This document shows, piece after piece, positions 1 through 64,000 of a stretch of 64,000 nt of DNA (positions within the stretch are counted from its first letter, which is position 1; each line of letters begins with the position of its first letter). The stretch covers positions 1,137 to 65,136 of the forward strand of contig JBBIQK010000005.1 of assembly GCA_037442365.1 (NCBI GenBank), written 5' to 3'. The translations under genes and the position numbers were made by a program. This stretch comes from Armatimonadota bacterium (lineage in GTDB: Bacteria; Armatimonadota; Fimbriimonadia; Fimbriimonadales; GBS-DC). The notes under the pieces are model-generated. The model did not search any database and was not told where the DNA came from. It was given only the letters and a program-made list of their open reading frames with translations.

Positions 1-374
1 AATACGCCGAGAAGGAAGCCAAACCGGGCATCACCCTGCGTGAACTCCATCAGAAGGTGGTGGAATTCTTCCGCAATCACAAGCTCCGTGCGAAAGACGA
101 GAACGGCAACGAGCAGACCCTCGACCGATTCTTCGTGCACGGGCTATCGCATATGATGGGCATGGATGTGCATGACCTCGATCCGAACCAGCCCCTGCGT
201 CCCGGGATGGTGTTCACCATCGAGCCCGGAGTGTATATCCCGTCGGAGGGCATCGGCATTCGGATTGAGGACGACTACCTGGTGACCGAGAACGGCGTGG
301 AGAACCTGAGCCGTGCGTTGCCGCGCGAGCCTGACGCGGTGGAGCGCATGGTGCGCGGCGCGCGACGACGGTAG
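1..374 (+). CDS. M24B Xaa-Pro aminopeptidase, C-terminal fragment (5' end outside window)
   Basis: Frame is open from nt 3. The tail HGLSHMMGMDVHD...MVFTIEPGVYIPSEGIGIRIEDDYLVTENGVENLS carries the metal-ligand blocks typical of pita-bread-fold PepP/PepQ peptidases. Confidence 0.85.
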   Translation, partial: YAEKEAKPGITLRELHQKVVEFFRNHKLRAKDENGNEQTLDRFFVHGLSHMMGMDVHDLDPNQPLRPGMVFTIEPGVYIPSEGIGIRIEDDYLVTENGVENLSRALPREPDAVERMVRGARRR

Positions 375-376
375 CC

Positions 377-685
377 ATGCTCGCGCTGTATTACCTGACC
401 TTCAGTCAGCCCGAACAGGCGCAGGCGGTCGCCCATGACCTCCTGCGGGAGAAGGTCGCCGTCTGCACGAACTGGTTCCCCATCACCTGCGCCTACCTGT
501 GGGAAGGCGCGGTGCAGCAGGAGTCGGAGACCGTGCTGATTGTGAAGGCGCGTGCGGGCATGCGCGAACCGATAGAAGCCATCGCCCGCCGCCACATCGA
601 TTACACGCACTTCGTGGGCGAGATTCCGCTCGCCAGCGTGAACGCCGACTTCGCTGAGTGGCTCACGCGCGAGCTGGGCGGCTAA
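377..685 (+). CDS. cutA: divalent-cation tolerance protein CutA
   Basis: 102 aa. AHDLLREKVAVCTNWFPITCAYLWEGAVQQESETVLIVKA matches the CutA1 family pattern and size. Confidence 0.85.
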   Translation: MLALYYLTFSQPEQAQAVAHDLLREKVAVCTNWFPITCAYLWEGAVQQESETVLIVKARAGMREPIEAIARRHIDYTHFVGEIPLASVNADFAEWLTRELGG

Positions 686-2739
686 TCCTTCGGCAGCACG
701 ATTTCCACCAGCGCGCTCTCCACGCCGCCCGTGCCCACCGTCGAGACGGCGAAGCGGTTGGCGTTCGAGAACCAGTAGAGGTCCTGATGCATCTGCAGCC
801 GCAGGTCGATGACCGCGCTGCGCGTGTCGGGCGTCACGGTCGCCACGGGGAACCATGGGCGGTCGTTCAGCCCATCGCTGGAGACGCGCCGGTAGACCCG
901 ATACGCCACGATGATGTCGTTATAGTGCTGGTCGCGCGTGATTTCGGGCGCGTCCCAGCGCAAGCGCACCTGATGCTCGTCGATGCGCTCCACCTGCAGG
1001 TTGCGCGGCGCGGGCGGCGAGTCGGGCGAACCGTAGGGCGTGCGCAGAGTGATCGTGTACCGCTCCGTGTGCCCGCGCAGATAGGCAATCAGGAAGTCGG
1101 TAATCTCCAGCCAGTAGTAGCAGGGGCGGTCATACCTGGTGATGCGCACGAGCAGCAGCCCACGCTGCCCCACGACATTGAGGTTGCCGAACGGGTTGGG
1201 GCGGCGATGGTAGCCGTTGAGCGTGCGCACCTCCTGCACGGGGCGGTTCGGCAGGCGCAGCAGCCCCTGCGCGTCAGTCTCGCCCACAATTACAGGCTCG
1301 CTGGAGACGGGATGCCCGAAGTTGCCGTCTTCGACCACCGCATAGAAGCGCACGCCCGCCTGCTGCTGGGGCGGCTGGCTCGTGTCCACCACCACGCCGC
1401 GCTGGAAAATCTCCACCCGCGCGCCCGCCACAGGCAACCCGTTCACATCCACCACCTGCAGGAAGTTCTCAGCGGGCAACGCGAAGTAGTAGTCGCCAAA
1501 GTGCCCGCGCGGCTTGTTCCATGTGCGGTTCAGATACCCCGCGCACACCTCCGACCACAGGTGCGGACCGTGCCAGTGCATCATGGTCTTGTAGCCGCGA
1601 TAGTAATGGGTCAGCATGTCGCCGTTGTCGGGCATGCGGTGGTTCTCGTGCCCGTGATAGTCCAGCACATACAGGTCGGTCAGCCCCAGCTGGTGTCCCA
1701 GCTCGTGCGGCAGCGACCACTCGGTGTTGTTGCGCCACTGCGGTTCGGGCGCTTTCCAGGTGCGGGCGCGGTCTTCGTCGCTCACGAAAATCCAGCCGCC
1801 CTGATCGTAGGCAATCCCGTCCGCCGAGAAACGGTTGCGCACCGCTTCGTCGATGTCGTCCGCGTAGATAATCCGATCCAGCCGCACACGCGCCTTAATC
1901 CCCTCTGGCGCGGAGGGGTACACGCTCTGCTCGAACAACAGATTCATAATCTCCAGATGCCAGCGGTAGTAGTCCTCCCACGCGAAAGTGCCGTAGGCGT
2001 TGCGGAACCCGTTCCACACCTTCACGCGCTCCCTGTGGACGATGTAGAAAAACGCGAAGCCCCACAGCGGGTCGGTAACCTGATTATTAATCGTGGCGAT
2101 TTCGCGCTGGCGGGTCAGAATCTGGAACTGCACATGGTGGAACCCCTCCTGCCACTGCCAGCGGGTTTGCAGCTCGATGCGTTCCTGCGGTTTGAGTCGT
2201 TTCGTGACGCGTCCGCGGGCGATTTCTTTGTCGTCGATTCGCCAGACATACTCGAAGGGCGCGGCGTCGGCGAAGCCCACATTTTTCACATGCGCGGTCA
2301 TCGTGATAGTCTCGCCGGGCGTATACTGGAACTTCAGCCCCTGCACGACGGCTTCGGGCTGCATGTAGGCGCGTTCGCCGAGGTCGGGCAGTGAGCCGCC
2401 CGCGATTCGGGGGCGTCCGTACTGGTCGTACTCGACGCGCCCGTGCAGCCCTGCGAGTTTGGGGTTCAGCTCGATATGCGTGATGGTCAGGTCGGGCAGG
2501 TTCGGCTGGGCGTCCCACGCCGCGTCGCGCTCAATCTGGAACTCCTTGACCAGTCGGCGCGGGTAGATTGTCCAGCGATCCGTGCCCACATCTTCGAGCC
2601 GTTCCCACACCACCAGGCGCACGCCCTCGTCGCGAATGTAGCAGTTCTCGATCACGCGCCCATCGTGCAGCACGAGCCGATCGGCGCCGGCGGTCGCCAG
2701 CAGCAGCGGGAGTCCCCACAGCGGAATGCAGCGGCGCAT
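682..2739 (-). CDS. secreted zinc-metalloprotease-like protein (HExxH) with C-terminal FN3-like domain
   Basis: Signal-like N-terminus MRRCIPLWGLPLLLATAGA. HELGHQLGLTDLY zinc motif. C-terminal PPAPRNLQVERIDEHQVRLRWDAP fibronectin-III-type pattern. Protease family not assignable by eye. Confidence 0.6.
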   Translation of the reverse strand: MRRCIPLWGLPLLLATAGADRLVLHDGRVIENCYIRDEGVRLVVWERLEDVGTDRWTIYPRRLVKEFQIERDAAWDAQPNLPDLTITHIELNPKLAGLHGRVEYDQYGRPRIAGGSLPDLGERAYMQPEAVVQGLKFQYTPGETITMTAHVKNVGFADAAPFEYVWRIDDKEIARGRVTKRLKPQERIELQTRWQWQEGFHHVQFQILTRQREIATINNQVTDPLWGFAFFYIVHRERVKVWNGFRNAYGTFAWEDYYRWHLEIMNLLFEQSVYPSAPEGIKARVRLDRIIYADDIDEAVRNRFSADGIAYDQGGWIFVSDEDRARTWKAPEPQWRNNTEWSLPHELGHQLGLTDLYVLDYHGHENHRMPDNGDMLTHYYRGYKTMMHWHGPHLWSEVCAGYLNRTWNKPRGHFGDYYFALPAENFLQVVDVNGLPVAGARVEIFQRGVVVDTSQPPQQQAGVRFYAVVEDGNFGHPVSSEPVIVGETDAQGLLRLPNRPVQEVRTLNGYHRRPNPFGNLNVVGQRGLLLVRITRYDRPCYYWLEITDFLIAYLRGHTERYTITLRTPYGSPDSPPAPRNLQVERIDEHQVRLRWDAPEITRDQHYNDIIVAYRVYRRVSSDGLNDRPWFPVATVTPDTRSAVIDLRLQMHQDLYWFSNANRFAVSTVGTGGVESALVEIVLPKD

Positions 2740-2783
2740 AGTGAAATGGCAATTCGTGTGTCGCCTGCACTTTCCTGCTCAGG

Positions 2784-2789
2784 TATAAT
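2784..2789 (+). promoter_or_regulatory. -10 box (aggTATAAT) upstream of the TPM-domain gene
   Basis: GGTATAAT lies 19 nt before ATG 2809. Same extended motif as the rrn promoters in this window. Confidence 0.45.
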
Positions 2790-2808
2790 CCCCTGCTGGG
2801 GAACAGGC

Positions 2809-4098
2809 ATGCAAGGATTATGGGGACGCTGGGTGCTGAGCGCTATTGCGTTGCTCGGCGTGCTGGGGGGCTGGAGCCAGCCGATTGCGCGCGTGCCCAA
2901 CCCGCGCGCGACGGACGGGGGCTGGGTGGCGGACATGGCGGGTGTGCTGAACCCGCAACAGAAAGCCGCGCTGAACCGCATGATTGACCAGCTGGAGCGC
3001 GACACAGGAGCGGAAATCGCCGTCGTGATTGTGCGCCGCACGGAGGACGCGACCCCTAAAGAGTACGCCACCGAGCTGTTCAACCGCTGGGGCGTGGGCA
3101 AGCGCGACGCGGACAACGGCGTGCTGATGCTGGTCGCGCTGGGCGATCGGCGCGTGGAAATCGAAACAGGCTACGGGATGGAGTCCATCCTGCCCGACGC
3201 CGTCGCAGGCGAGATACTGGACACGGCGGTCGTGCCCCGATTCCGCGCGGGCGATATTGCAGGTGGCGTAATCGCTGGAGTAGAGGCGATTGCCGACCGA
3301 ATCCGCGCCGCCCAGCAAGCAGGCGCGTATGAGCCAACGGCGCCAGCCCTCCCCTACGCACCAGGAAGCTACGCCCCCCGTGAGGACACGCCTCTCGGTA
3401 GTGAGCCGTACAATCCGCAGCCCGTGCCCGCACTGCCCATCGGCGGTATCCTGCTGCTGGGCGGCGGCGCGCTGGGGCTGCTGGCGTATGCCCTGCGCGA
3501 GCGACCGCCGAAGTGCCCTTCCTGTCAGCAGCGGATGCGCCTGCTGGACGAACAAGCCGACGACGCCTACCTGAACGAACTCCAACGCGCCGAAGAGCAA
3601 CTGGGCAGCGTGAACTACCTCGTGTGGCGGTGCGACGCATGCGACACGCTGGAAATCTTTCCCAAGGTCGCGCTACTGAACGCCTACGACCGCTGCCCGA
3701 AGTGCAACGGCATGACCGTGCGCGAGACGGTGCGGGTGGTGCGCACGCCGACCTACACGCGCACAGGGCTGGAACTCATCCTGCGCCAGTGCAAAAACCC
3801 GCGCTGCAACTTCTCGGAAGAGCGCGAGCGCACCCTGCCCAAACGCGAGCGGTTCGACGACGAATGGTGGAGAGGCGCGCGCGGCGGCGGCTGGACCACT
3901 GGCGGTGGGTGGTCGTCGGGGGGCGGCTGGTCGTCCAGCGATAGCGGCTGGGGGTCGGGCGGCGGTTGGTCATCAGGCGACAGTGGCTGGTCATCAGGCG
4001 ACAGTGGCTGGTCGTCAGGCGACAGCGGTTGGTCGTCGGGCGGTGGGAGCTTCGGCGGTGGTTCGTCTGGGGGCGGCGGCGCAGGCAGGAGCTGGTGA
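2809..4098 (+). CDS. TPM-domain (YgcG-like) membrane protein with Cys4 zinc ribbons and Gly/Trp/Ser repeat tail
   Basis: Start moved to ATG 2809 (signal-like MQGLWGRWVLSAIALLGVLGG). GWVADMAGVLNPQQKAALNRMIDQLERDTGAEIAVVIV...VEIETGYG is a TPM/TLP18.3-type domain. TM segment, then CPSC...CDAC and CPKC...CKNPRC, then a GWSSGDS x4 tail. Confidence 0.8.
   Translation: MQGLWGRWVLSAIALLGVLGGWSQPIARVPNPRATDGGWVADMAGVLNPQQKAALNRMIDQLERDTGAEIAVVIVRRTEDATPKEYATELFNRWGVGKRDADNGVLMLVALGDRRVEIETGYGMESILPDAVAGEILDTAVVPRFRAGDIAGGVIAGVEAIADRIRAAQQAGAYEPTAPALPYAPGSYAPREDTPLGSEPYNPQPVPALPIGGILLLGGGALGLLAYALRERPPKCPSCQQRMRLLDEQADDAYLNELQRAEEQLGSVNYLVWRCDACDTLEIFPKVALLNAYDRCPKCNGMTVRETVRVVRTPTYTRTGLELILRQCKNPRCNFSEERERTLPKRERFDDEWWRGARGGGWTTGGGWSSGGGWSSSDSGWGSGGGWSSGDSGWSSGDSGWSSGDSGWSSGGGSFGGGSSGGGGAGRSW
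3964..4047 (+). repeat. four tandem 21-nt coding repeats (GWSSGDS units) in the TPM protein tail
   Basis: ggYtggtcRtcaggcgacagY occurs four times head-to-tail. Confidence 0.8.
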
Positions 4099-4751
4099 TG
4101 CACGACGAGAAACTTACCCCCGAACAGGCACAGGAGGTCATCCGCGAGGCGGTGCGCCTCCAGCAGGAGCAGGAGAACGCCATCGATACGCAGACGCTGG
4201 AGACCAGCGCCGCGGAGATGGGCGTCGACCCGCAACACCTGCGCGACGCCCTGCGCAAAGTCGCCCAGGAGCGCGAGCGACGCGCCCGACAAGTGCGCTA
4301 CGGGCTGATTGCGCTGGGAGCGTTCGCCGCGCTGTTTCTGATGAGCCTCTTCTACAGCCAGCGCGCTCTGAGCGCGGCATTCGCAGAAGTGCAATTCCGA
4401 CGCGCCCAGCTGGAGAATGTGCAACAGCGAAAGGCGAACCTCATCCCGCGACTGGAGCAATTGATGGCGCAGGCGAACGCGCAACAGCGTGAGCGACTGC
4501 AGACGCTGGCGACCGCCCTGCGCGAGAACCCCGCCGCCGCCGAGCAACTCCTGCAGGACCCTGCCCTGCGCAACGACTGGCTGGCGGTGCGCCTGATGGA
4601 CGAAATCGCAGGCAGCGAGAATCGGGTTGCCGTCGAGCGCAAACGCTTCGAGGAAGCCGCCGCCCGCTACGAGCAGACTGCGCGCCAGTTCCCCATCGCG
4701 CTGATGCGCCCGCTGCTGGGCTACCCGCCTGCCGTCGAGCGACCGAAATAA
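4098..4751 (+). CDS. lemA: LemA family protein
   Basis: ATG 4098 overlaps the TPM stop (tgATG). One TM segment, then QLENVQQRKANLIPRLEQLM...SENRVAVERKRFEEAAARYEQTARQFPIALMRPLLGY typical of LemA. LemA and TPM genes are commonly neighbours. Confidence 0.85.
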   Translation: MHDEKLTPEQAQEVIREAVRLQQEQENAIDTQTLETSAAEMGVDPQHLRDALRKVAQERERRARQVRYGLIALGAFAALFLMSLFYSQRALSAAFAEVQFRRAQLENVQQRKANLIPRLEQLMAQANAQQRERLQTLATALRENPAAAEQLLQDPALRNDWLAVRLMDEIAGSENRVAVERKRFEEAAARYEQTARQFPIALMRPLLGYPPAVERPK

Positions 4752-4752
4752 A

Positions 4753-4779
4753 CGCAGGGCGGGTTTTGCCCGCCCTGCG
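4753..4779 (+). terminator. GC-rich hairpin after lemA (no clear U-tract)
   Basis: cgcagggcggg-ttttg-cccgccctgcg sits immediately after the stop codon. Confidence 0.4.
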
Positions 4780-4937
4780 CGACTCTCCTCTCAAAGGCTT
4801 CAGAATTCTTCCTTTCTACCCAGAATAACTGCCAATCTACCTGCATGTGCTACAGCAACTTTTGTGCCAAACGATTCGCGGAGAGCATTCAAGTCTGCCC
4901 CTACCGCTGCCGATAATTGGACTGGAGGGATTAATCA

Positions 4938-5852
4938 ATGGCTTCGCTACAGCGATTCATGGGCTTGGGCAAGAGTCCCGCCTACGACTCAGCGTTAGAG
5001 TATTATGAAGCGGAGCGGTACAGCGACGCGATTCCGCTCTTCGAGATGGCGATTGGCGAATGCAACGACCCGACCGTTCAGAAGCTGGCGCGGGCGTATC
5101 TGGCAGAATCGTATGCCCGGTTGGGCTATCGGCGTATCAATCAGGGCGACTGGGAGCGCGCCTACGCCTACTTCACAGCGGCGACCGACTATGCGCCCCA
5201 GTACGCCGACTGGTGGTTTCAGGCAGGCTACGCTGCCTATAAGCAAGGACAGTACGCAGACGCCCTGCGCGCGCTGCATCAGGCGACGCAGGTCAACCCC
5301 AGCTTCGGGCGCGCCTGGTTCCTGACAGGACTCGCGCAATACGCCAGCGGCGCACGCGAGCAGGGACTGACAACCCTGCAGCAATGGGCAGTGCAGCTGG
5401 GAATCACGCCTGAGCAGTTCAACGAAGCCCTTACCCTGCACCGCGAGTCGCGTTTCGCGCACGCGCAACAGGCGTTTGAGGAGATGCTGCACAACGCCCA
5501 GGACAACTACGCCGAATACATTCAGTGGGGGGATGAGGCGTACCAGCGCGGCGACCTGCAGACCGCCGAAGCGTGCTTCCGCCATGTGCTGAACGCGCGC
5601 CCGAACTACGCCGATGTGCGCAACCGACTCGGCGTCGTGCTGACCGCGCAGGGACGCGACGAGGAAGCCATCGACCAGTTCATCATCGCTGTCCGCATCA
5701 ACCCGCGCTACACGGAGGCGCACATCAACCTCGCAATCGCCTACTACGAGCTGGGCTACACTGAGCAGGCAAAAGCGCATTACCAGCAGGTGCTGGCGTA
5801 TGACCCAGACAACAGCACTGCCCGCGAGGCGCTGCAGCGAATGGCGGCGTAG
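4938..5852 (+). CDS. tetratricopeptide-repeat protein
   Basis: GGAGGG SD 8 nt upstream. Repeated A..Y....G.Y..A...F..A-type TPR units, e.g. AEACFRHVLNARPNYADVRNRLGVVLTAQGRDEEAIDQF. Confidence 0.8.
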   Translation: MASLQRFMGLGKSPAYDSALEYYEAERYSDAIPLFEMAIGECNDPTVQKLARAYLAESYARLGYRRINQGDWERAYAYFTAATDYAPQYADWWFQAGYAAYKQGQYADALRALHQATQVNPSFGRAWFLTGLAQYASGAREQGLTTLQQWAVQLGITPEQFNEALTLHRESRFAHAQQAFEEMLHNAQDNYAEYIQWGDEAYQRGDLQTAEACFRHVLNARPNYADVRNRLGVVLTAQGRDEEAIDQFIIAVRINPRYTEAHINLAIAYYELGYTEQAKAHYQQVLAYDPDNSTAREALQRMAA

Positions 5853-5864
5853 TTAGACGGCAGG

Positions 5865-5870
5865 TACAAT
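5865..5870 (+). promoter_or_regulatory. -10 box (ggTACAAT) 7 nt upstream of the mutY GTG start
   Basis: caggtacaattccgtttGTG. The spacing implies a leaderless or near-leaderless transcript. Confidence 0.45.
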
Positions 5871-5877
5871 TCCGTTT

Positions 5878-6990
5878 GTGGCGCAGGCGTCGCTCGACAC
5901 GGACTGGATACGCGAACTGCGGCGGGCGCTGCAGGCATGGTTCGCCATGCATCAGCGCCCGACCCCATGGCGCGACAATCCCGACCCGTATCGCGTGTGG
6001 GTGTCGGAGGTGATGCTCCAGCAGACACAGACAGCGACCGTTATCCCCTACTTCGAACGGTTCATCACGCGCTTCCCGACGGTACAGGCGCTGGCGGATG
6101 CGCCGCTGGAGGAGGTGCTGCGCTACTGGGAGGGGCTGGGCTACTACGCACGGGCGCGCAACCTGCACCGCGCGGCGCAGCAGATTGTCCAGAATGGCGG
6201 ACGCCTGCCAACGACCGTCGACCGCCTGCGCGAGCTGCCTGGGATCGGCGCGTACACAGCAGGCGCGATTGCCAGCATCGCCTTCGGGCAGCCGACGCCT
6301 GTGGTGGATGGGAATGTGACGCGCGTGCTGGCGCGCCTGCTGTGGCTCAAGGGCGACCTCAAAACGCACGCCGCGCAAAAGCAACTCTGGCAACTCTGCG
6401 AGCAACTGATTGACCCCCAGCAGCCCGGCGCGTTCAATCAGGCGATGATGGAGCTGGGCTCCACAGTGTGCCTGCCTGCGCAGCCGCGCTGTGGGGCGTG
6501 CCCCGTGAGCCATCTGTGCGCGGCGTATCAGCGTGGGCAGCCGACCGCCGTGCCCGAACCGTCAAGGCGCGCGGCGACCCTGACGCGCGTGGATGTCTCC
6601 GCGATAATCCTGCGCGAGGGGCAGTGCCTGCTGGCGCGGCGCGCGCCCGACGGGCTGTGGGGGGGACTGTGGGAGTTTCCGCGCGCCTCGCGGGAAAGGC
6701 GCGAGAGCCTCGAACAGGTCGCGCAGCGCGCCGCCGCGCAGGTAGGCGTCCACATCGAGCCGCTCCAGACGCTTACCAGCCTGCAACACGCCGTGACCAA
6801 CTCGCGCATTCGATTGTACGGCTACCTGTGCGCGTGGGCGTCGGGCGAGGCGCAGCCCGCGGACGCCTACGACGCCGTCGCATGGGTCGCTCCCGATGCG
6901 CTCGCCAGCTATCCCCTCTCCGCGCCCCAGCGCCGACTCGCGCGCGCCCTCACCCAGCACGGCGGGCAACTCAGCCTGCAGCAGGTATAA
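5878..6990 (+). CDS. mutY: A/G-specific adenine DNA glycosylase
   Basis: PWRDNPDPYRVWVSEVMLQQTQTATVIPYFERF...GLGYYARARNLH HhH-GPD block. Cys cluster CLPAQPRCGACPVSHLC (4Fe-4S). NUDIX-like C-terminal domain. Confidence 0.9.
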   Translation: MAQASLDTDWIRELRRALQAWFAMHQRPTPWRDNPDPYRVWVSEVMLQQTQTATVIPYFERFITRFPTVQALADAPLEEVLRYWEGLGYYARARNLHRAAQQIVQNGGRLPTTVDRLRELPGIGAYTAGAIASIAFGQPTPVVDGNVTRVLARLLWLKGDLKTHAAQKQLWQLCEQLIDPQQPGAFNQAMMELGSTVCLPAQPRCGACPVSHLCAAYQRGQPTAVPEPSRRAATLTRVDVSAIILREGQCLLARRAPDGLWGGLWEFPRASRERRESLEQVAQRAAAQVGVHIEPLQTLTSLQHAVTNSRIRLYGYLCAWASGEAQPADAYDAVAWVAPDALASYPLSAPQRRLARALTQHGGQLSLQQV

Positions 6991-6991
6991 T
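6986..6991 (+). promoter_or_regulatory. -10 box (ggTATAAT) for argH, overlapping the mutY stop codon
   Basis: gcaggTATAATcccgcacgATG. The TAA stop of mutY (6988-6990) lies inside the hexamer, and ATG 7000 is 8 nt downstream. Confidence 0.45.
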
Positions 6992-6999
6992 CCCGCACG

Positions 7000-8424
7000 A
7001 TGCAACACGGCGACCGAAAAATGTGGGGCGGGCGATTCGAAGGCAAACTCTCGCCCGAAGCGGAGGCGTATTCCTATTCCTTACAGCACGATGTTCGGCT
7101 CTGGAAGGAAGAGCTGCGCGCCAGCGCGGCGCACGCCCGCATGATGGGCATCACGGGCATGCTCAGCACACACGAGGCGAACCGTATCGTGGACGCCCTG
7201 CTCGAAATCCACGCCGAGATCGAAGAGGGCGAATGGCTCCCGCTGGACGATTACGAAGACATCCACACGGCGATCGAGGCGCGCCTGTACGAGAAAATCG
7301 GCGCGCTGGCAGGCAAGCTACACACGGGGCGCAGCCGCAACGACCTCGTGGCGACCGAGACGCGCATGTGGCTGCGCGAGCGCACGACCGACCTCGCGCG
7401 CGCCATGCTGCGCCTGTGCGGGCAACTGATGGAACTCGCCGAGCAACATCTGGAGACGCTCCTGCCCGGACTGACGCATCAGCAGCATGCGCAGCCCGTG
7501 ACGCTGGCGCAGCACCTGATGGCGCATTGCTGGGCGTTCATTCGCGACCTGTCGCGACTGGCGCACGCGGGCGACCGCATGAACCTCTGTCCGCTGGGCG
7601 CAGGCGCGCTGTCGGGCACGAGCTTCCCCATCGATCGCGAGCTGCTCGCGGCGGAACTCGGCTTCGCGATGCCCGCACCCAACAGCATGGACGCCGTCGC
7701 CGACCGCGATTTCGTCGCCGAGTACCTGTTCGTGAGCGCGCTGCTGATGGTGCATCTGAGCCGCCTCGCGCAGGAACTGATCCTCTGGAGTACGCCCGAA
7801 TACGGCTATGTGGAACTCTCCGATGAACACACGACGGGCAGCAGCATCATGCCCCAGAAAAAGAACCCCGACATCGCCGAGCTGATTCGGGGGCGCAGCG
7901 CGCTGGTGATTGGCAACCTGACGGGCATGCTCGCGCTGCTGAAGGGGCTGCCGCTGACCTACAATCGCGATCTGCAGGACGACAAGCCGCTGCTGTTCGC
8001 GACGATGGACACTGCGATTTCGTCGGCAACGCTGATGCGCCAGATGCTGGAGAAGGCGCACTGGAACACCGAGCGCATGCGCGCCGCGCTGCAGGGCGAC
8101 TTCTCGACGGCGACGGAGCTGGCGGACTACCTGGTGCGCAAGGGCGTGCCCTTCCGCGAGGCGCACGCAATTGTCGGCGGCATCGTGCGCGAATGCCTGC
8201 AACAGGGCGTTGCGCTCGAATCGCTGACGCTGGAGACGCTCCAGCGCCATCATCCGCGATTTGAGGTGGACGCGCTGGAGGCGATTGACCCCCTGCAGGC
8301 GGTGCGGGCGCGCGCCATCCTGGGCGGAACCGCCCCCGAAGCGGTACAGCAGCAGATTAAGCAAGCCAAGCAGTGGCTGGGGGTCATCGAGAACCAGCTC
8401 AACGAGTTGCTGAACCCGAACTGA
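7000..8424 (+). CDS. argH: argininosuccinate lyase
   Basis: MWGGRFEGKLSPEAE...; TGRSRNDLVATE; GTSFPIDRE; GSSIMPQKKNPD signature. Start could also be ATG 7021. Confidence 0.95.
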   Translation: MQHGDRKMWGGRFEGKLSPEAEAYSYSLQHDVRLWKEELRASAAHARMMGITGMLSTHEANRIVDALLEIHAEIEEGEWLPLDDYEDIHTAIEARLYEKIGALAGKLHTGRSRNDLVATETRMWLRERTTDLARAMLRLCGQLMELAEQHLETLLPGLTHQQHAQPVTLAQHLMAHCWAFIRDLSRLAHAGDRMNLCPLGAGALSGTSFPIDRELLAAELGFAMPAPNSMDAVADRDFVAEYLFVSALLMVHLSRLAQELILWSTPEYGYVELSDEHTTGSSIMPQKKNPDIAELIRGRSALVIGNLTGMLALLKGLPLTYNRDLQDDKPLLFATMDTAISSATLMRQMLEKAHWNTERMRAALQGDFSTATELADYLVRKGVPFREAHAIVGGIVRECLQQGVALESLTLETLQRHHPRFEVDALEAIDPLQAVRARAILGGTAPEAVQQQIKQAKQWLGVIENQLNELLNPN

Positions 8425-8957
8425 TGGCGCAGTGGTTGCGGAGCGAGGCGTGGCGGTTGCGCTGGTTGCCGCTGCTGACGGCGGCGGCGGGGCTGACGGC
8501 GGCGTTCCTGCTGCAGGATGTGCCGATAGTCCGTCGGCACGCGCTGCTGCTGGCGTTGCTGGCGGGGCTGGGCTTCTTCCTGCCTGCCGTGCGCCATCGG
8601 CTGCTGATTCTGTTCGCCTACGGGCTGGGGCTTTATTTTATCGTCAAGTCGGTCGCGACATGGCTGGGGCTGCCGCTGGGCGAGCTGGGCGCGGTGGAGC
8701 AGGTGCTGTGGTTCGTGCTGGGCTGGTTGTGCATCGTCAGCGCGCTGGGAATGGGGCGTCGCTCGCCGCCTGAGTGGGCGGTCGCCCTGCTGATGGTCGC
8801 GCTGGGGCTTTACTTTGCGAACTTCACTTTTGTGCATTACGCGCAGAACAACTGGCTGCAGGTCATCGCGGGCGTGGGGCTGACGGGCGCGGCGCTGTGG
8901 CACGCGGCAGTCGTGTGGGCGTCCCCGCCCGATGAGACGCCCCTGCAGAAAGGCTGA
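8424..8957 (+). CDS. hypothetical integral membrane protein
   Basis: ATG overlaps the argH stop (cTGATGg). About 5 hydrophobic segments. No recognisable motif. Confidence 0.5.
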   Translation: MAQWLRSEAWRLRWLPLLTAAAGLTAAFLLQDVPIVRRHALLLALLAGLGFFLPAVRHRLLILFAYGLGLYFIVKSVATWLGLPLGELGAVEQVLWFVLGWLCIVSALGMGRRSPPEWAVALLMVALGLYFANFTFVHYAQNNWLQVIAGVGLTGAALWHAAVVWASPPDETPLQKG

Positions 8958-9142
8958 CCACGCAGCCCCGAAATCGTCTCGCGCACACCTCGGAGGTGAA
9001 TCTACCCCACCAGGATAATCGGTCGCCGTGGTCCATGAAAGGGACTCGTTTTTGAACCCAAAGGGGTGACCCGCTCCTGATACCAACTGCGCCGTCAGAG
9101 TTCATAATTGCCGTGCATCTACAGCCAGAGCCACGCGCGTTT

Positions 9143-9240
9143 TGCCCTCACCCCCAGCCCCTCTCCCGCAGGCGGGCGAGGGGAGCCGTGCAAGCCTTGA
9201 GCGACACGCTATCCCCTCTCCCGAACCTTCGGGAGAGGGG
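9143..9240. repeat. GC-rich palindromic (REP-like) repeat cluster
   Basis: gccctcacccccagcccctctcccgcaggcgggcgaggggag (9143-9187) recurs inverted at 16446-16491. It is followed by a perfect 13-bp-stem hairpin cccctctcccgaa-cc-ttcgggagagggg (9213-9240). Confidence 0.75.
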
Positions 9241-9327
9241 GACAAAAGGGGCTTAAGAGGGTAGGTTTTTTTGAGGTGCGCGCTGCTTGCGGGCGCACCC
9301 AGAATATGGAGAAGCGCGTGTTCACAC

Positions 9328-9421
9328 GACGGCTGAAGCCGTTCCTATCAAACGAAGCCGACCTTCGTCGGCTATAGCCAGCGTAGGCTGGCTTTGTGTT
9401 GTAGGAACGGCTTCAGCCGTC
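9328..9421. mobile_element. MITE-like twin-hairpin element, copy A (94 nt)
   Basis: Terminal inverted repeats gacggctgaagccgttcctat / gtaggaacggcttcagccgtc. Internal stem-loops agccgac-cttc-gtcggct and agccagc-gtag-gctggct. A related copy lies at 41328-41474. Confidence 0.6.
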
Positions 9422-9695
9422 TTCTCTTCAAGCAGGACGCGAAAAAACCTACCCCTTTAAGGACAAAGTGGGTGAGGGCAACATCCAGCGCCGATTTACG
9501 AACTATGACCCGCAGATTGGTATTACTTGCTCTGTTGCAAGGATACTTGTTCCGCCTTCGGCACAGCCCACTTCGCCCCACAGGGCGCGGCGACCCCCTA
9601 CTCATGCCTGTACGGACGCGGTTCCCGCGTCCTGTTGTTCGGCTCTCCCATTCTTTGCAACAGAGCAGGTATTACTCTTCTCCCAGAATCTACGA

Positions 9696-9882
9696 GTTTC
9701 AATTAGCACCCACCCTTGGGGGTGAATGCTACTCACGGGTCCGTACTTATGGATCCGTACGACACCGAGGTTTCAATTAGCACCCACCCTTGGGGGTGAA
9801 TGCTACGGGGCCTGGCTCTACGAGTATTACACGTTGAGCCTCCCGGTTTCAATTAGCACCCACCCTTGGGGGTGAATGCTAC
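9696..9882 (-). CRISPR. orphan CRISPR mini-array, 3 repeats and 2 spacers
   Basis: Identical 37-nt repeat GTTTCAATTAGCACCCACCCTTGGGGGTGAATGCTAC at 9696, 9770 and 9846. Unique spacers of 37 and 39 nt. Internal palindrome CACCC..GGGTG. The minus-strand repeat ends in ATTGAAAC, the usual crRNA 5'-handle, hence the minus call. No cas genes in the window. Confidence 0.8.
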
Positions 9883-9887
9883 GGTAT

Positions 9888-9918
9888 AGTCTACCACATC
9901 AGACCCCCCCTTTGTCAA
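9888..9918 (-). promoter_or_regulatory. candidate array promoter (TTGACA-N19-TAGACT) reading into the array on the minus strand
   Basis: The minus strand reads cTTGACAaaggggggggtctgatgtggTAGACTatacc, then the first repeat. The 19-nt spacer is longer than optimal. Confidence 0.35.
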
Positions 9919-9939
9919 GTCCTGCGCGCGCTTCTTAAC

Positions 9940-10360
9940 AATTGACCCCCCGATTTGAACTCAACACTCTGCGCGAACCTCGACGCGATTTGAACTCAAG
10001 TGCGAATTTGGGGGAGGTTCGCGCAAAAAGTATCGTTGGGCGGCTGTTGTTCTGGGGGTGTGTTTTTGGGGTGTTTTTGAGTTCAGATTTGGGGGTGTGA
10101 TGTGGTGTTATTTGGGGGGTGAATTGGGTTCAGGTTCAACTATTTAGCGTGGCTAAGTATTGCGCGAAGGTCTGTAGACATTTGATTCAAGTTCAGAGGG
10201 GTGGGAGGTTCGCGCAAAGTTTAGCGTAGCTAAGGAGTTGAGGCGGATTGAGTTCAGGGTTTTGGGGTGTGAAGTTGAAGTGGCGCTTGAGGTTTGGGTT
10301 TGTGGGGTGTGAGTCGGTGGGGGGTTCGCGCAAAGTTTAGCGTGGCTAAGGATTTGGTGG
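9940..10360. repeat. G/T-skewed noncoding region with degenerate tandem modules (possible CRISPR leader or ncRNA)
   Basis: ggttcgcgcaaagtttagcgtRgctaagga at about 10207, 10323 and partially 10017 and 10143. tgagttcag/ttgaactcaa in both orientations. ggggtgtg runs. 12-bp inverted repeat tgcgcgaacctc (9970) / gaggttcgcgca (10014). No credible ORF. Confidence 0.55.
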
Positions 10361-10444
10361 GACGGCGAGCGGTTCCCGCCCGCGCGCGCCGTGTTGCCCC
10401 AACAGGCAGGAATCGCGCCTACCCCGCCGAATTGCGCAGGCGCT

Positions 10445-10720
10445 ATGCAACGCATTCCCGAATCGGAGCTGGCGGGCTATCTGGAGCGCGTGCCCCAATG
10501 GACGCGCGAGGGGATTGAGATCGCCCGCGCCTTCACCTTCCGCAACTTCCGCGAGGCGATGGGGTTCGTGATGCAGGTCGCGCTGCTTGCCGAACGCGCC
10601 GACCATCACCCCGACATCGAGATTCGCTACAAGCAGGTGACGCTGCGCCTCAGCACGCACTCGGCGGGCGGCTTGACTGAGAAGGACTTCGAGCTGGCGC
10701 AACAGATTGACCAGATTTGA
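10445..10720 (+). CDS. pterin-4-alpha-carbinolamine dehydratase (PCD/DCoH)
   Basis: 91 aa. FRNFREAMGFVMQVALLAERADHHPDIEIRYKQVTLRLSTHSAGGLTEKDFELA is the classic PCD motif (HHPD). Confidence 0.9.
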   Translation: MQRIPESELAGYLERVPQWTREGIEIARAFTFRNFREAMGFVMQVALLAERADHHPDIEIRYKQVTLRLSTHSAGGLTEKDFELAQQIDQI

Positions 10721-10721
10721 G

Positions 10722-12248
10722 ATGCGCGGGATTCCGATTGTCGACTCGGAGCAGATGCGCGCGCTGGATCGCGCGGCGATAGAGGCGGACGGCATCCCGT
10801 CGCTGACGCTGATGGAGCGCGCGGGCTACGGCGTGTTCCAGCGGATTGCGGAGTGGTTCGCGCCGCTGTCGGGCAAGCGCGTGGCGGTGCTGACGGGCAA
10901 GGGCAACAACGGCGGCGACGGGATGGTTGTGGCGCGCTATCTGCATGAGGCGGGCGCGCAGGTGCATTTGTGGCTGGCGTGTGCGCCCGACGAGTTTCGG
11001 GGCGACGCGGCGACGCAGTGGCGGACGGTGCAGGCGTATGGCATCCCCGCGCTGCCGCTGCCCGACGCGCCCGACCCTGCGCTGTTCCGCGACGAAGACC
11101 TGCTGGTGGACGCGCTGCTGGGGATTGGCGCGCGGGGCGACCTCAGCCCGCGCCTGTGCGCCGTGATCGACGCGGTGAATCGGGCGGGACGCCCCATCGT
11201 GGCGGTGGACATCCCGTCGGGCATCGACGCCGACACAGGCGTCGCGCTGGGCGCGGCGGTCTGGGCGACCTACACGGTCACGATGGCGCTGCCCAAGGCG
11301 GGCTTTTTCCAGAACGACGGGGCGCACTGCGTCGGGCGCTGGGCGATTGCGCCGATTGGCATTCCCCCGCGCCGTCTGGAGGCGACCCCGTGCGTGGCGC
11401 GGCTGATGACCGAGCAGGAGACGCTCGCGCGGACGCCCTGCCTGCCGCTGGACGCGCACAAGGGGCATCGGGGGCATGTGCTGGTGGTGGGCGGTAGTCT
11501 GGGGATGGCGGGCGCGCCTGCACTAACGGCGATTTCCGCGCTGCGCGTCGGCGCAGGGCTGGCGACGGTCGCTACCCCCGCGCGCATCCAGCCGCAGGTC
11601 GCCAGCTTCTACCCCGAAGTGATGACCCTGCCCCTGCCCGACGACGACACAGGCGCGCTGACCGTGCCGGGCGCGCAGTGGCTGGCGGAGCGCCTCGCCC
11701 GATTCAGCGTGCTGGCGCTCGGTCCAGGGCTGGGCGCGCACGAGACCGTCGGCAAGGCGATGCTGGAACTGTTAGAGGCGTGGCGCGTGCTGGAGCGACC
11801 GCTGGTCATCGATGCGGACGGGCTGAACTGGCTGGCGCGGCTGGGCGCGGACACCCCCCTGCCGACGCACACGATTCTGACCCCCCATCCGGGCGAGGCG
11901 GCGCGCCTGCTGCAGATTGAGACCCATCAGGTGCAGCAGGACCGCTACAGCAGCGCGGAGCTGCTGCACGAGCGCTACCGTGCGCTGTGCGTGCTGAAGG
12001 GCGCGTACACGGTGATTGCGGACGAAGGGGGCTTGTGGCTCGCGCCGTTCGCCGAGCCGAGCCTGGCGACAGGCGGGTCGGGCGATGTGCTGACAGGCGC
12101 GATTGCAGGACTGCTGGCGCAGGGGCTGGAGCCGTTGCCCGCGGCGCAGCTGGGGGTCTACCTGCATGGGCAGGCGGGCGCGCGATTGGCATGCGGCGGT
12201 CGCCCCGCCTACACCGCCGACGAGCTGAGCCGCGCCCTGCGGGTCTAA
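10722..12248 (+). CDS. nnr: bifunctional NAD(P)H-hydrate repair enzyme (epimerase / ADP-dependent dehydratase)
   Basis: YjeF-N (VAVLTGKGNNGGDGMVVARYL) plus a carbohydrate-kinase-like C-terminal domain (GHVLVVGGSLGMAGAPAL...GGSGDVLTGAIAGLLAQG). ATG 10722 is preferred to the TTG at 10707. Confidence 0.88.
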   Translation: MRGIPIVDSEQMRALDRAAIEADGIPSLTLMERAGYGVFQRIAEWFAPLSGKRVAVLTGKGNNGGDGMVVARYLHEAGAQVHLWLACAPDEFRGDAATQWRTVQAYGIPALPLPDAPDPALFRDEDLLVDALLGIGARGDLSPRLCAVIDAVNRAGRPIVAVDIPSGIDADTGVALGAAVWATYTVTMALPKAGFFQNDGAHCVGRWAIAPIGIPPRRLEATPCVARLMTEQETLARTPCLPLDAHKGHRGHVLVVGGSLGMAGAPALTAISALRVGAGLATVATPARIQPQVASFYPEVMTLPLPDDDTGALTVPGAQWLAERLARFSVLALGPGLGAHETVGKAMLELLEAWRVLERPLVIDADGLNWLARLGADTPLPTHTILTPHPGEAARLLQIETHQVQQDRYSSAELLHERYRALCVLKGAYTVIADEGGLWLAPFAEPSLATGGSGDVLTGAIAGLLAQGLEPLPAAQLGVYLHGQAGARLACGGRPAYTADELSRALRV

Positions 12249-13006
12249 CGCGCCTCCTTCTCGCCGAGCAGCTCTTTGCGCAACTGGAGCGACGGCTCGT
12301 GTCCGGGCTTCAGCGCGAGCGCCTTTTCCAGCTCGACGAGGGCGTCGTCCCGCTGCCCCAGTTTGGCGTACACCGCCGCGAGGTGATAGCGCAGGTCAGG
12401 CGTGTCGGGCGCGGTCTGCACCGCCAGACGCAATTCGCGCAGCGCCTCGTCGTACCGCCCTAGTTTATACAGCACCCAGCCGTGCGTATCGTGGTACGCG
12501 CCGACATTCGACTTGATAGCAATCGCCCGCCGAACCAGCCGCAGCGCCTTCTCCAGCTCGCGCCCATCTTCCGCAAGCGCGTAGGCGTAGTCGTTCATCG
12601 CCAGATGGTTCTGCGGGTCTAACTGGAGCGCCTTCTCGAACCACGGGGCGTACTCGTCGCGCTTGCCCGCCAGAAACGCCAGCGTGCCCAGCACCTGATA
12701 AAAGCCCGCGCGGTCGATCTGCACGGGGATTTCACTGGCGCGCGGCTCGTACTGCACCAGAAACGCATACGCCTGCGCCGCGGGGCGTTCAGGGCGCGCC
12801 ATGTAGGCGCGATACACATCCTGCAAGGCAACGACGAAGTTGGGCGACTGCTCCACATACTGTTTGAAGAGCGCCGCCGCGCCCTCGTAGTCGCGCGTCT
12901 CCAGCTTCTGCACGCCTTGCTCCAGCAAGCTCGGTTTCTGCGGCTCCGTGCGCCCGCAGCCTGATAGCATCAGCCCGATTACCAGCAACCCGATAAGCAC
13001 TCGCAT
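12245..13006 (-). CDS. TPR-repeat lipoprotein
   Basis: Lipobox LMLSGC after MRVLIGLLVIG. TPR units such as GRYDEALRELRLAVQTAPDTPDLRYHLAAVYAKLGQRDDAL. Confidence 0.7.
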   Translation of the reverse strand: MRVLIGLLVIGLMLSGCGRTEPQKPSLLEQGVQKLETRDYEGAAALFKQYVEQSPNFVVALQDVYRAYMARPERPAAQAYAFLVQYEPRASEIPVQIDRAGFYQVLGTLAFLAGKRDEYAPWFEKALQLDPQNHLAMNDYAYALAEDGRELEKALRLVRRAIAIKSNVGAYHDTHGWVLYKLGRYDEALRELRLAVQTAPDTPDLRYHLAAVYAKLGQRDDALVELEKALALKPGHEPSLQLRKELLGEKEAR

Positions 13007-13012
13007 GGCGGG

Positions 13013-16000
13013 TTAGAGCGCGCTCTCAGGCACGCGCTGCGCTTCGATGGTGAAGCTCAACCCCATCGCGTTGAGGGTTCCCGTGAGGCGGTCGCCAGAC
13101 ACGGTTGCGTTCACGGTGAAGCTCATGCCGCCCGCTTCTAAGGTGAGCGTGAGCGTCTCGCCGTCGGGCGCGGCGATGCTGAACTCCTGTGTGCCCAGCG
13201 GCGTCTCCAGCGCGCCGCGCAGCTGGTTGCCCTCCTGACGGATGCGCAGGGTGAAGGGCACGCCCTCAGGGGGCAGCGGATCGCCGCCCGTAATCGTGCC
13301 GCGCCATGTGCCTGCGAATCGCACGGGCGCGCCTGTCGGCGGCGTCTCGCGGGGCGCGGACTCCTCACGCTCGCGCCGCCGCTCGTCGAACACCGACTCG
13401 GCGCGCAGCCCCTTCAGGTACTCATGACGCTCCTTCTCCAGCTCCTCGCGCCATGCACGGTCGCGCTCGCGGTCGAAGTAAAGCACGCCGTCCACGAAGG
13501 TCTTCTCGCACACGGCGTAGCCGCTCAGCGGGTGGTCGCTCCAGAGCGCGAGGTCGGCGTGCTTGCCCACCTCAATCGAGCCGACATAGCGGTCGATACC
13601 GAGCTGCTTGGCGACATTCAGAGTCACGAACTTGAGCGCCTCCGCTTCGGGTACGCCGCCGTACTTGACCGCTTTGGTCGCTTCGGTGTTCATGCGGCGC
13701 GCCAGCTCGTTGCTGTCGGAGTTGAAGCTCACCACCACGCCGCGCTCCCACATAATCGCGCCGTTGTGCGGGATGGCGTCATACACCTCGATTTTGTACG
13801 CCCACCAGTCGGAGAACGAGGACGCCCCTGCCCCGTGTCGGGCAATCTCGTTGGCGACCTTGTAGCCCTCCAGCACATGCTGGAGCGTGCCCACGCGCAC
13901 GCCGAACTCCTCGCACACACGCAGCAGCATTAGTATCTCGTCCTGGCGGTAGCTGTGGCAGTGAATGAGCCGCTTGCCCTCCAGAATCTCGACCAGCGCG
14001 TCGAGTTGCAAATCGCGCTGAGGCGGCAGCGGGCGCTTGCCCTGCCGATACTCTTCCCAGTGGCGTTTGTAGTCCAGCGCGGCGAGGAACCGCTCGCGAA
14101 TCACCTGCTCCACGCCCATGCGCGAGGCGGGGTAGCGCGTCGATCCGCCCGTGCGGAAGTTGGAGCGTTTGACATTCTCGCCCAGCGCGAACTTGATGCC
14201 TGTGGGCGCCTCTTTGAAAATCATCTCGTCGGCGGTCTTGCCCCAGCGCCACTTGACCGTGATGCTCTGTCCACCAATCACATTCGCCGAGCCGTGCAGC
14301 ATCAGCGCGCCCGTCAGACCGCCCGCGAGCTGGCGGTAGATGTTCACATCGTCGGGGTTAATCACATCCTGAATGCGCACTTCGGCGGTGCAGACATTCG
14401 TGCCCTCGTTCACGCCGCCGGTGATGGCGGTGTGCGAATGGCAGTCCAGCAGTCCGGGCGTGAGGTGCTTACCCGTGCCGTCGATGATGCGTGCGCTGGG
14501 CGGCGCGGTCAGGTTCTTGCCCACCGCCGCGATTTTGCCGTCCACCACCAGCACATCGGCGTCAGGCAGCGGCTGATCGTGCGCCAGCGTCCACACGGTG
14601 GCGTTGCGAATGAGCCAGGTGTTGTGTTCATCGGCGGGCGGGGGCATCAGCGGCGTGAGCTTCACGCGCGGCAGAGTCGGCGTCTCGTCGGATGCGCCTG
14701 CCTGCTCCGTGCGCTCAGCGGGCGGCTGACTGGTCTGCTCGCGCGGGGCGTCCTGTCGCGGGGGCACGCCCGCAGTGAGGTGGTCGGTGCATGCCTCCTC
14801 ACACGCATGCGCCTCATGGTCGTGGCTCTGCATGTGGGTTAATGTGCTGCCGTGCGCGTGGTGGAAGCAGCAGGAGGCTTCCATCAGGCTGCCCGTGTTC
14901 TCGGCGTCCCAGTCGCGCGGGCGGCGGAAGGGCGGTGTGGCAGGCGCGCTTGCGGTCTGTTGCGCGTCGCTCACTTTGAAGCGCTTGCCGTCCGCGAACA
15001 CGAACTCGATTCGCGCGCGCGGCTCAAACAGTTCCCCGCGCGCCACCACAAAGCTCGCCGTCTTGCCCACCGCGAGGTCGCCGAAGCGGTTTTGCAGCCC
15101 CATCAGCTCGGCGGGGGTCAGCGTCAGGGCGCGCAGCGCCGCCTCTTTGGGCAAGCCGTTCGCAATCGCCGTGCGCAGGTTGCGCAGCAGCCGCTCTGGG
15201 TCGCCCAGCCCCTCGGTCGTGATAGCGAATCGCACCCCGTGTTCGTGCAGAATCGCGGCGTTCTGATACGCCAGCGCGCGGTTGCGCAGGCTGGTCAGCG
15301 TCGGCGGGTTGAGCGGGTCGTAGCTGCGCAACGGTTCAGGCATCTCGAGGGTCAGCAGCACGGGGATGTCGCGCTTCTTGAGTTCGTCGGCGACCTTCGC
15401 CGCTTCCTGCCCGCCCACAATCACCACGCGCAGGTTGAACTCGTCGGCGATGCGCAGCACACGGCGGATGTCTTCCGCGCTGTTGGCGATTGCCAGCAGG
15501 GGCGTCTCACGCTTCAGCACGGGCTGCAACGCCTCCAGCGCGCGGTTCATCGCCGGGCGCGGCTTGCCCGTCGGGTCGCGCAGGTACGCCTCCCAAACCT
15601 GCATCTGGTGCTGCGCGTCGTAGAGCGTCTGGCGCACGAGCGCAATCGCGCCCATCAGCGAGCTGGGGTAGCCGCCCCCGCCCTCAAAGCCGCCGCGCCC
15701 GCGCAGATTCAACACCACGCCGACCTGCGGCGCAATCACCAGCTCTGCAGGCGCGCCCGTCCCCACGCTGATGACCGCGCTCTGCCCGCTCATAATGCCG
15801 TGCGGCGGCGCAATATGCGCGGCGACGAAGCCTGCGCGACGCCAGCGCGCCAGCTGCGCCGAATCGGGCTGCATCAGTACCGTCGCCTGACGCTCCGGGC
15901 GAATCTGCGCATTCGGGTGGGTGTTGCCGCGCTCGTAACTGGCATACGCGGGATCGTTCGCCTGCGCAGGCATGCCCAGACTCGTGAACGCATCGATAAA

Positions 16001-16252
16001 TCCGGGGTAGATGGTGTGCCCGCTCGCGTCGATGACCTCCGCATCGGCGGGGATGGGCGTGTCGCTGCCGCCAATCGCGGCGATGACGCCGTTGCGCACC
16101 ACCAGCACGCCGTTCTCAATCGGCGGCGCGGTGTTGGACACAATCTTCGCGCCGCGTAGGGCATACACATCGGGTAAACGATAGGGCGTATCCTGCGCCC
16201 ACGCAATAACGCTGAGAAGTAACCAGCCTACGAACCACCTCAGTCCTCGCAT
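13013..16252 (-). CDS. secreted tandem amidohydrolase-domain protein
   Basis: Start moved to ATG 16252 (signal-like [19 protein letters not shown]). Two metal-dependent amidohydrolase modules ([11 protein letters not shown]...; [19 protein letters not shown]...HADLALWS) are joined by a His/Cys-rich linker. C-terminal small beta domain. Confidence 0.75.
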
Positions 16253-16445
16253 CGCAGACGGCAGATTCGACGGCGGGCGAGCGATTCCTGCCCGACAATT
16301 TGCGCCCATGCGTGCAAGGCGCATCCTTTGGAGTGCTGAAGCGGGAGCTTCAGCATGCGCGGAAGCTCCGCTTCCGCAACACCCTTTGTCACCTCTCTCA
16401 AAGGGTTGGGAGAGGAGGGATGCACCTGGCACAATGCTGGCGCGA

Positions 16446-16491
16446 CTCCCCTCTCCCGCCTGCGGGGGGAGGGGCTGGGGGTGAGGGCTGT
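16446..16491. repeat. inverted copy of the 9143-9187 palindromic repeat
   Basis: ctcccctctcccgcctgcggggggaggggctgggggtgagggc is the reverse complement of the 9143 copy, with about 4 differences. Further hairpins (gctgaagc-ggga-gcttcagc) lie just upstream at about 16336-16380. Confidence 0.75.
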
Positions 16492-16520
16492 AATTTGACC
16501 CTTGACCCGCCGCTTGGTCT

Positions 16521-18134
16521 TCAAATCATCGCGCCTTCCGTGTAAGTGCCGTACACCTCTTTGAGCGCGTTGACCATCTCGCCGAGCGTCGCGTAGGCTT
16601 TGATGGCGTTCAGGATGGGTACCATCAGATTCTCCTCACGGCGCGCGGCAGCCACGAGGTCGGTGAGGGCTTGCGCCACCGCGCGGTTGTCGCGTCGACG
16701 GCGCAGGTCTGCCAGGCGCTTGACCTGCTTCTCGTGCGCTTCATGCTCGATTTTGAGGATGCGAAACGGAATCGGCTCCTCCGCCATCTGGTACTCGTTC
16801 ACGCCGACCCACACGAAGTCGCGTTCCTCCACGCGCTGCTGGAATCGGTACGCGGCGTCGGCAATCTCCTGCTGGAAGAAGCCGCTCTTGACGGCGGAGA
16901 TTACGCCGCCTTCCTCTTCGATGCGGCGGAAGTATTCGCGTGCGCCCGCCTCCATCTGGTCGGTCATCCACTCCACGAAGTACGCGCCGCCCAGCGGGTC
17001 CACCGTGTTCGTGACGCCCGACTCATGGGCAATCACTTGCTGCGTGCGCAGCGAGAGTAGCACCGCCTCTTCGGTCGGCAGCGCCCACGCCTCGTCGAAC
17101 GAGTTCACATGGAGCGACTGCGTGCCGCCCAGCACCGCCGCCAGCGCCTCGATGGTGGAGCGAATAAGATTCACATACGGCTGCTGCATCGTGAGCGAGA
17201 CGCCCGCCGTCTGCGTGTGGAAGCGCATCCACCATGAGCGCGGGTTTTTCGCGCCGAAGGTCTCGCGCATCTCGCGCGCCCAGATGCGCCGCGCCGCCCG
17301 GTACTTGCCAATCTCCTCGAAAAAGTCGATATGCGCGTTGAAGAAGAACGAAAACTTCGGCGCGAAGTCGTCGATGTCCAGCCCCCGATCCAGACACCAG
17401 CGCACATACTCCAGCCCATCCGCAAGGGTGAACGCCAGCTCCTGCACCGCCGTCGCGCCCGCCTCGCGAATATGGTAGCCGCTGACGCTGATTGGATGCC
17501 ACTTCGGCACATACTGCGTCGCGAACTCGATCGTGTCCACGATGAGCTTCATGTGCGGCTCAGGCGGGTAGACCCACTCCTTCTGCGCGATGAACTCCTT
17601 CAGGATGTCATTTTGAATCGTGCCCGACAACTGCTCCAGCGGAATCCCCCGCTTCTCGGCGACGGCGAGATACATGCCCCAGATGATAATCGCGGGCGCG
17701 TTGATGGTCATCGAGGTGGTGATACTGGCGAGGTCGATGCCATCAAACAGAATCTCCATATCTTCCAGCGAGGCAACGCTCACCCCGCATTTGCCTACCT
17801 CGCCTTCCGCTTCGGGGTCGTCCGGGTCCACGCCCATCAGCGTCGGCAGGTCGAACGCCACCGACAATCCCGTCTGCCCCTGATCGATGAGGTACTTGTA
17901 GCGCTGATTCGTCTCCTCAGGCGTGGCGAAGCCCGAAAACTGGCGCACCGTCCACAACTTCGTGCGGTAGCCCGATTCGTACAGCCCGCGCGTGAAAGGA
18001 TATTCGCCCGGGTTGCCCAGATCGTGCGCGTAATCCAGATGGGCAACATCCTGTGGTGTGTAAAAACGCTTGATTTCGATACCCGACAGCGACTCGAATC
18101 GCTGCTTCCGTTCCGTGATCGTCTTCTGGCTCAT
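16521..18134 (-). CDS. methylmalonyl-CoA mutase family, catalytic (N-terminal TIM-barrel) subunit
   Basis: GGAGG sits 7 nt before ATG 18134. [56 protein letters not shown] is a diagnostic MCM block. No B12-binding domain in this ORF or next to it. Confidence 0.9.
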
Positions 18135-18215
18135 CGTCGCGCCTCCGCTCATATTATGGCACATGCGGGGATTTTCCGAAACGGGCGGGAACTTTCCGAA
18201 ACACGGAATCGTAAT

Positions 18216-18236
18216 CTTGAGTGGAAAGCACTCAAG
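18216..18236. promoter_or_regulatory. HAIR-type operator (HspR-associated inverted repeat) upstream of hsp20
   Basis: CTTGAGT-GGAAAGC-ACTCAAG matches the CTTGAGT-N7-ACTCAAG consensus exactly and lies 39 nt upstream of the hsp20 ATG. Confidence 0.6.
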
Positions 18237-18274
18237 AGACCTTCCATAGAGACACTCATTAGGAGGGATGACAG

Positions 18275-18760
18275 ATGCGAGGACTGGTACGACGCGAGCC
18301 TGAGAGCGCTGTTGTGCGCTGGAATCCGTTCCGTGAGATGGAGCAGTTCCGACGCGAGATGGACGACCTGTTTGGTCGTTTCTTCGACTGGCGACCGACC
18401 TTGACGACGCCGACGGAGCTTGAGTTCACGCCTGCGCTGGATGTGTACGAGACGCCCGATGAGTTCGTGGTGTTCGTGACCGCGCCGGGCGTGTCCGAGA
18501 AAGACCTGCATGTGGAGCTGTCGAACGGCACGCTCACGGTGTCGGGCGAGCGCAAGGCGCTCATCGAGGGCGATCAGGTGCAGGCGCACTATGTCAGTCG
18601 CATGGGCGGCTACGGCAAGTTCAGCGTCGCCTACACGCTGCCCACCGCGATTGACGAGAACCGCGTGAAAGCCGTCTACCGCAACGGCGTGCTGGAGGTG
18701 CGCCTGCCCAAAGCCGAGTCGGCGAAGCCGAAGACCGTCAAGGTCGAGTTCGAGAAATAA
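18275..18760 (+). CDS. small heat-shock protein (Hsp20/alpha-crystallin)
   Basis: [52 protein letters not shown]...[14 protein letters not shown] alpha-crystallin domain. Confidence 0.92.
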
Positions 18761-18769
18761 ATACTCCTG

Positions 18770-18803
18770 CAGGGGCGCGGGAACATCCTGCGCCCCTGTT
18801 TTT
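18770..18803 (+). terminator. rho-independent terminator after hsp20
   Basis: caggggcgc-gggaacatcct-gcgcccctg followed by TTTTT. Confidence 0.7.
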
Positions 18804-18815
18804 GTGCGTTTCGGG

Positions 18816-18821
18816 TATACT
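18816..18821 (+). promoter_or_regulatory. -10 box (gggTATACT) upstream of the 18840 gene
   Basis: cgggTATACTctcgcgcgggataactgtATG. Confidence 0.35.
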
Positions 18822-18839
18822 CTCGCGCGGGATAACTGT

Positions 18840-20702
18840 ATGGAAGCCACGAAAATCGAGACACGGTTGGAGCTGGACTATCTCGCGCGCGAGGTCTTAC
18901 GTGCCTTCATGCAGGGCGAGCCGATGCCCCTGCGCGCCAACGAGATTCGGGAACGCATCCAGTCGCTGGAGCTGTCTTCGGGCGAGCTGCGCGCGCTCCT
19001 GTTGAACATGCCCGACAAGTTCTTCCAGGAAGAGCGTCGCTGGCAGCCCCTCTATCGCAAGGCGCATCGCAACATTCCTGTGTTGGCGCTGGCAGAGCGT
19101 ATCATCCGCGCGGTCGGCGCGCCTGTGCCGCGCACCGCATTAGCCGTCGAGCTGGGCGCGCACCTCAGACGCTCGTTCGAGCATTATGAGACCATTCTGC
19201 CGCGCCTTGCGCAAAGCTCCGAAACGCTCTTTATCACGCGTAGCGGCGAAGTTGGATTGCGCGAGTGGCTCTTCGTGCCCGACTGGATCGAACCCATCCC
19301 CTATGAGTGGGAGCGCGCCGAGGAGCGTGAACGCGCCGTCCATGACGCTCTGTTCTACAACGACCTCAAATGGGACGAGGTGGAGCGCTATGTGTCGCAG
19401 GCGCAGGGCATGGACTGGACGCGCCCCGAAACCGCCCTCGCGTTCGTGAGTCAGTTAGGCGAGCCTGTGCCCAATCGCGTGGTGGGCTTTCTGGGCTGGT
19501 ACTTCACCCTGGACCCCGACCCACGCTGGGTCTATCCCTACGACGGCGTCGCGCTGTTCGAAGCCATCTATCAATCCGACGAGTGGGTCTGGGGCAGCGA
19601 CGGGCAGTGGTATCCCCGCGCGGTCGCCGAGCAGTGGCGAGAGCGCGCCAGAGCGCAGGTGCAGGAGTGGCTGCAGGAGATGCCCGCCGAAGAGACCCAA
19701 CCGCTCGAACTGCGCCCCGACGAGGTGGAGCATATCGTCGCCAACCTGCTCAAAACGGAGGGCATCGCCCGCGCATCGAAGCTGCTCGAAGAGCTGTTCG
19801 AGGTCACGCCGAAAAGTCGCACCTTTCGCGAAGACCTCGACACGCTGGTGAACGCTCTCTGGAGCGATGGGCGGCTGGTGTGGTTCGGGTTCGACCGCTT
19901 CGGGCGCGACGAGGATGTGCCCGAATATGTGCGCACCGTGCCCTCAGTGTTCGAGTTCCCCGAGTTGCCCGACCTGCGCAACGAGGAGGGCGACCCCTAC
20001 GATGTGCTGATTGACCCTGAGGGCTACCCGAAGACCCTGCGCGACGAGATTCTCGATGTGCGCGCGCAGGATGTGCTGGACGAGGAGACGCCCGCCTACC
20101 CCGAACAGATTCCCAGCGCGGTGCGTATCGTGTTGCGCCAGCCCCACAAGGACCTGGGCACCATCCCGATGTGCCAGATTCCGCTGGGCTTCCTGCCCGA
20201 CGAGCCGTTCCTGCAGCAGCTGACCTTTATCGACGAGAACGACCAGCCCTATGAAATCTGGCTGAACCACGAGACGCGCCTGATCTACGGGCTGTTCGAC
20301 AAGTTCGCGTCGTTAGACCCGATTTCGGGCGCCATCTTTATGCTGGAGCGCACCGATCAGCCCGATACCTACCGCCTGCGCTACACAGGCGAGGTGGACC
20401 CGCTGCTTGCTATCTCGCCCGCGCGCTACGAGCGGTTGCTGAACCTGCAGGCGCAAGCCGACGCCCTCTCCACCTACCACCTGCTCATTGAGCTGATGCG
20501 CGACCACCCGCGCGGGGCGGACTTTCTGACCCTGCACAACGAGCTGAACATCATCCGTCGCACGCGCCGTGAGCAGACCGCCTCGATTCTCAGCGCGTAC
20601 CCGTGCTTCGAGTTGCATCGCGGCTCGCCCGTGTGGCATCTCAAAGAGGACGACATCGGCAAGCCCATCACCAAAAAGGCGCGTTCCTATCTGCTGGGGT
20701 AG
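18840..20702 (+). CDS. hypothetical acidic 620-aa protein with N-terminal winged-helix-like modules
   Basis: Long uninterrupted ORF with coding-like composition. Two HARE-HTH-like segments (LAREVLRAFMQGEPMPLRANEIRERI; LAERIIRAVGAPVPRTALAVELGAHL). No catalytic motif recognised. Confidence 0.6.
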   Translation: MEATKIETRLELDYLAREVLRAFMQGEPMPLRANEIRERIQSLELSSGELRALLLNMPDKFFQEERRWQPLYRKAHRNIPVLALAERIIRAVGAPVPRTALAVELGAHLRRSFEHYETILPRLAQSSETLFITRSGEVGLREWLFVPDWIEPIPYEWERAEERERAVHDALFYNDLKWDEVERYVSQAQGMDWTRPETALAFVSQLGEPVPNRVVGFLGWYFTLDPDPRWVYPYDGVALFEAIYQSDEWVWGSDGQWYPRAVAEQWRERARAQVQEWLQEMPAEETQPLELRPDEVEHIVANLLKTEGIARASKLLEELFEVTPKSRTFREDLDTLVNALWSDGRLVWFGFDRFGRDEDVPEYVRTVPSVFEFPELPDLRNEEGDPYDVLIDPEGYPKTLRDEILDVRAQDVLDEETPAYPEQIPSAVRIVLRQPHKDLGTIPMCQIPLGFLPDEPFLQQLTFIDENDQPYEIWLNHETRLIYGLFDKFASLDPISGAIFMLERTDQPDTYRLRYTGEVDPLLAISPARYERLLNLQAQADALSTYHLLIELMRDHPRGADFLTLHNELNIIRRTRREQTASILSAYPCFELHRGSPVWHLKEDDIGKPITKKARSYLLG

Positions 20703-20705
20703 CGT

Positions 20706-21422
20706 ATGCACCAACAGATGAGCCTGTTGCGCGACCTGCAGGCGATCGATTCGTACATCGATCGCCTGCGCAAGGAGCTGGCGCAACTCGATTCGGGCGA
20801 GCGTATCCGCGTCAAGCTCGAACAATCCCGCGTGCGCATGGAGCAAATCAAGGCGCGCTACGAACAGAGCTACGCCGCCGCCGCCGAACAGGAACGCCGC
20901 CTGCAGGAGTTCGACCAGCGCATCCGCCAGGCGGAAGCCGACCTCTACTCCGGGCGCGTCACCAACCCGCGCGAGCTGCAACTGATGCAACACGAAATCG
21001 AGCAAGCCAAGCAGACCCGCGACGAACTGGATATGCAGATGCTCAAAATGTGGGACGACCTCGAATCGCTGAAAAAGGACATCGACGCCTCCGAACGCGA
21101 CCTGCAGCAGATTGAACGCTTCTACGAGGCGCATGTGGAAGAGTACCGCCAGCGCAAAGCCGCGCTGGAGTCGGAAATCGCCTTCCACGAGAAAGAGCGC
21201 GAGAAACTGGCGCAGCGAATTGACTCCGACGCACTGGCGCGCTACCAGACGCTGCGCGAACGGCTGGGCGGCATCGCCGTCGCCGTCGTGGCGCAGAAAG
21301 CCTGCACCGTGTGCCACACTTTGCTTACCCCCTACACCCTCAAACGCCTCGAAAACGAGGATGCGCTGATTGCCTGCGAAAGCTGCGGCAGGCTCCTGTA
21401 CGACCCGCAACTGGCGCAGTAG
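20706..21422 (+). CDS. coiled-coil / C4 zinc-ribbon protein (DUF164, COG1579-like)
   Basis: LLRDLQAIDSYIDRLRKELAQL coiled coil followed by CTVCHTLLTPYTLKRLENEDALIACESCGRLLY. Confidence 0.75.
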   Translation: MHQQMSLLRDLQAIDSYIDRLRKELAQLDSGERIRVKLEQSRVRMEQIKARYEQSYAAAAEQERRLQEFDQRIRQAEADLYSGRVTNPRELQLMQHEIEQAKQTRDELDMQMLKMWDDLESLKKDIDASERDLQQIERFYEAHVEEYRQRKAALESEIAFHEKEREKLAQRIDSDALARYQTLRERLGGIAVAVVAQKACTVCHTLLTPYTLKRLENEDALIACESCGRLLYDPQLAQ

Positions 21423-21470
21423 CAGGAATCACGCCTCGCCAGAGCGTATTATAAATCAGGAGGCGAGAGC

Positions 21471-22211
21471 GTGGACGAACCCATTAAGCGTTCAGACGCT
21501 GTTGAGAAGGAATACACGCAGGCAGTCATCTACGGCATCGTGGGGCTGGTGGCGCTGGGACTGACCTTCCTGTTCTGGCGGTACGGCGGCATGTTTTACT
21601 CGTTTTCGTGGGGCTTTGGTCTAATCTGGCTGGGTGCGTGGGGCTACGCGGGCTGGTCGTACTACAAAACCACGAAAGTGCCCGCGCATCCTGTCGAGTG
21701 CCCGTTTTGCCGCAAGGAGACGGTGCTGGTCGCCCCGCCGCAGATGGACTTCACCTGCGAACACTGCCTCAAGCGCGTGCCTATCGAGAACGGGCGCGTG
21801 ATGGAAGTCATCGCGGTCAAGTGTCCGCACTGCGGCTCGATGGAGCAGGTCTCGGTCAAAGCGGCGGCGGCGATTTGTGAACAGTGCCAGCGCGAGTTTC
21901 CCATCCGCACGACGGGGCGCGTGCCCGCCGGGATGCCCATCCCCGCGCAGGACGACCCGACCCCCTACGAACTCGTGCTGCTGGGCGTCGACCGCCTCAA
22001 GGAAGAGCAGGCAATCCTGGCGCTGGAGCGGTTGCTCGATCTGAACCGCCCCGATGTGAAAAAGCTGCTGGAGACGGTTCCGATGGTGCTGTTCACGAAC
22101 CTGCCGCGGCGCAAGGCGGAGAGTCAGGCGCGTGAGCTGAGCGAGCAGGGTGTGATGGTTGAGGCGCGTCGGATTGAAGACCCCAACCGCGTGCCGACGC
22201 CCTGGAACTAA
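21471..22211 (+). CDS. membrane-anchored double zinc-ribbon protein with L7/L12-C-terminal-like domain
   Basis: GGAGG before GTG 21471. Two TM helices. CPFC..CEHC and CPHC..CEQC. The C-terminus LVLLGVDRLKEEQAILALERLLDLNRPDVKKLLETVPMVLFTNLPRRKAESQARELSEQGVMVEA resembles the ribosomal L7/L12 CTD fold pattern. Confidence 0.5.
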   Translation: MDEPIKRSDAVEKEYTQAVIYGIVGLVALGLTFLFWRYGGMFYSFSWGFGLIWLGAWGYAGWSYYKTTKVPAHPVECPFCRKETVLVAPPQMDFTCEHCLKRVPIENGRVMEVIAVKCPHCGSMEQVSVKAAAAICEQCQREFPIRTTGRVPAGMPIPAQDDPTPYELVLLGVDRLKEEQAILALERLLDLNRPDVKKLLETVPMVLFTNLPRRKAESQARELSEQGVMVEARRIEDPNRVPTPWN

Positions 22212-23176
22212 CGCCGGCGCAACACCAGCTGGGTCGCCGTACAGCGCGCCCATTCGGGGCGTTTGGGGTCGGGTGTGAGCGTCGCCCCGCGCGGCTCAAC
22301 GATCCGCCAGCGCGATACGCCTCCCGGAAGAAACAGATACCCACTGGTAAACGGCAGTTGCGCCGTTAGGCGGTCAGGCTCGGTGAGGCTCTCCCGCACG
22401 CCGCGCAAAAAATCATCCGGCTCTATCCCGCCTGCGCACAGCATCGCCCTGCCCAGACGCTCGCTGCCGTACACGCGGTCGATGTAGAGCGCGAGCGCGA
22501 GGTACTCCTCGTAGCCCCCCCGACCGCGCGAACGCCACCGCTGCGGGTTCAATCCCTCCCGCGCCATGCGCGCGACGAGCGGCTCGACGGCGCGGCGCAG
22601 GTACGCCTCCAGCGCGCTCATCGACGCGCCCATCAGAAACTCCGGCTCGCCGCCTGCGTCTCGCGCCCGCGCCGTCAGGTGCTGGGTAAACCACCGCTCG
22701 CCCAGATCGCCGTTCGCCCACGCCTCTGGCGCAGTGAACGAGTTGATGGGGGGGATAACCCAGTGCCCGTACTCGTGCGTCAGCTCGCGCAGCCACTCAT
22801 GCGGGGGCACGCGCTCGCTGAGGTCATACAGGTACATCAGGTTCTGCTGCTGCTCCGCGCCCGCCCTGCCCTCGGTCATCAGAAACACGCGCAACAGGCG
22901 GTCATAGCGTAGCGAATGGTCCAAGCCCAGCCGTGTACGCGCCAGCTCGTAGCACGCCAGCAGCAACCGACAGGCGCGCTCTGCGTAAGGGTACAGAGTC
23001 TGCCGCTGCGCGTAGATTTCGAACAGCAGCATCGGCGTCGCGCCCTCAGCAAGCCCCTGCACACGGTAGGCGAACGCCGCCCGATGCAGCGGGTCCTCCA
23101 CAGGCGCAGACAACGGCTGCGGCGAACCGACCACCCGATAACGCACAGGAAGAGTGTACCGCATCGCCCGATGCAC
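22208..23176 (-). CDS. hypothetical HExxH metallopeptidase-like protein
   Basis: LTHEYGHWVIPP zinc-motif candidate. Tight operon context behind the MFS gene. Confidence 0.5.
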   Translation of the reverse strand: MHRAMRYTLPVRYRVVGSPQPLSAPVEDPLHRAAFAYRVQGLAEGATPMLLFEIYAQRQTLYPYAERACRLLLACYELARTRLGLDHSLRYDRLLRVFLMTEGRAGAEQQQNLMYLYDLSERVPPHEWLRELTHEYGHWVIPPINSFTAPEAWANGDLGERWFTQHLTARARDAGGEPEFLMGASMSALEAYLRRAVEPLVARMAREGLNPQRWRSRGRGGYEEYLALALYIDRVYGSERLGRAMLCAGGIEPDDFLRGVRESLTEPDRLTAQLPFTSGYLFLPGGVSRWRIVEPRGATLTPDPKRPEWARCTATQLVLRRR

Positions 23177-23184
23177 GGTTGCGC

Positions 23185-24393
23185 CTACTGCCCGTCAGGA
23201 GGGGACGGCTTCGCTGCGGGGCGCACGCCGAGCGCAAGCCACATGCTGAACACCAACAACCCAGCGGCGGCGGCATAGGGCAGCGAGTCGCTGTATTTGA
23301 GCGCGCCGTTGCCCCCGATAGGTCCCACAATCCGTGCAAGGCTCTCCAGCGAGCCAGAGACGCCCTGAATGCGCCCTTGCTCGGCGTCGGTTGCAGAGCG
23401 ACTGATCAGGCTCACCACACTGGGCAACGCCAGCGCGCCCCCAACCGAAGCGACTCCCACCAGCAGGTAGAACAGGAACAGCGATTGGGTGAACGCCGCG
23501 CCGAACAACCCCACCACATTCAGCAGCAGCCCGACCAGCAGCGTCCGTTGCTCGCCCAGCGCATGCACCACGCGCCCGACCAGCACCGCCTGTGAGAGCG
23601 CGCCCACCAGTCCCACCACCGCCAGGATGTAGCCAATCTCGCGCGGTCCCAGCTCGAAGCGCACCGCCACAAACAGCGGGAAGGTCGTCTGATACACCGA
23701 GAAGCCGAGCCAGAGGATGAAGTTCATCCAGAGCAGGCGGGCGGCGGCGCTTCGGGTCAGCAGCGCGGGCATCTCGCGCCATGGGGAGGGGCGTTTCGCA
23801 GGCACGAGGTGCGCCGTTTCGGGCAGCGCGACGAACGCATACCCCGCCGCGAGCAGCGAAATCACCGCCGCCGCCCACGCGGGAACCGCCAGCCCGAACG
23901 ACGCCAGCCCACCGCCCAGCGCGGGACCGACGATGAACCCCAGCCCGAACGCCGCGCCAATCAGCCCGAAGTTGCGCGCGCGCCGCTCTGGGGGGCTGAT
24001 GTCGGCGATATAGGCGCGCGCCGTCGTGATGTTGCCCCCCGTGAAGCCGTCCAGCAGGCGCGACACAAACAGCCAGAACAGATTCGGCGCGAGCGCCAGC
24101 ATCACGAAACTCGCCGCCGACCCCAGCAGGCTCAGAATCAGCACGGGGCGACGCCCCCAGCGGTCAGACCACTCGCCCAGAATCGGCGATGCAAGCAGTT
24201 GCGCGACGGAAAACGAGGCGAACAGGAGACCAATCTGCAGCTCGCTCGCCTGAAAGCGCTGGGCGTAGAACGGCAGAAGCGGGATGACTATCCCGAAGCC
24301 GATGAGGCTGACGAAAATCGTGATGAAGACCGCCAGCAGGGCGCGTCGCTTGACCCGCTCATCGGCTTCGGGCGTAATCCGCTGGATTGCCAT
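23185..24393 (-). CDS. MFS transporter (drug/H+ antiporter-like, 12 TM)
   Basis: GEWSDRWGRRPVLILSLLG motif A. About 12 hydrophobic helices. Confidence 0.85.
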   Translation of the reverse strand: MAIQRITPEADERVKRRALLAVFITIFVSLIGFGIVIPLLPFYAQRFQASELQIGLLFASFSVAQLLASPILGEWSDRWGRRPVLILSLLGSAASFVMLALAPNLFWLFVSRLLDGFTGGNITTARAYIADISPPERRARNFGLIGAAFGLGFIVGPALGGGLASFGLAVPAWAAAVISLLAAGYAFVALPETAHLVPAKRPSPWREMPALLTRSAAARLLWMNFILWLGFSVYQTTFPLFVAVRFELGPREIGYILAVVGLVGALSQAVLVGRVVHALGEQRTLLVGLLLNVVGLFGAAFTQSLFLFYLLVGVASVGGALALPSVVSLISRSATDAEQGRIQGVSGSLESLARIVGPIGGNGALKYSDSLPYAAAAGLLVFSMWLALGVRPAAKPSPPDGQ

Positions 24394-27122
24394 CAGTAGC
24401 GTCGTTTGCGCTTCCCGACATGTTGCGCGTGGTGCTTTTTGCGGGGGGCGTCTTCGCTGTCTGCCGCGCTGGTCGCATTCGCCGCGCTTGTTGGGGGAGA
24501 CGCGGCGCTCGCTTTCGGCGCGACCGCCGTCGCCTTCGCCGCCTCTACCTGACGCTGATGGAGCTTCTCACGCGCGCCCTGCCAGCTCACCATAATCTGG
24601 CTCGCGATGAAAATCGACGAGTAAGTGCCCGCAATCACGCCAATCAGCATGGTGACATAGAAGAAGCGCAGATCCTGCGTCACCGCGCCCCAGATGACCA
24701 GCGCGACCAGCACAATCAGCAGGGTCAGGCTGGTGTTGATGGAGCGCGCCAGAGTCTGGTTCAGACTGCGGTTCACAATCGTCGCGAAAGTCTCCCCGCG
24801 CGCCCGATGGCGCAGGTTCTCACGCACGCGGTCATACACAATGATGGTGTCGTTAATTGAGAAGCCAACCAGCGTCAGCAGCGCGGTGATAAAGAGCGCG
24901 TTAATCTCCCAGCCGAGCAGGTAGCCCAGTATCGCCGCGCCGCCGACCATAATCAGCACATCGTGCGCGAGCGCAATCGTCGCGGCGATGCCGAACTTGA
25001 ACCCGCTCCAGCCGCCCTCGATGGAGAAGCGGAGCGCAATATAGAGCAGGATTGCCAGCAGCGCAACCGTCACAGCGGTGATGGCGCGTTGCACGGTCTC
25101 GGCGCGCACGCGCGGGCTGATGCTGGCAAAGCTCACCACCTGCAGCTCGCCCAGCGGTTTGAGCGCGTCCACAATCTTCTGCTGGCTGTCTGCATCGGCG
25201 TCGGCAACATGCACAATCAGCTGGCGGTTGCCGTCGCCGAACAACGCGCCGACCTTTTCGAAGCCCGCCTGTCGCAGCAAGGTCAGCACCTGCGCCAGGT
25301 TCGCCTCAATCGGTTCAGGACGCACAACAGGCGGCTGCTGATTCGCCTGCTCGCCCTGTGCAGGCGCAGGCGGTTGCTGGGCAGTCTGCTCGCCCTGTGC
25401 AGGCGCAGGCGGTTGCTGGTTTGCTGGCTCGTTCTGCGCAGTTGCCGCAGGCGGTTGCTGGTTTGCTGGCTCGTTCTGCGCAGTTGCCGCAGGCGGCTGT
25501 TGATTCGGCTGCTCGTTCTGCGTCGCCGCAGGCGGTTGCGCCTCGGACTTCGGCTGAGTCGCGCCTGCCACCGGTCGCTGCAGCACCAGCTCGCTGCCGC
25601 CTTCGAAGTCGATGCCCGGCTTCAGCCCGCCCAGCCCCAGCCAGAAGACCAGTCCGATCAGGATGGCGATGCTGCTAATCGCGTAATACAGCCCGCGCTT
25701 ATTCACGAAGTCGAAGCGGTCTTTCGCCGCGCCCAGCTGCTCGCCGACCTCTTGACCCAGCTGACGCCGCAAGCCAAACAGCCGCTCGCTCGGATGCACG
25801 CCTACCCCGACCAGCGTGTAAAGCATCGTGCGCGTGCAGAAAATCGCCGTGAAAAAGCTAATCGCCACACCGAAGCCAAGCGTTGTTGCAAACCCCTGCA
25901 CGGGTCCCGTGCCGAACGAGTAGAGAATCGCACAGATGATTATCGTACTCAGGTTCGAATCGAAGATTGCGGGGAACGCGCGTTTGAAAGCGGCGTCCAG
26001 CCCCGCCAGCAGCGTCTTACCCAGACGCAGCTCCTCCTTCAAACGCTCGAAAATCAGGATGTTCGCGTCGATCGCCATGCCGATGGACAGGATGATTCCC
26101 GCAATCGCCGGCAGCGAGAAGGTCACGCCCAGCGATTTGAACATCGCCGTCGCGAACAGCACATACAGCCCCAGCGCAATCACGGAAATCACGCCGGGCA
26201 GCAGGTAATACAGCGCCATAAACACGGCGATTGCCGCAAACCCGATGACGCCTGCTTGAATGATGCGCTCCCACGCCTGCGCGCCCAGAATCGCCTCCAC
26301 ACGGTTGATCGACTCCAGCGAGAGGCTCACGGGCAGTGCGCCTGCGTTCAGCAGGTCGCGCAAACGCGCCGCCTCTTTCAGAGTGAAGTTGCCCTGAATC
26401 ACCGGCTCGCGCAGATTGGCGGACTGAATCACGGGCGCGGAGATAATCTTGTTGTCCAGCAGGATGGCGATATGCTCCTTAAGATAGAGCGACGACGCGC
26501 GCGCGAACTTGTCCTGCCCCTCACGGTTGAAAATCAGCAGCACTTCGGGCGAGAACGATTGGCTGATCACCTCCGCGCGTTCCAGCTCGTCGCCCGTGAC
26601 AATCAGCGGCGACGATTCGATGATTTTCTGATACTCGGGCGTGCCCGGCTCGATGACCTTCCCATCAGGGCTGGTGAGATCGCGGAATTTGACAATCTCG
26701 TCCCCCCCCTGTTCTTCGAGGACGATTTCGTAGCGCCCGGTGGGCTGCTTCTCGGTGCGCACATCGCGCAGGTAGCGGAACTCGAGCCGCGCGGTGGTCT
26801 GCAGCAGCTCGCGCGCCTCCTGCTCATCGGTAAAGCCCGGCAGCTCAATAACTATCTCTGTATCGCCTTTTTGATAGATGGTGGGTTCAATCACGCCCAG
26901 CGAGTCGATGCGTCGGGTGAGGATGTCGACCACCAGTCGCATGCGTTCGGGCGTCCAGAGCTGGCGCTCTTCAGGTGAAAGTTTCTCAATCTCGGCGCGC
27001 AGGGTCATGCGCAACCCGCCCTGCACATCCAGCCCGCGTCGTGCGGGCAGCGTGGCGAACAGGTAGCCCGCAAGCCCCGCGAGCAACAGAACGATACCCA
27101 GGTAAATAAAGTGTTTATTCAA
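24393..27122 (-). CDS. secDF: protein translocase subunit SecDF fusion
   Basis: TTG start with GGAGGAG SD. SecD periplasmic and TM regions (LGLDVQGG-like GLDVQGGLRMTL; IGMAIDANILIFERLKEE), then a P/Q/A-rich linker, then SecF (SINDTIIVYDRVREN). Confidence 0.9.
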   Translation of the reverse strand: MNKHFIYLGIVLLLAGLAGYLFATLPARRGLDVQGGLRMTLRAEIEKLSPEERQLWTPERMRLVVDILTRRIDSLGVIEPTIYQKGDTEIVIELPGFTDEQEARELLQTTARLEFRYLRDVRTEKQPTGRYEIVLEEQGGDEIVKFRDLTSPDGKVIEPGTPEYQKIIESSPLIVTGDELERAEVISQSFSPEVLLIFNREGQDKFARASSLYLKEHIAILLDNKIISAPVIQSANLREPVIQGNFTLKEAARLRDLLNAGALPVSLSLESINRVEAILGAQAWERIIQAGVIGFAAIAVFMALYYLLPGVISVIALGLYVLFATAMFKSLGVTFSLPAIAGIILSIGMAIDANILIFERLKEELRLGKTLLAGLDAAFKRAFPAIFDSNLSTIIICAILYSFGTGPVQGFATTLGFGVAISFFTAIFCTRTMLYTLVGVGVHPSERLFGLRRQLGQEVGEQLGAAKDRFDFVNKRGLYYAISSIAILIGLVFWLGLGGLKPGIDFEGGSELVLQRPVAGATQPKSEAQPPAATQNEQPNQQPPAATAQNEPANQQPPAATAQNEPANQQPPAPAQGEQTAQQPPAPAQGEQANQQPPVVRPEPIEANLAQVLTLLRQAGFEKVGALFGDGNRQLIVHVADADADSQQKIVDALKPLGELQVVSFASISPRVRAETVQRAITAVTVALLAILLYIALRFSIEGGWSGFKFGIAATIALAHDVLIMVGGAAILGYLLGWEINALFITALLTLVGFSINDTIIVYDRVRENLRHRARGETFATIVNRSLNQTLARSINTSLTLLIVLVALVIWGAVTQDLRFFYVTMLIGVIAGTYSSIFIASQIMVSWQGAREKLHQRQVEAAKATAVAPKASAASPPTSAANATSAADSEDAPRKKHHAQHVGKRKRRY
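25335..25545 (-). repeat. in-frame tandem repeats encoding the P/Q/A-rich SecD-SecF linker
   Basis: Near-perfect 42-nt duplication at 25419-25460 and 25461-25502 (QQPPAATAQNEPAN x2), plus two copies of about 39 nt (QQPPAPAQGEQ.) just before it. Confidence 0.8.
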
Positions 27123-27152
27123 GGCGTCTCTCCTCCTGCGTGCTTGGCGCTT

Positions 27153-27158
27153 ATTATA
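27153..27158 (-). promoter_or_regulatory. -10 box (ggggTATAAT) for secDF
   Basis: The minus strand reads aaggggTATAATaagcgccaagcacgcaGGAGGAGagacgccTTG. Confidence 0.45.
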
Positions 27159-27222
27159 CCCCTTCGCGAAACCCGCGCACCGCGCCGCGTGTAGACCGTT
27201 ATAAACTGAACACCCCGCTGCC

Positions 27223-27228
27223 TATAAT
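27223..27228 (+). promoter_or_regulatory. -10 box (ccTATAAT) for the DUF1800 gene
   Basis: ctgccTATAATcgtcaataccATG. Divergent from the secDF promoter. Confidence 0.4.
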
Positions 27229-27238
27229 CGTCAATACC

Positions 27239-28633
27239 ATGCGGGACGACACGATGCAATCGAGTCTGAGTGAGCGATTGGCGCACCTGCGGCGACGCAC
27301 GGGCTTTAGCGCACGGGAAAGCGAGATTGAGCCGCTCATCTCGCTGGGCATCGAGGGCGCGGTGGACAGGCTGCTGGAAAGCCCCTACGACCACACCATC
27401 GATGACGAAGCGGTGCTGCGCCTGCTGCAGGGAGATATGAACAACCTGCAGCCCCAGGCGGTCAGCGCATGGTGGCTCTACCGCATGCTCGTCTCGCAAC
27501 AGCCGATTCAGGAGCGCCTTGCCCTGTTCTGGCATAACCATTTCGCTACCTCCGCCTCCAAAGTACAGGCAGGCAGGCTGATGCTCATCCAGATTCAACT
27601 GTTCCAGCGACTGGGGCTGGACAACTTCAAGACGCTCACGCTGGAGGTCGCTCGCGACCCGGCGATGCTGGTGTGGCTGGACGGCGTGCGCAATGTGAAA
27701 GGCAGACCGAACGAAAACTTCGCCCGCGAGCTGTTCGAGCTGTTCACCACGGGGATTGGACACTACACCGAGCGCGACATTCAGGAGGCGGCGCGCGCCT
27801 TCACAGGCTGGTCGTTCAGCCGCGTGACCGCCAGTTTCGTGTTCAATCGCAACCAGCATGACGACAGCGAGAAGGAGGTCTTCGGTAAGCGTGGCGCGTT
27901 CGGCGGCGAGGACATTATTGAAATGGCGGTGGAACATCCCGCCACCGCGCGGCACATCGCCCGCAAGTTTTACCAGCACTTCATTAACGACAGCGAGCCG
28001 CCTGACGAGCGCACCGTGCAGGAGCTGGCGAAGGTGTTCCGCGAGTCGGACTACAGTATCCGCGCGCTGATGCGCCGGCTACTGCTGACGCCTGCGTTCT
28101 GGAGCCATCTGAACTGGCGCAAGCGCGTCAAAAGCCCGGTGGAGTTTGTGGTGGGCGCGCTGCGGCAGGTGGGCGTCGGCGAGCGACTGCGCGCGGTGAA
28201 CCTCAACGAGGGTGCAGGACAGCGACTGCTGGCGGCGTACCTGCGCGTGGCGACCCAGTGGACGCGCCGTATCGGGCAGCTACTGCTCTACCCGCCCGAT
28301 GTCGCGGGGTGGGAATGGGGTAAGGCGTGGATTACCTCCACCACGATGCTGGAGCGGATGCGCTTTGCGGAGTTTCTACTGCCTCAGCGTGGTGCGCTGG
28401 GCTTTGCTACGCTGAACGATCTGGTGGGACTGCCCGCCCCACGCACCTTAGAGGATTTCGTTGCTCGGCTGGAGCGCACGCTGGATGTTGCGCTGCAGCC
28501 CCGAACGCGCGCGAGCCTGCTGGAATACCTGCAGAAACGCGGCGGCGTGAACGCTTTGCGCCAGCGCGACCGCCAGACCGTGCAGGGGGCGTTGCAAATC
28601 GTCTTCAGCGCGGCGGAGTATCAGATGCTCTAA
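27239..28633 (+). CDS. DUF1800 family protein
   Basis: ERLALFWHNHFATS and LVWLDGVRNVKGRPNENFARELFELFTTG are hallmark DUF1800 blocks. The usual DUF1501 partner is not adjacent. Confidence 0.8.
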   Translation: MRDDTMQSSLSERLAHLRRRTGFSARESEIEPLISLGIEGAVDRLLESPYDHTIDDEAVLRLLQGDMNNLQPQAVSAWWLYRMLVSQQPIQERLALFWHNHFATSASKVQAGRLMLIQIQLFQRLGLDNFKTLTLEVARDPAMLVWLDGVRNVKGRPNENFARELFELFTTGIGHYTERDIQEAARAFTGWSFSRVTASFVFNRNQHDDSEKEVFGKRGAFGGEDIIEMAVEHPATARHIARKFYQHFINDSEPPDERTVQELAKVFRESDYSIRALMRRLLLTPAFWSHLNWRKRVKSPVEFVVGALRQVGVGERLRAVNLNEGAGQRLLAAYLRVATQWTRRIGQLLLYPPDVAGWEWGKAWITSTTMLERMRFAEFLLPQRGALGFATLNDLVGLPAPRTLEDFVARLERTLDVALQPRTRASLLEYLQKRGGVNALRQRDRQTVQGALQIVFSAAEYQML

Positions 28634-28638
28634 AAAAT

Positions 28639-28667
28639 CCCGGGAAGGGCTGGTCTACCTTCCCGGG
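28639..28667 (+). terminator. hairpin terminator candidate after the DUF1800 gene
   Basis: cccgggaagg-gctggtcta-ccttcccggg followed by tt. Confidence 0.4.
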
Positions 28668-28834
28668 TTGGCAGGCACGGCAGGGACTTTGCCCTGTGCG
28701 TGTTGTTGTAAAAGCTTCTCGGCTCGCCTGCATCGTTGCCTGCAGCGCGGCAATCCCATCGAAGCACGCACTGCCCAGCCGTGCCTCTCGCCTGAATTAT
28801 CGACACTATAATACACCGCCCCCTCGACGAAATG

Positions 28835-28853
28835 TTAGGGACTTAAGTCCTAA
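28835..28853. promoter_or_regulatory. palindromic operator-like site upstream of fnr
   Basis: TTAGGGACTTAAGTCCTAA lies between a TATAAT (28808-28813) and the ggTACAAT box at 28870. Confidence 0.3.
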
Positions 28854-28869
28854 TTTGCCCCCTTTCGGG

Positions 28870-28875
28870 TACAAT
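28870..28875 (+). promoter_or_regulatory. -10 box (ggTACAAT) 8 nt upstream of the fnr ATG
   Basis: tcgggTACAATttgggcatATG. No SD is possible, so this looks leaderless. Confidence 0.5.
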
Positions 28876-28883
28876 TTGGGCAT

Positions 28884-29879
28884 ATGCATTCCGACCTCTA
28901 CGACATCACGATTATCGGCGGCGGTCCGGTGGGCTTGTTTGGCGCGTTCTACGCGGGGCTGCGCGGGATGCGCGTCAAAATCATCGACAGCCTGCCTGAG
29001 CTGGGAGGGCAGCTCACCGCGCTTTACCCCGAAAAGTATGTGTACGATATGCCCGGCTTTCCCGAAGTGCTGGCGAAAGACCTCGCGCGGGAGATGATTC
29101 GCCAGGCGCTGCGCTTCAAGCCGACGGTATGCCTCGAGGAGCGCGCTGAGACGCTCACCCGTATCGATGAGGGCTGGACGATTACGACTCACACAGGGCA
29201 GGCGCACCATACACGCGCCGTTGTTATCTGCGCGGGGGCGGGCGCGTTCTCCCCGCGCAAGCTGAACGCCGAAGGCGTCGCCGCGTTCGAGGGCAACGGC
29301 ATCTACTACGGCGTGCGCGAGAAATCAATTTTTGCGGGCAAGCGGCTGCTGATTGTCGGCGGCGGCGACTCCGCAGTGGACTGGGCGCTGAACCTCTACC
29401 CGATTGCTCACGAGGTCACCCTCATCCACCGCCGCGACGAGTTCCGCGCCCACGAGCAGAGCGTGCAGGAGCTGCGCCGCTCGCCCGTGAAACTGTTGAC
29501 CCCCTACGAACTGCGACGAGTCTGCGGGAACGGCAGCGTCGAGCGCGCCGTCATCTTCCACAACAAAACGCAGGAAGAGATTGAATTGCCTGTGGATGCC
29601 GTCATTCTGAATCTGGGCTTCGTCGCGACGCTGGGACCCATCAAAAGCTGGGGGCTGGAGTTGCAGGGCAACCAGATTGTGGTGGACGAATACATGCAGA
29701 CGAACCTGCCCGGCGTGTACGCGGCGGGCGATGTGTGTACGCATCGGGGCAAGTTGAAGCTCATCGCCACGGGCGTCGGCGAGGTCTGCACCGCCGTCAA
29801 TCACGCTAAGAGCGTCATCGACCCCACCGCCAAAATGTTTCCCGGACACAGCAGCGACATGGAGCTGCCTGCGTTGTGA
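28884..29879 (+). CDS. ferredoxin-NADP+ reductase, thioredoxin-reductase-like (type 2)
   Basis: YDITIIGGGPVGLFGAFYAGLRGM...LGGQLTALYPEKYVYDMPGFP...IVGGGDSAVDWA...GVYAAGDV matches YumC-type FNR. Confidence 0.9.
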   Translation: MHSDLYDITIIGGGPVGLFGAFYAGLRGMRVKIIDSLPELGGQLTALYPEKYVYDMPGFPEVLAKDLAREMIRQALRFKPTVCLEERAETLTRIDEGWTITTHTGQAHHTRAVVICAGAGAFSPRKLNAEGVAAFEGNGIYYGVREKSIFAGKRLLIVGGGDSAVDWALNLYPIAHEVTLIHRRDEFRAHEQSVQELRRSPVKLLTPYELRRVCGNGSVERAVIFHNKTQEEIELPVDAVILNLGFVATLGPIKSWGLELQGNQIVVDEYMQTNLPGVYAAGDVCTHRGKLKLIATGVGEVCTAVNHAKSVIDPTAKMFPGHSSDMELPAL

Positions 29880-31063
29880 AAATATCAGAGAAACAGATGA
29901 TAGTTCTGGATGGAAAAGTTCAGGGATTGAGCTTTCGTGGACAGCCTGCAGAGCTGCCCATCTATGAGTGGAATAGCTTCGACATCAACTCCATTCGTCA
30001 CGCCTGCAAAGTGAGTTTCCCTGACGGAACTGCAGTTGCTCTGTCGCGTTGGACAGGTCCGAAGAGGACTCGCACATATCCTCTCGCGAGTTTGTACGAT
30101 GCCTATTCCTATTCAGGAAAAATTATCACGGTCATCCCTATTGTAAAAGATGAGGGGCTTGGAGAACGCAAAAACGACTCGAACCTGGATAGAGTTAACT
30201 TCATCACGCTTTCGTGGATGAGCCTGATGAACATCTACATAATCCTTGCCTGGTACAACGAAGCTAAGAAGAAAAGCGACTCCCGAATCACATGTCAGAA
30301 GATTCAAAACAATCATGTGAAACAAAAGATACAGGAAATTTTAGCGTATAGACAAGATGCCCACCACTGGAACCAGAAGCATTTTACTGAGGAGTTCATA
30401 CCGATTTATCAATCTGCAATTGAAAGTTATGAGACGATTGGTCGTGAACTCAAGGTTCAGATGCACGACCGTAAGATTCACGAAGAATACCTTCGGCGGG
30501 TTCGCTGTGAAAATCAGGAGAATACGCTGAACCTTGAGCGATTCAAGCAAATTTCACTTGCAAGGTCGCACCAATCCGCGATTACCGAAACCAGAACAGA
30601 GCACGCGCTGGAGTCGCGGGGGAATTTTCCGAAACCGCTTTTCAGAATCGTGAATAATCTTGGCGGACACTACTACCTGACGGCAGACGAGGTGGAGTTT
30701 ATTGACGAAAGTGAGGTAGTTATCCGAGAGAATAAGAATACGACCAGAGCTATTTTACCCTCGATGCCTGACATCAAAGACGGATTATTCAAGTTGTTGC
30801 TCTATTCCCAGCTCAGCGAGCTGCGACATGGCGATCAGCAACTTCGTTTCAGGGCGCAGCTGTGCCTTTCTGGAAGATTTCAGGGTGAGCTGCAACTGCC
30901 GGCAGAGTCTGGGGCGATTGAGCGTTTTCTGCAACAGTTCAAAAGTCGCGGCAGCTCGTTGCAGCAACGACTTCACTGGCTAAATCGTGAGCTGAAATTG
31001 CTTGGAATCGAGGGCATTCTCAAGCCAGCCAGAACCGTAGGCGGCGACGGAGGCGAGTCATGA
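29876..31063 (+). CDS. putative type II restriction endonuclease (PD-ExK)
   Basis: Low-GC ORF. The GTG start overlaps the fnr stop (alternative ATG at 29897). The C-terminal half has LTADEVEFIDESEVVIRENKN, a D...ExK nuclease motif. The stop overlaps the start of the Dam-class methyltransferase (ATGA). Confidence 0.6.
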   Translation: MKISEKQMIVLDGKVQGLSFRGQPAELPIYEWNSFDINSIRHACKVSFPDGTAVALSRWTGPKRTRTYPLASLYDAYSYSGKIITVIPIVKDEGLGERKNDSNLDRVNFITLSWMSLMNIYIILAWYNEAKKKSDSRITCQKIQNNHVKQKIQEILAYRQDAHHWNQKHFTEEFIPIYQSAIESYETIGRELKVQMHDRKIHEEYLRRVRCENQENTLNLERFKQISLARSHQSAITETRTEHALESRGNFPKPLFRIVNNLGGHYYLTADEVEFIDESEVVIRENKNTTRAILPSMPDIKDGLFKLLLYSQLSELRHGDQQLRFRAQLCLSGRFQGELQLPAESGAIERFLQQFKSRGSSLQQRLHWLNRELKLLGIEGILKPARTVGGDGGES

Positions 31064-31983
31064 TCAAAAGTCCCCTGCGTTTTCCAGGAGGCAAGTCGCG
31101 CGCCATTGCGCAAATGTTGCCTCTGATACCGGAATTTGAGGAGTATCGTGAGCCGATGGTGGGCGGTGGATCGCTCTTTCTGACGCTCAGGCAAAAATAC
31201 CCCCATCGGCGCTACTGGATTAATGACATTAACTACGAACTTTACTGCTTTTGGAAAATCGCTCAGGAGGACGCAGATGCACTGGCAAACGCTGTGCATC
31301 GCGTGCGAGAGGAAACCGCGGATGGACGCATACTTTTTTATCGTTTGCTGGAGAATTACGGACATGGAAGCGAGTTCGAGCGCGCGGTGCGTTTTTTTGT
31401 GTTGAACCGAATCACTTTTTCGGGCACTGTGGATTCTGGAGGATATTCCGAGCAAGCATTCCGAGCGCGGTTCACACCGTCGTCGATTGAACGCATACGC
31501 CCTCTGGGGCGTCTCCTACGAGGCGTGCAAATTACCTGTCAAGATTACGAACCTGTGGTTCAGGCGACTGGCGAAAGCGTGTTCATCTACCTCGATCCTC
31601 CGTATTACTCTGCAGCGGAGTCGCGGCTCTATGGCAAGCGCGGAGAGCTGCATCTGCAGTTCAATCACCAGCGTCTGCGCACTATTCTGCGTCAGATTCC
31701 TCACAAATGGCTACTCACCTACGACGACTGTTCCTACATTCGGAATCTTTATGGCGACTGCACAATCTTACAGTGGACGCTGCAATATGGGATGAATAAT
31801 TACAAGCAGGCTCGCGCCCTTCCGGGCAGGGAACTATTCATCGCGAACTATCTGGGAAGCCAGTCTCTTAACCAGCTGATATTGACTCTTGAAAGAGGCA
31901 GCGTGCAGTATGCGGTTGTAAGTGAACAACCCGTGCCTGATTCAGAGCAGCGTCCAGCAGAAGAGCATCCAGCGAAAGCGTAG
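31060..31983 (+). CDS. N6-adenine DNA methyltransferase, Dam/D12 (alpha) class
   Basis: LRFPGGKSRAIAQMLPLIP, EPMVGGGSLFL (motif I), then IYLDPPYY (motif IV). The motif order is that of alpha-class m6A methyltransferases. Confidence 0.9.
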   Translation: MIKSPLRFPGGKSRAIAQMLPLIPEFEEYREPMVGGGSLFLTLRQKYPHRRYWINDINYELYCFWKIAQEDADALANAVHRVREETADGRILFYRLLENYGHGSEFERAVRFFVLNRITFSGTVDSGGYSEQAFRARFTPSSIERIRPLGRLLRGVQITCQDYEPVVQATGESVFIYLDPPYYSAAESRLYGKRGELHLQFNHQRLRTILRQIPHKWLLTYDDCSYIRNLYGDCTILQWTLQYGMNNYKQARALPGRELFIANYLGSQSLNQLILTLERGSVQYAVVSEQPVPDSEQRPAEEHPAKA

Positions 31984-32013
31984 TCGGAAATGGCGGAGCA
32001 CCGCGCCCAAGGG

Positions 32014-32019
32014 TATAAT
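32014..32019 (+). promoter_or_regulatory. -10 box (gggTATAAT) upstream of glmU
   Basis: caagggTATAATactcgcgcggtcgggagtctgcacATG. Confidence 0.4.
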
Positions 32020-32043
32020 ACTCGCGCGGTCGGGAGTCTGCAC

Positions 32044-33444
32044 ATGGCGTCCACACCGGTAGCAATCGTGATGGCGGCGGGTAAGGGTACCCGCATGAAA
32101 TCGGAGCGTCCCAAGGCGATTACACCGCTGCTGGGTCAACCGCTTGCCAGTTATGTGTTGCGCGCGCTGGAGGCGGCGGGCGCCGCGCCCATCATCGTGG
32201 TGGTGGGACACGGCGCGGAAGAGGTGCAGCGCGCGCTCGGCGAACGCTACCTGTACGCCCTTCAGGCGGAGCAGCTCGGCACAGGGCACGCCGTGATGCA
32301 GGCGGTTCCCTACCTTCCCCCAGAGGCGACCCATGTGCTGATTGCCGCGGGCGACTCGCCGCTTATCACCCCCGATGTGTTCCATGCGTTGCTGGAGACT
32401 GCCCAGCAGACGGACGCCGCGTGCGTGCTGGCGACCGCCGTGCTGGACGACCCCACGGGCTACGGGCGTATCCTGCGCGCCCCAACAGGCGATGTGATGG
32501 GCATCGTGGAAGAGAAGGACGCCACGCCCGACCAGAAAGCGATTCGCGAGGTCTGCACCTCGTTTTACTGTTTTCGCACGGACGCGCTCCGCGACGCCCT
32601 GCCCCGCCTGAGCAACCAGAACGCGCAGGGCGAATATTATCTGACCGACACGATTGGCGTGCTGACGGCGATGGGCGCGCGCGTGGTCGCGTGGCAGTCG
32701 CCTGACCCGACCCTGCTGCTGGGCGTCAACACGCGCTGGGAACTCGCGCAGGTCGGACACGCGCTGCGGATGCGCCTGCTACGCCAGCTCTGCATGGAAG
32801 GCGTCACGATTGTAGACCCTGCCAGCACCTACATCGAGCCGACTGTGCGCATCGGACGCGACACGGTCATCGAGCCGAACACGCACCTGCGCGGCGAGAC
32901 CGTCGTCGGCGAGAACTGCACGCTGGGACCCGACCTGTACCTGCAGGACTGCACGGTGGGCGACGGCTGCCATCTCTTTCGATCGCATATCGTGGGGGCG
33001 CGGCTCGACTCGCAGGTCTCGGTGGGACCGTTCGCACACATTCGTCCCGGCACTGTGCTGCATACGGGCGTTCGGGTGGGCGATTTCGTGGAAATTAAAA
33101 ATGTGGAAGTCGGCGAGGGCACGAAAGTGCTGCACCTGACCTACCTGGGCGACGCGACAATCGGCAAGCACACCAACATCGGCGCGGGCACGATTACCTG
33201 CAACTACGACGGCGAGCGCAAACACCGCACGGTGATTGGCGACGGCGTGTTCGTCGGGTCGCACGCGACTCTGGTGGCGCCCCTGACAATTGGCGACGGC
33301 GCGTATATCGCCGCAGGCAGCCCCATCACCGACGATGTGCCCCCCGAATCGCTGGCAATCGCCCGCAGTTATCAAACGGTTAAGGCAGGATGGGTGCGCA
33401 AACGGCGCGAATCTAAACAAGGCGCGGGAGGCAACGAACAATGA
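32044..33444 (+). CDS. glmU: bifunctional UDP-N-acetylglucosamine pyrophosphorylase / GlcN-1-P N-acetyltransferase
   Basis: AIVMAAGKGTRMKS...LGTGHAV N-terminal domain plus a left-handed beta-helix hexapeptide C-terminal domain (NIGAGTITCNYDG). Start moved to ATG 32044. Confidence 0.95.
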   Translation: MASTPVAIVMAAGKGTRMKSERPKAITPLLGQPLASYVLRALEAAGAAPIIVVVGHGAEEVQRALGERYLYALQAEQLGTGHAVMQAVPYLPPEATHVLIAAGDSPLITPDVFHALLETAQQTDAACVLATAVLDDPTGYGRILRAPTGDVMGIVEEKDATPDQKAIREVCTSFYCFRTDALRDALPRLSNQNAQGEYYLTDTIGVLTAMGARVVAWQSPDPTLLLGVNTRWELAQVGHALRMRLLRQLCMEGVTIVDPASTYIEPTVRIGRDTVIEPNTHLRGETVVGENCTLGPDLYLQDCTVGDGCHLFRSHIVGARLDSQVSVGPFAHIRPGTVLHTGVRVGDFVEIKNVEVGEGTKVLHLTYLGDATIGKHTNIGAGTITCNYDGERKHRTVIGDGVFVGSHATLVAPLTIGDGAYIAAGSPITDDVPPESLAIARSYQTVKAGWVRKRRESKQGAGGNEQ

Positions 33445-34400
33445 ATAACGGGCAGGAGATTCTATTGTTTGGCGGCAACGCCAACCCCGAGCTGGCAGAG
33501 AGGATTGCAAGCTATTTAGGGCGACCGCTGGGGCAGATGATTTGCACGCGCTTTGCGGACGGCGAGGTGCGCGTGCAGGTGCTGGAGAGCGCGCGCGGGA
33601 TGGATGTGTTCGTCGTGCAGTCCACCTGCGCCCCCGTGAATGACAACCTGATGGAGTTGCTTGTGCTACTGGACGCCTTCCGACGGGCGTCGGCGCGGCG
33701 CATCACCGCCGTCATCCCCTACTACGGCTATGCGCGACAGGATAAGAAAATCAAGCCGCGCGAACCCATCACGGCGCGCTTGGTGGCAGACCTGATTACC
33801 GAAGCGGGCGCGACGCGCGTGATTGCCGTCGACCTGCACGCCGAGCAGATTCAGGGCTTTTTCGACATCCCCGTGGATCACCTGTACGCGGGACCGATTA
33901 TCGCCGAATACCTGATGGCGCAGGGCTACCATGAGCAGAACATCGTGGTCGTTTCGCCCGATGTGGCGGGCGTGCCGCGCGCCCGCTCGCTGGCGGAAGC
34001 GCTCGACGCGCCGATCGCCATCATCGCCAAGCGACGCCCCGAACCCAACAAGGTCGAGGTGATGGAAATCATCGGCGATGTGGAGGGGCGCATCGCGATT
34101 ATGATTGACGATATGATCGACACGGGCGGCTCGGTCGTGCAGGGCGCGGAGGCGCTGCTCAAACGCGGCGCGGTGAGCGTGATTGCGGCGTGTACGCACC
34201 CCGTCTTTTCGGGCAGCGCGCCGCAGCGACTCGCCGAATCGCCCATCGAGAAGGTCATCTGCACGGACACCATCCCTGTGCCGCCGCACAAGCAGTTCGA
34301 CAAACTCGTGCGCCTGTCGGTCGCACCCCTGCTCGGCGAGGCAATCAAGCGCATTCACCACGACGAGTCGGTCAGCGAACTGTTCCAGAACTATCGGTGA
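33441..34400 (+). CDS. prs: ribose-phosphate pyrophosphokinase
   Basis: FADGEVRVQVLESARGMDVFVVQS...YYGYARQDKK...DLHAEQIQGFF...MIDDMIDTGGS. The ATG overlaps the glmU stop. Confidence 0.95.
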   Translation: MNNGQEILLFGGNANPELAERIASYLGRPLGQMICTRFADGEVRVQVLESARGMDVFVVQSTCAPVNDNLMELLVLLDAFRRASARRITAVIPYYGYARQDKKIKPREPITARLVADLITEAGATRVIAVDLHAEQIQGFFDIPVDHLYAGPIIAEYLMAQGYHEQNIVVVSPDVAGVPRARSLAEALDAPIAIIAKRRPEPNKVEVMEIIGDVEGRIAIMIDDMIDTGGSVVQGAEALLKRGAVSVIAACTHPVFSGSAPQRLAESPIEKVICTDTIPVPPHKQFDKLVRLSVAPLLGEAIKRIHHDESVSELFQNYR

Positions 34401-35296
34401 AACACATCGTCTCGGTCAGTCTCGGCTCGTCGAAGCGGGACAAGCGCAGCGAGGTCGTGATTGCGGGAGAGCCGTTCCTGATTGAGCGCATCGGCACGGA
34501 CGGCGACCTGCGCCGTTTTCAGCAGATGTTCGCGACGCTGGACGGTACCGTCGATGCGCTGGGCATTGGCGGCGCTGACCTCTATATCTGGGTGGGCAAC
34601 CGCCGCTACACCTTCCGCTCGATTCAGCGATTGGTTTCCGTTGCGCGACAAACCCCTGTGGTGGACGGCAGCGGTCTCAAAAACACGCTGGAGCGTGAGG
34701 CGCTGCGCTGGGTGCAGGAGCGCCAGGTTGTAGACCTCTCGCGCAGCACGGTGTTGCTGGTCGCCGCCGTCGATCGGTTCGGCATGGCGCAGGAGCTGGC
34801 GCACCTCGCGCGGCGCGTGATTTACGGCGACCTCGTGTTCGCGGTCGGGTTGCCCCTCCCCATCCGCTCCTATCGCACGGTGGAGATTCTGGGCAGGTTG
34901 CTGCTGCCGATTATCACGCGCCTGCCGTTCCAGTGGTTCTACCCCACGGGCGAGAAGCAGGAGAAGCGCACGCCCCGCGCCGCGCGCCTGTTCGAGGAAG
35001 CCGATATGATTGCGGGCGACTGGCACTACATCCGCCGCTATATGCCCGACCGCATCCCTGGCAAGACCGTCCTCACGAACACGGTGCGTCGGGCGGATAT
35101 TGAGTTCCTGCGCGAGGCGGGGGCGGCGCGTGTGATTACCACCACGCCCGTGATTGAGGGCGAGAGCTTCGCCACGAATGTGATGGAGGGCGTGATTGTC
35201 GCGCTCACGGGACGCCGCCCCGAAACGCTGACGCCCGACGACTACCGCGCCGCCCTGTGCCAGCTCGAATGGACGCCCAGCGTCATCGAGTTGTGA
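34397..35296 (+). CDS. conserved hypothetical protein (family sometimes annotated quinate 5-dehydrogenase-like)
   Basis: GTG 34397 overlaps the prs stop. VSVSLGSSKRDKRSEVVIAGEPFLIERIGTDGD is the N-terminal pattern I associate with that family. Function is unclear. Confidence 0.55.
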   Translation: MKHIVSVSLGSSKRDKRSEVVIAGEPFLIERIGTDGDLRRFQQMFATLDGTVDALGIGGADLYIWVGNRRYTFRSIQRLVSVARQTPVVDGSGLKNTLEREALRWVQERQVVDLSRSTVLLVAAVDRFGMAQELAHLARRVIYGDLVFAVGLPLPIRSYRTVEILGRLLLPIITRLPFQWFYPTGEKQEKRTPRAARLFEEADMIAGDWHYIRRYMPDRIPGKTVLTNTVRRADIEFLREAGAARVITTTPVIEGESFATNVMEGVIVALTGRRPETLTPDDYRAALCQLEWTPSVIEL

Positions 35297-35309
35297 GCCG
35301 CCTATCGGA

Positions 35310-35315
35310 TACAAT
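35310..35315 (+). promoter_or_regulatory. -10 box (ggaTACAAT) upstream of the decarboxylase gene
   Basis: cggaTACAATccatgcccgtATG, with 10 nt to ATG 35326. Confidence 0.4.
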
Positions 35316-35325
35316 CCATGCCCGT

Positions 35326-36768
35326 ATGAGCGACCCTACTCATGATTCGAAGCGACCGCTGGAGCTGGACGCCGACACGATGCGCCAGATGGGCTATCGG
35401 GTCATCGATCTGCTGGTAGACTACTGGCAGAGTCTGCCGAATCGTCCGATAGGCGCACGCGCCGACCGCGCAACGCTGGAGTCGCTTCTGACGGAGCCGA
35501 CGCCCACTACCCCACAGCCCTTTGAGCAGTCGCTGGACGAGTTTCTGCAGAAGGTGCTGCCCCACCTCATCAAAGTCGACCATCCGCGCTACTTCGCGTT
35601 TGTGCCTGCGCCGAACGAGTATGTCGGCGTGCTGGCGGATGTGATTGCGGCGGGGATGCACATCTTCGTGGGCACATGGATGGTGGGCGCGGGCGCAACG
35701 CAGGTCGAGCGGGTGGTCATCCGCTGGCTGTGCGACTGGTTCGGGCTGCCTGAGACGGCGGGCGGGCTGTTTGTCAGCGGCGGCTCGGTCGCGAATCTGG
35801 TGTGTCTGGCGGCGGCGCGCCAGCGCTACCCCGATGCGCTCACACGCGGCAGGGTCTACTGCTCCGACCAGACCCACTCGTGCGTGGCGCGCGCATGGCG
35901 CATTCTGGGACTGCGCGAGGAGCAGATGTGCGTGCTGCCCGCCGATGAGAACTTCCAGATTCCGCTGGACGCACTGCAGGCGCAGATTCAGCGCGACCGC
36001 GCGGCGGGCTGGCTGCCGTTTTGTGTGGCAGCGAACGCGGGCACAACCAACACAGGCGCGGTAGACCCCCTGCACGCGCTTGCAGACCTATGCGCGCAGG
36101 AGGGGCTATGGCTGCACGCCGACGGCGCGTATGGCGCGGCGGCAATCCTCACGGAAGAGGGCAAGCAACGCCTGCAGGGCATCGAACGGCTCGACTCGCT
36201 GGCGGTAGACCCGCACAAGTGGCTCTATCAGCCGATGATGGCAGGCTGCGCGATTGTGCGCGTGTTCGAACACCTGCGCGACGCCTTCCGTATCCTGCCG
36301 TCGTACCTGCAGGACAAGGAGCGCGGCGCGGTCGGCGTGGACATGTGCGACTACGGCGTCGAGCTGTCGCGCAACTTCCGCGCGTTCAAGGTGTGGCTCT
36401 CGCTCAAGACGCACGGGGTGGAGGCGTTCCGTCAGGCGATGGAGCATAACCTGCATCTGGCGCAGGTTGCGGAGCAGGCGTTGCGCGCGCGTCCGCACTG
36501 GGCGATTGTCTCGCCCGCGACGATGGGCATCGTGGCGTTCCGCTACGCGCCGCCAGACTGGGATGCAGAGCGCGCCGATGCGTTGAACCGCGCGCTGGTG
36601 GACGCCATGATTGCCGACGGCTACGCGATGGTCAGCTCCACCGTACTGCGCGGGCGCGTCGCGCTACGGATGTGTACGCTCAGCTATCGCGCGACGGAGG
36701 ACGATGTGCATGAGACGGTGCGCCGCCTCAGCGCGTTCGCCGAGCGCCTCACCCACGCGGCGAGATGA
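35326..36768 (+). CDS. PLP-dependent group II decarboxylase (aromatic amino acid / tyrosine decarboxylase-like)
   Basis: HPRYFAFVPAP..., SGGSVANL, LHADGAYG, SLAVDPHKWLYQP (PLP-lysine motif). Confidence 0.85.
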   Translation: MSDPTHDSKRPLELDADTMRQMGYRVIDLLVDYWQSLPNRPIGARADRATLESLLTEPTPTTPQPFEQSLDEFLQKVLPHLIKVDHPRYFAFVPAPNEYVGVLADVIAAGMHIFVGTWMVGAGATQVERVVIRWLCDWFGLPETAGGLFVSGGSVANLVCLAAARQRYPDALTRGRVYCSDQTHSCVARAWRILGLREEQMCVLPADENFQIPLDALQAQIQRDRAAGWLPFCVAANAGTTNTGAVDPLHALADLCAQEGLWLHADGAYGAAAILTEEGKQRLQGIERLDSLAVDPHKWLYQPMMAGCAIVRVFEHLRDAFRILPSYLQDKERGAVGVDMCDYGVELSRNFRAFKVWLSLKTHGVEAFRQAMEHNLHLAQVAEQALRARPHWAIVSPATMGIVAFRYAPPDWDAERADALNRALVDAMIADGYAMVSSTVLRGRVALRMCTLSYRATEDDVHETVRRLSAFAERLTHAAR

Positions 36769-37378
36769 CCACATAGCGGTTCGGCTCCTCGCCCTCGCTG
36801 TAGGTCAACACTTCGGGGTCATCCTTGAGCGCCTGATGCACGATTCGCCGCTCGTGCGGGGGCATCGGGGGCAACACCGCCTCCTCACCGCGCGCTTTGA
36901 CCTCGTTTGCGATTGCAATCACCTGATTGCGCAGGCGTTCCGTGCGTCGGCGTCGCCAGCCCGCGCCGTCAAGCGTCACGCGCACCTGCGGTTCTGTCAC
37001 GCGTGGCACGATGTTGTTCAGCAGAAACTGCAGGCGATCCAGCACCTCGCCGTTTTTGCCCACCAGCACATTCGCGTCGCGCCCCACCAGCTCCACTTCC
37101 ACATAGCGTCCGTGCGAGCCGCGCAGCACCGCCTGCACTTGCAGCGGCAGGCGGCGCACAAAATGGCTGATATAGTCCGCCACTTTGCGGGCGACCTGCG
37201 GGGTCACGACATACGGCGGCTCCTCTTCAATCAGCGTCGCACGCACGCGCGCAGGGCTTTCCTCCAGCACTTCGAACTCCACCTGCGCGTTGCGTCCCAC
37301 GCCCAGCATCCCTAACGCCCTGCTCTTCGCCTCTTCCAGGGTGTTGCCCGTTGCTTCAACAGATGTCATCGTCTGCAT
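36749..37378 (-). CDS. jag: Jag/SpoIIIJ-associated RNA-binding protein (KH + R3H)
   Basis: LVGKNGEVLDRLQFLLN (KH) and MPPHERRIVHQALKDDPEVLTYSEGEEPNRYVVI (R3H). Last gene of the rpmH operon. Its 3' end overlaps the convergent decarboxylase gene by 20 nt. Confidence 0.85.
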   Translation of the reverse strand: MQTMTSVEATGNTLEEAKSRALGMLGVGRNAQVEFEVLEESPARVRATLIEEEPPYVVTPQVARKVADYISHFVRRLPLQVQAVLRGSHGRYVEVELVGRDANVLVGKNGEVLDRLQFLLNNIVPRVTEPQVRVTLDGAGWRRRRTERLRNQVIAIANEVKARGEEAVLPPMPPHERRIVHQALKDDPEVLTYSEGEEPNRYVVISPRG

Positions 37379-37390
37379 TGCCCTCCTTCT

Positions 37391-38566
37391 CTATTTGCGC
37401 TTCGAGCGTTTCTTCGGCGGCTGGTACCCACCGCTCGGCTTAGGTTTCTCTGCCGCGCCGTTGCGTCCTTCCTGCGCCTCGTCCACAGCGACTAACTCAG
37501 GCGCAGGCGTGCGCATATATAGCTTGTAATGTACGGTATAGAACACGTTCGTCAACAGCCAGTACAGGATAAACGCCGCGGGGAAACGGAACTGCCACGA
37601 GAAGACCATCAGCATCAGCGTCGTGAAGACCGCCATCGTCTTCTGCATTTGCGCCTGCGACGGGTCGGTGATGGTCAGGCGGCTGGTGATATACATACTC
37701 AGCGCGTAAATCAGCACCAGCGGCGCGTCGAACTGCCCCAGATGCGCGCCCACCATGCCTGGAAACCGCGCCGCCATATCAGGGTTGACCCACAGGAAGT
37801 GCCCGTCCCGAAACTGCACCTGATACACCAGAAAGGCGTTATACACCAGAATCAGGAACGGGATGGGCAGCAGCGCGTACAGACAGCCGCTCATGGGGTT
37901 CACGCCGTACTTTTTGTAGAGCGCCATCTGCCGCTGCATCAGCTCCTGCCCCGAATATTTCTGCTGCAGTTCGAGCAGTCGGGGCTGGAGCTGGAGCATC
38001 TTGCGCATGCTGGCGAACTGGCGATTGACCAGCGGCACCTGAATCAGGCGCACGACCGCCGCGATGAACAGGATTCCCAGAATGAACCGCGCGTCGCCTG
38101 CGAACCCGAACAGGCGCATCACGGCGTCCAGCGCCTGATAGCTGGGCAGCTGGCGGTTCTCCTGGTCAATCTGCACCGAGACTTTGTCCAGCAGGGGGCG
38201 TCCCTGCTCCTGATAGACCTTCGTGTTGGGGTACAGCTCCTCCAGCTGGCGCAGGCGATTGAACGCTTCGCGGGCGTCCTGTTTGTCTTCGTAGAAGATT
38301 TTCGCCTCGAGCAGGATGCCCAGTGCGCCGAACTCCGCGCCGCGATAGCGCGTCGCCAGCTCCTGTGCGCGGCGGGTCGCCTCCACATAATCTTTTTCCG
38401 CGCGCAGTTTCTCGATTTCGCGTACAATCTCGTCGGGCGGCTTGTCGCTGACGGGCGGGCGCGAGAAGTAGCTCCAGCCCATCAGCACCAGCAGCCAGAT
38501 AATCATCGAGATAACCAGCGTCTGGGTGAAGAGTTTTCTCTGATCAATAGGTTCCTGTTGCGCCAT
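37391..38566 (-). CDS. yidC: membrane protein insertase YidC
   Basis: [53 protein letters not shown]...[11 protein letters not shown] Oxa1/YidC core. Confidence 0.9.
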
Positions 38567-38807
38567 GATGATTGCCTCGTGTTGTCAAATCGTCGGGCAC
38601 GGGGTCATAGCCGCCCTGCGCGAAGGGATGGCAGCGCAGGATGCGTTTCAGCCCCAGCCACAGTCCCCGCAGCGCCCCATACCGTTGAACGGCTTCCAGC
38701 GTATACTGGGAGCAGGTCGGATAGTAGCGGCAGGATGGGGGCGTCAGGCGCGAGATGCGCTGGTACATTCGAATCGCCGCCACAAGCAGTCGCGCGGGCA
38801 GGCTCAT
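38544..38807 (-). CDS. yidD: membrane protein insertion efficiency factor YidD
   Basis: [62 protein letters not shown]. Start set at ATG 38807. Confidence 0.88.
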
Positions 38808-39142
38808 TGCACGCCTCCTTGCTGGAGCGCCTGCTGGAGCTGCGCGCGTAGCGCGTCCAGCGGCGCGGTCGCTGCAGGCGGTCGGGCGACGCACACGAGA
38901 TCATAGCCGTGCGGGAGTTGTTCCCAGAGTTCACGCGCCGCCGCGCGCAGCCGCCGCTTGACGCGGTTCCGCGCCACATGTGTGCCCAGCCGACGCCCGA
39001 CCACGAAGCCCATGCGTGTCGGCGCATCGTCCCCGCGCTGATAGACATACATCGTAAACGATTCCATACGCACCCGTCGCCCCTGCTGATAGACCCGCTC
39101 GAAATCGCGTGTGTTGCGCAATCGCCCTGCGCGCGGCAGCAT
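38804..39142 (-). CDS. rnpA: ribonuclease P protein component
   Basis: [18 protein letters not shown]...[22 protein letters not shown] RnpA motif. Confidence 0.9.
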
Positions 39143-39143
39143 C

Positions 39144-39281
39144 TTACTCGACGGTCAGTCGCCAGCGCCCCTTCAGCCGACGCCGCTTCAACACATTCCG
39201 CCCGTCCTTGGTGCGCATCCGACGGCGGAACCCATGCACCTTGTGCCGATGACGATTATTGGGTTGATAGGTTCGCTTCAT
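39144..39281 (-). CDS. rpmH: 50S ribosomal protein L34
   Basis: [44 protein letters not shown], with GGAGG 8 nt upstream. Confidence 0.95.
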
Positions 39282-39304
39282 CGTGTTTTCCTCCAGCGGC
39301 GTAG

Positions 39305-39310
39305 ATTGTA
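39305..39310 (-). promoter_or_regulatory. -10 box (gggTACAAT) for the rpmH operon
   Basis: The minus strand reads atcgggTACAATctacgccgctGGAGGaaaacacgATG. Confidence 0.45.
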
Positions 39311-39354
39311 CCCGATTGCGCGCGAAAACGCCGACAGCGCTGCTGGAAGCGTCT

Positions 39355-41190
39355 TCAGCCGTCGCACCCCTGCCCGAAGGCGAACAGCACACCCAGTAAA
39401 TCCGCGTCGTCAATCGCGCCGTCCCAGTTCAGGTCGTAGCGGTTGTAGCCACTCTGCCCAAAGCGGAACAGCATCCCCAGCAGGTCGGCGTCGTCCACGC
39501 AGCCATCGCCGTCTGTGTCGCCCACCGCATCGCGCCGCCAGCGATAGTCGTTGCGCATCGCCTCGCGCCAGTCCTGAATGGTGTTCCACTTGCCCTCGAT
39601 GTAGTAGGGGTCAATCTGCGGCCAGCGATACAGGCACACGCCCCAGATAGCCTGATTTGCGGGGTTCTGGTTCCATGTGTGTATCTCCTGATAGGCGTTT
39701 TTAATCCAGCCGTTGTTGGTGTTCGTCCATGGCTCGCCCTGATTGGTCTCGGTGATGAAGGCGGGCAGATGGCGCAGCGACGGCGGCACGCGACTCAGCA
39801 GGTTGCGATAGACGCGAAAGTGCAGGTACACCTGATCGTAGGGCGGCTGCATGCGCGTTTCGCTGAAGATGTTGTTCGGGTCGCTGCCGTGCGTGTAGGC
39901 GTGCAGAATAATCCCGTCCTGCTCCGCGCCGATGGCGTCCAGCATCTGCTGCCAGTAATCCAGAAAGCCCGGAATGCCGTACTGCGGGAAGGGCGGCGCG
40001 TAGGTGCCCACAGGCGCGGCGCAGACCCAGTCGTCTTCGTGTCCGGGAATCGACCGAATCGCGTCGCGGCACATGCGGAACACCTGCACATAGCGGGCGA
40101 CGGTGATAGGTTCGCCCTGCTCGCCGCCGGGCCATTCCGCAGGCAGGTTCGTCTCGTTGCCGATAACCCAGATGTGCGCGCCGTGCGAGTTGCGCACGAA
40201 GTTCGCCACGCGCTGGGCGAAGTTGGCGTATTGCGACGAGGGCGGCAGCGTGCCGTTGGGGTGATAGCCGTAGTTCAGGCGCACTATTACCCCATGCCCC
40301 GCGTTCGCATAGGGGCGGTAGTCGCGCCCCGTCTGGTTGTTGGGGTCTGCACCCAGCTCCTCCGTGAACAGGATCCAGATGCGCTTGCCCTCCGCGTCGG
40401 CGGCAAACTCGCCGCCCGGCTCGTGCAGCCCGAAAATCCACGGCGGGTCTACCGGGTCGCTCTCGTTGGGCAGCACGCGAATGTCGTCGATGTATACCGT
40501 GTAGGGGCGCGTGTCGCTGGGGTCTACGGGTGTGAAGGCGAGATGCTCCAGCACGCCCGCGCGCCCATCCAGTACGCCGTTCGCGCCGCCTGCAAACGGC
40601 AACACAGGCTCGCTGGGCAGGTCGAACACCACCTGCACCCAGCGGTCTTTCTGGCGGATGCGCTTGCCGATAGGCGGGTTGCTGGCGTCGCCCTGCGCCG
40701 CGCCCACCCACTCGATGCCGCCCGTCGCGCCGCCGTTCGCGCCGCAGGCGGCTCTGGACTGAGTCTCGCGCACACCCAGCGTCAGATAAAAGTCGGGCGT
40801 ACTGCTGGGCACATAGAGCCACAGGCTCAGCCGACGCTGGAAGCTAATCGTCGGATTCGCGTAATAGAGCGTGTTGAAGGTCGTCAGGCGCAGCCACGCG
40901 CGGGGATTGCCGTTGAACTGCCAGGCGACCTTCAACGCGCGGCTGCCCGACGGCGTGCGGTTGCGCTCCAGACTAATCTGAGCGCAGTTGGGACCGCTGC
41001 TGCACGCCCCTGTGTACGCCAGAAAGCCGCTGGTCGTGCCCGAAAAGCTTGGCTGGCGGAACATCACCACGCCGTTGAGACCGTTCGAGTAGCCCTCGAA
41101 GTGCTGTATCTCGCACTGCGCCGCCGCAGTGTGCGTCAGGAGCGTCATGAGCGCGCCCCATGTCCACAACATCCCCTTGCGCGTTTGCAT
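39355..41190 (-). CDS. secreted clan GH-A-like glycoside hydrolase with C-terminal dockerin-type repeats
   Basis: Signal-like [34 protein letters not shown] (acid/base NE) and AFITETNQG (nucleophile TE) spacing typical of (beta/alpha)8 clan A. C-terminal [21 protein letters not shown] / [21 protein letters not shown] duplicated Ca-binding dockerin segments. Confidence 0.6.
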
Positions 41191-41327
41191 GGCTTCTACC
41201 CCCGCGCGGTCGATTCGCCGCACACGTCCCTATTCCTTGCAAGGTACGCTGGTGAGCGTTGCGAAGTGTGCGAATCACCTTATGTAAGCGCGATTAGAAG
41301 CCGTTCAGGAATGCGCGCTCAAATCCA

Positions 41328-41474
41328 GACGGATGAATCCGTTCCTAACAAACGAAGCCAGCCTGCGCTGGCTCCCCGTAGATTGGGCATCCTGCCCAAA
41401 ATCAAGCGCAGGATGCGCTTGCTACTTCAGCCGACGAAGGTCGGCTTTGTGTGATAGGAACGGCTTCAGCCGTC
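41328..41474. mobile_element. MITE-like twin-hairpin element, copy B (147 nt)
   Basis: gacggatgaatccgttcctaacaaacgaagccagcctgcgctggct ... agccgacgaaggtcggctttgtgtgataggaacggcttcagccgtc. The arms are homologous to copy A (9328-9421). The centre carries the extra hairpin gcatcctgc-N12-gcaggatgc. Confidence 0.6.
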
Positions 41475-41524
41475 GGGCACAAACGCCCCCTATTCCGTTG
41501 TTTGCCTACTTTTCTGGAATGCTT

Positions 41525-42319
41525 CTAACTTGCCATCTGCACGCTCTCCTCATATCCAGTCACTTGAGTGTGCGCTAACCGTTCCAGAATGTTCTCGATT
41601 TGCTGTACTTTCTCGTGAATCTCCCGTGCCCTGCCAGCAGAACTCATTTCCCGCACAGGGTGCGCAATATCATTCCTGAAATGAACAAGAGTATTTAAGC
41701 AATTTTCTGATTGCTTGCGAGAACTAAACCCCAGACACCAACGCAAATGTTTATCTTTGCAAACAATGTTTACAATGTCGCTCAGCGATAGAACCTCGAT
41801 GTAGCCTGTATCCACACCGTCTGTCTGCCGCTCCATGCGCAATTTACGAACCTCAGCCTGTCTTTTCGGGGAAAGAAACTCCAGTATCCTCTCCTCGGCA
41901 GGCTGGCAGTATTCGCGTATCAGTTGACTGAGGCAATACTCCAGTTCACCCACCAGCGTAAAGAGGTAGGTACGGCAGGCAACCTTGTTCAGGTCGGCGG
42001 GTGAGACGATGCCGTCCACGCGCGCGCCGTTGACCACAAGGTAGGCTGGCTTGGCGTGTGGCTCGCTGAAAATGCGGATGACTTCGCGGATGGGGGTGGA
42101 GTGTGCAACAATCCACTCTTCAGTGATGGGTTCAGGCAGATACTCACCCTCGCGAAGCACCCAGAGACCCACGAAACAATCGCCCTCGGTTCTTGGAATA
42201 ACATCATAGCAGGGTTTACCTCGCAGCACGGGCGTGACAGACGCCACTTCCAACCGCTTGCGCGGCGTCATAATGTATTCCACCGTAAACGCATCCCGAA
42301 GCGTCTCATACAGTTTCAT
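41525..42319 (-). CDS. CBS-like domain protein with C-terminal HEPN-type (Rx4H) helical domain
   Basis: Visibly lower GC than the flanks and its own GGAGGG SD. N-terminal EYIMTPRKRL...VDGIVSPADLNK is CBS-like. C-terminal LVHFRNDIAHP contains R-N-D-I-A-H, the Rx4H HEPN RNase motif. Domain calls are by eye only. Confidence 0.5.
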   Translation of the reverse strand: MKLYETLRDAFTVEYIMTPRKRLEVASVTPVLRGKPCYDVIPRTEGDCFVGLWVLREGEYLPEPITEEWIVAHSTPIREVIRIFSEPHAKPAYLVVNGARVDGIVSPADLNKVACRTYLFTLVGELEYCLSQLIREYCQPAEERILEFLSPKRQAEVRKLRMERQTDGVDTGYIEVLSLSDIVNIVCKDKHLRWCLGFSSRKQSENCLNTLVHFRNDIAHPVREMSSAGRAREIHEKVQQIENILERLAHTQVTGYEESVQMAS

Positions 42320-42418
42320 AGCGCCCTCCAGACGACATCGGGAATTTGCCGCATCTGCTTATGCGAATGGCTGGTAGACTTTCAGGAATCACCGCCCGCA
42401 ATCACGATTGGGAGACAT

Positions 42419-43165
42419 TCACCCGTCGCTAATTTGCGATTCCGCCTGCAGCCACACGACTCCTGCTGGGTCGAGGCTGACCGCGATATGCCCCAGCCGC
42501 CATAACTCCAGCATTGCCAGGAACGAGACGAGTAAGTCCAGCACATCGAGCGCGTCCTGGGCAAGCGCGTCGAAGGGCAACGGCTCGCGCGCGACGCTCA
42601 GCCGCTCGCGAATCTCGATCATGCGGGCGTGCAGCGAGAAGTAGCGGCGGTGCGGGATGGCGTCGGGCACGGGCATGCGCTGTTCCAGCATGCGTTTGAA
42701 GGCGAGCCAGAGCTGGTCGGGCAGCTCCGCGCCGAATTCGGGCGGCAGCTCGTAGTCGCGCGGGTCGATCGCGCCGCCGCGAAAAAAGAGCCACATGCGC
42801 TCGCCCTCGCGCTGGCGCAGATGCTCCGTGAGTTGCAGGTATGCGTCGGGCAGTCCTGAAGGCGGGAGCCAGTCCGCCTCCTCCTCAGGTTCAGGTTCTG
42901 GGTCGGGCGCGAGCAGGCGCTGCGCCTTGCGTTCGGCGAGGTACGCCAGCGTCGCCAGCGCGTCCGCCGCCTCGTCCATATCGCCCACCTCGCGCCAGTA
43001 GTCGTAGCACGCCTGCGCCACGGGCGCAAGGTCAACCTCGTTGAGATCGAGCTTGTGCTTGCGAATCAGGTGCGCGAGCCAGCCCAGCGAGCCAAACCCC
43101 AGCGGCAACTGCAGCGGCACGCGTGGGGGCGACCATTCAGGCGAACCGATGTGGAACCGACGCAT
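42419..43165 (-). CDS. scpA: segregation and condensation protein A (kleisin)
   Basis: FGSLGWLAHLIRKHKLDLNEVDLAPVAQACYDYW...LDLLVSFLAMLELWRLGHI. Start placed at ATG 43165, which sits 9 nt below a ggTATAAT box. Confidence 0.8.
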   Translation of the reverse strand: MRRFHIGSPEWSPPRVPLQLPLGFGSLGWLAHLIRKHKLDLNEVDLAPVAQACYDYWREVGDMDEAADALATLAYLAERKAQRLLAPDPEPEPEEEADWLPPSGLPDAYLQLTEHLRQREGERMWLFFRGGAIDPRDYELPPEFGAELPDQLWLAFKRMLEQRMPVPDAIPHRRYFSLHARMIEIRERLSVAREPLPFDALAQDALDVLDLLVSFLAMLELWRLGHIAVSLDPAGVVWLQAESQISDG

Positions 43166-43174
43166 TCCCCCGCG

Positions 43175-43180
43175 ATTATA
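43175..43180 (-). promoter_or_regulatory. -10 box (ggTATAAT) for scpA, leaderless spacing
   Basis: The minus strand reads cagaggTATAATcgcgggggaATG. Confidence 0.45.
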
Positions 43181-43192
43181 CCTCTGGGCAGG

Positions 43193-43198
43193 TACAAT
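43193..43198 (+). promoter_or_regulatory. -10 box (ggTACAAT) for the DUF4446 gene
   Basis: gcaggTACAATtccccgtacgatATG. Back-to-back with the scpA box. Confidence 0.45.
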
Positions 43199-43210
43199 TC
43201 CCCGTACGAT

Positions 43211-43711
43211 ATGAACGGACACACACTGATGGAGTGGGCGCAGCAGCCGCAGGCGGTCGTCGGGCTAACAATCGCGGTCGCCGTGCTGCTGCTCTGGAAT
43301 CTGGCGCAGGCGTGGCGCTGGGGCGCGTTTATGCGCCGCTGGAAGCAACTGATGCAGCACTCGGAAGGCGGCTCGCTGGAACACACCCTCTACGAGACCT
43401 TGCGCCGCGTCTCTGTGATGGAAGAGACGCTCAAAACGCATGGGAACCATCTACAGCAGTTGCAGAGTCAAACCAATACCTGCTTGCAACGGGTCGGGCT
43501 GGTGCGCTACGACGCCTTCCCCGACATGGGCGGGCAGCAGAGCTTCGCGCTGGCAGTGCTGAACGAGCATGGCGACGGCGTCGTGCTGAGCGGCATCCAC
43601 AGCCGCCACGAGATGCGCGTGTACGCCAAGCCCATTCAGAATCGGGCGTCCAGTATCGGGCTGTCCGATGAGGAGCAACATGCGCTGCGCGAGGCGAGTC
43701 AATTCAAGTAG
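43211..43711 (+). CDS. DUF4446 family protein
   Basis: One N-terminal TM helix, then VGLVRYDAFPDMGGQQSFALAVLNEHGDGVVLSGIHSRHEMRVYAKP, typical of DUF4446. Confidence 0.75.
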   Translation: MNGHTLMEWAQQPQAVVGLTIAVAVLLLWNLAQAWRWGAFMRRWKQLMQHSEGGSLEHTLYETLRRVSVMEETLKTHGNHLQQLQSQTNTCLQRVGLVRYDAFPDMGGQQSFALAVLNEHGDGVVLSGIHSRHEMRVYAKPIQNRASSIGLSDEEQHALREASQFK

Positions 43712-43735
43712 CGCGGGCGTCAACAGGCGGAGGGC

Positions 43736-44380
43736 ATGAGCATCTACGACTATAGCAGCGACGAGGTGCTTATCGAGCGGTTCAAGGAAGGCGACGAGTT
43801 CGCGTTCGACCTGCTGGTGCGCCGCTACGAGCAGAAGGTCTACCAGCTGGCGTATCGCTTGACCAACAATCCCGACGACGCCGCCGATGTCGCCGCCGAG
43901 ACCTTTCTGCGGATGTATAACTCGCTCAAACGCTTTCGCGGCGACGCGCAACTGTCGACATGGCTCTACCGCGTGGTGAGCAATGTGTTTTTCGATTTTC
44001 GCAAGCGCGAGGCGCGCCATCAGCACCTGCCGCTGGATGTGCCCACCGAAGACGGCGACGAACCCTACGAACTGCCCATCGAGGACGAGCGCGTGGACAT
44101 CATGGGGCACGCCCTGCAGGAGGAGCAGAAGCGCGTGCTGATGGCGGCGATTCAGCAGCTGCCCGAATATCAGCGCGTGATGGTGGTGCTGTTTCATATC
44201 GAGGAGCGCCCCTACGAAGAGATTGCGCAGATTATGGGACTGCCGCTGGGCACGATTAAGTCGCGCTTGAACCGCGCCCGAAACGCCCTGCGCCAGCTGC
44301 TGGAGCCGTATCGGGAACTTTTTGGCGTGGAGGAGAGTCCTACAGTTGGAATGCCACAGGAGGCGCACGATGCACTGTGA
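43736..44380 (+). CDS. ECF-type RNA polymerase sigma-70 factor
   Basis: Region 2 (FDLLVRRYEQKVYQLAYRLTNNPDDAADVAAETFLRMY) and region 4 (LPEYQRVMVVLFHIEERPYEEIAQIMGLPLGTIKSRLNRARNAL). Confidence 0.9.
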   Translation: MSIYDYSSDEVLIERFKEGDEFAFDLLVRRYEQKVYQLAYRLTNNPDDAADVAAETFLRMYNSLKRFRGDAQLSTWLYRVVSNVFFDFRKREARHQHLPLDVPTEDGDEPYELPIEDERVDIMGHALQEEQKRVLMAAIQQLPEYQRVMVVLFHIEERPYEEIAQIMGLPLGTIKSRLNRARNALRQLLEPYRELFGVEESPTVGMPQEAHDAL

Positions 44381-45272
44381 ACAGGTGAAGAGCCTGCTGA
44401 ATGAATATTGTGAGGGGATATTGAGCGAAGCGATGCGCGAGCGCGTGGAGGCGCACCTGCGCGGGTGCGCGGCGTGCCAGCGTGAGGCGCAGTTCACGCG
44501 CGCCATCTGGCGGGGGCTGAGCGCGCTGCCCGAAGTCGCGCCGCCCGCCGACCTGCACGCGCGGATTATGACCCATGTGCGGGCGAACACACGCGCGCGC
44601 GAGGCGCACCAGCGATTCGCCTTCTGGCGCTGGGCGGGCGCAGCGGCGGTCGCCGCGGGGCTGTTTGTGATGGGCTTTTTCGCGGCGCAATCGGACGGCG
44701 TGCAGGCTGCCTTCGGCTTCAACGCCCAGCGCAAGCCCGCCGTCGAAACGCCCCAGCCTGTGCAGGCAGGCGTATTTCTACAGTATCGCGCAACGACGGA
44801 CGGCGCGCGCGCGCCCGTGCTGGAGGCGCGCATGAACCGCGAAGCGGACGCCGAACTGCGCTACACGCCCGACAGTAAAGAGCGCACAGAGCCGATTCTG
44901 GTCTGGAGCGGACGCCTGCAGCCCGGCAAGACCGTCGAAATCCCGCTGCAGACCCTGCTGCACACTTCGGGCGAGCGCGTGCTGACCCTGCGCTGGACGC
45001 TGGAGCGACAGTCGCGCGTGCTGTATGTGCCTGCAGGTTATCCGCAGGCGAAACTGGCGACCCTGCGCCTGCAGGCGAAGCTGAGCGACGCGCTGCGCCA
45101 GATTGCCAGCGCCTACCAGACGCCCATCGAATGGGTTCCCAACGGCGACGAGCCGCTGGTCGTGCTGGATGTGCAGGATGCGCCTATCGAAGAGGCTTTA
45201 CAAAAACTGCTTGTCGGCTCGAACTACACGGTCAGGCGGCAGGGCGACTTCTGGCGCATCGTGAGCCGATAA
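44370..45272 (+). CDS. anti-sigma factor (zf-HC2) with one TM segment and extracytoplasmic domain
   Basis: MHCEQVKSLLNEYCEG...HLRGCAACQRE (H-x3-C-x2-C). TM segment WAGAAAVAAGLFVMGFFAA. Overlaps the sigma gene's 3' end. Confidence 0.75.
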   Translation: MHCEQVKSLLNEYCEGILSEAMRERVEAHLRGCAACQREAQFTRAIWRGLSALPEVAPPADLHARIMTHVRANTRAREAHQRFAFWRWAGAAAVAAGLFVMGFFAAQSDGVQAAFGFNAQRKPAVETPQPVQAGVFLQYRATTDGARAPVLEARMNREADAELRYTPDSKERTEPILVWSGRLQPGKTVEIPLQTLLHTSGERVLTLRWTLERQSRVLYVPAGYPQAKLATLRLQAKLSDALRQIASAYQTPIEWVPNGDEPLVVLDVQDAPIEEALQKLLVGSNYTVRRQGDFWRIVSR

Positions 45273-45339
45273 CTGACAGGCACGGCAGGAAACGCGCCTC
45301 CAGTATCGAACGGCTGTTCGGTACTGGAGGTGAACTTTC

Positions 45340-46929
45340 ATGAGGCTATTGGCAACGACGCTGAGTTTCGCGCTGTTTCTCGCAGGTTGGGCGCAGGGGC
45401 TACAGGCAGGCGCCGCCGTGAACAAAATCACCCCGACGAAACAGGTCTTTCTGGCGGGCTACGCTTCGAACCGCCCCAACAGCGGCGGCGTGCATGACGA
45501 CATCTGGGCGCGCGCGGTGGTCGTCCAGGTCGGCAACGAGCGGCTGGCGATTGTGGTGTGCGACCTGCTGGGACTGCTGCGCGACGATGTGCAGCGAATC
45601 CGCCAGCAGGTCAAGTCGGCGCCCCCCAACCGCGTGATGGTGCTGTGTACGCATGTGCATTCCGCGCCTGACACGATTGGGCTGTGGGGACCGACGCCCG
45701 CCCAGTCGGGACGCGATAACGAGTATGTGAACTTCGTCATCGAGACCGTCGCGAAGACCATCGACGAGGCGGCGAGTAAACTCCAGCCCGCGACCGTCGG
45801 CTTCGCGAAGACGACCGTCGAGGGCGTCTCGTACAACTACCGCATCGAGAAGATTCTGGATACCGAAGCGGCGGTGATGCAGTTCCGCAGCAAGGCGGAC
45901 GGCAAGGTCATCGCGACGCTGACCAACTTCGCATGCCATCCAGAAGTGCTGAACAACGACCAGCTGACCGCCGACTTTTGCCATTGGTACTACCAGACCG
46001 TCGAGCGTGCGGTGGGTGGAGTGGCGATTTTTGCGAACGGCGCGCTGGGCGGCATGATTTCGCCTGCGGAAGGCGACGGAACCGCGCCGAAAGGACGCGA
46101 CTGGGCGCGCGCGGAACGATACGGAACGACCATCGCCAATCGCGCCTTAGAAGCCATCGCGAAGGCAAACTTCACGGATGCTGTATCCCTCGAGCACCGC
46201 GAGGCGACCTACACCGTGCCGCTGGAGAACGAGAACTTCAAGCTGGCGATGACGGCGGGCGTCATTCCGTCGGGCGCATCGTTGAACGCGGGCAAGGTCA
46301 CGACCGAGTCGCACCTGATTCGGCTGGGCGACGCCGTAATGTTCACCATGCCCGGCGAGGTACAGCCGAATATCGGCGTCCTGCTCAAGCGGCTGCTCGC
46401 GCCCTATGGCGACCCCGTGTTCCTGTTCGGGTTGGCGAACGATGAGCTGGGCTACATCCTGAGCCTGGAGGACTACTACCTGCCGCTTTACAACTATGAG
46501 CGGAGCATGTCGGTCGGTTCGGAGATTGGTCCCGCGATGGTGCAAGCGGCGCGCCAGATGATGGGACAGATGACCGCTCGTCAGCCGACCGCTGTCGCCG
46601 CCGCGTCGGGCGAAAAGTCGCCTGTGGAGCAGGAGCTGGAGAAGTACCTGCAGCGGTTCCGCCCCGACCGTGCGGGCAACTTCAAGGCGACCTACCGCCT
46701 CGTGCTGGAGGGCGCGGGCGAGTTCTACCTGCGCATCGCCGAGGGCAAAGCGACGCTGAGCCGTGAGGGAACCCCCTCCGAGGCGTCCGTGACCGTCAAA
46801 GCGCCCGCGCAGGTCTTCGTGGCGATTATCACGGGCAAACGCGACCCGCTCGACGCCTACAACACGGGCGAACTGCAGATCGAGGGCGATATTGGAATCG
46901 CGCAGTACCTGCTGTTTGTGTTTGAATAA
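45340..46929 (+). CDS. neutral/alkaline ceramidase-like hydrolase with C-terminal SCP2 sterol-carrier domain
   Basis: GGAGG SD and signal peptide. LAGYASNRPNSGGVHDDIWARAVVVQ...CTHVHSAPD. The C-terminus FKATYRLVLEGAGEFYLRI...DPLDAYNTGELQIEGDIGIAQYL is SCP2-like. Confidence 0.7.
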   Translation: MRLLATTLSFALFLAGWAQGLQAGAAVNKITPTKQVFLAGYASNRPNSGGVHDDIWARAVVVQVGNERLAIVVCDLLGLLRDDVQRIRQQVKSAPPNRVMVLCTHVHSAPDTIGLWGPTPAQSGRDNEYVNFVIETVAKTIDEAASKLQPATVGFAKTTVEGVSYNYRIEKILDTEAAVMQFRSKADGKVIATLTNFACHPEVLNNDQLTADFCHWYYQTVERAVGGVAIFANGALGGMISPAEGDGTAPKGRDWARAERYGTTIANRALEAIAKANFTDAVSLEHREATYTVPLENENFKLAMTAGVIPSGASLNAGKVTTESHLIRLGDAVMFTMPGEVQPNIGVLLKRLLAPYGDPVFLFGLANDELGYILSLEDYYLPLYNYERSMSVGSEIGPAMVQAARQMMGQMTARQPTAVAAASGEKSPVEQELEKYLQRFRPDRAGNFKATYRLVLEGAGEFYLRIAEGKATLSREGTPSEASVTVKAPAQVFVAIITGKRDPLDAYNTGELQIEGDIGIAQYLLFVFE

Positions 46930-47060
46930 GACGCAGGGGGCGGCTTGCCCGCCCCCTTGCGACGACAGCCGCTTGCATTCGTGGAGAAAATCTTCCGCTT
47001 CGACTCTCGTGAACGACAAGTGTAAGTCAATATGTTTTTATTATATTTTATTTTATAATA

Positions 47061-47473
47061 CTATACATTTATCACACCTTGAGGAAACTGATAAAGCGAA
47101 TGCCGTCTCCAAACCGACGCGAGTCTCTGATCGCCCGTGAGAAATATCTCACACTTTCCGACAGAGGCATAAGCGAGGTGAAGGGCATCAGGCGTGCGCA
47201 GGTTTGTAATTGCCCTTATTTCCGCCGCGCGTCGAAATACTTTAGAATGGCTGGAAACAAGAGCCAGTGTTTGGAAGTATGACTCGTATGCCTGCACAAG
47301 AGTCTGTTTGTTATTCCGTAGTGGTTCTACTAAGCATTCCATCAGCGCAAGGCTGCTGGAACACAGCGTATAGTCTGGAAGCTGGACAGTACCGCCAACA
47401 CCTGTGGTCTCTTAATCGTATTTTCTACCAGGTAGATAATAACACAGCTATCCAGATAAATGCGTTTCTCCAT
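47061..47473 (-). pseudogene. frameshifted PIN-domain toxin (VapC-like)
   Basis: The N-terminal part MEKRIYLDSCVIIYLVE (47342-47473) stops at a TGA that overlaps, by one nucleotide, an ATG opening the C-terminal part ...TPDALHLAYASVGKCEIFLTGDQRL (47061-47342), which lies in a different reading frame. Together they form one PIN domain. Confidence 0.6.
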
Positions 47474-47729
47474 CCCCGTTTTTCTCCCAGCTGGCGCGCT
47501 CGTTTTCAAACCGCTCCAGAACCTCTTCGGGCGCAGGAGGCATGTGACCGACAGCCTCCAGCTGGGCGTGAATAGCCTCCAGCGTGGCAAGCATCAGCTG
47601 GAGCGACCCTCGCCCAGTCGGTGTCCCTGCAAGCACTTCCACCTCTGCCCCTTCTGGCAGCTGAAGCGGGGCGCGCAGACGCACAGTGTCAGGCGATACC
47701 AGAACACCGCGCACTCGGATTTGCCGCAT
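47448..47729 (-). CDS. putative antitoxin (DUF104/AbrB-like small protein) upstream of vapC
   Basis: MRQIRVRGVLVSPDTVRLRAPLQLPEGAEVEVL resembles the short beta N-terminus of PIN-associated antitoxins. Overlaps the vapC start by 26 nt. The start codon is uncertain (47729 or 47747). Confidence 0.4.
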   Translation of the reverse strand: MRQIRVRGVLVSPDTVRLRAPLQLPEGAEVEVLAGTPTGRGSLQLMLATLEAIHAQLEAVGHMPPAPEEVLERFENERASWEKNGDGETHLSG

Positions 47730-47832
47730 GCCTGTATAATACCTCATTTCTGGAACACCAGCCCGCTTTTCAGAGCCATTCCCCGCGAGACCAGCGTTCG
47801 GGTATCCTTTAGGCGACAGGAGGTTTTTTTGT

Positions 47833-48594
47833 ATGCTGACAGGGAAGAAGGGCGTCATTTTCGGGGTCGCGAATCAGCACAGTCTGGCATGGAAGATTGC
47901 GCAGCGGTGCGCCGCACACGGGGCGCAACTGGCGATTGCCTACCAGAACGATCGATTTGAAGAGAAGGTCTCCGCACTGGCGCAGGAGCTGCCCGACGCT
48001 TTCACGCTCCAGTGCGACCTGAACAACGACGCTGAAATCCAGCAGGTGGTCGCCACGCTGCGCGAGCGGTGGGGTCAGGTGGACTTCATGGCGCACTGCG
48101 TGGCGTATGCGCTGCGCGAGGAGCTGATGGGACGCTACCTCGACACCTCGCGCGAGGGGTTCAAGGTCGCGATGGAGACCAGCGTCTACACCTTCGTGGC
48201 GGCGGCGCGTCATCTGGAGCCGATTCTGCGCGATGGGGCGTCTCTGCTCACGCTCACCTATCTGGGCAGCGAGCGCGTGGTGCCGGGCTACAATGTGATG
48301 GGTGTTGCGAAAGCCGCGCTGGAAGCCAGCGTACGCTACCTCGCCTACGAGCTGGGCGAGCGACAGATTCGCGTGAACGCGCTCTCGCCGGGACCGGTCA
48401 GCACGCTGGCGGCGCGGGGCATCCGCGGGTTCACCTCGATGATGGAGTATGTGCGTCATCACGCGCCGTTCAAACGGGACACCGACCCTCACGAAGTGGG
48501 CGACGCCGCCGTGTTCCTGTTCAGCGAGATGGGGCGCGGCATTACGGGCGAAGTGATTTACATCGACGCAGGCTATCACATTCTGGGAATGTAG
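47833..48594 (+). CDS. fabI: enoyl-[acyl-carrier-protein] reductase (NADH)
   Basis: AGGAGG SD. LTGKKGVIFGVANQHSLAWKIA...YNVMGVAKAALEASVRYLAYELG...RVNALSPGP. Confidence 0.95.
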   Translation: MLTGKKGVIFGVANQHSLAWKIAQRCAAHGAQLAIAYQNDRFEEKVSALAQELPDAFTLQCDLNNDAEIQQVVATLRERWGQVDFMAHCVAYALREELMGRYLDTSREGFKVAMETSVYTFVAAARHLEPILRDGASLLTLTYLGSERVVPGYNVMGVAKAALEASVRYLAYELGERQIRVNALSPGPVSTLAARGIRGFTSMMEYVRHHAPFKRDTDPHEVGDAAVFLFSEMGRGITGEVIYIDAGYHILGM

Positions 48595-48597
48595 ACG

Positions 48598-49953
48598 ATG
48601 GCGCAGCTCAAGCCCAAAAAGGTTCAGCCGTTGGAGCCGTTGCCCATCGAGCGGCTCCTGAAGCCCTTTGCGCGATTCGCCAAGCAGTCCAGCGCAGGCG
48701 GGATGGTGCTGCTGGCGTGCGCCATCGTCGCGCTGCTGTGGGCGAACTCGCCGCTGGGCGAGTATTACTTCCGACTGTGGTCTACCCCGGTCGAAGTGCG
48801 CTTCGGCAATCTGATCGACATCAACAAGCCGCTGCTGCTCTGGATTAACGACGGCTTGATGGCGGTGTTTTTCTTCCTGGTGGGGATGGAGATTAAGCGC
48901 GAGTTGCTGGTGGGGGAGTTGCGCTCGCCGCGCAAAGCCGCGCTGTCGATGGCGGCGGCGCTGGGCGGGATGGTCGTGCCTGCGCTGATTTATGTCGCGC
49001 TGAATTGGGGCACGCCCGAAATTCGGGGCTGGGGCGTGCCGATGGCGACCGATATTGCCTTCGCGCTGGGTACGCTCGCGTTGCTGGGCACACGCGCGCC
49101 GCTCGCGCTCAAGGTGTTCCTCACCGCGCTGGCGATAGTGGACGACCTCGGCGCGGTGCTGGTGATTGCGTTGTTTTATACCGAGAACCTCAAGACGGAC
49201 GCCCTGCTCTATTCGTTCCTCTTCTGGGGCGGGATGATTCTGATGAATCGGCTGGGCGTGCGCAATGGGCTGATTTACTTCATCGTGAGCCTGGGGATGT
49301 GGTTTTTCATGCTCAAGTCGGGCGTGCATGCGACGGTGGCGGGCGTGCTGGGCGCGTTCGCCATCCCCGTGCGCTCGCGAATCGACCCGGAGCTGTTCCT
49401 TGCTCGTGTGCGCGAGTATCTGAACCAGTTTGACCAGCCAACCGCCGAGCGCACGATTATCCTCTCCCCCGAACAGCAATCGGCGGTGGAAGCCATCGAG
49501 CGCGAGGCGTTGCGGGTGCAGTCGCCCCTGCAGCGACTGGAGCATCAGCTGCACTACTTTGTGGCGTTCGCCGTGATGCCGATTTTCGCGCTGGCGAACG
49601 CGGGCGTGACGCTGGGCGGCGAAAACGGCATCAACTGGACGAGCCGCGTTATCTGGGGGATTGCGCTGGGACTGCTGATTGGCAAGCCGCTGGGGATTAC
49701 GCTCTTTTCGTGGCTGGCGGTACGGCTGGGGCTGGCGCAGTTGCCGCAGGGGATTAACTTTGTGCATATTGTGGGCGTCGGGTTTCTGGCGGGGATTGGC
49801 TTCACGATGGCGCTGTTTATCGGCGGGCTGGCGTTCACAGGCGACCTGCTAAACTACGCGAAGCTGGGCATTCTGGCAGGCTCCGCGCTGGCGGGTGTGA
49901 TTGGATTCACGATGTTGCGCCTGTGGACGAAGCCGCAGCCCCATCTGGAGTGA
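48598..49953 (+). CDS. nhaA: Na+/H+ antiporter NhaA
   Basis: LWINDGLMAVFFFLVGMEIKRE...ATDIAFALG...LALAIVDDLGAVLVIALFYT (the DD motif). Confidence 0.95.
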   Translation: MAQLKPKKVQPLEPLPIERLLKPFARFAKQSSAGGMVLLACAIVALLWANSPLGEYYFRLWSTPVEVRFGNLIDINKPLLLWINDGLMAVFFFLVGMEIKRELLVGELRSPRKAALSMAAALGGMVVPALIYVALNWGTPEIRGWGVPMATDIAFALGTLALLGTRAPLALKVFLTALAIVDDLGAVLVIALFYTENLKTDALLYSFLFWGGMILMNRLGVRNGLIYFIVSLGMWFFMLKSGVHATVAGVLGAFAIPVRSRIDPELFLARVREYLNQFDQPTAERTIILSPEQQSAVEAIEREALRVQSPLQRLEHQLHYFVAFAVMPIFALANAGVTLGGENGINWTSRVIWGIALGLLIGKPLGITLFSWLAVRLGLAQLPQGINFVHIVGVGFLAGIGFTMALFIGGLAFTGDLLNYAKLGILAGSALAGVIGFTMLRLWTKPQPHLE

Positions 49954-51199
49954 GCGGCGCGAGCTGCGCGAGCAGCGTCGGCAGGTCGGGCGCTGGGGTC
50001 ATGCCGTTCTGAAGCAAAATACGCCAGAGAGCGGTCGCCGCGCCGTCGGTGAAGTCGCGCGATTCGATGGGACGGCTGGCGAGCGCAACGACGGGCTTGC
50101 CCTGTTCCTGCGCCGCGCGCGCCAGCTCCAGATTGCGCAGGTTGCCCCGTCCGAAGGGTGTCTCCGCGAGGATTACGGCGTCCGCCATCTGCATCAGCGA
50201 GAGCGCGCGGCGGAACGCATCGTCCGAAATCGGCGAGAAGGGCTGCTCGGTGATGTGTTCCAGCCGCAGGGCGCGCGCGGCTTCCTCGTCGGTGTCCAGC
50301 AGGTTCAGCACGCCCGTGCAGACGCGCCAGCCTGCCGTGAGCAGCGTGTAGTAGAGGGCTGCGCCTGAACCGCCGCCCGCAATCACGAACGCCGTCGGCG
50401 CATCGGGCGGAACCTGCGGCGCATCGTCTGCAGCGAGCGCAAACACCAGCGGCTTGCCCGTCGTCGGGTTAATCTGGGTCAGCACGGGCGTCTGGTAGAC
50501 CGACTCCAGCAGGGCGGGCTGCAGCACGGCTTCAGGCGTTCCTTGCGCGACGATTCTGCCCGCGTGCATCAGCGCAATGTGGTCGGCGTACTGGCTGGCT
50601 AAGTTCAGGTCATGCAGCACAATCAGCACGCCAATCCCCTGTTCGCTGGCGTACTGGCGCAGGGTGTGCATCAGGTGCGTCTGATGGCGCAGGTCCAGGT
50701 GCGTGGTTGGCTCATCCAGCAGCAGGTAGTGCGCCTGCTGGGCGAGCGCGCGCGCGAGGTTCACCCGCTGGCGTTCCCCGCCGCTGAGCTGGCTGATGGT
50801 GCGCGCGGCGAACGCTTCGATCTGCGTGAGCGCCATCGCCTGGCGCACGGCGTCCCAGTCGGCGCGGCTCGCGCCCCAGAAGCCTTTCTGGTGGGGGTAG
50901 CGTCCCATCATCACCAGCTCGGCGACGGTGAAGCCCATCTCGGCGGGCGTCTCCTGCGGCGCGTAGGCGACCCGCTGCGCAAACTCGGTGGGGCGGTAAG
51001 CGTCGTAGGGCTGTCCGTCCAGCGTCAGCCGCCCTGCAAATGGCGCACGGGTACGCGCCAGCACGCGCAACAGCGTCGTCTTGCCAGAGCCGTTCGGTCC
51101 CAGCAGCGCAACGACCTGCCCGCGCGCGACCTGCAGCGACGCCTCGTGAACAACGGGCGTCCTGCCATAGCCCGCCGTGATAGAATCGGCGCACAGCAT
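49907..51199 (-). CDS. ABC transporter ATP-binding protein (FepC/FecE-like) fused to an uncharacterised ~170-aa C-terminal domain
   Basis: Walker A GPNGSGKTT, signature LSGGERQR, Walker B YLLLDEPTTHLD. It then continues with FVIAGGGSGAALYYTLLTAGWRV...ADAVILAETPFGRGNLRNLELARAAQEQGKPVVAL, a Rossmann-like pattern. No permease or binding-protein gene nearby. Confidence 0.8.
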   Translation of the reverse strand: MLCADSITAGYGRTPVVHEASLQVARGQVVALLGPNGSGKTTLLRVLARTRAPFAGRLTLDGQPYDAYRPTEFAQRVAYAPQETPAEMGFTVAELVMMGRYPHQKGFWGASRADWDAVRQAMALTQIEAFAARTISQLSGGERQRVNLARALAQQAHYLLLDEPTTHLDLRHQTHLMHTLRQYASEQGIGVLIVLHDLNLASQYADHIALMHAGRIVAQGTPEAVLQPALLESVYQTPVLTQINPTTGKPLVFALAADDAPQVPPDAPTAFVIAGGGSGAALYYTLLTAGWRVCTGVLNLLDTDEEAARALRLEHITEQPFSPISDDAFRRALSLMQMADAVILAETPFGRGNLRNLELARAAQEQGKPVVALASRPIESRDFTDGAATALWRILLQNGMTPAPDLPTLLAQLAPLTPDGAAASSTGATS

Positions 51200-51206
51200 C
51201 CCGAAT

Positions 51207-51212
51207 AGTGTA
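51207..51212 (-). promoter_or_regulatory. -10 box (TACACT) 7 nt upstream of the ABC-ATPase ATG
   Basis: The minus strand reads catgcTACACTattcgggATG. Confidence 0.35.
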
Positions 51213-51222
51213 GCATGTCGGG

Positions 51223-51228
51223 TATCCT
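51223..51228 (+). promoter_or_regulatory. -10-like box (ggTATCCT) 7 nt upstream of the GCS2 GTG start
   Basis: cgggTATCCTatgaggcGTG. The two divergent start codons are only 36 bp apart. Confidence 0.3.
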
Positions 51229-51235
51229 ATGAGGC

Positions 51236-52486
51236 GTGAGTACGCGCGAGGCGTCGGGCATCACGCTCGGTCTGGAGGAGGAGGTTTTTATCACGACACC
51301 GACGCGCCCGTCGCTGGACGCGCTCTACGCGCTGGCGAAACTGCTCTGGCGCAACCCGCGCTATTACTACAGGCACTCGGCGAGCAACTTTTCGCGGGGA
51401 CGCGACGCGCGGCAGTGCCTGATGAGCAGTGTGGAGATTGCGACGCGCCCCCATACAGACATCGACTCCCTGCTGGACGAGCTGCAGGCGCATCGCGCGG
51501 CGCTGGCGGGCGCCGCGGGCGACGCCTATCTGGCGCCTGTGGGACATTTGTTCGACCTCGACGCGCCGACCAACACGGCGGGGCTGCACATTCATATCGG
51601 CGCGCCTGCTGACCGCTCACTGATTGTGTACGCAAATCTGGCGTACTTTCTGCCGTTGCTGATTCTGCTGTCTGCCAGCAGCCCCTACGCAGGGGGACGG
51701 TACTTCGGGCAATCGTATCGGGTTGCGTGTTCGTTTGCGATTGGCGCGCTGCGCGACGACCCCTACTACCGCTTTCAGGATTTGATACTCTCGCGGCGAC
51801 TGGGCACGGTGGAGATTCGCGTCTGTGACCCTGTGTGGGATCTGGGGCGTCTGCGCGTGCTGCTACAGGCGGTTCAGGCGATTGCGCAGTTGCCCACAGC
51901 GCGCCCCATCGACCGCGCCCGCTACACCGCGTTGCGCCATCAGGCGGCGTGCGTCGGCTACACGCCCGACCTGCAGGCGCTGCGGCACGAACTCGCCGTG
52001 ATTTACGAGATTCCAGAGGCGCTGCTGCGAGAGACTATCTCCGATGCGCTCCATGCGTGCCTGAGCTGTTGCGATTTCCCGAACCCCCTCTGTGAGGTTC
52101 CCCCTGCGCGCAGGGGGAACCGGGGCTGGTTCCCCTCGCTTGCGGGGGGAACCTTAAGGAGGGGGGTCAGTACGCACGAGGAACGCGCTGCGGGTACAGT
52201 GGATTCGGGTAAACCCTGCTCTGGGGACGCATCGCGCGAATCGCTTCTCCGTGTCTACGCCCACCTGAATCACGCCTACCGCACAGGGCGCTGGGAGCCT
52301 GTAGCGCCGCATGCTGTGCGCCCGTCGGCATGGCGGGGACTGCTGGGGGTGGTGGGCTACTATGCGCCGCGCCTGCCCTACATGGCGTACAAGGCGTGGG
52401 CGGAGTGGCGCGCGCCGATACGCGCAACCTATTCCGCTACCGAGAGAGTCGCCGGCGAACTGCTGGCGCGCCGCGCCGACTCGTAG
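51236..52486 (+). CDS. carboxylate-amine ligase (GCS2 / YbdK-like) carrying an in-frame palindromic insert
   Basis: ITLGLEEEVFI N-terminal motif, GLHIHIG, LGTVEIRVCDP. About 27 extra codons (52085-52165) are encoded by two GC-rich hairpins. Confidence 0.65.
   Translation: MSTREASGITLGLEEEVFITTPTRPSLDALYALAKLLWRNPRYYYRHSASNFSRGRDARQCLMSSVEIATRPHTDIDSLLDELQAHRAALAGAAGDAYLAPVGHLFDLDAPTNTAGLHIHIGAPADRSLIVYANLAYFLPLLILLSASSPYAGGRYFGQSYRVACSFAIGALRDDPYYRFQDLILSRRLGTVEIRVCDPVWDLGRLRVLLQAVQAIAQLPTARPIDRARYTALRHQAACVGYTPDLQALRHELAVIYEIPEALLRETISDALHACLSCCDFPNPLCEVPPARRGNRGWFPSLAGGTLRRGVSTHEERAAGTVDSGKPCSGDASRESLLRVYAHLNHAYRTGRWEPVAPHAVRPSAWRGLLGVVGYYAPRLPYMAYKAWAEWRAPIRATYSATERVAGELLARRADS
52096..52153. 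repeat. two tandem GC-rich palindromes inside the GCS2 ORF
   Basis: GGTTCCCCCTGCGCGCAGGGGGAACC is a perfect 26-nt palindrome (52096-52121). GGTTCCCCTCGC-TT-GCGGGGGGAACC follows at 52128-52153. Confidence 0.8.
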
Positions 52487-53601
52487 ACCTGCACGATACG
52501 ATCCATCACCGCAGGCACGGAGAGCGTCTCGCGTTTGCGAATCGCGCGCTGGCGCAGCGCCTCGCGTTCCGACTCGTGTCGCGTAAGATGCAGCACCGCC
52601 TCGACGAATGCTTCAGGGGTCGGCTCTACCACCAGCCCCGTTTGCCCGTAATCGACCGCTTCGGGCGCGCCGCCGCCGTTGGCGACGATGCAGGGCAAGC
52701 CCGCCGCCTGCGCCTCGTCCAGCACCAGCCCCTGCGACTCGGTCACCGACGGAAACACGAACAAATCCGCCGCCAGCAGGTAGAGCGACACCTCATCGCG
52801 CGGGACGGGACCCGTGAAATGCACCCACTGGGTAAGCTGACGCGCCTCGGCTTCGGCGCGGAGCGACTCCAGCGCAGGACCGGGACCCACCAGCCACAGG
52901 CGCGCGTTCGGGCAGCCGCGCACGATGTGGGGCATCGCGTCGAGCAGTACGCCGACATTTTTTTCGGGCGCCATCCGCCCGACATACAGCAGCATCCACA
53001 CATCGTCGGGAATGCTCAGCCGCGCGCGCGCCTCTGATTGGCTGACCTCTGGGAACGGCAGCACCGGGTTGCGGATGGGCGTAATCGGCTTGCGCACGCC
53101 ATACTTGCGCAGCACTTCTGCCCCGATTTCGGAGGGGGTCATCACGGCGTCGACGCCCTCGTAATAGCGGCGCAGATGCCAGCGCAGCAGACGGCGCACA
53201 GGCGCGCGCGGTACCATGCGCGGCACATAGTGCAGGTACTCCTCATACAGCGTGTGATAGGTGCTGACCAGCGGGATGCGCAATCGCCGCGCCCAGCGCG
53301 CCCCCACAATCCCTGTGAAAAACGGCGTATGCGTATGCACCACATCGAAACCCAGCGTGCGAAACTCGCGCCAGAGCCGTAGCGCAACAGGCAGGGCAAT
53401 CGGGTAGTCAGGCTCAAACGGTGTGTAAACCGACGGCAGGCGACGCACCGTCGGGTACGGGTCCTGATAGCCGCGATAGTGCGGCGCGTAAATCCAGACC
53501 TCGTGCCCGCGACGGGTCAGCTCCTCGTGCAGCATGCGTATCGAGATGCTCACCCCGTTCAGGTACGGCAGGTAGCTCTCGGAAAAGATGGCGATTTTCA
53601 C
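52429..53601 (-). CDS. GT4-family glycosyltransferase
   Basis: Start moved to GTG 53601 (VKIAIFSESYLPYLNGVSISI). C-terminal FVFPSVTESQGLVLDEAQAAGLPCIV (EX7E-type motif). Confidence 0.85.
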   Translation of the reverse strand: MKIAIFSESYLPYLNGVSISIRMLHEELTRRGHEVWIYAPHYRGYQDPYPTVRRLPSVYTPFEPDYPIALPVALRLWREFRTLGFDVVHTHTPFFTGIVGARWARRLRIPLVSTYHTLYEEYLHYVPRMVPRAPVRRLLRWHLRRYYEGVDAVMTPSEIGAEVLRKYGVRKPITPIRNPVLPFPEVSQSEARARLSIPDDVWMLLYVGRMAPEKNVGVLLDAMPHIVRGCPNARLWLVGPGPALESLRAEAEARQLTQWVHFTGPVPRDEVSLYLLAADLFVFPSVTESQGLVLDEAQAAGLPCIVANGGGAPEAVDYGQTGLVVEPTPEAFVEAVLHLTRHESEREALRQRAIRKRETLSVPAVMDRIVQVYESARRASSSPATLSVAE

Positions 53602-54377
53602 GGCGTGTCCGATTCGCGCGGGGCGTTGCGGTTCCCGCGGGGCTGGCGCAGGGCTTGCTCTTCGAGAAACGCCACGATGTCCGACAGGCGGAATCGGCGC
53701 TGATTGCCCTCTGTGCGGAAGCAATGCAGCCAGCCGCGGTCGGTGTAGCGGCGCACGGTCGCAGGGCATACCCCCAGCAAGCGCGCCGTCTCCTCCAGCG
53801 TCAGCACGGGGTCGGTCAGGCGGGCAATCAGCTCTTCGCGGCTTTCGTCGCGCCCGCGCACGGGGTAATACTTGCGCGCCACGCCGTCGTCCGTCCACTC
53901 CGCCAGATAGCGCAGGTACTGGGGAAGCTTCGCCCAGAGTTCATCCGCTTCAGGCGGGACGAGGGCTTCAGGGTCCATTTTCCTGCGTCCCTTGCGTTTG
54001 CGCAGGCGCGGTCCGTCGGAGGGCGGTTCCACAGGCGACAACGCAGACGGCTCCGCGGGTGGAGGCGTCGTCTGGACAGGCGTTGCAGGAGGCTTCCAGT
54101 TCAGTTCCTGCTGCAGAAGCGGCACAAACTCGACGATGTGGGGCACGCGGATGGAGACCAGCGCGTGCGGCGATTCGGCAGGCGGCGCGACGGGCGTCGA
54201 TGGGGGCGTTTGAGGGCGCGCTTCCAGCGGAGGCGCGTCCGCAGGCGGCGCATCGGCAGGCGGCGACACAGGTTCGGGCGCTGCTGGCTCCGCCACGGGC
54301 GCGGACGCCTCGCTCCCGTCGTCCGCAAACTGGCTTTCGAGGTATCGATACCAATCGTTCAGGCTCAGACGGCTCAT
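53598..54377 (-). CDS. Pro-rich protein with C-terminal MerR/excisionase-type helix-turn-helix
   Basis: LTLEETARLLGVCPATVRRYTDRGWLHCFRTEGNQRRFRLSDIVAFL. The stop overlaps the GT4 start. Confidence 0.6.
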   Translation of the reverse strand: MSRLSLNDWYRYLESQFADDGSEASAPVAEPAAPEPVSPPADAPPADAPPLEARPQTPPSTPVAPPAESPHALVSIRVPHIVEFVPLLQQELNWKPPATPVQTTPPPAEPSALSPVEPPSDGPRLRKRKGRRKMDPEALVPPEADELWAKLPQYLRYLAEWTDDGVARKYYPVRGRDESREELIARLTDPVLTLEETARLLGVCPATVRRYTDRGWLHCFRTEGNQRRFRLSDIVAFLEEQALRQPRGNRNAPRESDTP

Positions 54378-54388
54378 GGATACGCCAT

Positions 54389-54394
54389 AGTGTA
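54389..54394 (-). promoter_or_regulatory. -10 box (ggTACACT) upstream of the 54377 gene
   Basis: The minus strand reads taagggTACACTatggcgtatccATG. Confidence 0.35.
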
Positions 54395-54399
54395 CCCTT

Positions 54400-54433
54400 A
54401 AATGCGAAAACGGCTCCAGAGGGTTCTGGAGCC
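54400..54433 (-). terminator. rrn operon terminator
   Basis: The minus strand reads ggctccaga-accc-tctggagcc followed by gTTTTcgcaTTT, immediately after the 5S gene. Confidence 0.6.
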
Positions 54434-54454
54434 GTGGAGGTGAAGTGATTTCAA

Positions 54455-54572
54455 TCTGGGCATCGACCTATTTTCCCACTCCGTTACCAGAGCAGTATCT
54501 TCGGCGCTGGAGGGCTTAACTGCCGTGTTCGGGATGGGAACGGGTGTTTCCCCTCCGCTATGGACACCCAGA
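54455..54572 (-). rRNA. rrf: 5S ribosomal RNA
   Basis: The minus strand reads TCTGGGTGTCCATAGCGGAGGGGAAACACCCGTTCCCATCCCGAACACGGCAGTTAAGCCCTCCAGCGCC...GATGCCCAGA. Ends are accurate to about 3 nt. Confidence 0.9.
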
Positions 54573-54793
54573 TTGAAAGGGTAATCGCACCTTTTGAGAG
54601 GGTCGGTTCCCTCTCAGGAGGTGTTTGACAACTGGAGCTGGAGTCGTCGGAAGTGCGTCAATAGGCAAGCCCTCGGTCAATTAGTACGGCTCAGCTCAAC
54701 GCATTACTGCGCTTACACATGCCGCCTATCAACCCGGTCATCTACCGGGGACCTTACTCCGTTAAACGGATGGGAGACCTTATCTTGGGGTGG

Positions 54794-54824
<31 letters not shown>

Positions 54825-54970
54825 CCGTCCCGACATGGCTACCCAGCGTCTGCCCCTGGCGGGACAACTGGTACACCAGAGGTCAGTCCAGCCCGGTCCT
54901 CTCGTACTAGGGCCAGCTCCCCTCAAGTCTCCTGCGCCTGCGGTGGATAGGGACCGAACTGTCTCACGCA

Positions 54971-55801
54971 CATACCTCCCTTGTTTCCAAGGGTGTAGAC
55001 TATACCTCCATCCTCCCGAAGGACCAGGAGGAGCCGGCGTGTGATGAGCGCCATAGATTTGCCCTCTTCAGGGCAGGACGCCCATCTCAGGCGTAAAGCC
55101 TTCAGTCGTTACGGGGAACGGCAGCTTGCACCGCATCACTGGCACAACATAGGGTTCAATCAGTTGCACAAGCCGTTGCGCCTGTTTCACTGGGAGATAG
55201 AGCCAGTGCGCGTGTCGCTTCGGACTTGCGTGGATATGCGCCTCCAAACCAAAGTTTGCTTCGAGCGCACCACACAGGCGTTCCAAACCGATTCTGGAAA
55301 AGCACTGCGTCTCTATCTTGACCGAACCCTGTCGTTTGTCAAGTGTGCCATCGTCCATGTACCAGACTGCAAGCGCCAGAGGCGTGTTGAGCAATTCAAC
55401 GATGTTCTCTGGAACCTCTTTTCTCCCATGAGGGTAGAAAAGCGCTCGCAGCTCTGCAAGGAGCGGATGGCATCGGGTGACGAAACGCCAGTATGGGTAG
55501 CCTCTGTTGGTTTGACGATTCATCGGGGATGGTTTCAAATCCGCCAGCATTGCGTGCTTCCACGCCACATAGTCGCGGAAGCGTTCGGCGTGCAAGACCT
55601 GAAGGCGCACGCCGCGCCCGTGCGGTTCGAGATAGCCATCTCCGAGAATCGTGCCAATCAGAAGGTCCTTCATCTTCAGCTCCCGTTCTTCCCTCGGTAT
55701 TGCCCTCTGCAGCGTTCGGTGGACTGCAGGAGGGGTCTACCGATATGAGCCGGTAGGCACCACAGGATTACTCCTGTGGGACGCCACGCCCGTTTGGGCT
55801 A
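54971..55801 (-). mobile_element. group I-type intron 1 (831 nt) at the E. coli U2593-equivalent site, HEG-containing
   Basis: Exon junction GGGTTCAGAACGT|...G|CGTGAGACAGTTCGG. U precedes the 5' splice site and the intron ends in G. GCGU near the intron 5' end can pair with exon ACGU (U.G wobble). GNRA-capped hairpin CCCTTGGAAACAAGGG. Confidence 0.8.
55068..55673 (-). CDS. double-motif LAGLIDADG homing endonuclease (in intron 1)
   Basis: LIGTILGDGYLE and LAVWYMDDGTLD motifs about 100 aa apart. 201 aa. The last ~17 codons overlap the conserved intron core. Confidence 0.85.
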   Translation of the reverse strand: MKDLLIGTILGDGYLEPHGRGVRLQVLHAERFRDYVAWKHAMLADLKPSPMNRQTNRGYPYWRFVTRCHPLLAELRALFYPHGRKEVPENIVELLNTPLALAVWYMDDGTLDKRQGSVKIETQCFSRIGLERLCGALEANFGLEAHIHASPKRHAHWLYLPVKQAQRLVQLIEPYVVPVMRCKLPFPVTTEGFTPEMGVLP

Positions 55802-55837
<36 letters not shown>

Positions 55838-55883
55838 TGAACCCCCCAACCCTTGGGACCTTATTCAGCCCCAGGATGCGACG

Positions 55884-56248
55884 CATGGTACTCCACTGTT
55901 TCCAGTGGCACAGACTATCGCATCACCTTGACCATCGCCTGTCAAGGGTTCGGCGTATGATGAGCGCCGTAGATTTGCCCCATTCAGGGCAAGACGCCCA
56001 TCTCAGGCATGAAGCCTTCAGTCGTTACGGGGTCAGAGGAGCTTGTATTCCATTACTGGAGGTACATAGGGACGGGAATGCTGGCGATGCCCGTCGCTTT
56101 GTACCGTGCTGCAGAAAGTGTGCAGCATTTTCGGCTCCTCGACTTCCCACGGGATTACCCTCGCCAATCGGGGGAGGATTGCGTTAGGGCTTCCCCGTTA
56201 TCAGCCGAATTTTACCTGAAGAGTCGCCTCTTCAGGGGCCCTTCGTTG
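55884..56248 (-). mobile_element. group I-type intron 2 (365 nt, ORF-less) at about E. coli U2511
   Basis: Junction GATGTCGGCT|CAACGAAGG...CCATG|CGTCGCATCCTGGGG. U at -1 and terminal G. GGCC near the 5' end pairs with exon GGCU. Shares a 75-nt block (about 69/75 identical) and the P9-like GAAA hairpin with intron 1. Confidence 0.75.
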
Positions 56249-56497
56249 AGCCGACATCGAGGTGCCAAACCCCGCCGTCGCTGTGGACGCTCGGGCAGGA
56301 TCAGCCTGTTATCCCTAGGGTAGCTTTTATCCGTTGAACCCTGGCGTGCCCACGCACAGCCAGAGGGTCACTAGGCCCTGCTTTCGCATCTGCTCGACCC
56401 GTTGGTCTCACAGTCAAGCCCGCTTATGCCCTTGCACTCGACGCGCGATTTCCGACCGCGCTGAGCGGACCTTTGGACGCCTCCGTTACCGTTTAGG

Positions 56498-57443
<946 letters not shown>

Positions 57444-57716
57444 AAGACTGTCTCCACGCCGGATCACGGCGCAGGTTAGCATTCCAGTAGGTCAAGGGTG
57501 GTGTTCCATTGGCGCCGAAGCTCCCACCTACGCTCTACATGACATACCGAAATGCAATCTCAAGCTGTAGTAAAGCTCCATAGGGTCTTTCCGTCCTACC
57601 GCAGGTAACCCGCATCTTCACGGGTGCTACAGTTTCACCGAGAGTCCCGCTGAGACAGTGGCCCAGTCGTTACGCTTTTCGTGCGGGTCGCAATTTACGC
57701 GACAAGGAATTTCGCT

Positions 57717-58035
57717 TATCGCCTTACCCGAGAAGTTGTCTCGAGCGAGCCACACCCTTCCTTGTCATAGGGAATAGCTCCTGCATGTCGCCATGCAGAT
57801 GGGACCATCTCTTCACCTCGTCGTTGAGGTACCCAGCGTATGGTCTCTGAGGATTCTAATCACCGAAAGTGATTAGTCTTTCCTGCTGGTTGTCCGCACC
57901 AGACGGATTGTTACTCACAGGAATTGTATTTTCTCACGGGTGAGAATTTCCTGCAAGTACCGCTGGATACTCGGAGTTTCCAGCATATAGCTGGGTGCGC
58001 ACCTCATGGTTACCCATGAGGGGGGCAGCGAAGGT
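57717..58035 (-). mobile_element. intervening sequence 4 (319 nt, ORF-less) at the E. coli U1931-equivalent site, related to intron 3
   Basis: Junction CGGTCCTATGGT|ACCTTCGCTGCC...GGCGATA|AGCGAAATTCCTTGTCG. Shares GCTATATGCTGGRAASTCCG, GCGGACAAYCAGCAGGRAAG and CCTCAACGAC with intron 3. The 3' end is not a G under this alignment (see findings). Confidence 0.65.
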
Positions 58036-58239
58036 ACCATAGGACCGTTAGAGTTACGGCCGGCATTCACCCGGGCTTCAGTTCAGGGCTGCACCTTGCG
58101 GCTGACCCCTCCCCTTAACCTACGGGCATTGGCCAAGCGTCGCCCCCTATACATCGGGTTTCCCCTTCGCAGAGAGCTGTGTTTTTGGTAAACAGTCGCC
58201 GGGCCCGCTTTGCTGCGACCTCTTTCGAGGCACCCCTTC

Positions 58240-58273
<34 letters not shown>

Positions 58274-58823
58274 TAGCGGGACTTCTCTCGCGCGCCTGAG
58301 GCTCCTCGCCTCGCCTACCTGTGTCGGTTTGCGGTACGGTCAGGTGGTTTCAACGCTACACGGGTTTTCTCGGCTCCAGTCACAGTCGCTTCGTTCACCC
58401 GAAGGATCCCTTCGTCGCCCCAGAGTTGCCGCTGGGGCGAGCGCAGCCTTCCAACTCTGCGCCCGACCGATTCTGAAGCGTCGCCGTTTTGCTCCGCCAC
58501 CTGGGGTGGGAATGTTGACCCACTGCCCTTCGCCTACGGCTTTTCGCCCTCGACTTAGGACCGCCTAACCTTCAGCGGACGAACCTGCCTGAAGAACCCT
58601 TAGGCTTTCGGCGGACGGGATTCTCACCCGTCTTCTCGCTACTCGTGCCGGCATTCTCACTTCTGCACGCTCCAGCGGTGCTTTCGCTCCGCCTTCACTG
58701 CGAGCAGAACGCTCCCCTACCGCTCCCATTGCTGGGAACCCGCCGCTTCGGTAACAGGCTTGAGCCCCCTTACATTATCGGCGCAGGGTCACATTCGACC
58801 AGTCAGCTGTTACGCACTGTTTA

Positions 58824-58854
<31 letters not shown>

Positions 58855-59743
58855 TTGTTTACGCGACCCTACATCCTTTAACACTTAGCCTGTGTTTAGG
58901 GACCTTAGCGGGCGGTCTGGGCTATTGCCCTTTTGACAACGGCGCTCATCCGTCGCTGTCTCACTGCCACGGTTCCTGCTATGCCATTCGGAGTTTGGTT
59001 GGGTTCGGTAACCTGGTGGGGCCCCTAGCCCATCCAGTGGCTCTACCTGCACAGCATAATCCGTGACGCTGCACCTCAATGCATTTCGGGGAGAACCAGC
59101 TATCTCCGCGCTCGATTGGCATTTCACCACACTAACCCCAGTTCCTCCGAGACCTTTTCAACGGTCACCAGTTCGGCCCTCCACCGTGTGTTACCACGGC
59201 TTCAGCCTGACCAGGGTTAGATCGCGCGGTTTCGGGTCTGCACCCAGCGACTGGAACGCCCTGTGTGGACTCGCTTTCGCTACGGCTCCGCGTCTGAGAC
59301 GCTTAACCTTGCCGCTGAGCACAACTCGCCGGCTCATTCTGCAAAAGGCACACCGTCAGACTGTCCCCCAGAGGGGTATAGTCCTCCGATTGTTTGTAAG
59401 CGCACGGTTTCAGGTTCTGTTTCACTCCCCTCGCCGGGGTGCTTTTCACCTTTCCCTCACGGTACTGGTTGCGCTATCGGTAGCAAGGAGTATTTAGCCT
59501 TACCCGGTGGTCCGGGCAGATTCGCACAGGGTTCCTCTTATCCCGTGCTACTCGGGATTCCGACGAGGCGTTCCACTTTTCGCATACGGGGCTGTCACCC
59601 GCTGTGGCGTGCCTTTCCAGACACTTCTGCTAAGCGGTTCGCTCTCTGATGTCGGTCCCACGACCCCAATCGGGCACGCCCGATTGGTTTAGGCTCTTCC
59701 CCGTTCGCTCGCCGCTACTGAGGGAATCTCGTTCGATTTCTTT

Positions 59744-59784
<41 letters not shown>

Positions 59785-60082
59785 CACACCGCCTATGGGT
59801 TCAGCGGTGGGTGACCACCCATTCGGTGGCCGGGTTCTCCCATTCGGGGATCTGCGGATCAACGCCTGTTTGCGGCTCCTCGCAGCTTATCGCAGCTTAC
59901 CACGCCCTTCATCGGCTCCTTGCTCCTAGGCATCCGCCGTGCGCCCTTAGTAGCTTGCCTACTTTGGCGCGCTTCTCGATGACTCCAGTCCAGTTGTCAA
60001 AGGGTAAATCGTTGGGTCCGTTGCCCGTTGTTGGCGCCTACAGCCCAACCGTCAACGCCCCGTGAGGCGCTGAGGGTTAGGT

Positions 60083-60157
60083 TGGTGGAGGCGACCGGAT
60101 TTGAACCGGTGACCCCCTGCGTGCAAAGCAGGTGCTCTCCCGCTGAGCTACGCCCCC
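60083..60157 (-). tRNA. tRNA-Ala (UGC), CCA encoded
   Basis: The minus strand reads GGGGGCGTAGCTCAGCGGGAGAGCACCTGCTTTGCACGCAGGGGGTCACCGGTTCAAATCCGGTCGCCTCCACCA. G3:U70 is present and the anticodon loop is CTTTGCAC. Confidence 0.92.
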
Positions 60158-60159
60158 AC

Positions 60160-60236
<77 letters not shown>

Positions 60237-60293
60237 GTATGTGGCTCCCTCAAAACCGAGCAGGCAGTGCTTTGCAAGCCGAGAGTATCCGTT

Positions 60294-61822
<1,529 letters not shown>

Positions 61823-61979
61823 AAAACGCGATTCCTGCATGCGCAGGTTCGTTTTCCTGTTTGACTGAGCTCGCAAAGCGTTCTTACCTGCCCGGTTTTC
61901 AAGGTTCAACAATCCGCTTGCCGCCCTTGCAGCAAGCGCACACGCCAACACGCCTTACGGCATATCGTCGGCGAGTCTG

Positions 61980-62009
61980 ATTATACCACATCCCAAGCGC
62001 GTTTGTCAA
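61980..62009 (-). promoter_or_regulatory. rrn promoter P2 (TTGACA-N18-ggTATAAT)
   Basis: The minus strand reads cccTTGACAaacgcgcttgggatgtggTATAATcagac, about 158 nt upstream of the 16S 5' end. Confidence 0.6.
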
Positions 62010-62090
62010 GGGCATAGCCCTCCGCACGCAGTTTCTGGGATCTCAAGGTACTCACTGCGCCCCAAAGTCCCTTGCTTTGAGGCGGGCTAT

Positions 62091-62120
62091 ATAATACCAT
62101 GCCCACGACAGCGTTGTCAA
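62091..62120 (-). promoter_or_regulatory. rrn promoter P1 (TTGACA-N18-ggTATTAT)
   Basis: The minus strand reads cccTTGACAacgctgtcgtgggcatggTATTATatagc. Same architecture as P2, about 110 nt further upstream. Confidence 0.55.
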
Positions 62121-62177
62121 GGGGTTAAGCCCAATTCCGGGCAAATTCCCCCGAATTTTCCCCGATTCCGCGCGTCC

Positions 62178-63419
62178 CTACCCCGAAGGCTGACGCACCA
62201 CCCCCAGAAACAGCACCGTGCCCGTCGGCTGATGCACAATCGCGAACAGAAACGGACGATCGACCACTACATTAAATTGCTCCACAGGAACGGAGGTCAC
62301 GCCGACCGTAATCCCTGTTGCCGCAGCAGCTTTGGTACCCTCCTCGTCCACCTCAACCACTGCCTTCTGAATCGCCTTTTGAATGAAGAGCCGCTCGGGT
62401 GAGACATCGGCGATTCGGCTGAAGTCGGCGCGCTCAGGGTCGAACGCCACGCCCATGCCCAGCGCGCTGAGCGGGGCTTTCAGGTCGTACTTCGCCTCCA
62501 CCTTGAAGCGCGGCATCTGCAGGTTGCCGTTCACAACCCGAAACGCCGCCAGCCATTTCACCCAGTTTTCAGGCGTGAGCTGTTTGCGCAAATCCGCCGC
62601 CGTGCGTCCTCTATCGGGCAGAAACAGGTAGAAGCGGTAGTCGCCCTTGCCGTAGGGCAGCGCAACCGCCTGGAAGCCCTCGCCCCGATAGTAGGGGAGC
62701 CGCTCCGAAAGCTGCATCATCGGCGCCTGTTGCGTCTTGCCGTTTTCCAGATAAAACGGCGCGTTTTGGGTGGCGTCCTTCGGGAACGGGTACTGCCACT
62801 TGCCCTCGAAGTAGAGCGTGTTCACCAGCGCGAGGCGCGTCTGCGCGTCGAAGTCGCCTGCCTGGAAGAGTTTCTCGATCATCCCCTGCGTCTGCTCGCT
62901 GATCCATCGGTTGATGGTATCGGCGGCGGATTGCGGCTGGCGGAAGTTGACGGTCTCTGTGCGCGCCTCGTAATGCGCCAGCAACACGCGCAGAAAGTCA
63001 GGGTTCAGCGGGAAGCCCTGCTGCACCCACAGCCCATTCGCCACATGGACGGTAATGTCCCCGTCGGCAGGTCGCATCAGGCGGTTCAGGGCGCGCGCCT
63101 GCGCGTTGAGGGCATCCAGTTGCGGGGCGTCGTAGCCCAGCGCGTTTGTGATGGCGTCGTAGGTGTCGCCGCTTGCGCCGTTGAGCGTCATCTGCAGCGC
63201 CAGTGACAGCGATAAGGGCGAAAAGCACAGGTTTTGCCCCGCGTTGGGGGCGTCTAACTGCTGCAGCATTTTCAGGGCGAACTGCAGGTTCGCCGCGTGG
63301 GCTTCATCTGTGATTTGCACGGGCTGGGTCGCCTCCTCGGGTGGTCTCGGGCTGGCGTCGCCGCCGCAGCCGCTCAGCGCCGCCACCACTATACCGCACA
63401 GCCATAAGCTTGTACGCAT
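62178..63419 (-). CDS. serpin-family protease inhibitor, lipoprotein
   Basis: GGAGG SD before ATG 63419. Lipobox [21 protein letters not shown] and the C-terminal [25 protein letters not shown] are serpin signature regions. Hinge-like [14 protein letters not shown]. Confidence 0.85.
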
Positions 63420-63522
63420 CGCTCGTACCTCCTGCACGGTTAGACGCACAAAGGAATGGAAAGGTATTCACGGCGATTCAGAACAACCCCATGAGACTCT
63501 TGTTAAACCCACTCCACTGGGG

Positions 63523-63528
63523 TATAAT
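63523..63528 (+). promoter_or_regulatory. -10 box (ggTATAAT) 6 nt upstream of the prepilin-like gene ATG
   Basis: ctggggTATAATtgcaatATGcaagcaATGaag. Confidence 0.45.
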
Positions 63529-63534
63529 TGCAAT

Positions 63535-64000
63535 ATGCAAGCAATGAAGCGACGGAACGGGTTTACGCTTATCGAACTGCTGGTGGTTATCGCGATTATC
63601 GCTATCTTAGCGGCGATCCTCTTCCCAGTGTTCGCGCAGGCGCGTGAGAAGGCGCGCCAGACGATGTGTCTGAGCAACCTGCGTCAGGTCGGCACAGCAG
63701 CGATGATGTATGTGCAGGACTACGACGAGGTGTATCCGCTTGCCGAGAACCAGCTGATTCCACCGCCCGGCTTCTGCGGCGGCGGCTATACCAGCTGCAC
63801 CTCCATCGGCTACCTCTACTGGCTGCAGCCCTACTCGAAAGATAATCTCTACTCCCGCTGTCCCAGCGCGAAGCCGATTACCAGCCCCGAAGCAGGCACA
63901 GGCAGGCGTCTGGCATGCGAAGGACGGATTGGCTACGGCGCGGCGTATCCCTCGCCGATGGGCTTCTCAGCGGGATGCTCCTTCCCGCCGCAGGTGTTCC
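63535..64000 (+). CDS. prepilin-type N-terminal cleavage/methylation-domain protein (DUF1559-like), 3' end outside window
   Basis: [65 protein letters not shown]. Open to the window end, which is why it is absent from the ORF track. Confidence 0.85.

Follow-up and report, generated by a model that had tools for sequence, protein, structure and literature searches.

The window, by which we mean the whole 64-kb stretch of DNA analysed here, carries three exact copies of a 37-nt repeat, GTTTCAATTAGCACCCACCCTTGGGGGTGAATGCTAC, separated by two unique spacers of 37 and 39 nt. The earlier note on this DNA had named ArgH, pterin-4a-carbinolamine dehydratase (PCD) and Nnr as the nearest genes, and these assignments were confirmed. 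On its high-coordinate side the array adjoins a long conserved leader; on the other side lies a tract of dispersed repeats. The features of the locus, in order of coordinate, are:

7000–8421: ArgH gene, a neighbour of the array
8959–10401, no strand assigned: 1443-nt block that is absent from the syntenic site of genome AP024673.1 (alignment with locus L017 of that genome; blastn)
8971–9005, minus strand: possible decayed trailer-end repeat, in which the leader-proximal half ..CCTCGGAGGTGAAT-CTAC is kept (Smith-Waterman score 26)
9094–9675, no strand assigned: three nested or adjacent MITE-like dispersed repeats (inverted repeats, and copies elsewhere)
9094–9251 and 9462–9526: MITE-like element A, split by element B
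9252–9461: MITE-like element B, with terminal inverted repeats CTTAAGAGGGTAGG...
9520–9675: MITE-like element C, with terminal inverted repeats GTATTACTTGCTCTGTTGCAAGGA
9696–9732, minus strand: CRISPR repeat 1 at the trailer end, the oldest (exact 37-mer)
9733–9769, minus strand: older spacer, 37 nt, unique
9770–9806, minus strand: CRISPR repeat 2 (exact 37-mer)
9807–9845, minus strand: newer, leader-proximal spacer, 39 nt, unique
9846–9882, minus strand: CRISPR repeat 3, leader-proximal and directly adjoining the conserved leader (exact 37-mer)
9883–10355, minus strand: 473-nt leader that ends sharply on its distal side, at ...GCTAAGGATT (homology to other leaders)
9888–9918, minus strand: promoter-like pair TTGACA (9918–9913), N19, TAGACT (9893–9888), 5 nt upstream of repeat 3
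10143–10157, 10220–10234 and 10336–10350: three copies of a palindromic leader box, TTTAGCGTGGCTAAG, each beside a TTCGCGC(A) motif (inverted and direct repeats)
10445–10720, plus strand: PCD gene, in the flank and outside the CRISPR system (alignment; the orthologue in L017 is annotated Pterin_4a)
10722–12245: Nnr gene, a neighbour of the array

The three repeats and two spacers are as the earlier note had described them, and a shuffle control for the 37-mer returned no match of any kind in 100 shuffles. This anatomy corresponds to the generic definition of a CRISPR array, with at least three near-identical direct repeats of 23–55 nt and unique spacers of similar length, and the array also has the conserved leader that arrays of the same repeat carry on one side. 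Both spacer lengths lie inside the 35–47-nt range of the repeat family. A PADLOC search of the 47 larger ORFs of the 64-kb window gave no match to Cas families, and Pfam gave no Cas domain in the 10 ORFs nearest the array, in agreement with the earlier observation that the window holds no cas genes.

An exact-repeat scan that covered one genome per species recovered the repeat in 8 other stretches, all on AP024673.1, with as many as 25 copies in a run. AP024673.1 is a complete 2.99-Mb metagenome-assembled genome (MAG) of the Fimbriimonadales (Armatimonadota) and the closest sequenced relative; the DNA flanking the array is ~95% identical in nucleotide sequence between the two, and the Nnr proteins are 97% identical. 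This sister genome holds about six other arrays of the identical repeat, four of them large, and a slightly degenerate pattern traced the repeat family to at least 120 JGI hot-spring contigs. This result narrows the word orphan that had been attached to the array. It holds within the 64-kb window, where the array resembles orphan arrays in having no cas gene nearby; orphan arrays proper have neither cognate cas genes nor sister arrays in the genome, whereas AP024673.1 has both.

Two strains with identical Cas1 proteins, represented by loci L009 and L010, have 3 spacers in common, followed at the leader end by 5 private spacers in L009 and 3 in L010; the 19 older spacers are missing from L009. 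This polarised, leader-end gain indicates that the repeat family actively acquires spacers, and it was observed on the family's cas-adjacent array (L009/L010), not on the window array. Across all loci retrieved for the family we counted 2427 spacers, 2258 of them unique. Their lengths in the window's clade run from 35 to 47 nt with a mode of 40–42 nt. A 42-repeat array at 11686–14518 of another locus, L014, has a near-identical repeat (GTTTCAATGGGCACCC...) and spacers of only 28–35 nt, with a mode of ~31 nt.

The leader is the second feature that ties the window array to this family. It is 77–93% identical to six leaders of AP024673.1 arrays, on one array side only, and ~80% identical to those of JGI hot-spring contigs. 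The similarity ends at the same position, GCTAAGGATT, in all full-length copies, and the leader of L006 (AP024673.1) is shorter. In related arrays, degenerate terminal repeats sit at the end opposite the leader; together with the strain-specific new spacers, this places the leader on the high-coordinate side, and the window array is therefore read on the minus strand. The palindromic box TTTAGCGTGGCTAAG is conserved across leaders, and a more distant relative of the family, locus L142, has a single homologous box at the distal end of a 148-nt leader. The portion of the window leader at 10009–10356 is made of repeated modules, comprising TTGAGTTCA..., GGTTCGCGCA and the palindromic box. In the leaders of L006 and L007, GGTTCGCGCA and its inverted partner GCGCGAACC have changed together, to GGTTCGCCA.. 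and GTGGCGAACC, a co-change that may point to a hairpin or to a site bound by a protein.

The part of the leader closest to the repeat is the most conserved. A 37-nt repeat-proximal block, CTTGACAAAGGGGGGGTGTGATGAGGTAGACTATACC, is nearly invariant across 48 leaders, and the window copy departs from them by two private substitutions that both fall between the hexamers, leaving TTGACA and TAGACT intact. In the leader of L142, which has a type I-C operon and serves here as an outgroup, the corresponding arrangement is TTGACA-N18-TAGAAT, 6 nt from the repeat, with a different inter-hexamer sequence. Hexamers that are kept while the intervening sequence changes are the pattern expected of a promoter, and the guess that TTGACA-N19-TAGACT, 5 nt from the repeat, is one is strengthened by this comparison. 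The conserved hexamer block may also be part of the leader anchor of the integrase.

The minus-strand sequence of the repeat is GTAGCATTCACCCCCAAGGGTGGGTGCTAATTGAAAC, with the 3' end ATTGAAAC. The corresponding RNA is predicted to form a 12-bp hairpin, including G-U pairs, with a free energy of -18.9 kcal/mol (z = -4.2; none of 200 shuffles as stable), while the plus-strand RNA is less stable, at only -13.8 kcal/mol. The internal CACCC/GGGTG stem proposed earlier thus belongs to a predicted hairpin whose stem is longer than was stated. After the minus-strand hairpin an 8-nt AUUGAAAC tail is left single-stranded. The nearest Rfam family is CRISPR-DR9 (RF01322), found on the minus strand with 24.9 bits and E = 0.0045 per repeat. 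As the gathering score is 45, the repeat is no member by the Rfam criterion; the likeness lies in the 37-nt length, the GUAGC... start, the CAAG-type loop and the AUUGAAAC end, all on the minus strand. The earlier note had read the minus-strand end ATTGAAAC as the canonical 8-nt crRNA tag. The end itself is correct, and the tag length may be wrong in detail, since the family descends from type I-C (see below), where Cas5d leaves an 11-nt 5' tag (PMC5965381). The single-stranded tail measures 11 nt in the type I-C repeat of L142 versus 8 nt in the window repeat, where the stem is extended.

Genes for spacer acquisition were located in the sister genome, which at ~95% nucleotide identity we use as a proxy for the genome of the window. 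In AP024673.1, cas2 and cas1 abut one of the leaders (L001/L010). The Cas1 protein matches Pfam Cas_Cas1 at 1e-96 and scores 404.6 bits against TIGR03640 (NCBIfam Cas1c), above the cutoff of 385, and hence belongs to the Cas1c family. No other cas gene was found within 10 kb of this pair. The same stand-alone layout of cas1-cas2, leader and array recurs in 4 further genomes, with Cas1 proteins 66–87% identical and different neighbours each time, and no effector gene (cas5d, cas8c, cas7 or cas3) lies within 10 kb of cas1-cas2 in these 5 genomes of the window's clade. No cas4 adjoins cas1 in L010, L009, L013, L014, L015 or L016. Every other array of AP024673.1 has housekeeping flanks, free of effector genes in Pfam, NCBIfam and PADLOC searches, and the few metagenomic array contigs with flanking sequence hold housekeeping genes and no effector. 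A search with the Csd2 of L142 gave no AP024673.1 protein among the best 120 matches, all of them at least 59% identical to the query.

L142 supplies the connection to a known type. Its Cas1 is 54% identical, and the gene order is cas5d-csd1-cas7-cas4-cas1-cas2, followed by an array whose 37-nt repeat, GTTGCATCCGCCCTTCAGGGCGGGTGAGGATTGAAAC, is identical to the window repeat at 27 of 37 positions and carries compensatory changes in the stem. A type I-C operon beside a homologous repeat indicates that the repeat family of the window descends from type I-C (Dvulg). Type I-C repeats have a stable hairpin and a ...ATTGAAAC end. The window repeat has both, and the Cas1 linked to it passes the Cas1c cutoff. 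The window's clade differs from type I-C in that its cas1-cas2 pair stands alone, with no cas4, cas5d, cas8c, cas7 or cas3 within 10 kb, and it differs from L142 itself in spacer length (35–47 versus 34–38 nt), single-stranded tail (8 versus 11 nt) and leader length (473 versus ~148 nt). In L142 (6119–11339) and in L143 the type I-C operon has no adjacent cas3, and csd1 of L142 is present as two ORFs. Another metagenomic locus, L084 (JGI contig Ga0209778_100199), lacks ~1.5 kb relative to L013, from the GH42 gene to the leader, with cas1 and most of cas2, in what looks like a natural loss of the adaptation module; its array consists of just four repeats, of which one is degenerate.

The window array belongs to a discrete block of DNA. 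By both blastn and alignment, the match between the ~95%-identical flanks is interrupted at 8958|10402 in the window, equivalent to 5681|5680 in L017. In AP024673.1 the syntenic order is argH, a gene of 177 aa, PCD and nnr, and the gap between the 177-aa gene and PCD is only 44 bp, where the window has the additional 1443 nt. The block starts with 12 nt of unique sequence and contains putative trailer remnants, the MITE-like repeats, 20 nt of unique sequence before repeat 1, the array, the leader and ~46 nt more. No target-site duplication and no terminal inverted repeats were found at the block ends, only a 2-nt 'AC' microhomology, so that an insertion in the window lineage and a deletion in the sister lineage would look alike. 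In more distant relatives the PCD-nnr pair is retained, with different genes upstream and no array, and no second strain with the window's array was found.

The MITE-like elements on the trailer side have copies of 78–93% identity at L001, L002, L004, L006, L007 and L008, and within the window at 16327–16488 and 41296–41528. Such MITE- or REP-like copies lie near the trailer end of the AP024673.1 arrays L001, L002, L005, L006 and L007, and others lie far from any array. The idea that the trailer-side repeats form the terminus of a cassette was rejected, as the same elements also occur far from arrays.

We consider that the locus is a bona fide and probably functional small array, one of several in a CRISPR system that descends from type I-C in a thermophilic lineage of the Fimbriimonadales, and that it is served by Cas proteins in trans; we put the probability of this reading at about 0.8. 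Points that weigh against it are that the cas1-cas2 pair is known from a sister genome and has been lost in the related strain of L084, that neither the cas1-cas2 flanks nor the arrays examined showed effector genes, that the array has just two spacers, for which the searches gave no protospacer, and that its promoter block carries two private substitutions. Service by a distant cas locus was among the possibilities raised earlier, and it is supported by the identical repeat, by the homologous 473-nt leaders and by the position of one such leader beside cas1-cas2 in AP024673.1; the window's own genome would be expected to encode a corresponding pair. Dispersed arrays with a common repeat and paralogous leaders, supplied by one adaptation module in trans, are familiar from Thermus thermophilus, Sulfolobus and cyanobacteria. 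AP024673.1 resembles such multi-array genomes (Thermus thermophilus, for example) in that its arrays lie at unrelated sites with only one beside cas1-cas2. No difference from them is essential, although here none of the arrays examined lies beside effector genes, and the distal boundary of the leader is unusually sharp and conserved. The window array is thus ordinary in kind.

A working model of the array follows from its anatomy. Transcription would proceed on the minus strand from the predicted promoter TTGACA-N19-TAGACT and would start approximately where repeat 3 begins. Each repeat in the transcript would fold into the 12-bp hairpin followed by the single-stranded ...AUUGAAAC tail, and a repeat-specific endoribonuclease would cut at the 3' base of the hairpin to leave a 5' tag of 8–11 nt. 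If the effector is still of type I-C, the cutting enzyme would be Cas5d and the tag the 11-nt CUAAUUGAAAC (PMC5965381); if the arrays now serve another effector, a Cas6-like enzyme would be expected, with an 8-nt tag. The two resulting crRNAs would be loaded into an effector encoded elsewhere in the genome. For adaptation, the distant Cas1-Cas2 would recognise the leader-repeat junction that the paralogous arrays have in common, and new spacers would be added next to position 9882.

The spacers themselves gave no indication of a target. Both full spacers and four halves of 22–23 nt had no match in IMG/VR viral contigs, neither spacer matched GenBank phages, and spacer 1 (9733–9769) had no match in JGI metagenome contigs. 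Against the window and all retrieved loci neither spacer gave a match longer than 12 nt, and the 2427 spacers of the family, searched against the same set, gave only chance matches of 12–21 nt. The spacer search that the earlier note had recommended returned no protospacer in these collections and no self match in the window or the retrieved loci. The repeat was not found in viral contigs, and there is no sign of a virus-borne mini-array.

An extension of this reading, which we offer tentatively and consider rather unlikely as a whole, is that the cas1-cas2-leader-repeat module of the clade, type I-C by descent, has been uncoupled from its Cascade genes, perhaps by their loss, and that the arrays now serve a different effector. 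Leader-array units would then be gained and lost as discrete blocks, the 1.44-kb block in the 44-bp spacer being one such event. Three features hint in this direction: cas4 has been lost, the leader has expanded three-fold, and spacers in the window's clade are longer and vary more in length, which would fit the loss of cas4.

Among the competing explanations the most durable is decay. Under this explanation, which had also been considered from the start, the locus would be the remnant of a longer array reduced by MITE insertions and recombination between repeats, no longer expanding, maybe unexpressed, and heading for the deletion seen in the sister genome. The sequence at 8971–9005 may be a decayed repeat in the same orientation as the array, separated from repeat 1 by ~580 nt of MITE-like elements. 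Its score of 26 places it among the highest-scoring 0.1% of tiles, level with two further loci as the best outside the array in the 64-kb window, which makes the match suggestive only, marginally above background. A second candidate at 9040–9075 scored only 16, which is not significant, and was discarded. The absence of the whole block from AP024673.1 and the two private substitutions in the promoter block would also suit decay, as would the existence of decayed mini-arrays in the sister genome and the four-repeat array of L084, which goes together with the loss of cas1-cas2. The decayed mini-arrays, at 2737–3200 of L006 and 5486–6154 of L007 in AP024673.1, retain leaders and have 2 and 3 repeats, respectively. 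In L006 one repeat is mutated and the leader is truncated, with an IS701-like transposase close by; L007 has lost 4 nt from its middle repeat and carries a further deletion in the promoter spacer. The two have in common a near-identical trailer flank of ~160 nt. Unlike either, the window array has three repeats that match the family consensus and a leader of full length with both hexamers intact. We therefore regard a remnant as improbable, and as a poorer fit than a maintained array. The perfect repeats suggest that the array is young or well maintained, and the possible decayed repeat and the MITE-like elements suggest some age for the locus.

The third possibility in the earlier note, a regulatory mini-array, is very improbable, as is a self-targeting one; under this reading crRNA-like RNAs from the locus would control host genes. 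The array is small and sits within a cluster of housekeeping genes, and these are the only points in favour. Against the window and the retrieved loci neither spacer matches over more than 12 nt, the repeat and leader are those of large, fast-turning-over immune arrays, and with no copy in the closest relative the array is not a conserved regulator. A non-CRISPR dispersed or tandem repeat of the REP or MITE type, for which one could cite the true MITE-like repeats that crowd the same intergenic region, is refuted by the confinement of the 37-mer to regular arrays with unique 35–47-nt spacers and the same leader always on one side, by the cas1-cas2 pair adjoining one of these arrays and by the polarised gain of spacers.

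With the window array taken as a member of a multi-array system, two aspects lift it slightly above the routine. One is the all-or-nothing distribution of an entire leader-array block between strains of 95% nucleotide identity, a modest example of CRISPR arrays multiplying and disappearing between close strains. The other is the uncoupling of a type I-C-derived cas1-cas2 from any visible effector across the clade. In this little-studied thermophilic lineage adaptation genes, arrays and presumably the effector genes are scattered round the chromosome. For annotation, the lack of cas genes over 64 kb is not sufficient ground for labelling an array orphan, as a search with repeat and leader can link it to a multi-array system. 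The 2258 unique spacers of the lineage are usable for linking viruses and hosts in hot springs.

Elsewhere in the window, an rRNA operon with 16S, tRNA-Ile, tRNA-Ala, 23S and 5S genes occupies 54455–61822 on the minus strand. Its 23S gene is broken up into several Rfam matches and contains at least two group I introns (57161–57424 and 57781–58042), and homing-endonuclease matches appeared among the window ORFs in the PADLOC search. A type II restriction enzyme is encoded at 29876–31060 (PADLOC REase_II, 7.5e-48), and a strong type II methyltransferase match (2.5e-129) lies in the first half of the window, probably in the adjacent ORF at 31060–31980.

Follow-up and report, generated by a model that had tools for sequence, protein, structure and literature searches.

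A long, G+T-rich and modular block beside a CRISPR mini-array of hot-spring Armatimonadota is probably the leader of that array

CRISPR leaders are non-coding, vary in length up to a few hundred bp and regulate both spacer acquisition and transcription (PMC12638026). Most leaders of I-F and I-C systems, and some of those of I-E systems, carry multiple subtype-specific motifs that lie 100-200 bp upstream at most. In I-F the Cas2 dimer binds two inverted-repeat motifs, and in I-E, I-F and I-C systems IHF and the upstream motifs fold the DNA, letting Cas1-Cas2 find the first repeat (bioRxiv 10.1101/2023.05.26.542337). The locus described here has several of these traits and extends some of them considerably. 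It lies in a 64-kb stretch of DNA, analysed as a whole and called the window from here on. A CRISPR mini-array occupies positions 9696-9882 on the minus strand and consists of two spacers and three identical 37-nt repeats (9696-9732, 9770-9806 and 9846-9882), read as GTAGCATTCACCCCCAAGGGTGGGTGCTAATTGAAAC; the minus strand of the array also gives sub-threshold matches to the Rfam family CRISPR-DR9. Next to it stands a G+T-rich block that a preliminary description of this DNA had placed at 9940-10360. We have very little doubt that the block is a CRISPR leader by class. The best overall explanation, to which we give a probability of about 85%, is that it forms the larger part of the leader of the adjacent array, a unit of ~473 nt at 9883-10355 with the minus strand as its functional strand. 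The block is therefore real and its limits need correction: the unit starts not at 9940 but at 9883, directly at the leader-proximal (first) repeat (9846-9882), which on the minus strand ends in ATTGAAAC and is abutted by the leader, and it ends at about 10355.

The unit is like other CRISPR leaders in that it abuts the first repeat, is common to all arrays of one repeat family, has a G+C content below that of its surroundings, contains a promoter-like site and, as seen in relatives, has new spacers beside it. It is unlike them in several respects. With 472 nt conserved as one block, it is among the longer leaders; it shows a strong keto (G+T) strand skew, not simple A+T richness; it contains an internal duplication and inversion; and its predicted promoter directly adjoins the first repeat, which would leave almost the whole leader untranscribed. 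The preliminary description had judged the block too long and too repetitive for a leader. The comparison with other genomes does not support this view: all 472 nt accompany arrays of this repeat family as a single, sharply bounded unit. Leaders commonly measure up to a few hundred bp (PMC12638026), and one of ~470 bp is long yet within the known range. The leader family is new and well populated and is of a known kind, with an upstream part that is unusually long, skewed and modular.

The evidence that carries this reading is the company the unit keeps in other genomes. The preliminary description had proposed to look for the module beside other CRISPR arrays, and this search found the link and no scatter away from arrays. 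Scanning representative genomes with the pattern TTCGCGCAA-N(1-4)-TTAGCNNNGCTAA gave 12 matches: four in Fimbriimonadales bacterium KatS3mg018 (complete genome AP024673.1), two at the ends of contigs from another genome of the Armatimonadota, and six isolated ones in unrelated taxa, which are taken as chance. All four KatS3mg018 matches adjoin arrays with the repeat of the window, in the same relative orientation. The flanks of these four arrays and that of the window array are ~90-93% identical across 472 nt counted outward from the repeat, and the similarity is lost at once after GCTAAGGATT (10354-10355 in the window). A scan of metagenomes with the module added 90 loci, of which ~78 have an array of the same family in the same orientation. 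In nearly all of them the distance from module to repeat is 321-325 or 436-440 nt (outliers at 261, 310 and 455 nt). Loci that have the module and no array are contig ends, or leaders cut by insertions or deletions.

In total, 62 unique full-length leaders are 65-93% identical to the window copy; the 57 unique metagenome leaders beyond those of KatS3mg018 account for identities of 65-80%. The variants show mosaic box alleles, truncations and insertions of mobile elements exactly at the leader-repeat junction. Their motifs are nearly confined to leaders: in ~480 kb of DNA from these organisms, the palindrome TTAGCRTRGCTAA has 242 copies inside leader zones and one outside, and the box GGTTCGCGCA has 296 inside and two outside. 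As these comparisons show, a sharply bounded unit of ~472 nt accompanies arrays of this repeat family in thermophilic Fimbriimonadales (Armatimonadota), and position-fixed short motifs are common to dozens of arrays in hot-spring Armatimonadota. Array-less remnants (L013, L021 and others) were also considered as belonging to the locus of the window, on the basis of a shared GGCAGGAATCGCG, and this was rejected: those loci have no homologue of the pterin-4a-carbinolamine dehydratase (PCD) gene. The block has no credible open reading frame, as previously noted; stop-free stretches exist, none of them is common to all copies, and the leader alignment contains indels.

The preliminary description had remarked that the block would be on the leader side if the array were read on the minus strand. 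Four independent criteria, all of them standard concepts for orienting arrays (PMC12638026), agree on this strand: the direction of cas1-cas2, the one-sided conserved flank, the degenerate far-end repeats and the polarised turnover of spacers. At the KatS3mg018 locus L002, cas1, cas2, leader and array follow each other on a single strand, with the leader boundary ~12 nt past the cas2 stop codon. The conserved flank is found on one side of the arrays only, the far-end flanks being unrelated between arrays. In many related arrays the terminal repeat at the far end is degenerate, with its outer ~10 nt replaced; in the window array all three repeats are identical. As for the spacers, L027 and L097 have nine far-end spacers in common and carry 7 and 12 private spacers, respectively, at the leader end; L051 and L055 have far-end spacers in common and differ in those on the leader side; and L061 equals L048 plus 13 leader-side spacers. 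As these array pairs show, new spacers accumulate at the repeat that touches the leader in related populations. This fixes how the window array and the rest of its repeat family are oriented in an uncultured hot-spring lineage, and defines the leader of the family.

The description of the block as G/T-rich and built from recurring pieces proved accurate, and all listed modules were found again. Over 10007-10356 the G+T content is 0.737, the maximum of all 350-nt windows in the 64 kb (mean 0.503, sd 0.039; runner-up 0.66). G+C drops to 0.48-0.53 in the block, versus 0.66-0.75 in the flanks, and GC skew rises to 0.58-0.59. The source of the G/T skew is G-rich filler in the same orientation between the motifs. 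This filler is conserved in composition and poorly so in sequence, with a median G+T of 0.74 at leader positions 121-473 of the 62 leaders. G/T differences make up 42% of the variable columns among leaders; reading a G-to-T excess as selection was rejected, as the excess is near the expectation from composition and is confounded by alignment slippage in low-complexity DNA. A helical or tandem periodicity was likewise dropped: averaged leaders give peaks at 19 and 11.5 nt, for which the window copy gives p = 0.6 and 0.2. The idea that the modules are decayed CRISPR repeats was also discarded, the local alignments between repeat and leader being reached by 6/200 and 126/200 shuffles.

Among the recurring pieces, the 30-nt module GGTTCGCGCAAAGTTTAGCGTRGCTAAGGA is present in exact copies at 10207 and 10323, as had been reported, and allowing up to three mismatches yields no further copy in the 64 kb (0 expected). 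The sequence TTAGCGTRGCTAA is found at 10144, 10221 and 10337. Partial copies had been described near 10143 and 10017, each with a mini-hairpin; both copies are there, and the hairpin is not in each. The copy near 10143 is an inverted module, in which TTGCGCGAAGG, a GGTTCGCGCAA-type box in reverse complement, comes after the palindrome. The copy near 10017 is a GGTTCGCGCAA box alone, without the palindrome. The motif noticed in both orientations is indeed present in both, because TTGA-NN-TCAA is a near-palindrome. TTGAACTCAA occurs at 9955 and 9990, TTGAGTTCAG at 10077 and 10248, and the recurring GGGGTGTG runs were found at four positions (10055, 10092, 10264 and 10304). The 12-bp inverted repeat between 9970-9981 (TGCGCGAACCTC) and 10014-10025 (GAGGTTCGCGCA) was confirmed as well. 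Aligning the two halves of the block with each other (10011-10127 and 10202-10317) gives a score of 69, versus 42.8 +/- 6.0 for dinucleotide shuffles, none of which reach it (0/300); an old duplication of ~116 nt is therefore real. Tandem Repeats Finder reported nothing in the block, the duplication being too decayed for this program.

The part of the leader nearest to the array carries a promoter-like site. Its last 36 nt before the repeat would be the promoter of the array, as we infer from a candidate pre-crRNA promoter on the minus strand (9888-9918): a TTGACA hexamer as -35 (9918-9913), a 19-nt spacer, TGG, and a TAGACT hexamer (9893-9888) that lies 5 nt from the first repeat and agrees with the -10 hexamer at 4/6 positions. 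Among 60 leaders the two hexamers hardly vary and keep their places in 57-60, with spacers of 18-20 nt (19 nt in 51/60). The rRNA operon promoters of the window are of a similar style (TTGACA-N18-TGG-TATTAT and TTGACA-N18-TGG-TATAAT). A promoter scan did not call the leader site, because it allowed spacers of 16-18 nt only. If TTGACA-N19-TAGACT is the promoter, the pre-crRNA would start at about the leader-repeat junction, leaving the remaining ~435 bp as untranscribed upstream DNA. Just upstream lies a conserved box, GCGCTTCTTAACAAT (9928-9942).

These ~435 bp are organised around two long inverted repeats. The first, IR-1, is composite (9945-10096), with outer arms CCCCCCGATTTGAACTCAA (9945-9964) and TTGAGTTCAGATTTGGGGGT (10077-10096). 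Its inner arms are the 12-bp inverted repeat at 9970-9981 and 10014-10025, with the second TTGAACTCAA at 9990-9999, and the spacing of the inner boxes is 43 nt across the leaders measured. G/T-rich filler on the plus strand (10026-10130) follows, containing GGGGTGTG runs and interrupted by TTGAGTTCAG at 10077-10086. The second inverted repeat, IR-2 (10136-10241), has arms at 10136-10168 and 10209-10241. The first arm holds palindrome C1, TTAGCGTGGCTAA (10144-10156), and the inverted box TTGCGCGAAGG (10160-10170); the second holds the box GGTTCGCGCAA (10207-10217) and palindrome C2, TTAGCGTAGCTAA (10221-10233). The 40-nt centre of IR-2 holds the conserved TAGACATTTGATT (10175-10187); the conserved centre flanked by the arms reads GTAGACATTTGATT. 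A second plus-strand G/T-rich filler (10242-10320), with the conserved TTGAGTTCAG (10248-10257), AAGTTGAAGT and TTGAGGTTTGGG, is homologous to the filler at 10026-10130 and derives from the ~116-nt duplication. The terminal module (10321-10355, plus strand) consists of GGGGTTCGCGCAA, AGT, palindrome C3 (TTAGCGTGGCTAA, 10337-10349) and GGATT; it is a direct copy of box plus palindrome and marks the distal boundary of the leader. Altogether there are five GGTTCGCGCA boxes, three 13-bp palindromes and five or six near-palindromes of the form TTGARYTCAA. The first and second palindromes are 77 nt apart and the second and third 116 nt (115 nt in one or two leaders).

What these modules do can be approached by comparison with the I-F, I-E and I-C leaders studied by the Wiedenheft laboratory. 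The likeness lies in several short, partly palindromic motifs at fixed distances upstream; in addition, a motif pair here flanks a conserved near-IHF segment, and the linked Cas1 of relatives belongs to the Cas1c family. The differences are that the motif sequences, compared with the published description and not with motif models, are unrelated, that an exact IHF site is absent from the 60 leaders, and that the motifs reach to -470 as opposed to 100-200 bp. To our knowledge, this reach is more than twice that of any functionally mapped leader motif. As to IHF, the exact consensus WATCAANNNNTTR was found in 0/60 leaders, and a conserved match with one mismatch, AATCAAATGTCTA, lies on the minus strand at 10175-10187.

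The modules are probably protein-docking sites that serve spacer integration, promoter control or both. [quoted passage not shown] A role as an integration scaffold is our tentative preference, at odds just short of even; an array of operators for transcription factors is possible, with the odds somewhat against it, and it is unlikely that the modules are neither. More specifically, and more speculatively, the ~435 bp could form a single large nucleoprotein scaffold, two to three times the length of any leader characterised so far, in which three box-plus-palindrome modules and the two long inverted repeats wrap the DNA about Cas1-Cas2, or about a protein dedicated to leader binding, with no canonical IHF site involved. 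This would be a thermophile-specific way of locating the first repeat; we consider it unlikely as well. The preliminary description had offered a protein-binding array as an alternative to a leader. As the makeup of the leader this idea stands, and as a replacement for the leader it does not. The 62 leader variants, with their fixed motif spacing, are a natural data set for the biochemistry of adaptation. Should integration turn out to need the distal modules, leader signals would be known to act over ~470 bp, up from ~200 bp; otherwise, this is a well-documented ordinary leader.

The alternative that survives best is that a dimeric transcription factor uses the modules as operators, and that DNA looping between them switches the crRNA promoter with no role in integration. 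In its favour, three perfect 13-bp palindromes have centres spaced by 77 and 116 nt, the latter corresponding to ~11 helical turns. Moreover, regulation of leaders by DNA-binding proteins is established, for example by H-NS and LeuO in E. coli and by CRP in Thermus. The lone palindrome outside leaders also deserves attention. It lies just after a TATAAT box, the classic position of a repressor site, upstream of Rieske and SufS-like (cysteine-desulfurase) genes, and fits a general transcription factor better than Cas1-Cas2. However, one non-leader site in 480 kb is only marginally above chance (~0.06 expected), and a general regulator should have sites at more promoters. Additionally, no regulator gene is linked to the arrays, and the motifs reach 470 bp from the promoter. 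On balance, looping operators without any part in integration seem rather unlikely.

Alternatively, the leader might also encode a divergent RNA of ~400 nt, G/U-rich and structured, on the plus strand. Its promoter would share the TTGACA/TGTCAA region and the RNA would fold into hairpins at IR-1 and IR-2. We regard this proposal as improbable, and a divergent G/U-rich RNA is a weaker reading than a leader acting as DNA. An RNA in place of a leader, as the preliminary description had suggested, finds no support in Rfam, which has no matching family: the proposed check gave no match in 9883-10357 at the gathering threshold or at E <= 1. On the side of a promoter, TTGTCA (9911-9916) and the conserved box at 9928-9942 together make up TTGTCA-N18-TAACAA, which weakly resembles a promoter on the plus strand. 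In about half of the related leaders TAACAT replaces TAACAA, and in one of these (L014) the scan flagged the site TTGTCA-N18-TAACAT as promoter-like on the plus strand, with 9/12 matches; the TTCTTAACA box is moreover nearly invariant. However, the window and KatS3mg018 have TAACAA as -10, which is without the key final T, and a terminator-like site was not found.

The folding evidence for such an RNA is similarly divided. The plus strand folds with -177.7 kcal/mol (z = -4.9), but the minus strand gives an even better z-score of -6.4, and the fold signal therefore reflects inverted repeats at the DNA level. Among leaders, 97.4% of inverted-repeat helix cells pair, RNAalifold recovers IR-1 and IR-2, and there are two sets of compensatory changes. 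In IR-1, 4 of the 24 leaders show a joint change of three adjacent inner pairs (TGCG to GTGG and CGCA to CCAC), and in 2-4 leaders these pairs are broken; in IR-2, two pairs change together in three leaders. Neither set stays intact in recombinant leaders, and one or two events account for the compensatory changes. Double changes affect 6 of 48 pairs, a count that 68/500 shuffles reach, and the cell-level measures of covariation lie above all shuffles, yet depend on the same one or two events. Many one-sided changes retain G-U pairs on the plus strand and the G/T skew is conserved, but a preference for G-U is expected from composition alone. In a variant of the speculative single-scaffold reading, the scaffold would be read out as a divergent, G/U-rich structured RNA.

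A decayed mobile element (a MITE or the end of an insertion sequence) that lies beside the array by chance is a scarcely credible identity for the block and already largely refuted: real miniature mobile elements abound nearby (e.g. 9520-9675), a 1.445-kb segment is missing at the orthologous KatS3mg018 site and truncated leaders without arrays exist, but all full copies abut an array in one orientation, the block ends without terminal inverted repeats or target duplications, no independent copies occur in 480 kb (242 palindromes inside leaders and 1 outside), nothing similar was found in plasmids, phages or viral contigs, and the array-less copies are leaders truncated by insertions or deletions.

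Both cas1 and cas2 are absent from the 64-kb window and were found in relatives. At L002, Cas1 scores 404.6 bits against TIGR03640 (Cas1c; cut-off 385) and matches the PADLOC Cas1c model at 2.6e-123. Both here and at L046, cas1-cas2 stand alone beside unrelated genes, without cas4 or effector genes. A PADLOC search of 88 flank ORFs returned Cas1 as the only Cas protein among the best 25 of 115 matched families, and 10 further flank proteins scanned singly revealed no other Cas protein. We assign no subtype despite the Cas1c integrase, because cas3, cas5c, cas8c, cas7c and cas4 were not found beside cas1-cas2 of the relatives. The flank-ORF scan also gave one match to a CARF/LolE-like permease. 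The two spacers of the window have no exact match in viral contigs.

In its setting, the locus resembles isolated or orphan CRISPR arrays that are gained or lost as cassettes, such as the isolated array of P. aeruginosa (PMC13142298): the array is small, has a full leader, stands among housekeeping genes at a great distance from cas genes, and is missing at the corresponding site of a close relative. Here, a gene for a 177-aa membrane protein and the PCD gene (10445-10720) are separated by 1,487 nt in the window versus 43 nt in KatS3mg018. The segment missing from the KatS3mg018 site measures ~1.445 kb (8958-10402, boundaries uncertain by ~2 nt) and consists of the array with its leader, dispersed repeats and 47 unique nt. 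Just beyond PCD, two genes from the leader, Nnr is 97% identical to its KatS3mg018 counterpart, and more distant relatives likewise have no array beside PCD. The junctions of the 1.445-kb segment are microhomology-like, and the region around them is rich in real miniature mobile elements.

At the site between the membrane gene and the PCD (pterin-4a-carbinolamine dehydratase) gene in KatS3mg018, a close relative within the Fimbriimonadales, the orthologous intergenic region (L103, 5681-5723) lacks the entire segment 8958-10402 of the window, which holds dispersed repeats, the mini-array and its leader. Nnr, encoded beside this site, is 97% identical between the window and KatS3mg018. Judged by this orthologous-site comparison, segment 8958-10402 is an array-plus-leader cassette, polymorphic (present or absent) between housekeeping genes. 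Its junctions with respect to L103 carry CA(C/G)GCAG-like microhomology and nothing more.

Within the cassette, 9080-9480 contains dispersed repeats that are palindromic and nested. In one example, a palindrome with arms of 47 nt (9328-9421) sits inside two further pairs, 9252-9271/9442-9461 and 9142-9153/9470-9481. Two KatS3mg018 arrays, L002 and L004, have copies with 81-92% identity close to their far ends, and such copies also occur away from arrays, at L103 and L008. At 9520-9675, 20 nt past the far end of the window array, sits a miniature mobile element (about 125-155 nt); it has terminal inverted repeats (TGCTCTGTTGC...GCAACAGAGCA) and is bordered on both sides by GTATTAC direct repeats. 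Two of the hot-spring metagenome contigs carrying the leader module (L082 and L101) have a member of the same element family inserted precisely between leader and repeat, where 9 bp (CTACGGTAT) are duplicated. A third contig, L089, also has a miniature-element insertion at this junction, and its leader has lost the ~190 nt nearest the repeat, among them the promoter-like site.

Leaders can also be found without arrays (L013, L044, L080/L096 and L021/L058/L067/L085/L092). In some of these the array side is cut off by unrelated DNA, and one recurrent locus retains nothing but a single degenerate repeat and the terminal module, with an inserted gene between them. In L046, an element with an IS110-family transposase (5433-6814) splits cas2 directly upstream of the leader.

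Among the aligned leaders the box occurs as two alleles, GGTTCGCGCA and GGTTCGCCA(C/G) (alignment columns 221-276 and 417-472, corresponding to window 9970-10025 and 10160-10217). From leader to leader these alleles are scattered mosaically over the five box positions; usually, though not always, both arms of one inverted repeat carry matching alleles. This pattern suggests that leader copies have exchanged sequence by recombination or gene conversion. Only one palindrome of the leader type was found outside leaders (L020, 4545-4580). The site, TATAAT-TTAGCCACGCTAA, precedes a Rieske-domain gene by about 15 nt, and a gene for a SufS-like class-V aminotransferase comes next. By its position it looks like an operator.

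Elsewhere in the window, the minus-strand 23S rRNA gene (54673-59946) is broken into several model segments and contains two group I introns, at 57161-57424 (Rfam 59.5 bits) and 57781-58042 (61.5 bits). Since the gene spans about 5.3 kb in total, its large insertions may carry homing-endonuclease ORFs. At 61985-62125 on the minus strand, two rRNA promoters stand in tandem. Each combines a perfect TTGACA box with an 18-nt spacer and a TGG-extended -10 box (TATTAT in one, TATAAT in the other), and the pair offers a helpful standard of comparison for how promoters are built in this uncultured lineage.

Follow-up and report, generated by a model that had tools for sequence, protein, structure and literature searches.

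Our analysis indicates that a two-gene cassette flanked by a pair of housekeeping genes in a Fimbriimonadales (Armatimonadota) bacterium from a hot spring is quite likely a type IIP restriction-modification (R-M) system specific for GGCC, with ORF2 as a GGm4CC methyltransferase and ORF1 as its cognate endonuclease. Comparison of the window (the whole stretch of 64,000 nucleotides that was analysed) with related loci established the gene structure, the family memberships of both proteins, an insertion polymorphism, family-wide linkage of R and M genes, and avoidance of GGCC; the specificity is predicted from the 51% identity of ORF2 to M.CbeI and from the avoidance statistics. As proposed, ORF2 would protect host DNA by N4-methylation of a GGCC cytosine in each strand, and incoming DNA with unmethylated GGCC would be cut by a C-terminal PD-(D/E)XK-type site of ORF1 (D271, E285, K287), with the N-terminal ~210 residues of ORF1 presumably helping in site recognition. 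The cassette is most likely a defence system of an ordinary kind that shares its specificity with CbeI/HaeIII and employs an uncharacterised nuclease, and leaves the understanding of R-M systems unchanged.

Layout and insertion site of the cassette

The cassette is made up of two overlapping + strand ORFs, 29876/29897-31063 and 31060-31983, which share the four nucleotides ATGA at the junction of the R stop and the M start, and GGAGG precedes the start of ORF2. The features of the locus are:

28884..29879, + strand: flavoprotein gene, the upstream host gene; thioredoxin reductase-like, without CxxC (ferredoxin-NADP+ reductase type), Pfam Pyr_redox_2 6e-35
29876..31063, + strand: R gene (ORF1), encoding a predicted type II restriction endonuclease, with 395 aa if started at GTG 29876 and 388 aa if started at ATG 29897
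29880..32000, no strand: inserted segment, ~2.12 kb, from alignment with three empty sites
30686..30736, + strand: codons of the putative catalytic motif D271-E272 ... E285-x-K287, within the stretch ADEVEFIDESEVVIRENK
31060..31983, + strand: M gene (ORF2), 307 aa; alpha-class DNA methyltransferase with a D12 fold, M.CbeI/DmtB/M.Ssp6803II subfamily; product predicted to be GGm4CC
31150..31173, + strand: SAM-binding motif I EPMVGGGS, ORF2 residues 31-38, from the translation; aligns with the M.CbeI motif
31594..31605, + strand: catalytic motif IV DPPY, ORF2 residues 179-182, from the translation; aligns with M.CbeI DPPY 179-182
32014..33444, + strand: glmU, the downstream host gene, including its promoter element; NCBIfam GlmU equivalog 6e-169, with the match beginning at residue 25 of the long ORF

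GC content is 49.8% in the island versus 62.7% in the 64-kb window, and the GC profile runs at 0.42-0.55 over both ORFs versus 0.59-0.69 in the flanks. The preliminary description of this DNA, as a low-GC island of two coupled ORFs between fnr and glmU accompanied by neither an integrase nor repeats, thus agrees with what we find: both ORFs exist as described and overlap by ATGA, and our search likewise found no integrase or meaningful flanking repeats at the cassette. The gene called fnr is referred to here as the flavoprotein gene; its NCBIfam TRX_reduct score is under the cut-off, and the JGI names for it are thioredoxin reductase or ferredoxin-NADP+ reductase. On the other side, a -10-like TATAAT at 32014-32019 is conserved ahead of glmU, with GGGTATAAT kept in both the window and the empty sites. 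The glmU start is likely ATG 32044, which follows GGGAG, and the ORF listed from 31990 is over-extended. The host was placed by way of relatives of GlmU.

Comparison of the junction in relatives, as the preliminary description had suggested, revealed the cassette to be absent from four closely related metagenome contigs; relatives with the empty site have a flavoprotein 92-93% identical to that of the window. In the four contigs the flavoprotein gene directly adjoins glmU, which begins ~80 nt on, and the cassette therefore represents a real insertion/deletion polymorphism. The left end of the insert is exact, directly after the flavoprotein TGA at 29877-29879, and the right end lies between 31984 and about 32009. 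Neither the repeat search nor the alignment with three empty sites detected a target-site duplication. The GTGA overlap between the nuclease start and the flavoprotein stop noted in the preliminary description is present, but its GTG is host sequence, as the empty sites carry the same TTGTGA, and the GGAG and GTG that could start R come from the last codons of the flavoprotein gene. The gene caller instead picks ATG 29897, and the closest homologues begin MSEKS.., corresponding to residues 4-6 of the GTG-started product. The R start codon is thus uncertain, and host bases may supply it.

A promoter and terminator scan found neither element belonging to the cassette itself, and no C-protein was found for it. 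Transcription would apparently occur by read-through from the flavoprotein gene, with M translationally coupled to R. Vertical inheritance was considered and rejected: among the 80 other loci of the family, not one is placed between the flavoprotein gene and glmU, and the closest R homologue reaches just 66-68% identity versus 88-97% for the host proteins of relatives. These results support horizontal acquisition of the cassette. No match to ORF1 turned up in tblastn searches of 72,556 plasmids and of 50,697 phages.

The methyltransferase and the predicted nuclease

ORF2 matches Pfam MethyltransfD12 (PF02086, 1.3e-37) and has the alpha-class motif order of motif I, variable region, and motif IV, the last being DPPY and not SPPY. 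It was accordingly described beforehand as an alpha-class Dam/D12 m6A methyltransferase; the class and fold stand, but the m6A Dam assignment is not supported. ORF2 falls under both NCBIfam Dam cut-offs (TIGR00571, 101.6 vs 114.85; PRK10904, 48.9 vs 441), and over its full length it is closely similar to M.CbeI (P0121), with 51% identity over 265 aa (E 3e-103). Against solved structures, the match to M.CbeI (PDB 7M6B, 7.9e-91) far surpasses those to DpnIIA (1.7e-10) and Dam (about 4e-9). Three D12-fold enzymes, M.CbeI, Anabaena DmtB, and Synechocystis M.Ssp6803II, reportedly form N4-methylcytosine in GGCC, and for DmtB and M.Ssp6803II the methylated base is reported to be the inner, first cytosine (PMC3425538, PMC6105098). 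By analogy, ORF2 probably makes N4-methylcytosine in GGCC and not m6A. Public annotations of its relatives read "DNA adenine methylase", a label given to Pfam D12 proteins that is probably wrong here because this subfamily makes N4-methylcytosine; the cassette would add one more probable case of such mislabeling. ORF2 also matches the PADLOC MTase_II model PDLC03247 (2.5e-129), scoring 428 bits on an R-linked MTase_II model versus 321 bits on an orphan model.

ORF1 belongs to a compact family (~385 aa) present in at least 585 species genomes, and at least 347 homologues are named, every one as hypothetical. It has no match in Pfam (E <= 0.1), NCBIfam, or PDB, which agrees with the earlier view that no other recognisable domain accompanies its C-terminal D...ExK motif. 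No named enzyme was matched either in the resources searched; however, two REBASE-derived PADLOC REase_II models do recognise the protein, PDLC03572 (7.5e-48; residues 13-323 against positions 10-309 of a 371-position model) and PDLC03474 (4.7e-46; residues 267-389), so curated R-M collections already cover it. The D...ExK motif is present in ADEVEFIDESEVVIRENK, and D271, E272, E285, and K287 do not vary among 27 homologues, nor in the VWA and methyltransferase fusions.

An AF2 model of ORF1 (pLDDT 89.5) places D271 ahead of strand 272-275 and E285/K287 in strand 280-288, with flanking helices at 220-240 and 297-311, and this predicted order of elements fits the alpha-beta-beta-beta-alpha-beta core of PD-(D/E)XK nucleases. 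Searches of PDB sequences with phmmer and the family profile gave nothing significant, and Foldseek with the AF2 models gave no hit at E <= 0.001 (best E 0.22 at full length, 0.08 for the C-terminal domain). The weak top Foldseek matches are nearly all PD-(D/E)XK nucleases, namely Exo5 (probability 0.75), Cas4 SSO0001, ACE1, MspJI, EcoO109I, EndoMS, and AdnAB. Since Foldseek gave no significant PDB match, the fold assignment is based on the motif, the predicted topology, and these weak but consistent matches. Together they suggest a C-terminal PD-(D/E)XK-like domain preceded by an N-terminal domain of ~210 aa without recognisable relatives.

A nuclease of the CbeI/HaeIII type was also considered and rejected for ORF1. 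CbeI of Caldicellulosiruptor bescii belongs to Pfam RE_HaeIII (PF09556), which ORF1 does not match at E <= 0.1; BLASTP of ORF1 against CbeI gave E 0.19, and hhalign of the ORF1 family profile against CbeI gave a probability of 0.15%.

R-M linkage and GGCC avoidance

At 79 of 80 species loci, an ORF1 homologue is followed by an M.CbeI-like gene on the same strand, with the two genes within 400 bp of each other in 77, and one family member (P0112) is a natural R-M fusion. Taken with the REase_II and MTase_II matches, the adjacency of the two genes and its conservation bear out the earlier identification of a type II R-M pair. VWA-fused, kinase-linked copies of the nuclease occur outside the window; their loci contain 0 GGCC versus 60-71 expected, and this includes loci that lack a methyltransferase in the vicinity.

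The specificity, which the preliminary description left open, can be narrowed, with GGCC indicated by comparative genomics together with the likeness of ORF2 to M.CbeI. Of all 256 tetramers, GGCC shows the strongest depletion in the part of the window that belongs to the host (found 21 times versus 375 expected), and the inserted segment contains none (3.7 expected). Among palindromes in the sequence flanking the 80 loci, GGCC is again the one most depleted, with a pooled observed/expected ratio (O/E) of 0.17 versus 0.84 in control contigs, and an O/E of 0.05-0.41 in each of six taxon groups. GGCC ranks first at 46 of the 80 loci, for which P is about 2e-34 on the assumption of independent loci, an assumption that does not fully hold. 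Depletion is about equal in all ten NGGCCN contexts, and a 6-bp superset of GGCC was rejected as the target for this reason.

Avoidance of GGCC extends across the clade (O/E 0.02), including the empty-site contigs, with ACGT, CTAG, GATC, and CCGG likewise depleted there. Because of this the avoidance cannot be credited to the present copy alone, and we rejected it as proof of this copy's activity; what it shows is long-standing GGCC restriction pressure in the lineage.

Alternative readings and relation to known systems

A system that combines a Dam/D12 N6-adenine methyltransferase and its cognate nuclease, with an adenine-containing target site, is, in our judgment, very unlikely. The strong D12 match, DPPY as a motif typical of m6A enzymes, the adenine methylase annotations of relatives, and the scarcity of GATC in the window (O/E 0.28) would all be in keeping with it, but M.CbeI and M.Ssp6803II bore the same annotation until experiments showed m4C, and M.CbeI is ~80 orders of magnitude closer to ORF2 than any solved Dam or DpnIIA. 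The sub-threshold Dam scores point the same way, and GATC shows just a mild depletion over the 80 host loci (0.68 versus 0.17 for GGCC). Still less credible is ORF1 as a non-nuclease DNA-binding or regulatory partner of the methyltransferase, in a pair that would not be a restriction system. The invariant D...ExK in its beta-strand context, the nature of the weak structural matches, the REase_II models, and the marked loss of GGCC throughout host genomes, which is the expected outcome of cleavage pressure, all argue against such a role, notwithstanding the lack of Pfam, NCBIfam, or PDB homology, the lack of a significant structural match, and the uniformly "hypothetical protein" annotations of homologues.

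Somewhat less remote, and unlikely all the same, is a system in which ORF2 does make GGm4CC and the nuclease either recognises some other or longer sequence in which GGCC is contained or overlapped, or is inactive in this copy, leaving ORF2 orphan-like as is M.Ssp6803II. The R gene has no promoter of its own and an ambiguous start codon, the clade's avoidance of GGCC predates the insert, and ORF2's family includes orphan methyltransferases with regulatory roles (PMC6560206). Uniform NGGCCN depletion speaks against a 6-bp superset, however, and ORF2 prefers the R-linked model. The 57 invariant columns of the 27-sequence alignment are intact in ORF1, by definition, as ORF1 is its first row. Synechocystis, a host of the orphan enzyme, carries 29,852 GGCC sites on its chromosome, where the motif is described as frequent, and thus methylation alone does not remove sites.

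A comparison of the predicted GGCC-specific cassette with CbeI/M.CbeI of Caldicellulosiruptor (Anaerocellum) bescii, a system with GG/CC cleavage and m4C protection, shows the same R-then-M order on one strand and a methyltransferase of the same subfamily, alike over its full length in D12 fold and DPPY motif. The nucleases are unrelated (326 aa for CbeI, 395 aa for ORF1), and the CbeI locus has an adjacent integrase that the cassette lacks. DmtB and M.Ssp6803II (sll0729) were also annotated as adenine methylases before being shown to make m4C in GGCC; the likeness of ORF2 to them runs through M.CbeI, to which DmtB is 57% identical (PMC3425538). Both are solitary enzymes, M.Ssp6803II having regulatory and physiological roles, whereas the ORF2 gene is translationally coupled to that of a nuclease. 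HaeIII and other GGCC systems share the recognition sequence predicted here but differ in nuclease family and in the class or chemistry of their methyltransferases, with M.HaeIII being an m5C enzyme and SuaI and PhoI using beta-class m4C enzymes (PMC3425538), unlike the alpha-class ORF2.

For enzymology, a widespread nuclease family with no Pfam, NCBIfam, or solved-structure relative gains a concrete predicted site (GGCC, m4C-sensitive), and its hot-spring members could plausibly be thermostable HaeIII isoschizomers. We tentatively suggest, as a reading somewhat less likely than not, that the family of ORF1 is a structurally new group of restriction endonucleases, a GGCC-cutting solution independent of HaeIII/CbeI and the usual partner of a GGm4CC methyltransferase in at least 585 species, whose module was also captured in a kinase-linked VWA fusion that persists in GGCC-free DNA with no methyltransferase close by, hinting at a second, non-R-M use.

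Bare R-M insertion/deletion polymorphisms with conserved flanks, GC below that of the host, and no linked mobility gene were described by Furuta et al. 2010 (PMC2853133). The cassette resembles these cases in being present or absent between conserved flanks, in its GC content below the host's, and in having no mobility gene; unlike them it has no long target duplication, and it abuts a stop codon such that host bases may provide the R start. For population genomics, it offers a clean presence/absence marker. Another member of this methyltransferase family, distinct from the present copy, has occupied the same genomic site as well.

A bare two-gene insertion upstream of glmU

The cassette comprises two overlapping genes, encoding a predicted restriction endonuclease (R) and a D12-fold methyltransferase (M).

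29876..31063, + strand: ORF1 (R), 395 aa counted from GTG
31060..31983, + strand: ORF2 (M), 307 aa

Both ORFs lie where the preliminary description had placed them; they overlap by ATGA, with GGAGG just 5' of the junction. The reported fall in GC content is also present, at 0.42-0.55 over both ORFs versus 0.59-0.69 in the flanks (49.8% for the island and 62.7% for the window overall). The 5' neighbor encodes a thioredoxin reductase-like flavoprotein that lacks a CxxC motif and does not reach the thioredoxin-reductase cut-off; JGI names for it are thioredoxin reductase or ferredoxin-NADP+ reductase. The 3' neighbors are glmU, whose closest named relatives at the protein level are Fimbriimonadales MAGs (82-86% identity), and then prs, whose product clusters with "bacterium HR15", unclassified in NCBI taxonomy, at ≥90% identity. 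The sequence derives from Logan assembly SRR11582161.

A metagenome scan with the flavoprotein as query returned 80 loci. In four contigs (L087, L089, L090, and L112), from relatives with flavoproteins 88-95% identical, the flavoprotein gene is followed directly by glmU and prs and the cassette is absent, with a flavoprotein-to-glmU gap of ~80 nt in three of the four. The island is thus an insert at this junction, as had been proposed. Alignment of the window junctions with three empty sites placed its left end immediately 3' of the TGA ending at 29879 and its right end between 31984 and about 32009, just 5' of GGGTATAAT, which is conserved in filled and empty sites alike. With both ends set in this way, the insert measures ~2.12 kb and is essentially the R and M genes alone; the same alignment revealed no target duplication. 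No integrase was found at the cassette and no meaningful repeats flank it, in agreement with the initial reading. R-M genes are reported to occur commonly as bare indels of this type (Furuta et al. 2010, PMC2853133). In contrast, the characterized CbeI/M.CbeI pair of Caldicellulosiruptor bescii (CP001393.1) looks as if it sits on an integrated mobile element, being flanked by a phage-type integrase gene and three HTH (Xre-type) genes, after which comes a DnaB-like helicase gene (entry L082:2057-2908 and 4879-6191).

The R start had been assigned to a GTGA overlap with the flavoprotein stop. A GTG is indeed present there, but TTGTGA also occurs in the empty sites, so this GTG is host DNA. R starts at either 29876 or 29897, as the gene caller picks ATG 29897 while the closest homologues begin MSEKS.., corresponding to residues 4-6 of the GTG-started product. 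Since no promoter-like or terminator-like site was found between the flavoprotein gene and R, we infer read-through from the flavoprotein gene as the simplest reading of R transcription. On the other side, the glmU ORF called mechanically from ATG 31990 is over-extended (window 31990-32046). The GlmU family match starts at residue 25 of this long ORF and GGGTATAAT, at 32011-32019, is also kept in the empty sites, so the true glmU start is likely ATG 32044, behind GGGAG.

An M.CbeI-like methyltransferase paired with a distinct predicted nuclease family

ORF2, the METHYLTRANSFERASE part of the cassette, had been described as an alpha-class Dam/D12 m6A methyltransferase. The D12 fold stands (Pfam PF02086, 1.3e-37), but the protein falls short of both NCBIfam Dam cut-offs, and PDB 7M6B (E 7.9e-91) is by far its closest match among solved structures, well ahead of DpnIIA (1.7e-10) and E. 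coli Dam (about 4e-9). PDB 7M6B is M.CbeI of C. bescii (PMC8616854). A direct alignment of ORF2 with M.CbeI covers 265 residues at 51% identity (E 3e-103) and brings the DPPY motifs into register. M.CbeI, earlier annotated as an adenine methylase, is reported to guard GGCC against CbeI and to leave an m4C signature, and Anabaena DmtB, 57% identical to M.CbeI, to be a GGCC m4C enzyme as well (Chung et al. 2012, PMC3425538). The same result was obtained for the D12-domain enzyme M.Ssp6803II of Synechocystis by knockout, SMRT, and bisulfite sequencing (Hagemann et al. 2018, PMC6105098). All three characterized enzymes of the M.CbeI kind that we found therefore make GGm4CC, and the close similarity of ORF2 to M.CbeI makes m6A an unlikely product.

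ORF1 has no match in Pfam, NCBIfam, or PDB sequences, and matches two REBASE-derived PADLOC type II REase models (7.5e-48 and 4.7e-46). Its homologues number at least 347, every one annotated as hypothetical. At 50% identity the family accounts for 479 clusters out of 1.84 billion representatives, a compact set, yet members are found in 585 or more species genomes, from Armatimonadota, Chloroflexota, Poribacteria, Cyanobacteria, CPR, a Thiomargarita, and a Methanothermococcus. The D...ExK motif noted earlier is borne out by a 27-sequence alignment, in which D271, E272, E285, and K287 are among 57 invariant columns; further invariant residues are N-terminal (W59, P62-K63-R64, R66, K91-D92-E93-G94, D105, and H164-W165-N166). 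In a confident AlphaFold model (pLDDT 89.5, pTM 0.88), D271 comes ahead of strand 272-275 and strand 280-288 contains E285/K287, with helices 220-240 and 297-311 on either side; this order of predicted elements fits a PD-(D/E)XK core. Foldseek returned nothing significant (best E 0.22 for the whole chain and 0.08 for the C-terminal domain modelled alone). The weak top matches are mostly PD-(D/E)XK nucleases, with Exo5 at probability 0.75, and others include Cas4 SSO0001, ACE1, MspJI, EcoO109I, EndoMS, and AdnAB. We regard a PD-(D/E)XK fold as likely.

CbeI, encoded directly 5' of M.CbeI in the C. bescii locus, is a 326-aa Pfam RE_HaeIII protein. ORF1 is not a relative of it (BLASTP E 0.19; profile comparison probability 0.15%), and thus one methyltransferase subfamily is paired with two unrelated nuclease families. 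An M.CbeI-like gene lies 3' of the ORF1 homologue on the same strand in 79 of 80 species loci fetched, and within 400 bp in 77 of those 79. The 657-aa protein P0112, from a Logan contig, is a natural R-M fusion with an N-terminal ORF1-type nuclease and an M.CbeI-type D12 methyltransferase at residues 396-633.

GGCC avoidance and the predicted target

Relative to a maximal-order Markov model, GGCC shows the strongest depletion of all 256 tetramers across the host portion of the window (21 observed, 375 expected), and no GGCC occurs in the island. Flanking sequences of the 80 family loci give a pooled GGCC O/E (observed/expected) of 0.17, the next lowest being CTAG at 0.62; by group GGCC O/E is 0.05 in Armatimonadota, 0.17 in both Chloroflexota and Cyanobacteria, 0.22 in Poribacteria, 0.41 in CPR, and 0.22 in others, versus 0.84 in 48 control contigs with only distant flavoprotein homologues. 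Of the 16 palindromic tetramers, GGCC is the most depleted in 46 of the 80 loci and one of the two most depleted in 73; 46 first places would have a chance probability of about 2e-34 under independence, although the loci are not fully independent. Depletion is similar in each of the ten NGGCCN contexts, at 0.05-0.22 for the family and 0.01-0.05 for the clade, indicating that the 4-bp word is the selected target. Over 232 kb of the close-relative clade, GGCC occurs 31 times versus 1306 expected. These sequences include the empty-site contigs, so the avoidance cannot be credited to the window cassette; it shows that the lineage has long been under GGCC restriction pressure.

The best-supported model is that the cassette is a type IIP GGCC system and, as such, a further member of an already known kind of R-M system. 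ORF2 would methylate GGCC to GGm4CC, unmethylated GGCC would be cut by ORF1 via a PD-(D/E)XK-type site, and expression of the cassette would depend on read-through from the host, M being translationally coupled to R. This revises the predicted base chemistry of ORF2 and gives a testable predicted site to a widespread nuclease family that is apparently uncharacterized so far.

Little GGCC avoidance is seen in two loci with the R-M pair, a Methanothermococcus sp. MAG (L057, a cross-domain occurrence of the family; 9 observed, 12.7 expected) and a Phototrophicaceae MAG (L049; 83 observed, 130 expected), whose copies may be recently acquired or inactive. The host portion of the window and the relatives' contigs L083-L112 also strongly avoid ACGT (O/E 0.04-0.07), CTAG (0.10-0.12), GATC (0.27-0.28), and CCGG (0.24-0.33), which suggests several more restriction systems in the lineage; in control contigs ACGT, GATC, and CCGG are near 1 and CTAG is 0.68. 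Scanning the long reading frames of the window for [DNS]PP[YFW] returned only ORF2 and one DPPW frame.

39358-41229, − strand: frame with DPPW, 624 aa

History of the insertion site and variant loci

Cassette GC is below flank GC in 78 of the 80 family loci, and none of these 80 other loci carries its cassette at the flavoprotein-glmU site. Three contigs (L083-85) hold, 15 nt 3' of the flavoprotein gene, 41 in-frame codons surviving from an M.CbeI-like gene, followed by unrelated genes. Other relatives carry different genes at this position, including ankyrin-repeat, fasciclin, or unknown membrane protein genes.

L083:5025-5147; L084:6008-6130; L085:6008-6130: M.CbeI-like relic, motif NPPY
L093:1579-2406, − strand: DUF642/PEP-CTERM gene inserted before glmU
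L094:6010-6672, − strand; L088:1803-2300, − strand: breakpoint entries 3' of the flavoprotein gene

The relic corresponds to residues 153-193, carries NPPY instead of DPPY, and shares 63% identity with ORF2, with no other fetched copy closer. It is left over from a distinct copy of this methyltransferase family at the same position. The 3' side of the flavoprotein gene is a synteny breakpoint among near-identical populations, and two or more distinct copies of this family have occupied it.

Three ORF1-family representatives of ~1000 aa, on metagenome contigs outside the window, carry a complete nuclease module fused to an N-terminal region with a VWA domain.

L163:5001-8060: VWA-nuclease fusion
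L164:6001-8997: VWA-nuclease fusion
L165:4319-7327: VWA-nuclease fusion

All three retain every invariant nuclease residue and lie between a ~775-aa Ser/Thr kinase gene upstream and xseA downstream, in loci with no GGCC (60-71 expected). In L163 and L164 no M.CbeI-like gene was found within 13-15 kb of the fusion; in L165 a canonical standalone R+M pair comes right after it. The fusions could place a GGCC nuclease under kinase/VWA control, in a role separate from the classical R-M pair.

Elsewhere in the window, a tandem repeat with a 39/42-nt unit, present in 3-5 copies (25328-25539), encodes a Q/P/A-rich linker (..QNEPANQQPPAATA..) inside a 909-aa ORF (24393-27122, − strand) that presumably resembles a SecD/SecF fusion.

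Follow-up and report, generated by a model that had tools for sequence, protein, structure and literature searches.

The E. coli protein DS-11 (WP_000257686.1, working name IMPD) forms a one-protein anti-phage system with CBS and HEPN domains (PMC13092281). It came from DefensePredictor and was validated in E. coli (bioRxiv 2025; Science 2026, PMC13092281). Defense by DS-11 is abolished by Y157A, R330A, and H335A, and HHpred analysis by its authors returned HEPN_SAV2148 at 95.7% (Table S5 text, PMC13092281). The CBS-HEPN architecture, together with ligand-regulated RNA degradation, was predicted by Anantharaman et al. 2013 (PMC3710099). Examples from the Swt1/Abi2-like clade include alr3009 and Pelobacter gi 118580987, some of these proteins also bearing an HD phosphohydrolase domain (Anantharaman, Makarova, Burroughs, Koonin, Aravind 2013, PMC3710099).

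HepT-MntA (HEPN-MNT) is a type VII toxin-antitoxin system in which a HEPN RNase toxin with an Rx4H motif is controlled by antitoxin AMPylation. Csm6 and Csx1 (CARF-HEPN) are ligand-activated RNases of type III CRISPR, and their RNA cleavage is non-specific. In both proteins, the dimeric HEPN RNase is C-terminal and under the allosteric control of an N-terminal nucleotide sensor.

The gene described here lies in a 64-kb stretch of DNA from the Fimbriimonadales (Armatimonadota), hereafter the window. We read its 264-aa product as a candidate single-polypeptide, ligand-gated CBS-HEPN ribonuclease, most likely a stand-alone anti-phage, abortive-infection-like defense protein (probability of roughly 65%). 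Like the proteins described in 2013, it combines CBS and HEPN domains with an intact Rx4-6H motif, and a nucleotide ligand is predicted to control RNA cleavage in both. Association with restriction-modification operons is also common to both and was seen here at loci L010, L011, and L013. The sub-threshold matches of the family include Pfam HEPN_Swt1 and Abi_2, although placement in the Swt1/Abi2 clade over other HEPN clades would be tentative, because the RiboL-PSP and MAE_28990 models score as well. The HD domain of some of the 2013 examples is absent from the window protein. The predicted relay from sensor to dimeric nuclease resembles that of Csm6 and Csx1, and the family has some sequence similarity, though weak, to the HEPN regions of Csm6; however, the sensor is a CBS pair rather than a CARF Rossmann-like domain, and the gene has no linked cyclic-oligoadenylate synthase (Cas10). 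Foldseek ranks HepT first for the C-terminal domain. In contrast to HepT-MntA, the window gene has no nearby MNT, and control would come from the fused sensor rather than from AMPylation by an antitoxin.

Position and Composition of the Gene

The gene and its immediate surroundings comprise the following features.

41525–42319, minus strand: gene for the CBS-pair and HEPN protein, 264 aa plus stop (open reading frame, low GC, homologues, AlphaFold2 model)
42324–42329, minus strand: Shine-Dalgarno sequence GGAGGG, 4 nt before the ATG of the CBS-HEPN gene (read from the sequence)
42419–43222, minus strand: ScpA-like kleisin gene, the upstream neighbor (Pfam SMC_ScpA, 28.7 bits versus a 24.6 cut-off)

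The open reading frame starts with ATG, and the ~40 nt preceding this codon are identical at the orthologous locus L001. The gene follows scpA in the same orientation after a gap of 99 nt. Its GC content is 0.523 and its GC3 is 0.589, as compared to GC3 values of 0.79–0.84 in seven neighboring genes. A preliminary description of this DNA had noted a lower-GC frame with its own strong Shine-Dalgarno sequence after scpA, and both the GC3 and the ribosome-binding site agree with it. The sequence elements IMTPRK, VDGIVSPADLNK, and HFRNDIAHP are all found in the 264-aa protein, for which the AlphaFold2 model has a pLDDT of 94.5 and a pTM of 0.89. The surroundings consist of housekeeping genes (rpmH-rnpA-yidD-yidC-jag, scpA, and an ECF sigma factor) with no dense defense island.

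No MNT or antitoxin frame is found in the 99-nt upstream gap, in the 300-nt downstream gap, or among the neighboring genes of the window, consistent with the earlier remark that no such partner is visible beside the gene. Loci L001–L008 likewise have no adjacent MNT nucleotidyltransferase gene. As a partner, the gene downstream of it, encoding 622 aa, was also considered but rejected, since its GC3 (0.84) is native, its product bears a signal peptide, and no relationship links it to the trypsin/beta-helix gene found in relatives.

The NCBIfam matches of the ScpA-like frame are weak. Its GC3 is 0.806, and it shares 97% identity with the L001 orthologue. Because orthologues are 246–248 aa, its true start likely lies near 43165. 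The scpA gene is a native, high-GC3 gene, separate from the putative defense gene. A functional link between the CBS-HEPN protein and ScpA was rejected, as the pairing is limited to one lineage and the gene differs sharply from scpA in composition and divergence. It had been implied earlier that the CBS-HEPN gene took the slot of scpB. There is no evidence for such a replacement: the order of scpA followed by the CBS-HEPN gene is kept in relatives and thus gives no sign of scpB displacement. The search for scpB that had been suggested covered the 64-kb window and detected no scpB-like sequence there (tblastn, nothing below E 1), a weak test with a hand-written ScpB consensus as the query.

An N-Terminal CBS Pair

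The N-terminal half of the protein was examined by profile and structure comparison.

41984–42292, minus strand: CBS pair (Bateman module), residues about 10–112 (PDB profile matches, Foldseek, Pfam CBS in the family)

The family profile matches PDB CBS pairs with E values of 3e-8 to 1e-6 across residues 13–115 (e.g., 7msu_A, E 3.3e-8), and Foldseek aligns the model to CorC, CNNM, and AcuB CBS pairs with a probability of 1.0 and target TM scores of 0.47–0.59. Of the 65 sequences in the family, 51 are matched by Pfam CBS, with a best E of 6.5e-12; taken by itself, the window protein reaches 19.8 bits, under the 24-bit cut-off. These data confirm that the N-terminal half is a full CBS pair, where the preliminary description had recognized a CBS-like N-terminus.

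The G-h-h-S/T-x-x-D signature of CBS domains contacts the ribose of the ligand. This ribose-binding-type motif is present as G103-I-V-S106-P-A-D109, and its columns are strongly kept in the family, with G103 in 65/65 members, T or S at position 106 in 59/65, and D109 in 62/65. Tyr38 of the CBS pair is invariant in the close subfamily. In the wider family, this position is Y or F in 48 of the 65 members and I, V, or L in the remainder.

Probable Assignment of the C-Terminal Domain to HEPN

The C-terminal half contains the candidate catalytic residues.

41528–41983, minus strand: all-alpha C-terminal domain, residues 113–264, assigned to HEPN (secondary structure, sub-threshold HEPN matches, Foldseek, hhalign)
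41660–41677, minus strand: Rx4H motif R215-N-D-I-A-H220, the predicted RNase catalytic dyad (read from the sequence; aligns with DS-11 R330/H335)

In the AlphaFold2 model, residues 113–263 are all-helical, with pLDDT mostly above 90. Helix 1 (residues 113–138) runs straight on from CBS2 and bears Arg116 and Glu127. The codons of the putative dyad lie at 41675–41677 (Arg215) and 41660–41662 (His220). Among 65 relatives with 21–82% identity to the window protein, Glu127 is invariant, His220 is present in 65/65, Arg215 in 64/65, and Asn216 in 50/65.

All HEPN profile matches of the window protein fall under the curated cut-offs. The best Pfam HEPN score is that of HEPN_RiboL-PSP (16.7 bits versus a 28.4 cut-off), followed by MAE_28990 (16.5 bits versus 26.8). 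Sub-threshold matches to Pfam Swt1, Apea, and Abi_2 appear in some family members, and Csm6 is matched below threshold in NCBIfam (E 0.002) and in the PDB (E 0.015–0.034). PADLOC made no call on the window protein; its Csx1/Csm6, CARF_HEPN, AbiD, and RTasHEPN models were matched below threshold. The sub-threshold HEPN matches derive from many independent models and are located in the C-terminal region around the Rx4H motif. The best PDB match by Foldseek is the HepT HEPN toxin 6m6u_H (probability 0.90, E 0.18, rmsd 9.5), obtained with a first model as the query, in which the N-terminal half was poorly folded. Hits to designer pentatricopeptide structures (E 2e-14) were rejected as summed-repeat artifacts, since the i-Evalue of every single stretch is at least 70. 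Among viral structures (Foldseek against BFVD), nothing fell below E 0.25.

The preliminary description had proposed a HEPN domain with an Rx4H motif and had named assignment to a non-HEPN fold as evidence to the contrary. None of the profile or fold searches assigned the C-terminal half to another fold, and the HEPN proposal is supported by the sub-threshold matches, by the conservation of Arg215 and His220, and by the alignment with the HEPN half of DS-11 described below.

Comparison with DS-11

A profile of the 65-sequence family was aligned to DS-11 with hhalign. The alignment has a probability of 97.1% (E 5.7e-11) and extends over 200 columns, from the CBS pair through the Rx4H motif. When the halves are aligned separately, the CBS part gives 89% (E 2e-6) and the HEPN part gives 92–94% (E 9e-8 to 6e-7). 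The residues that are essential in DS-11, Tyr157, Arg330, and His335, align with Tyr38, Arg215, and His220 of the window protein, and the invariant glutamate of the first HEPN helix is common to both. Pairwise BLASTP finds no significant similarity between the two proteins (E 0.014 over 46 residues), so it is the profile comparison that carries the link. Pfam HMMER calls no HEPN in DS-11 itself.

The two proteins are alike in being one polypeptide in which a HEPN domain directly follows a CBS pair, without a partner gene. They differ in length: DS-11 has 365 aa with ~120 extra N-terminal residues, whereas the window protein has 264 aa and no such extension, beginning ~10 residues ahead of its CBS pair, with the aligned region of DS-11 starting at residue 121. 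Rather than arguing against homology, the missing extension may delimit a short subfamily of its own. They also differ in their identity over aligned columns (~18%) and in their hosts, which belong to the Pseudomonadota for DS-11 and to the Armatimonadota (Fimbriimonadales) for the window protein. As judged by these alignments, the CBS-HEPN gene of the window is a distant relative of DS-11, and so would represent a real but already known kind of defense gene. The preliminary proposal of a stand-alone, ligand-gated RNase defense gene matches the experimentally shown DS-11 system, down to the alignment of the essential residues.

Family Distribution and Evolution

Among Fimbriimonadales relatives, at least four contigs carry the gene at the equivalent position 3' of scpA. 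Its orthologues have a GC3 of 0.59–0.64 in every case, as compared to 0.78–0.85 in the flanks. The L001 allele is 82% identical to that of the window. The dS of the gene is 0.44 versus 0.11–0.17 in the flanks for L001 and 1.90 versus 0.33–0.51 for L004; synonymous divergence is therefore 3–4 times that of the flanks, and most of it lies in the HEPN half. The dS of residues 139–264 is 0.91 versus 0.17 for the CBS pair, so that the HEPN half, which also has the lower GC, has five times the dS of the sensor half, and the sensor half diverges like the flanks. Comparison with orthologues gives a dN/dS of 0.17–0.23, indicating purifying selection. The atypical GC3 in every relative and the excess synonymous divergence support the horizontal acquisition suggested at the outset; the alternative named there, that homologues are core genes of normal GC, does not agree with the data, as homologues in relatives are also low in GC and are not core genes. 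The synteny of the gene in several related genomes also fits a domesticated physiological role.

At L004–L008 (five contigs, four distinct loci), the CBS-HEPN gene is directly followed by a Trypsin+NosD/beta-helix gene whose GC3 of 0.61–0.64 is as atypical as its own. The encoded protein has an N-terminal signal peptide and therefore probably acts outside the cytoplasm. Partner genes vary by lineage and are absent in the window and at L001, where the CBS-HEPN gene is intact and under purifying selection.

The wider family comprises 2284 representative clusters at E <= 1e-3, and the best 150 of these 2284 clusters are mostly 250–280 aa in length. The neighborhoods of homologues, which the preliminary description had suggested surveying, point to defense: all eight distant members examined adjoin restriction-modification, toxin-antitoxin, or transposase genes. 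Their neighbors include type I restriction-modification genes, an MmeI-type methylase with SNF2, GmrSD, and AAA_15/21 genes, as well as PIN, MazE, HicA, and HicB toxin-antitoxin genes, ImmA-like peptidases, and IS elements. Loci L010 and L013 share a DUF3293 – CBS-HEPN – 133/134-aa arrangement with 4-nt overlaps, and small frames overlap the start of the CBS-HEPN gene at L007 and L014. Searches by tblastn gave no phage homologues in 50,697 phage records and only six distant matches on plasmids, all on haloarchaeal megaplasmids. The close subfamily was found in 1 of 185,579 species-representative genomes, a member of the Fimbriimonadales, in a scan with two exact peptide patterns of that subfamily.

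Proposed Mechanism and Alternative Explanations

Domain architecture, conserved residues, homology with DS-11, composition, evolutionary pattern, and gene neighborhoods were observed directly, whereas RNase activity, dimerization, the identity of the ligand, and defense in the host are inferred. The N-terminal CBS pair would bind an adenine-containing nucleotide; its second CBS motif keeps the G-h-h-S/T-x-x-D signature, and Tyr38 would provide an aromatic residue at the position of the adenine-contacting tyrosine of DS-11. Because CBS2 joins the first HEPN helix, with Arg116 and Glu127, without a linker, ligand binding or loss would be relayed rigidly to the HEPN domain. Two protomers would pair, as in other HEPN enzymes, with their two R215-x4-H220 motifs forming a metal-independent RNase site. 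This site would cut cellular and/or phage RNA once infection shifts the ligand pool, and control by a fused sensor would make an antitoxin unnecessary. The gene itself would be a foreign cassette lodged 3' of scpA in one lineage of the Fimbriimonadales (Armatimonadota), its HEPN half having been swapped or having followed a course of divergence apart from that of the sensor half.

A physiological function would explain part of the same evidence. A CBS-gated HEPN RNase could sense the energy or adenylate status of the cell itself (through ATP/AMP, Ap4A, SAM, or similar ligands) and tune RNA stability or translation under stress, a role that was proposed for CBS-HEPN proteins by Anantharaman et al. 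2013 (PMC3710099) and that agrees with the retention of the gene 3' of scpA in no fewer than four related contigs, with purifying selection (dN/dS about 0.2), and with the housekeeping genes that are the immediate neighbors. We consider this reading possible but unlikely, as the homologous DS-11 protects against phage and needs both its CBS and HEPN residues to do so, the distant members lie without exception (8/8) among restriction-modification, toxin-antitoxin, or IS genes, the GC3 is foreign with synonymous divergence 3–4 times that of the flanks, and the two peptide patterns place the close subfamily in a single species-representative genome. Alternatively, the gene could be a selfish toxin or addiction cassette, possibly one whose partner has been lost here, which would leave the window copy an orphaned component; candidate partners exist in the trypsin/beta-helix gene that directly follows at L004–L008, in the overlapping genes at L010 and L013, and in the small frames at L007 and L014. 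This explanation appears improbable, given that DS-11 works as a single gene, that the trypsin/beta-helix protein, with its signal peptide, probably lies outside the cytoplasm, and that partners differ by lineage and are missing from the window and L001, in both of which the gene is intact and under purifying selection.

As a third alternative, the C-terminal half could be a helical domain for dimerization or output in which RNxxxH occurs by coincidence, leaving a CBS regulator without catalytic activity. In favor of this are the sub-threshold scores of every direct HEPN profile, the E value of 0.18 and high rmsd of the HepT match, and the failure of Pfam HMMER to call HEPN in DS-11 either. 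Against this stand the near-complete retention of Arg215 and His220 (with Asn216 in 50/65) at 21–82% identity, the concentration of non-artifact sub-threshold matches of this half on HEPN families, the requirement for the aligned arginine and histidine in DS-11 defense, and the HEPN_SAV2148 assignment made for DS-11 (PMC13092281), which together make a non-HEPN domain very improbable. The single-polypeptide defense ribonuclease is the reading we prefer.

The split between the halves suggests a further, rather doubtful elaboration, in which the gene behaves as an immune locus built of recombining modules: the sensor half would stay with the chromosome, the HEPN effector half would be replaced from a pool of divergent alleles, and the gene would have arrived as a two-gene, low-GC cassette with the secreted trypsin/beta-helix protein. 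If true, this would be a CBS-HEPN variant that swaps its effector half and has a protease partner, two features not described for DS-11.

As a defense ribonuclease, the window protein would extend the one-protein immune architecture of DS-11, a CBS sensor with a HEPN RNase, beyond E. coli, to a short subfamily (264 aa) of the Armatimonadota. The wider family is large (~2300 representative clusters, including the haloarchaeal megaplasmid copies), and the gene opens no new category of system. This compact, thermophile-associated version could suit a search for the CBS ligand and structural work, and the separate histories of its sensor and effector halves offer a modest but concrete hint of how genes of this type diversify.

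A Hairpin Element Downstream of the Gene

Beyond the 3' end of the gene lies a repeat that also occurs elsewhere in the window.

41327–41496, no strand assigned: palindromic multi-hairpin repeat element, REP/BIME- or MITE-like (fold z = -4.6, repeat family D6, blastn copies)
9327–9422, no strand assigned: second, compact copy of the palindromic element (85–96% over half-units, blastn)

The gene had been described as flanked by a 147-nt MITE-like element (41328–41474). The element is real and reaches ~41496; only one side of the gene carries it, and "flanked" therefore overstates its position. No target-site duplication was identified for it, and its inverted half-units are evident; it fits a MITE and a REP/BIME-type element equally. 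The element was rejected as the vehicle of the gene: it is one-sided, it is absent from L004–L008, where the gene is present, and its divergence is like that of the flanks. Its location beside the CBS-HEPN gene is incidental.

In each of the two inverted half-units, a TTTGT..TAGGAAC linker joins one hairpin to a second, GGCTTCAGCC hairpin. The minus strand of 41300–41530 folds at -99.3 kcal/mol (z = -4.6), and 0/200 shuffled sequences are as stable; a terminator-like hairpin for the minus strand lies inside the element at 41354–41375. Copies number two in the 64-kb window plus one orthologous copy. The compact copy lies 32 kb from the main element, just upstream of a small CRISPR-like array, and the orthologous copy at L001 is 97% identical and is interrupted by a 340-nt insertion.

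A CBS-HEPN Gene Downstream of scpA

The low-GC gene that follows scpA in the window is best explained as encoding a predicted HEPN RNase, stand-alone and gated by a CBS pair, with a probable anti-phage role like that of the one-protein CBS+HEPN system DS-11 of E. coli (WP_000257686.1). The preliminary description had likewise proposed a ligand-gated HEPN RNase of defence or toxin type and foreign origin, and this overall reading is supported by the architecture, conserved residues, DS-11 homology, genomic context, and evolution of the gene. The relevant features are as follows.

42419-43222, minus strand: ScpA-like gene (Pfam SMC_ScpA, 28.7 bits; cut-off 24.6)
42324-42329, minus strand: Shine-Dalgarno sequence GGAGGG, 4 nt before the ATG of the CBS-HEPN gene
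41525-42319, minus strand: CBS-HEPN open reading frame, 264 aa, ATG start

The ScpA-like and CBS-HEPN genes share an orientation and are separated by a 99-nt gap. Local GC at the CBS-HEPN gene is 0.48-0.57, as compared to 0.60-0.69 in the surroundings, and its GC3 is 0.589 versus 0.79-0.84 in seven neighbouring genes. The C-terminal half (GC3 0.53) drops more than the N-terminal half (0.67). The lower-GC frame with its own Shine-Dalgarno sequence was thus correctly recognized from the outset, and the peptide motifs quoted for it are found in the translation.

Protein Architecture

Single-sequence searches with the window protein give only a sub-threshold CBS match (Pfam CBS, 19.8 bits; cut-off 24), whereas a 65-sequence family profile matches CBS pairs in the PDB over residues 13-115 (E 3e-8 to 1e-6), which settles the CBS identity of the N-terminal half. 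The AlphaFold2 model built from the same alignment (pLDDT 94.5, pTM 0.89) retrieves the CBS pairs of CorC, CNNM, and AcuB in Foldseek with probability 1.0, further bearing out the CBS-like N-terminus. The second CBS motif carries the signature of the ribose-binding type, with G103 in 65/65 sequences, S/T106 in 59/65, and D109 in 62/65.

Residues 113-263 are entirely helical in the model. E127 and H220 are invariant across the 65 sequences, which have 21-82% identity to the window protein, and R215 is present in 64. None of the HEPN models reached its curated threshold with the C-terminal half; non-artefact sub-threshold matches were mostly to HEPN families and fell on the part containing Rx4H. 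They comprise RiboL-PSP, MAE_28990, Swt1, Apea, and Abi_2 in Pfam, Csm6 in both NCBIfam and the PDB, and, among family members, Csx1/Csm6, CARF_HEPN, AbiD, and RTasHEPN in PADLOC. Together with the conserved arginine and histidine, these matches favour the Rx4H HEPN domain initially assigned to the C-terminus.

Relationship to DS-11

CBS-HEPN fusions were catalogued by Anantharaman et al. in 2013, who proposed that RNA cleavage is regulated by CBS-sensed nucleotides (PMC3710099). DefensePredictor (bioRxiv 2025; Science 2026) validated DS-11, whose anti-phage defence is abolished by Y157A in the CBS region and by R330A and H335A in HEPN (PMC13092281). With its architecture foreseen in 2013 and a homologous one-protein system confirmed by experiment in 2025-26, the window gene belongs to an already known kind. 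Using the DS-11 sequence from Table S8 of the DefensePredictor paper (PMC13092281), the family profile matches DS-11 with 97.1% probability (E 5.7e-11); the 200 aligned columns begin where the CBS pair does and extend through Rx4H. Aligned separately, the CBS and HEPN halves give 89% and 92-94%, respectively. In the alignment, Y157, R330, and H335 of DS-11 correspond to Y38, R215, and H220 of the window protein. Every member of the close subfamily has Y38, and in the wider family this position is Y or F in 48/65. However, DS-11 has ~120 additional N-terminal residues, and pairwise BLASTP between the two proteins finds no significant match; by sequence, therefore, the window protein is a member of a distant, shorter subfamily rather than an orthologue. 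In the proposed mechanism, assembly or activation of a dimeric Rx4H site would depend on an adenine nucleotide bound by the CBS pair, and the signal would pass along the continuous helix from CBS2 into HEPN.

Family Distribution and Neighbourhoods

An exhaustive profile search returned 2284 representative clusters with E <= 1e-3, of which 1000 have E <= 1e-10. Most of the best 150 of the 2284 are full-length matches of 250-280 aa. Distant copies are carried by haloarchaeal megaplasmids, and no family copies were found in the phage records searched. All eight distant members on long contigs (L010-L017) adjoin defence or mobile genes.

L010: type I R-M
L011: SNF2 with MmeI-type methylase, GmrSD, large DEAD/MZB helicase
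L012: toxin-antitoxin genes, IS elements
L013: N6 methylase with AAA_15/21
L014-L016: PIN, HicA, MazE, and ImmA-like genes
L017: S8 peptidase, AAA, and Schlafen-like genes

At L010 (5174-7229) and L013 (5177-7236), a DUF3293 protein, the CBS-HEPN protein, and a 133/134-aa protein are encoded in succession with overlapping stops and starts. As both loci adjoin R-M genes, the three genes together may represent a multi-gene form of the system.

Evolution within the Lineage

The closest homologues (49-82% identity) lie on Fimbriimonadales-type metagenomic contigs and in one complete genome (AP024673.1). Three of these loci (L001, L004, L005) have the gene in the same post-scpA slot, beside the same block of DUF4446, ECF sigma, anti-sigma, and ceramidase genes, whereas L006 and L007 have it at other sites. 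In L004-L008 the CBS-HEPN gene is followed by a gene of the same atypical GC3 for a trypsin and NosD/beta-helix protein with a signal peptide (L004 8875-10656; L005 8870-10375; L006 7109-8896; L007 8884-10446), which appears to have been co-transferred in these relatives. The window and L001 lack that gene; a palindromic hairpin element follows instead, along with a native gene for a secreted protein of 622 aa.

Divergence from the window (protein identity; dS)
L001: flanking proteins 96-98%, CBS-HEPN 82%; flank dS 0.11-0.17, CBS-HEPN dS 0.44
L004: flanking proteins 85-95%, CBS-HEPN 60%; flank dS 0.33-0.51, CBS-HEPN dS 1.90

The dN/dS of the gene is 0.17-0.23. Within it, dS is flank-like over the CBS pair (0.17) and 0.91 over residues 139-264. 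From these values and the GC3, we conclude that the gene is functional and compositionally foreign and has a history unlike that of its surroundings, the HEPN half especially. The divergent HEPN half is most simply read as the product of allelic exchange through recombination; relaxed codon constraint could also contribute. Separately, the last scpA codons and the start of the scpA/CBS-HEPN spacer (window 42355-42433) are strongly diverged from L001 between sides that are 95-97% identical; this patch may mark a second recombination boundary.

Two side claims concern the surroundings of the gene. A MITE-like element was said to flank it, and the hairpin element is indeed real (fold -99.3 kcal/mol, z = -4.6; two inverted half-units with additional hairpins in between; a compact second copy at window 9327-9422), but it lies on one side only, directly 3' of the gene. 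No tie was found that would make it the mobiliser, and its 97% identity to the L001 copy is flank-like; it probably supplies the terminator. The L001 element is interrupted at 8975-9315 (window 41345/41346) by a 340-nt insert of other GC-rich hairpins, one of which resembles window 9590-9640; this points to nested palindromic repeats of several families in these genomes. Likewise, there is no sign that the gene replaced scpB. An approximate ScpB consensus, a weak test, found no scpB-like sequence in the 64-kb window, and the called genes within ~8 kb of scpA in L001, L004, and L005 have no ScpB Pfam domain. That scpA and scpB stand apart seems to be a feature of the lineage.

Other Features of the Window

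A second low-GC patch (46930-47400, 0.46-0.52) immediately follows the ceramidase gene and contains a 93-aa PIN-domain fragment (47061-47342, minus strand). Relatives have differing restriction-modification genes, namely EcoO109I with a methylase (L001), BanI with a methylase (L005), or a methylase-HNH gene (L004), at this spot, which looks like a variable defence/TA hotspot. A small CRISPR-like array at 9696-9882 has three copies of a ~37-40-nt repeat (GTTTCAATTAGCACCCACCCTTGGGGGTGAATGCTAC) spaced 74-76 nt apart, with irregular 41-nt repeats beyond it (10009-10356). The rRNA operon (54455-61822, minus strand) has its 23S gene split into several pieces and includes group I introns recognized by Rfam at 57781-58042 and at 57161-57424. 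Long additional insertions at ~55000-56500 contain a direct repeat of 82 nt (55035/55951, 91%) as well as ORFs that could be homing endonucleases. Tandem 39-42-nt repeats (CAGGCGGTTGCTG...) at 25328-25539, within a long ORF, are probably a low-complexity Pro/Ala/Gln-rich coding repeat.
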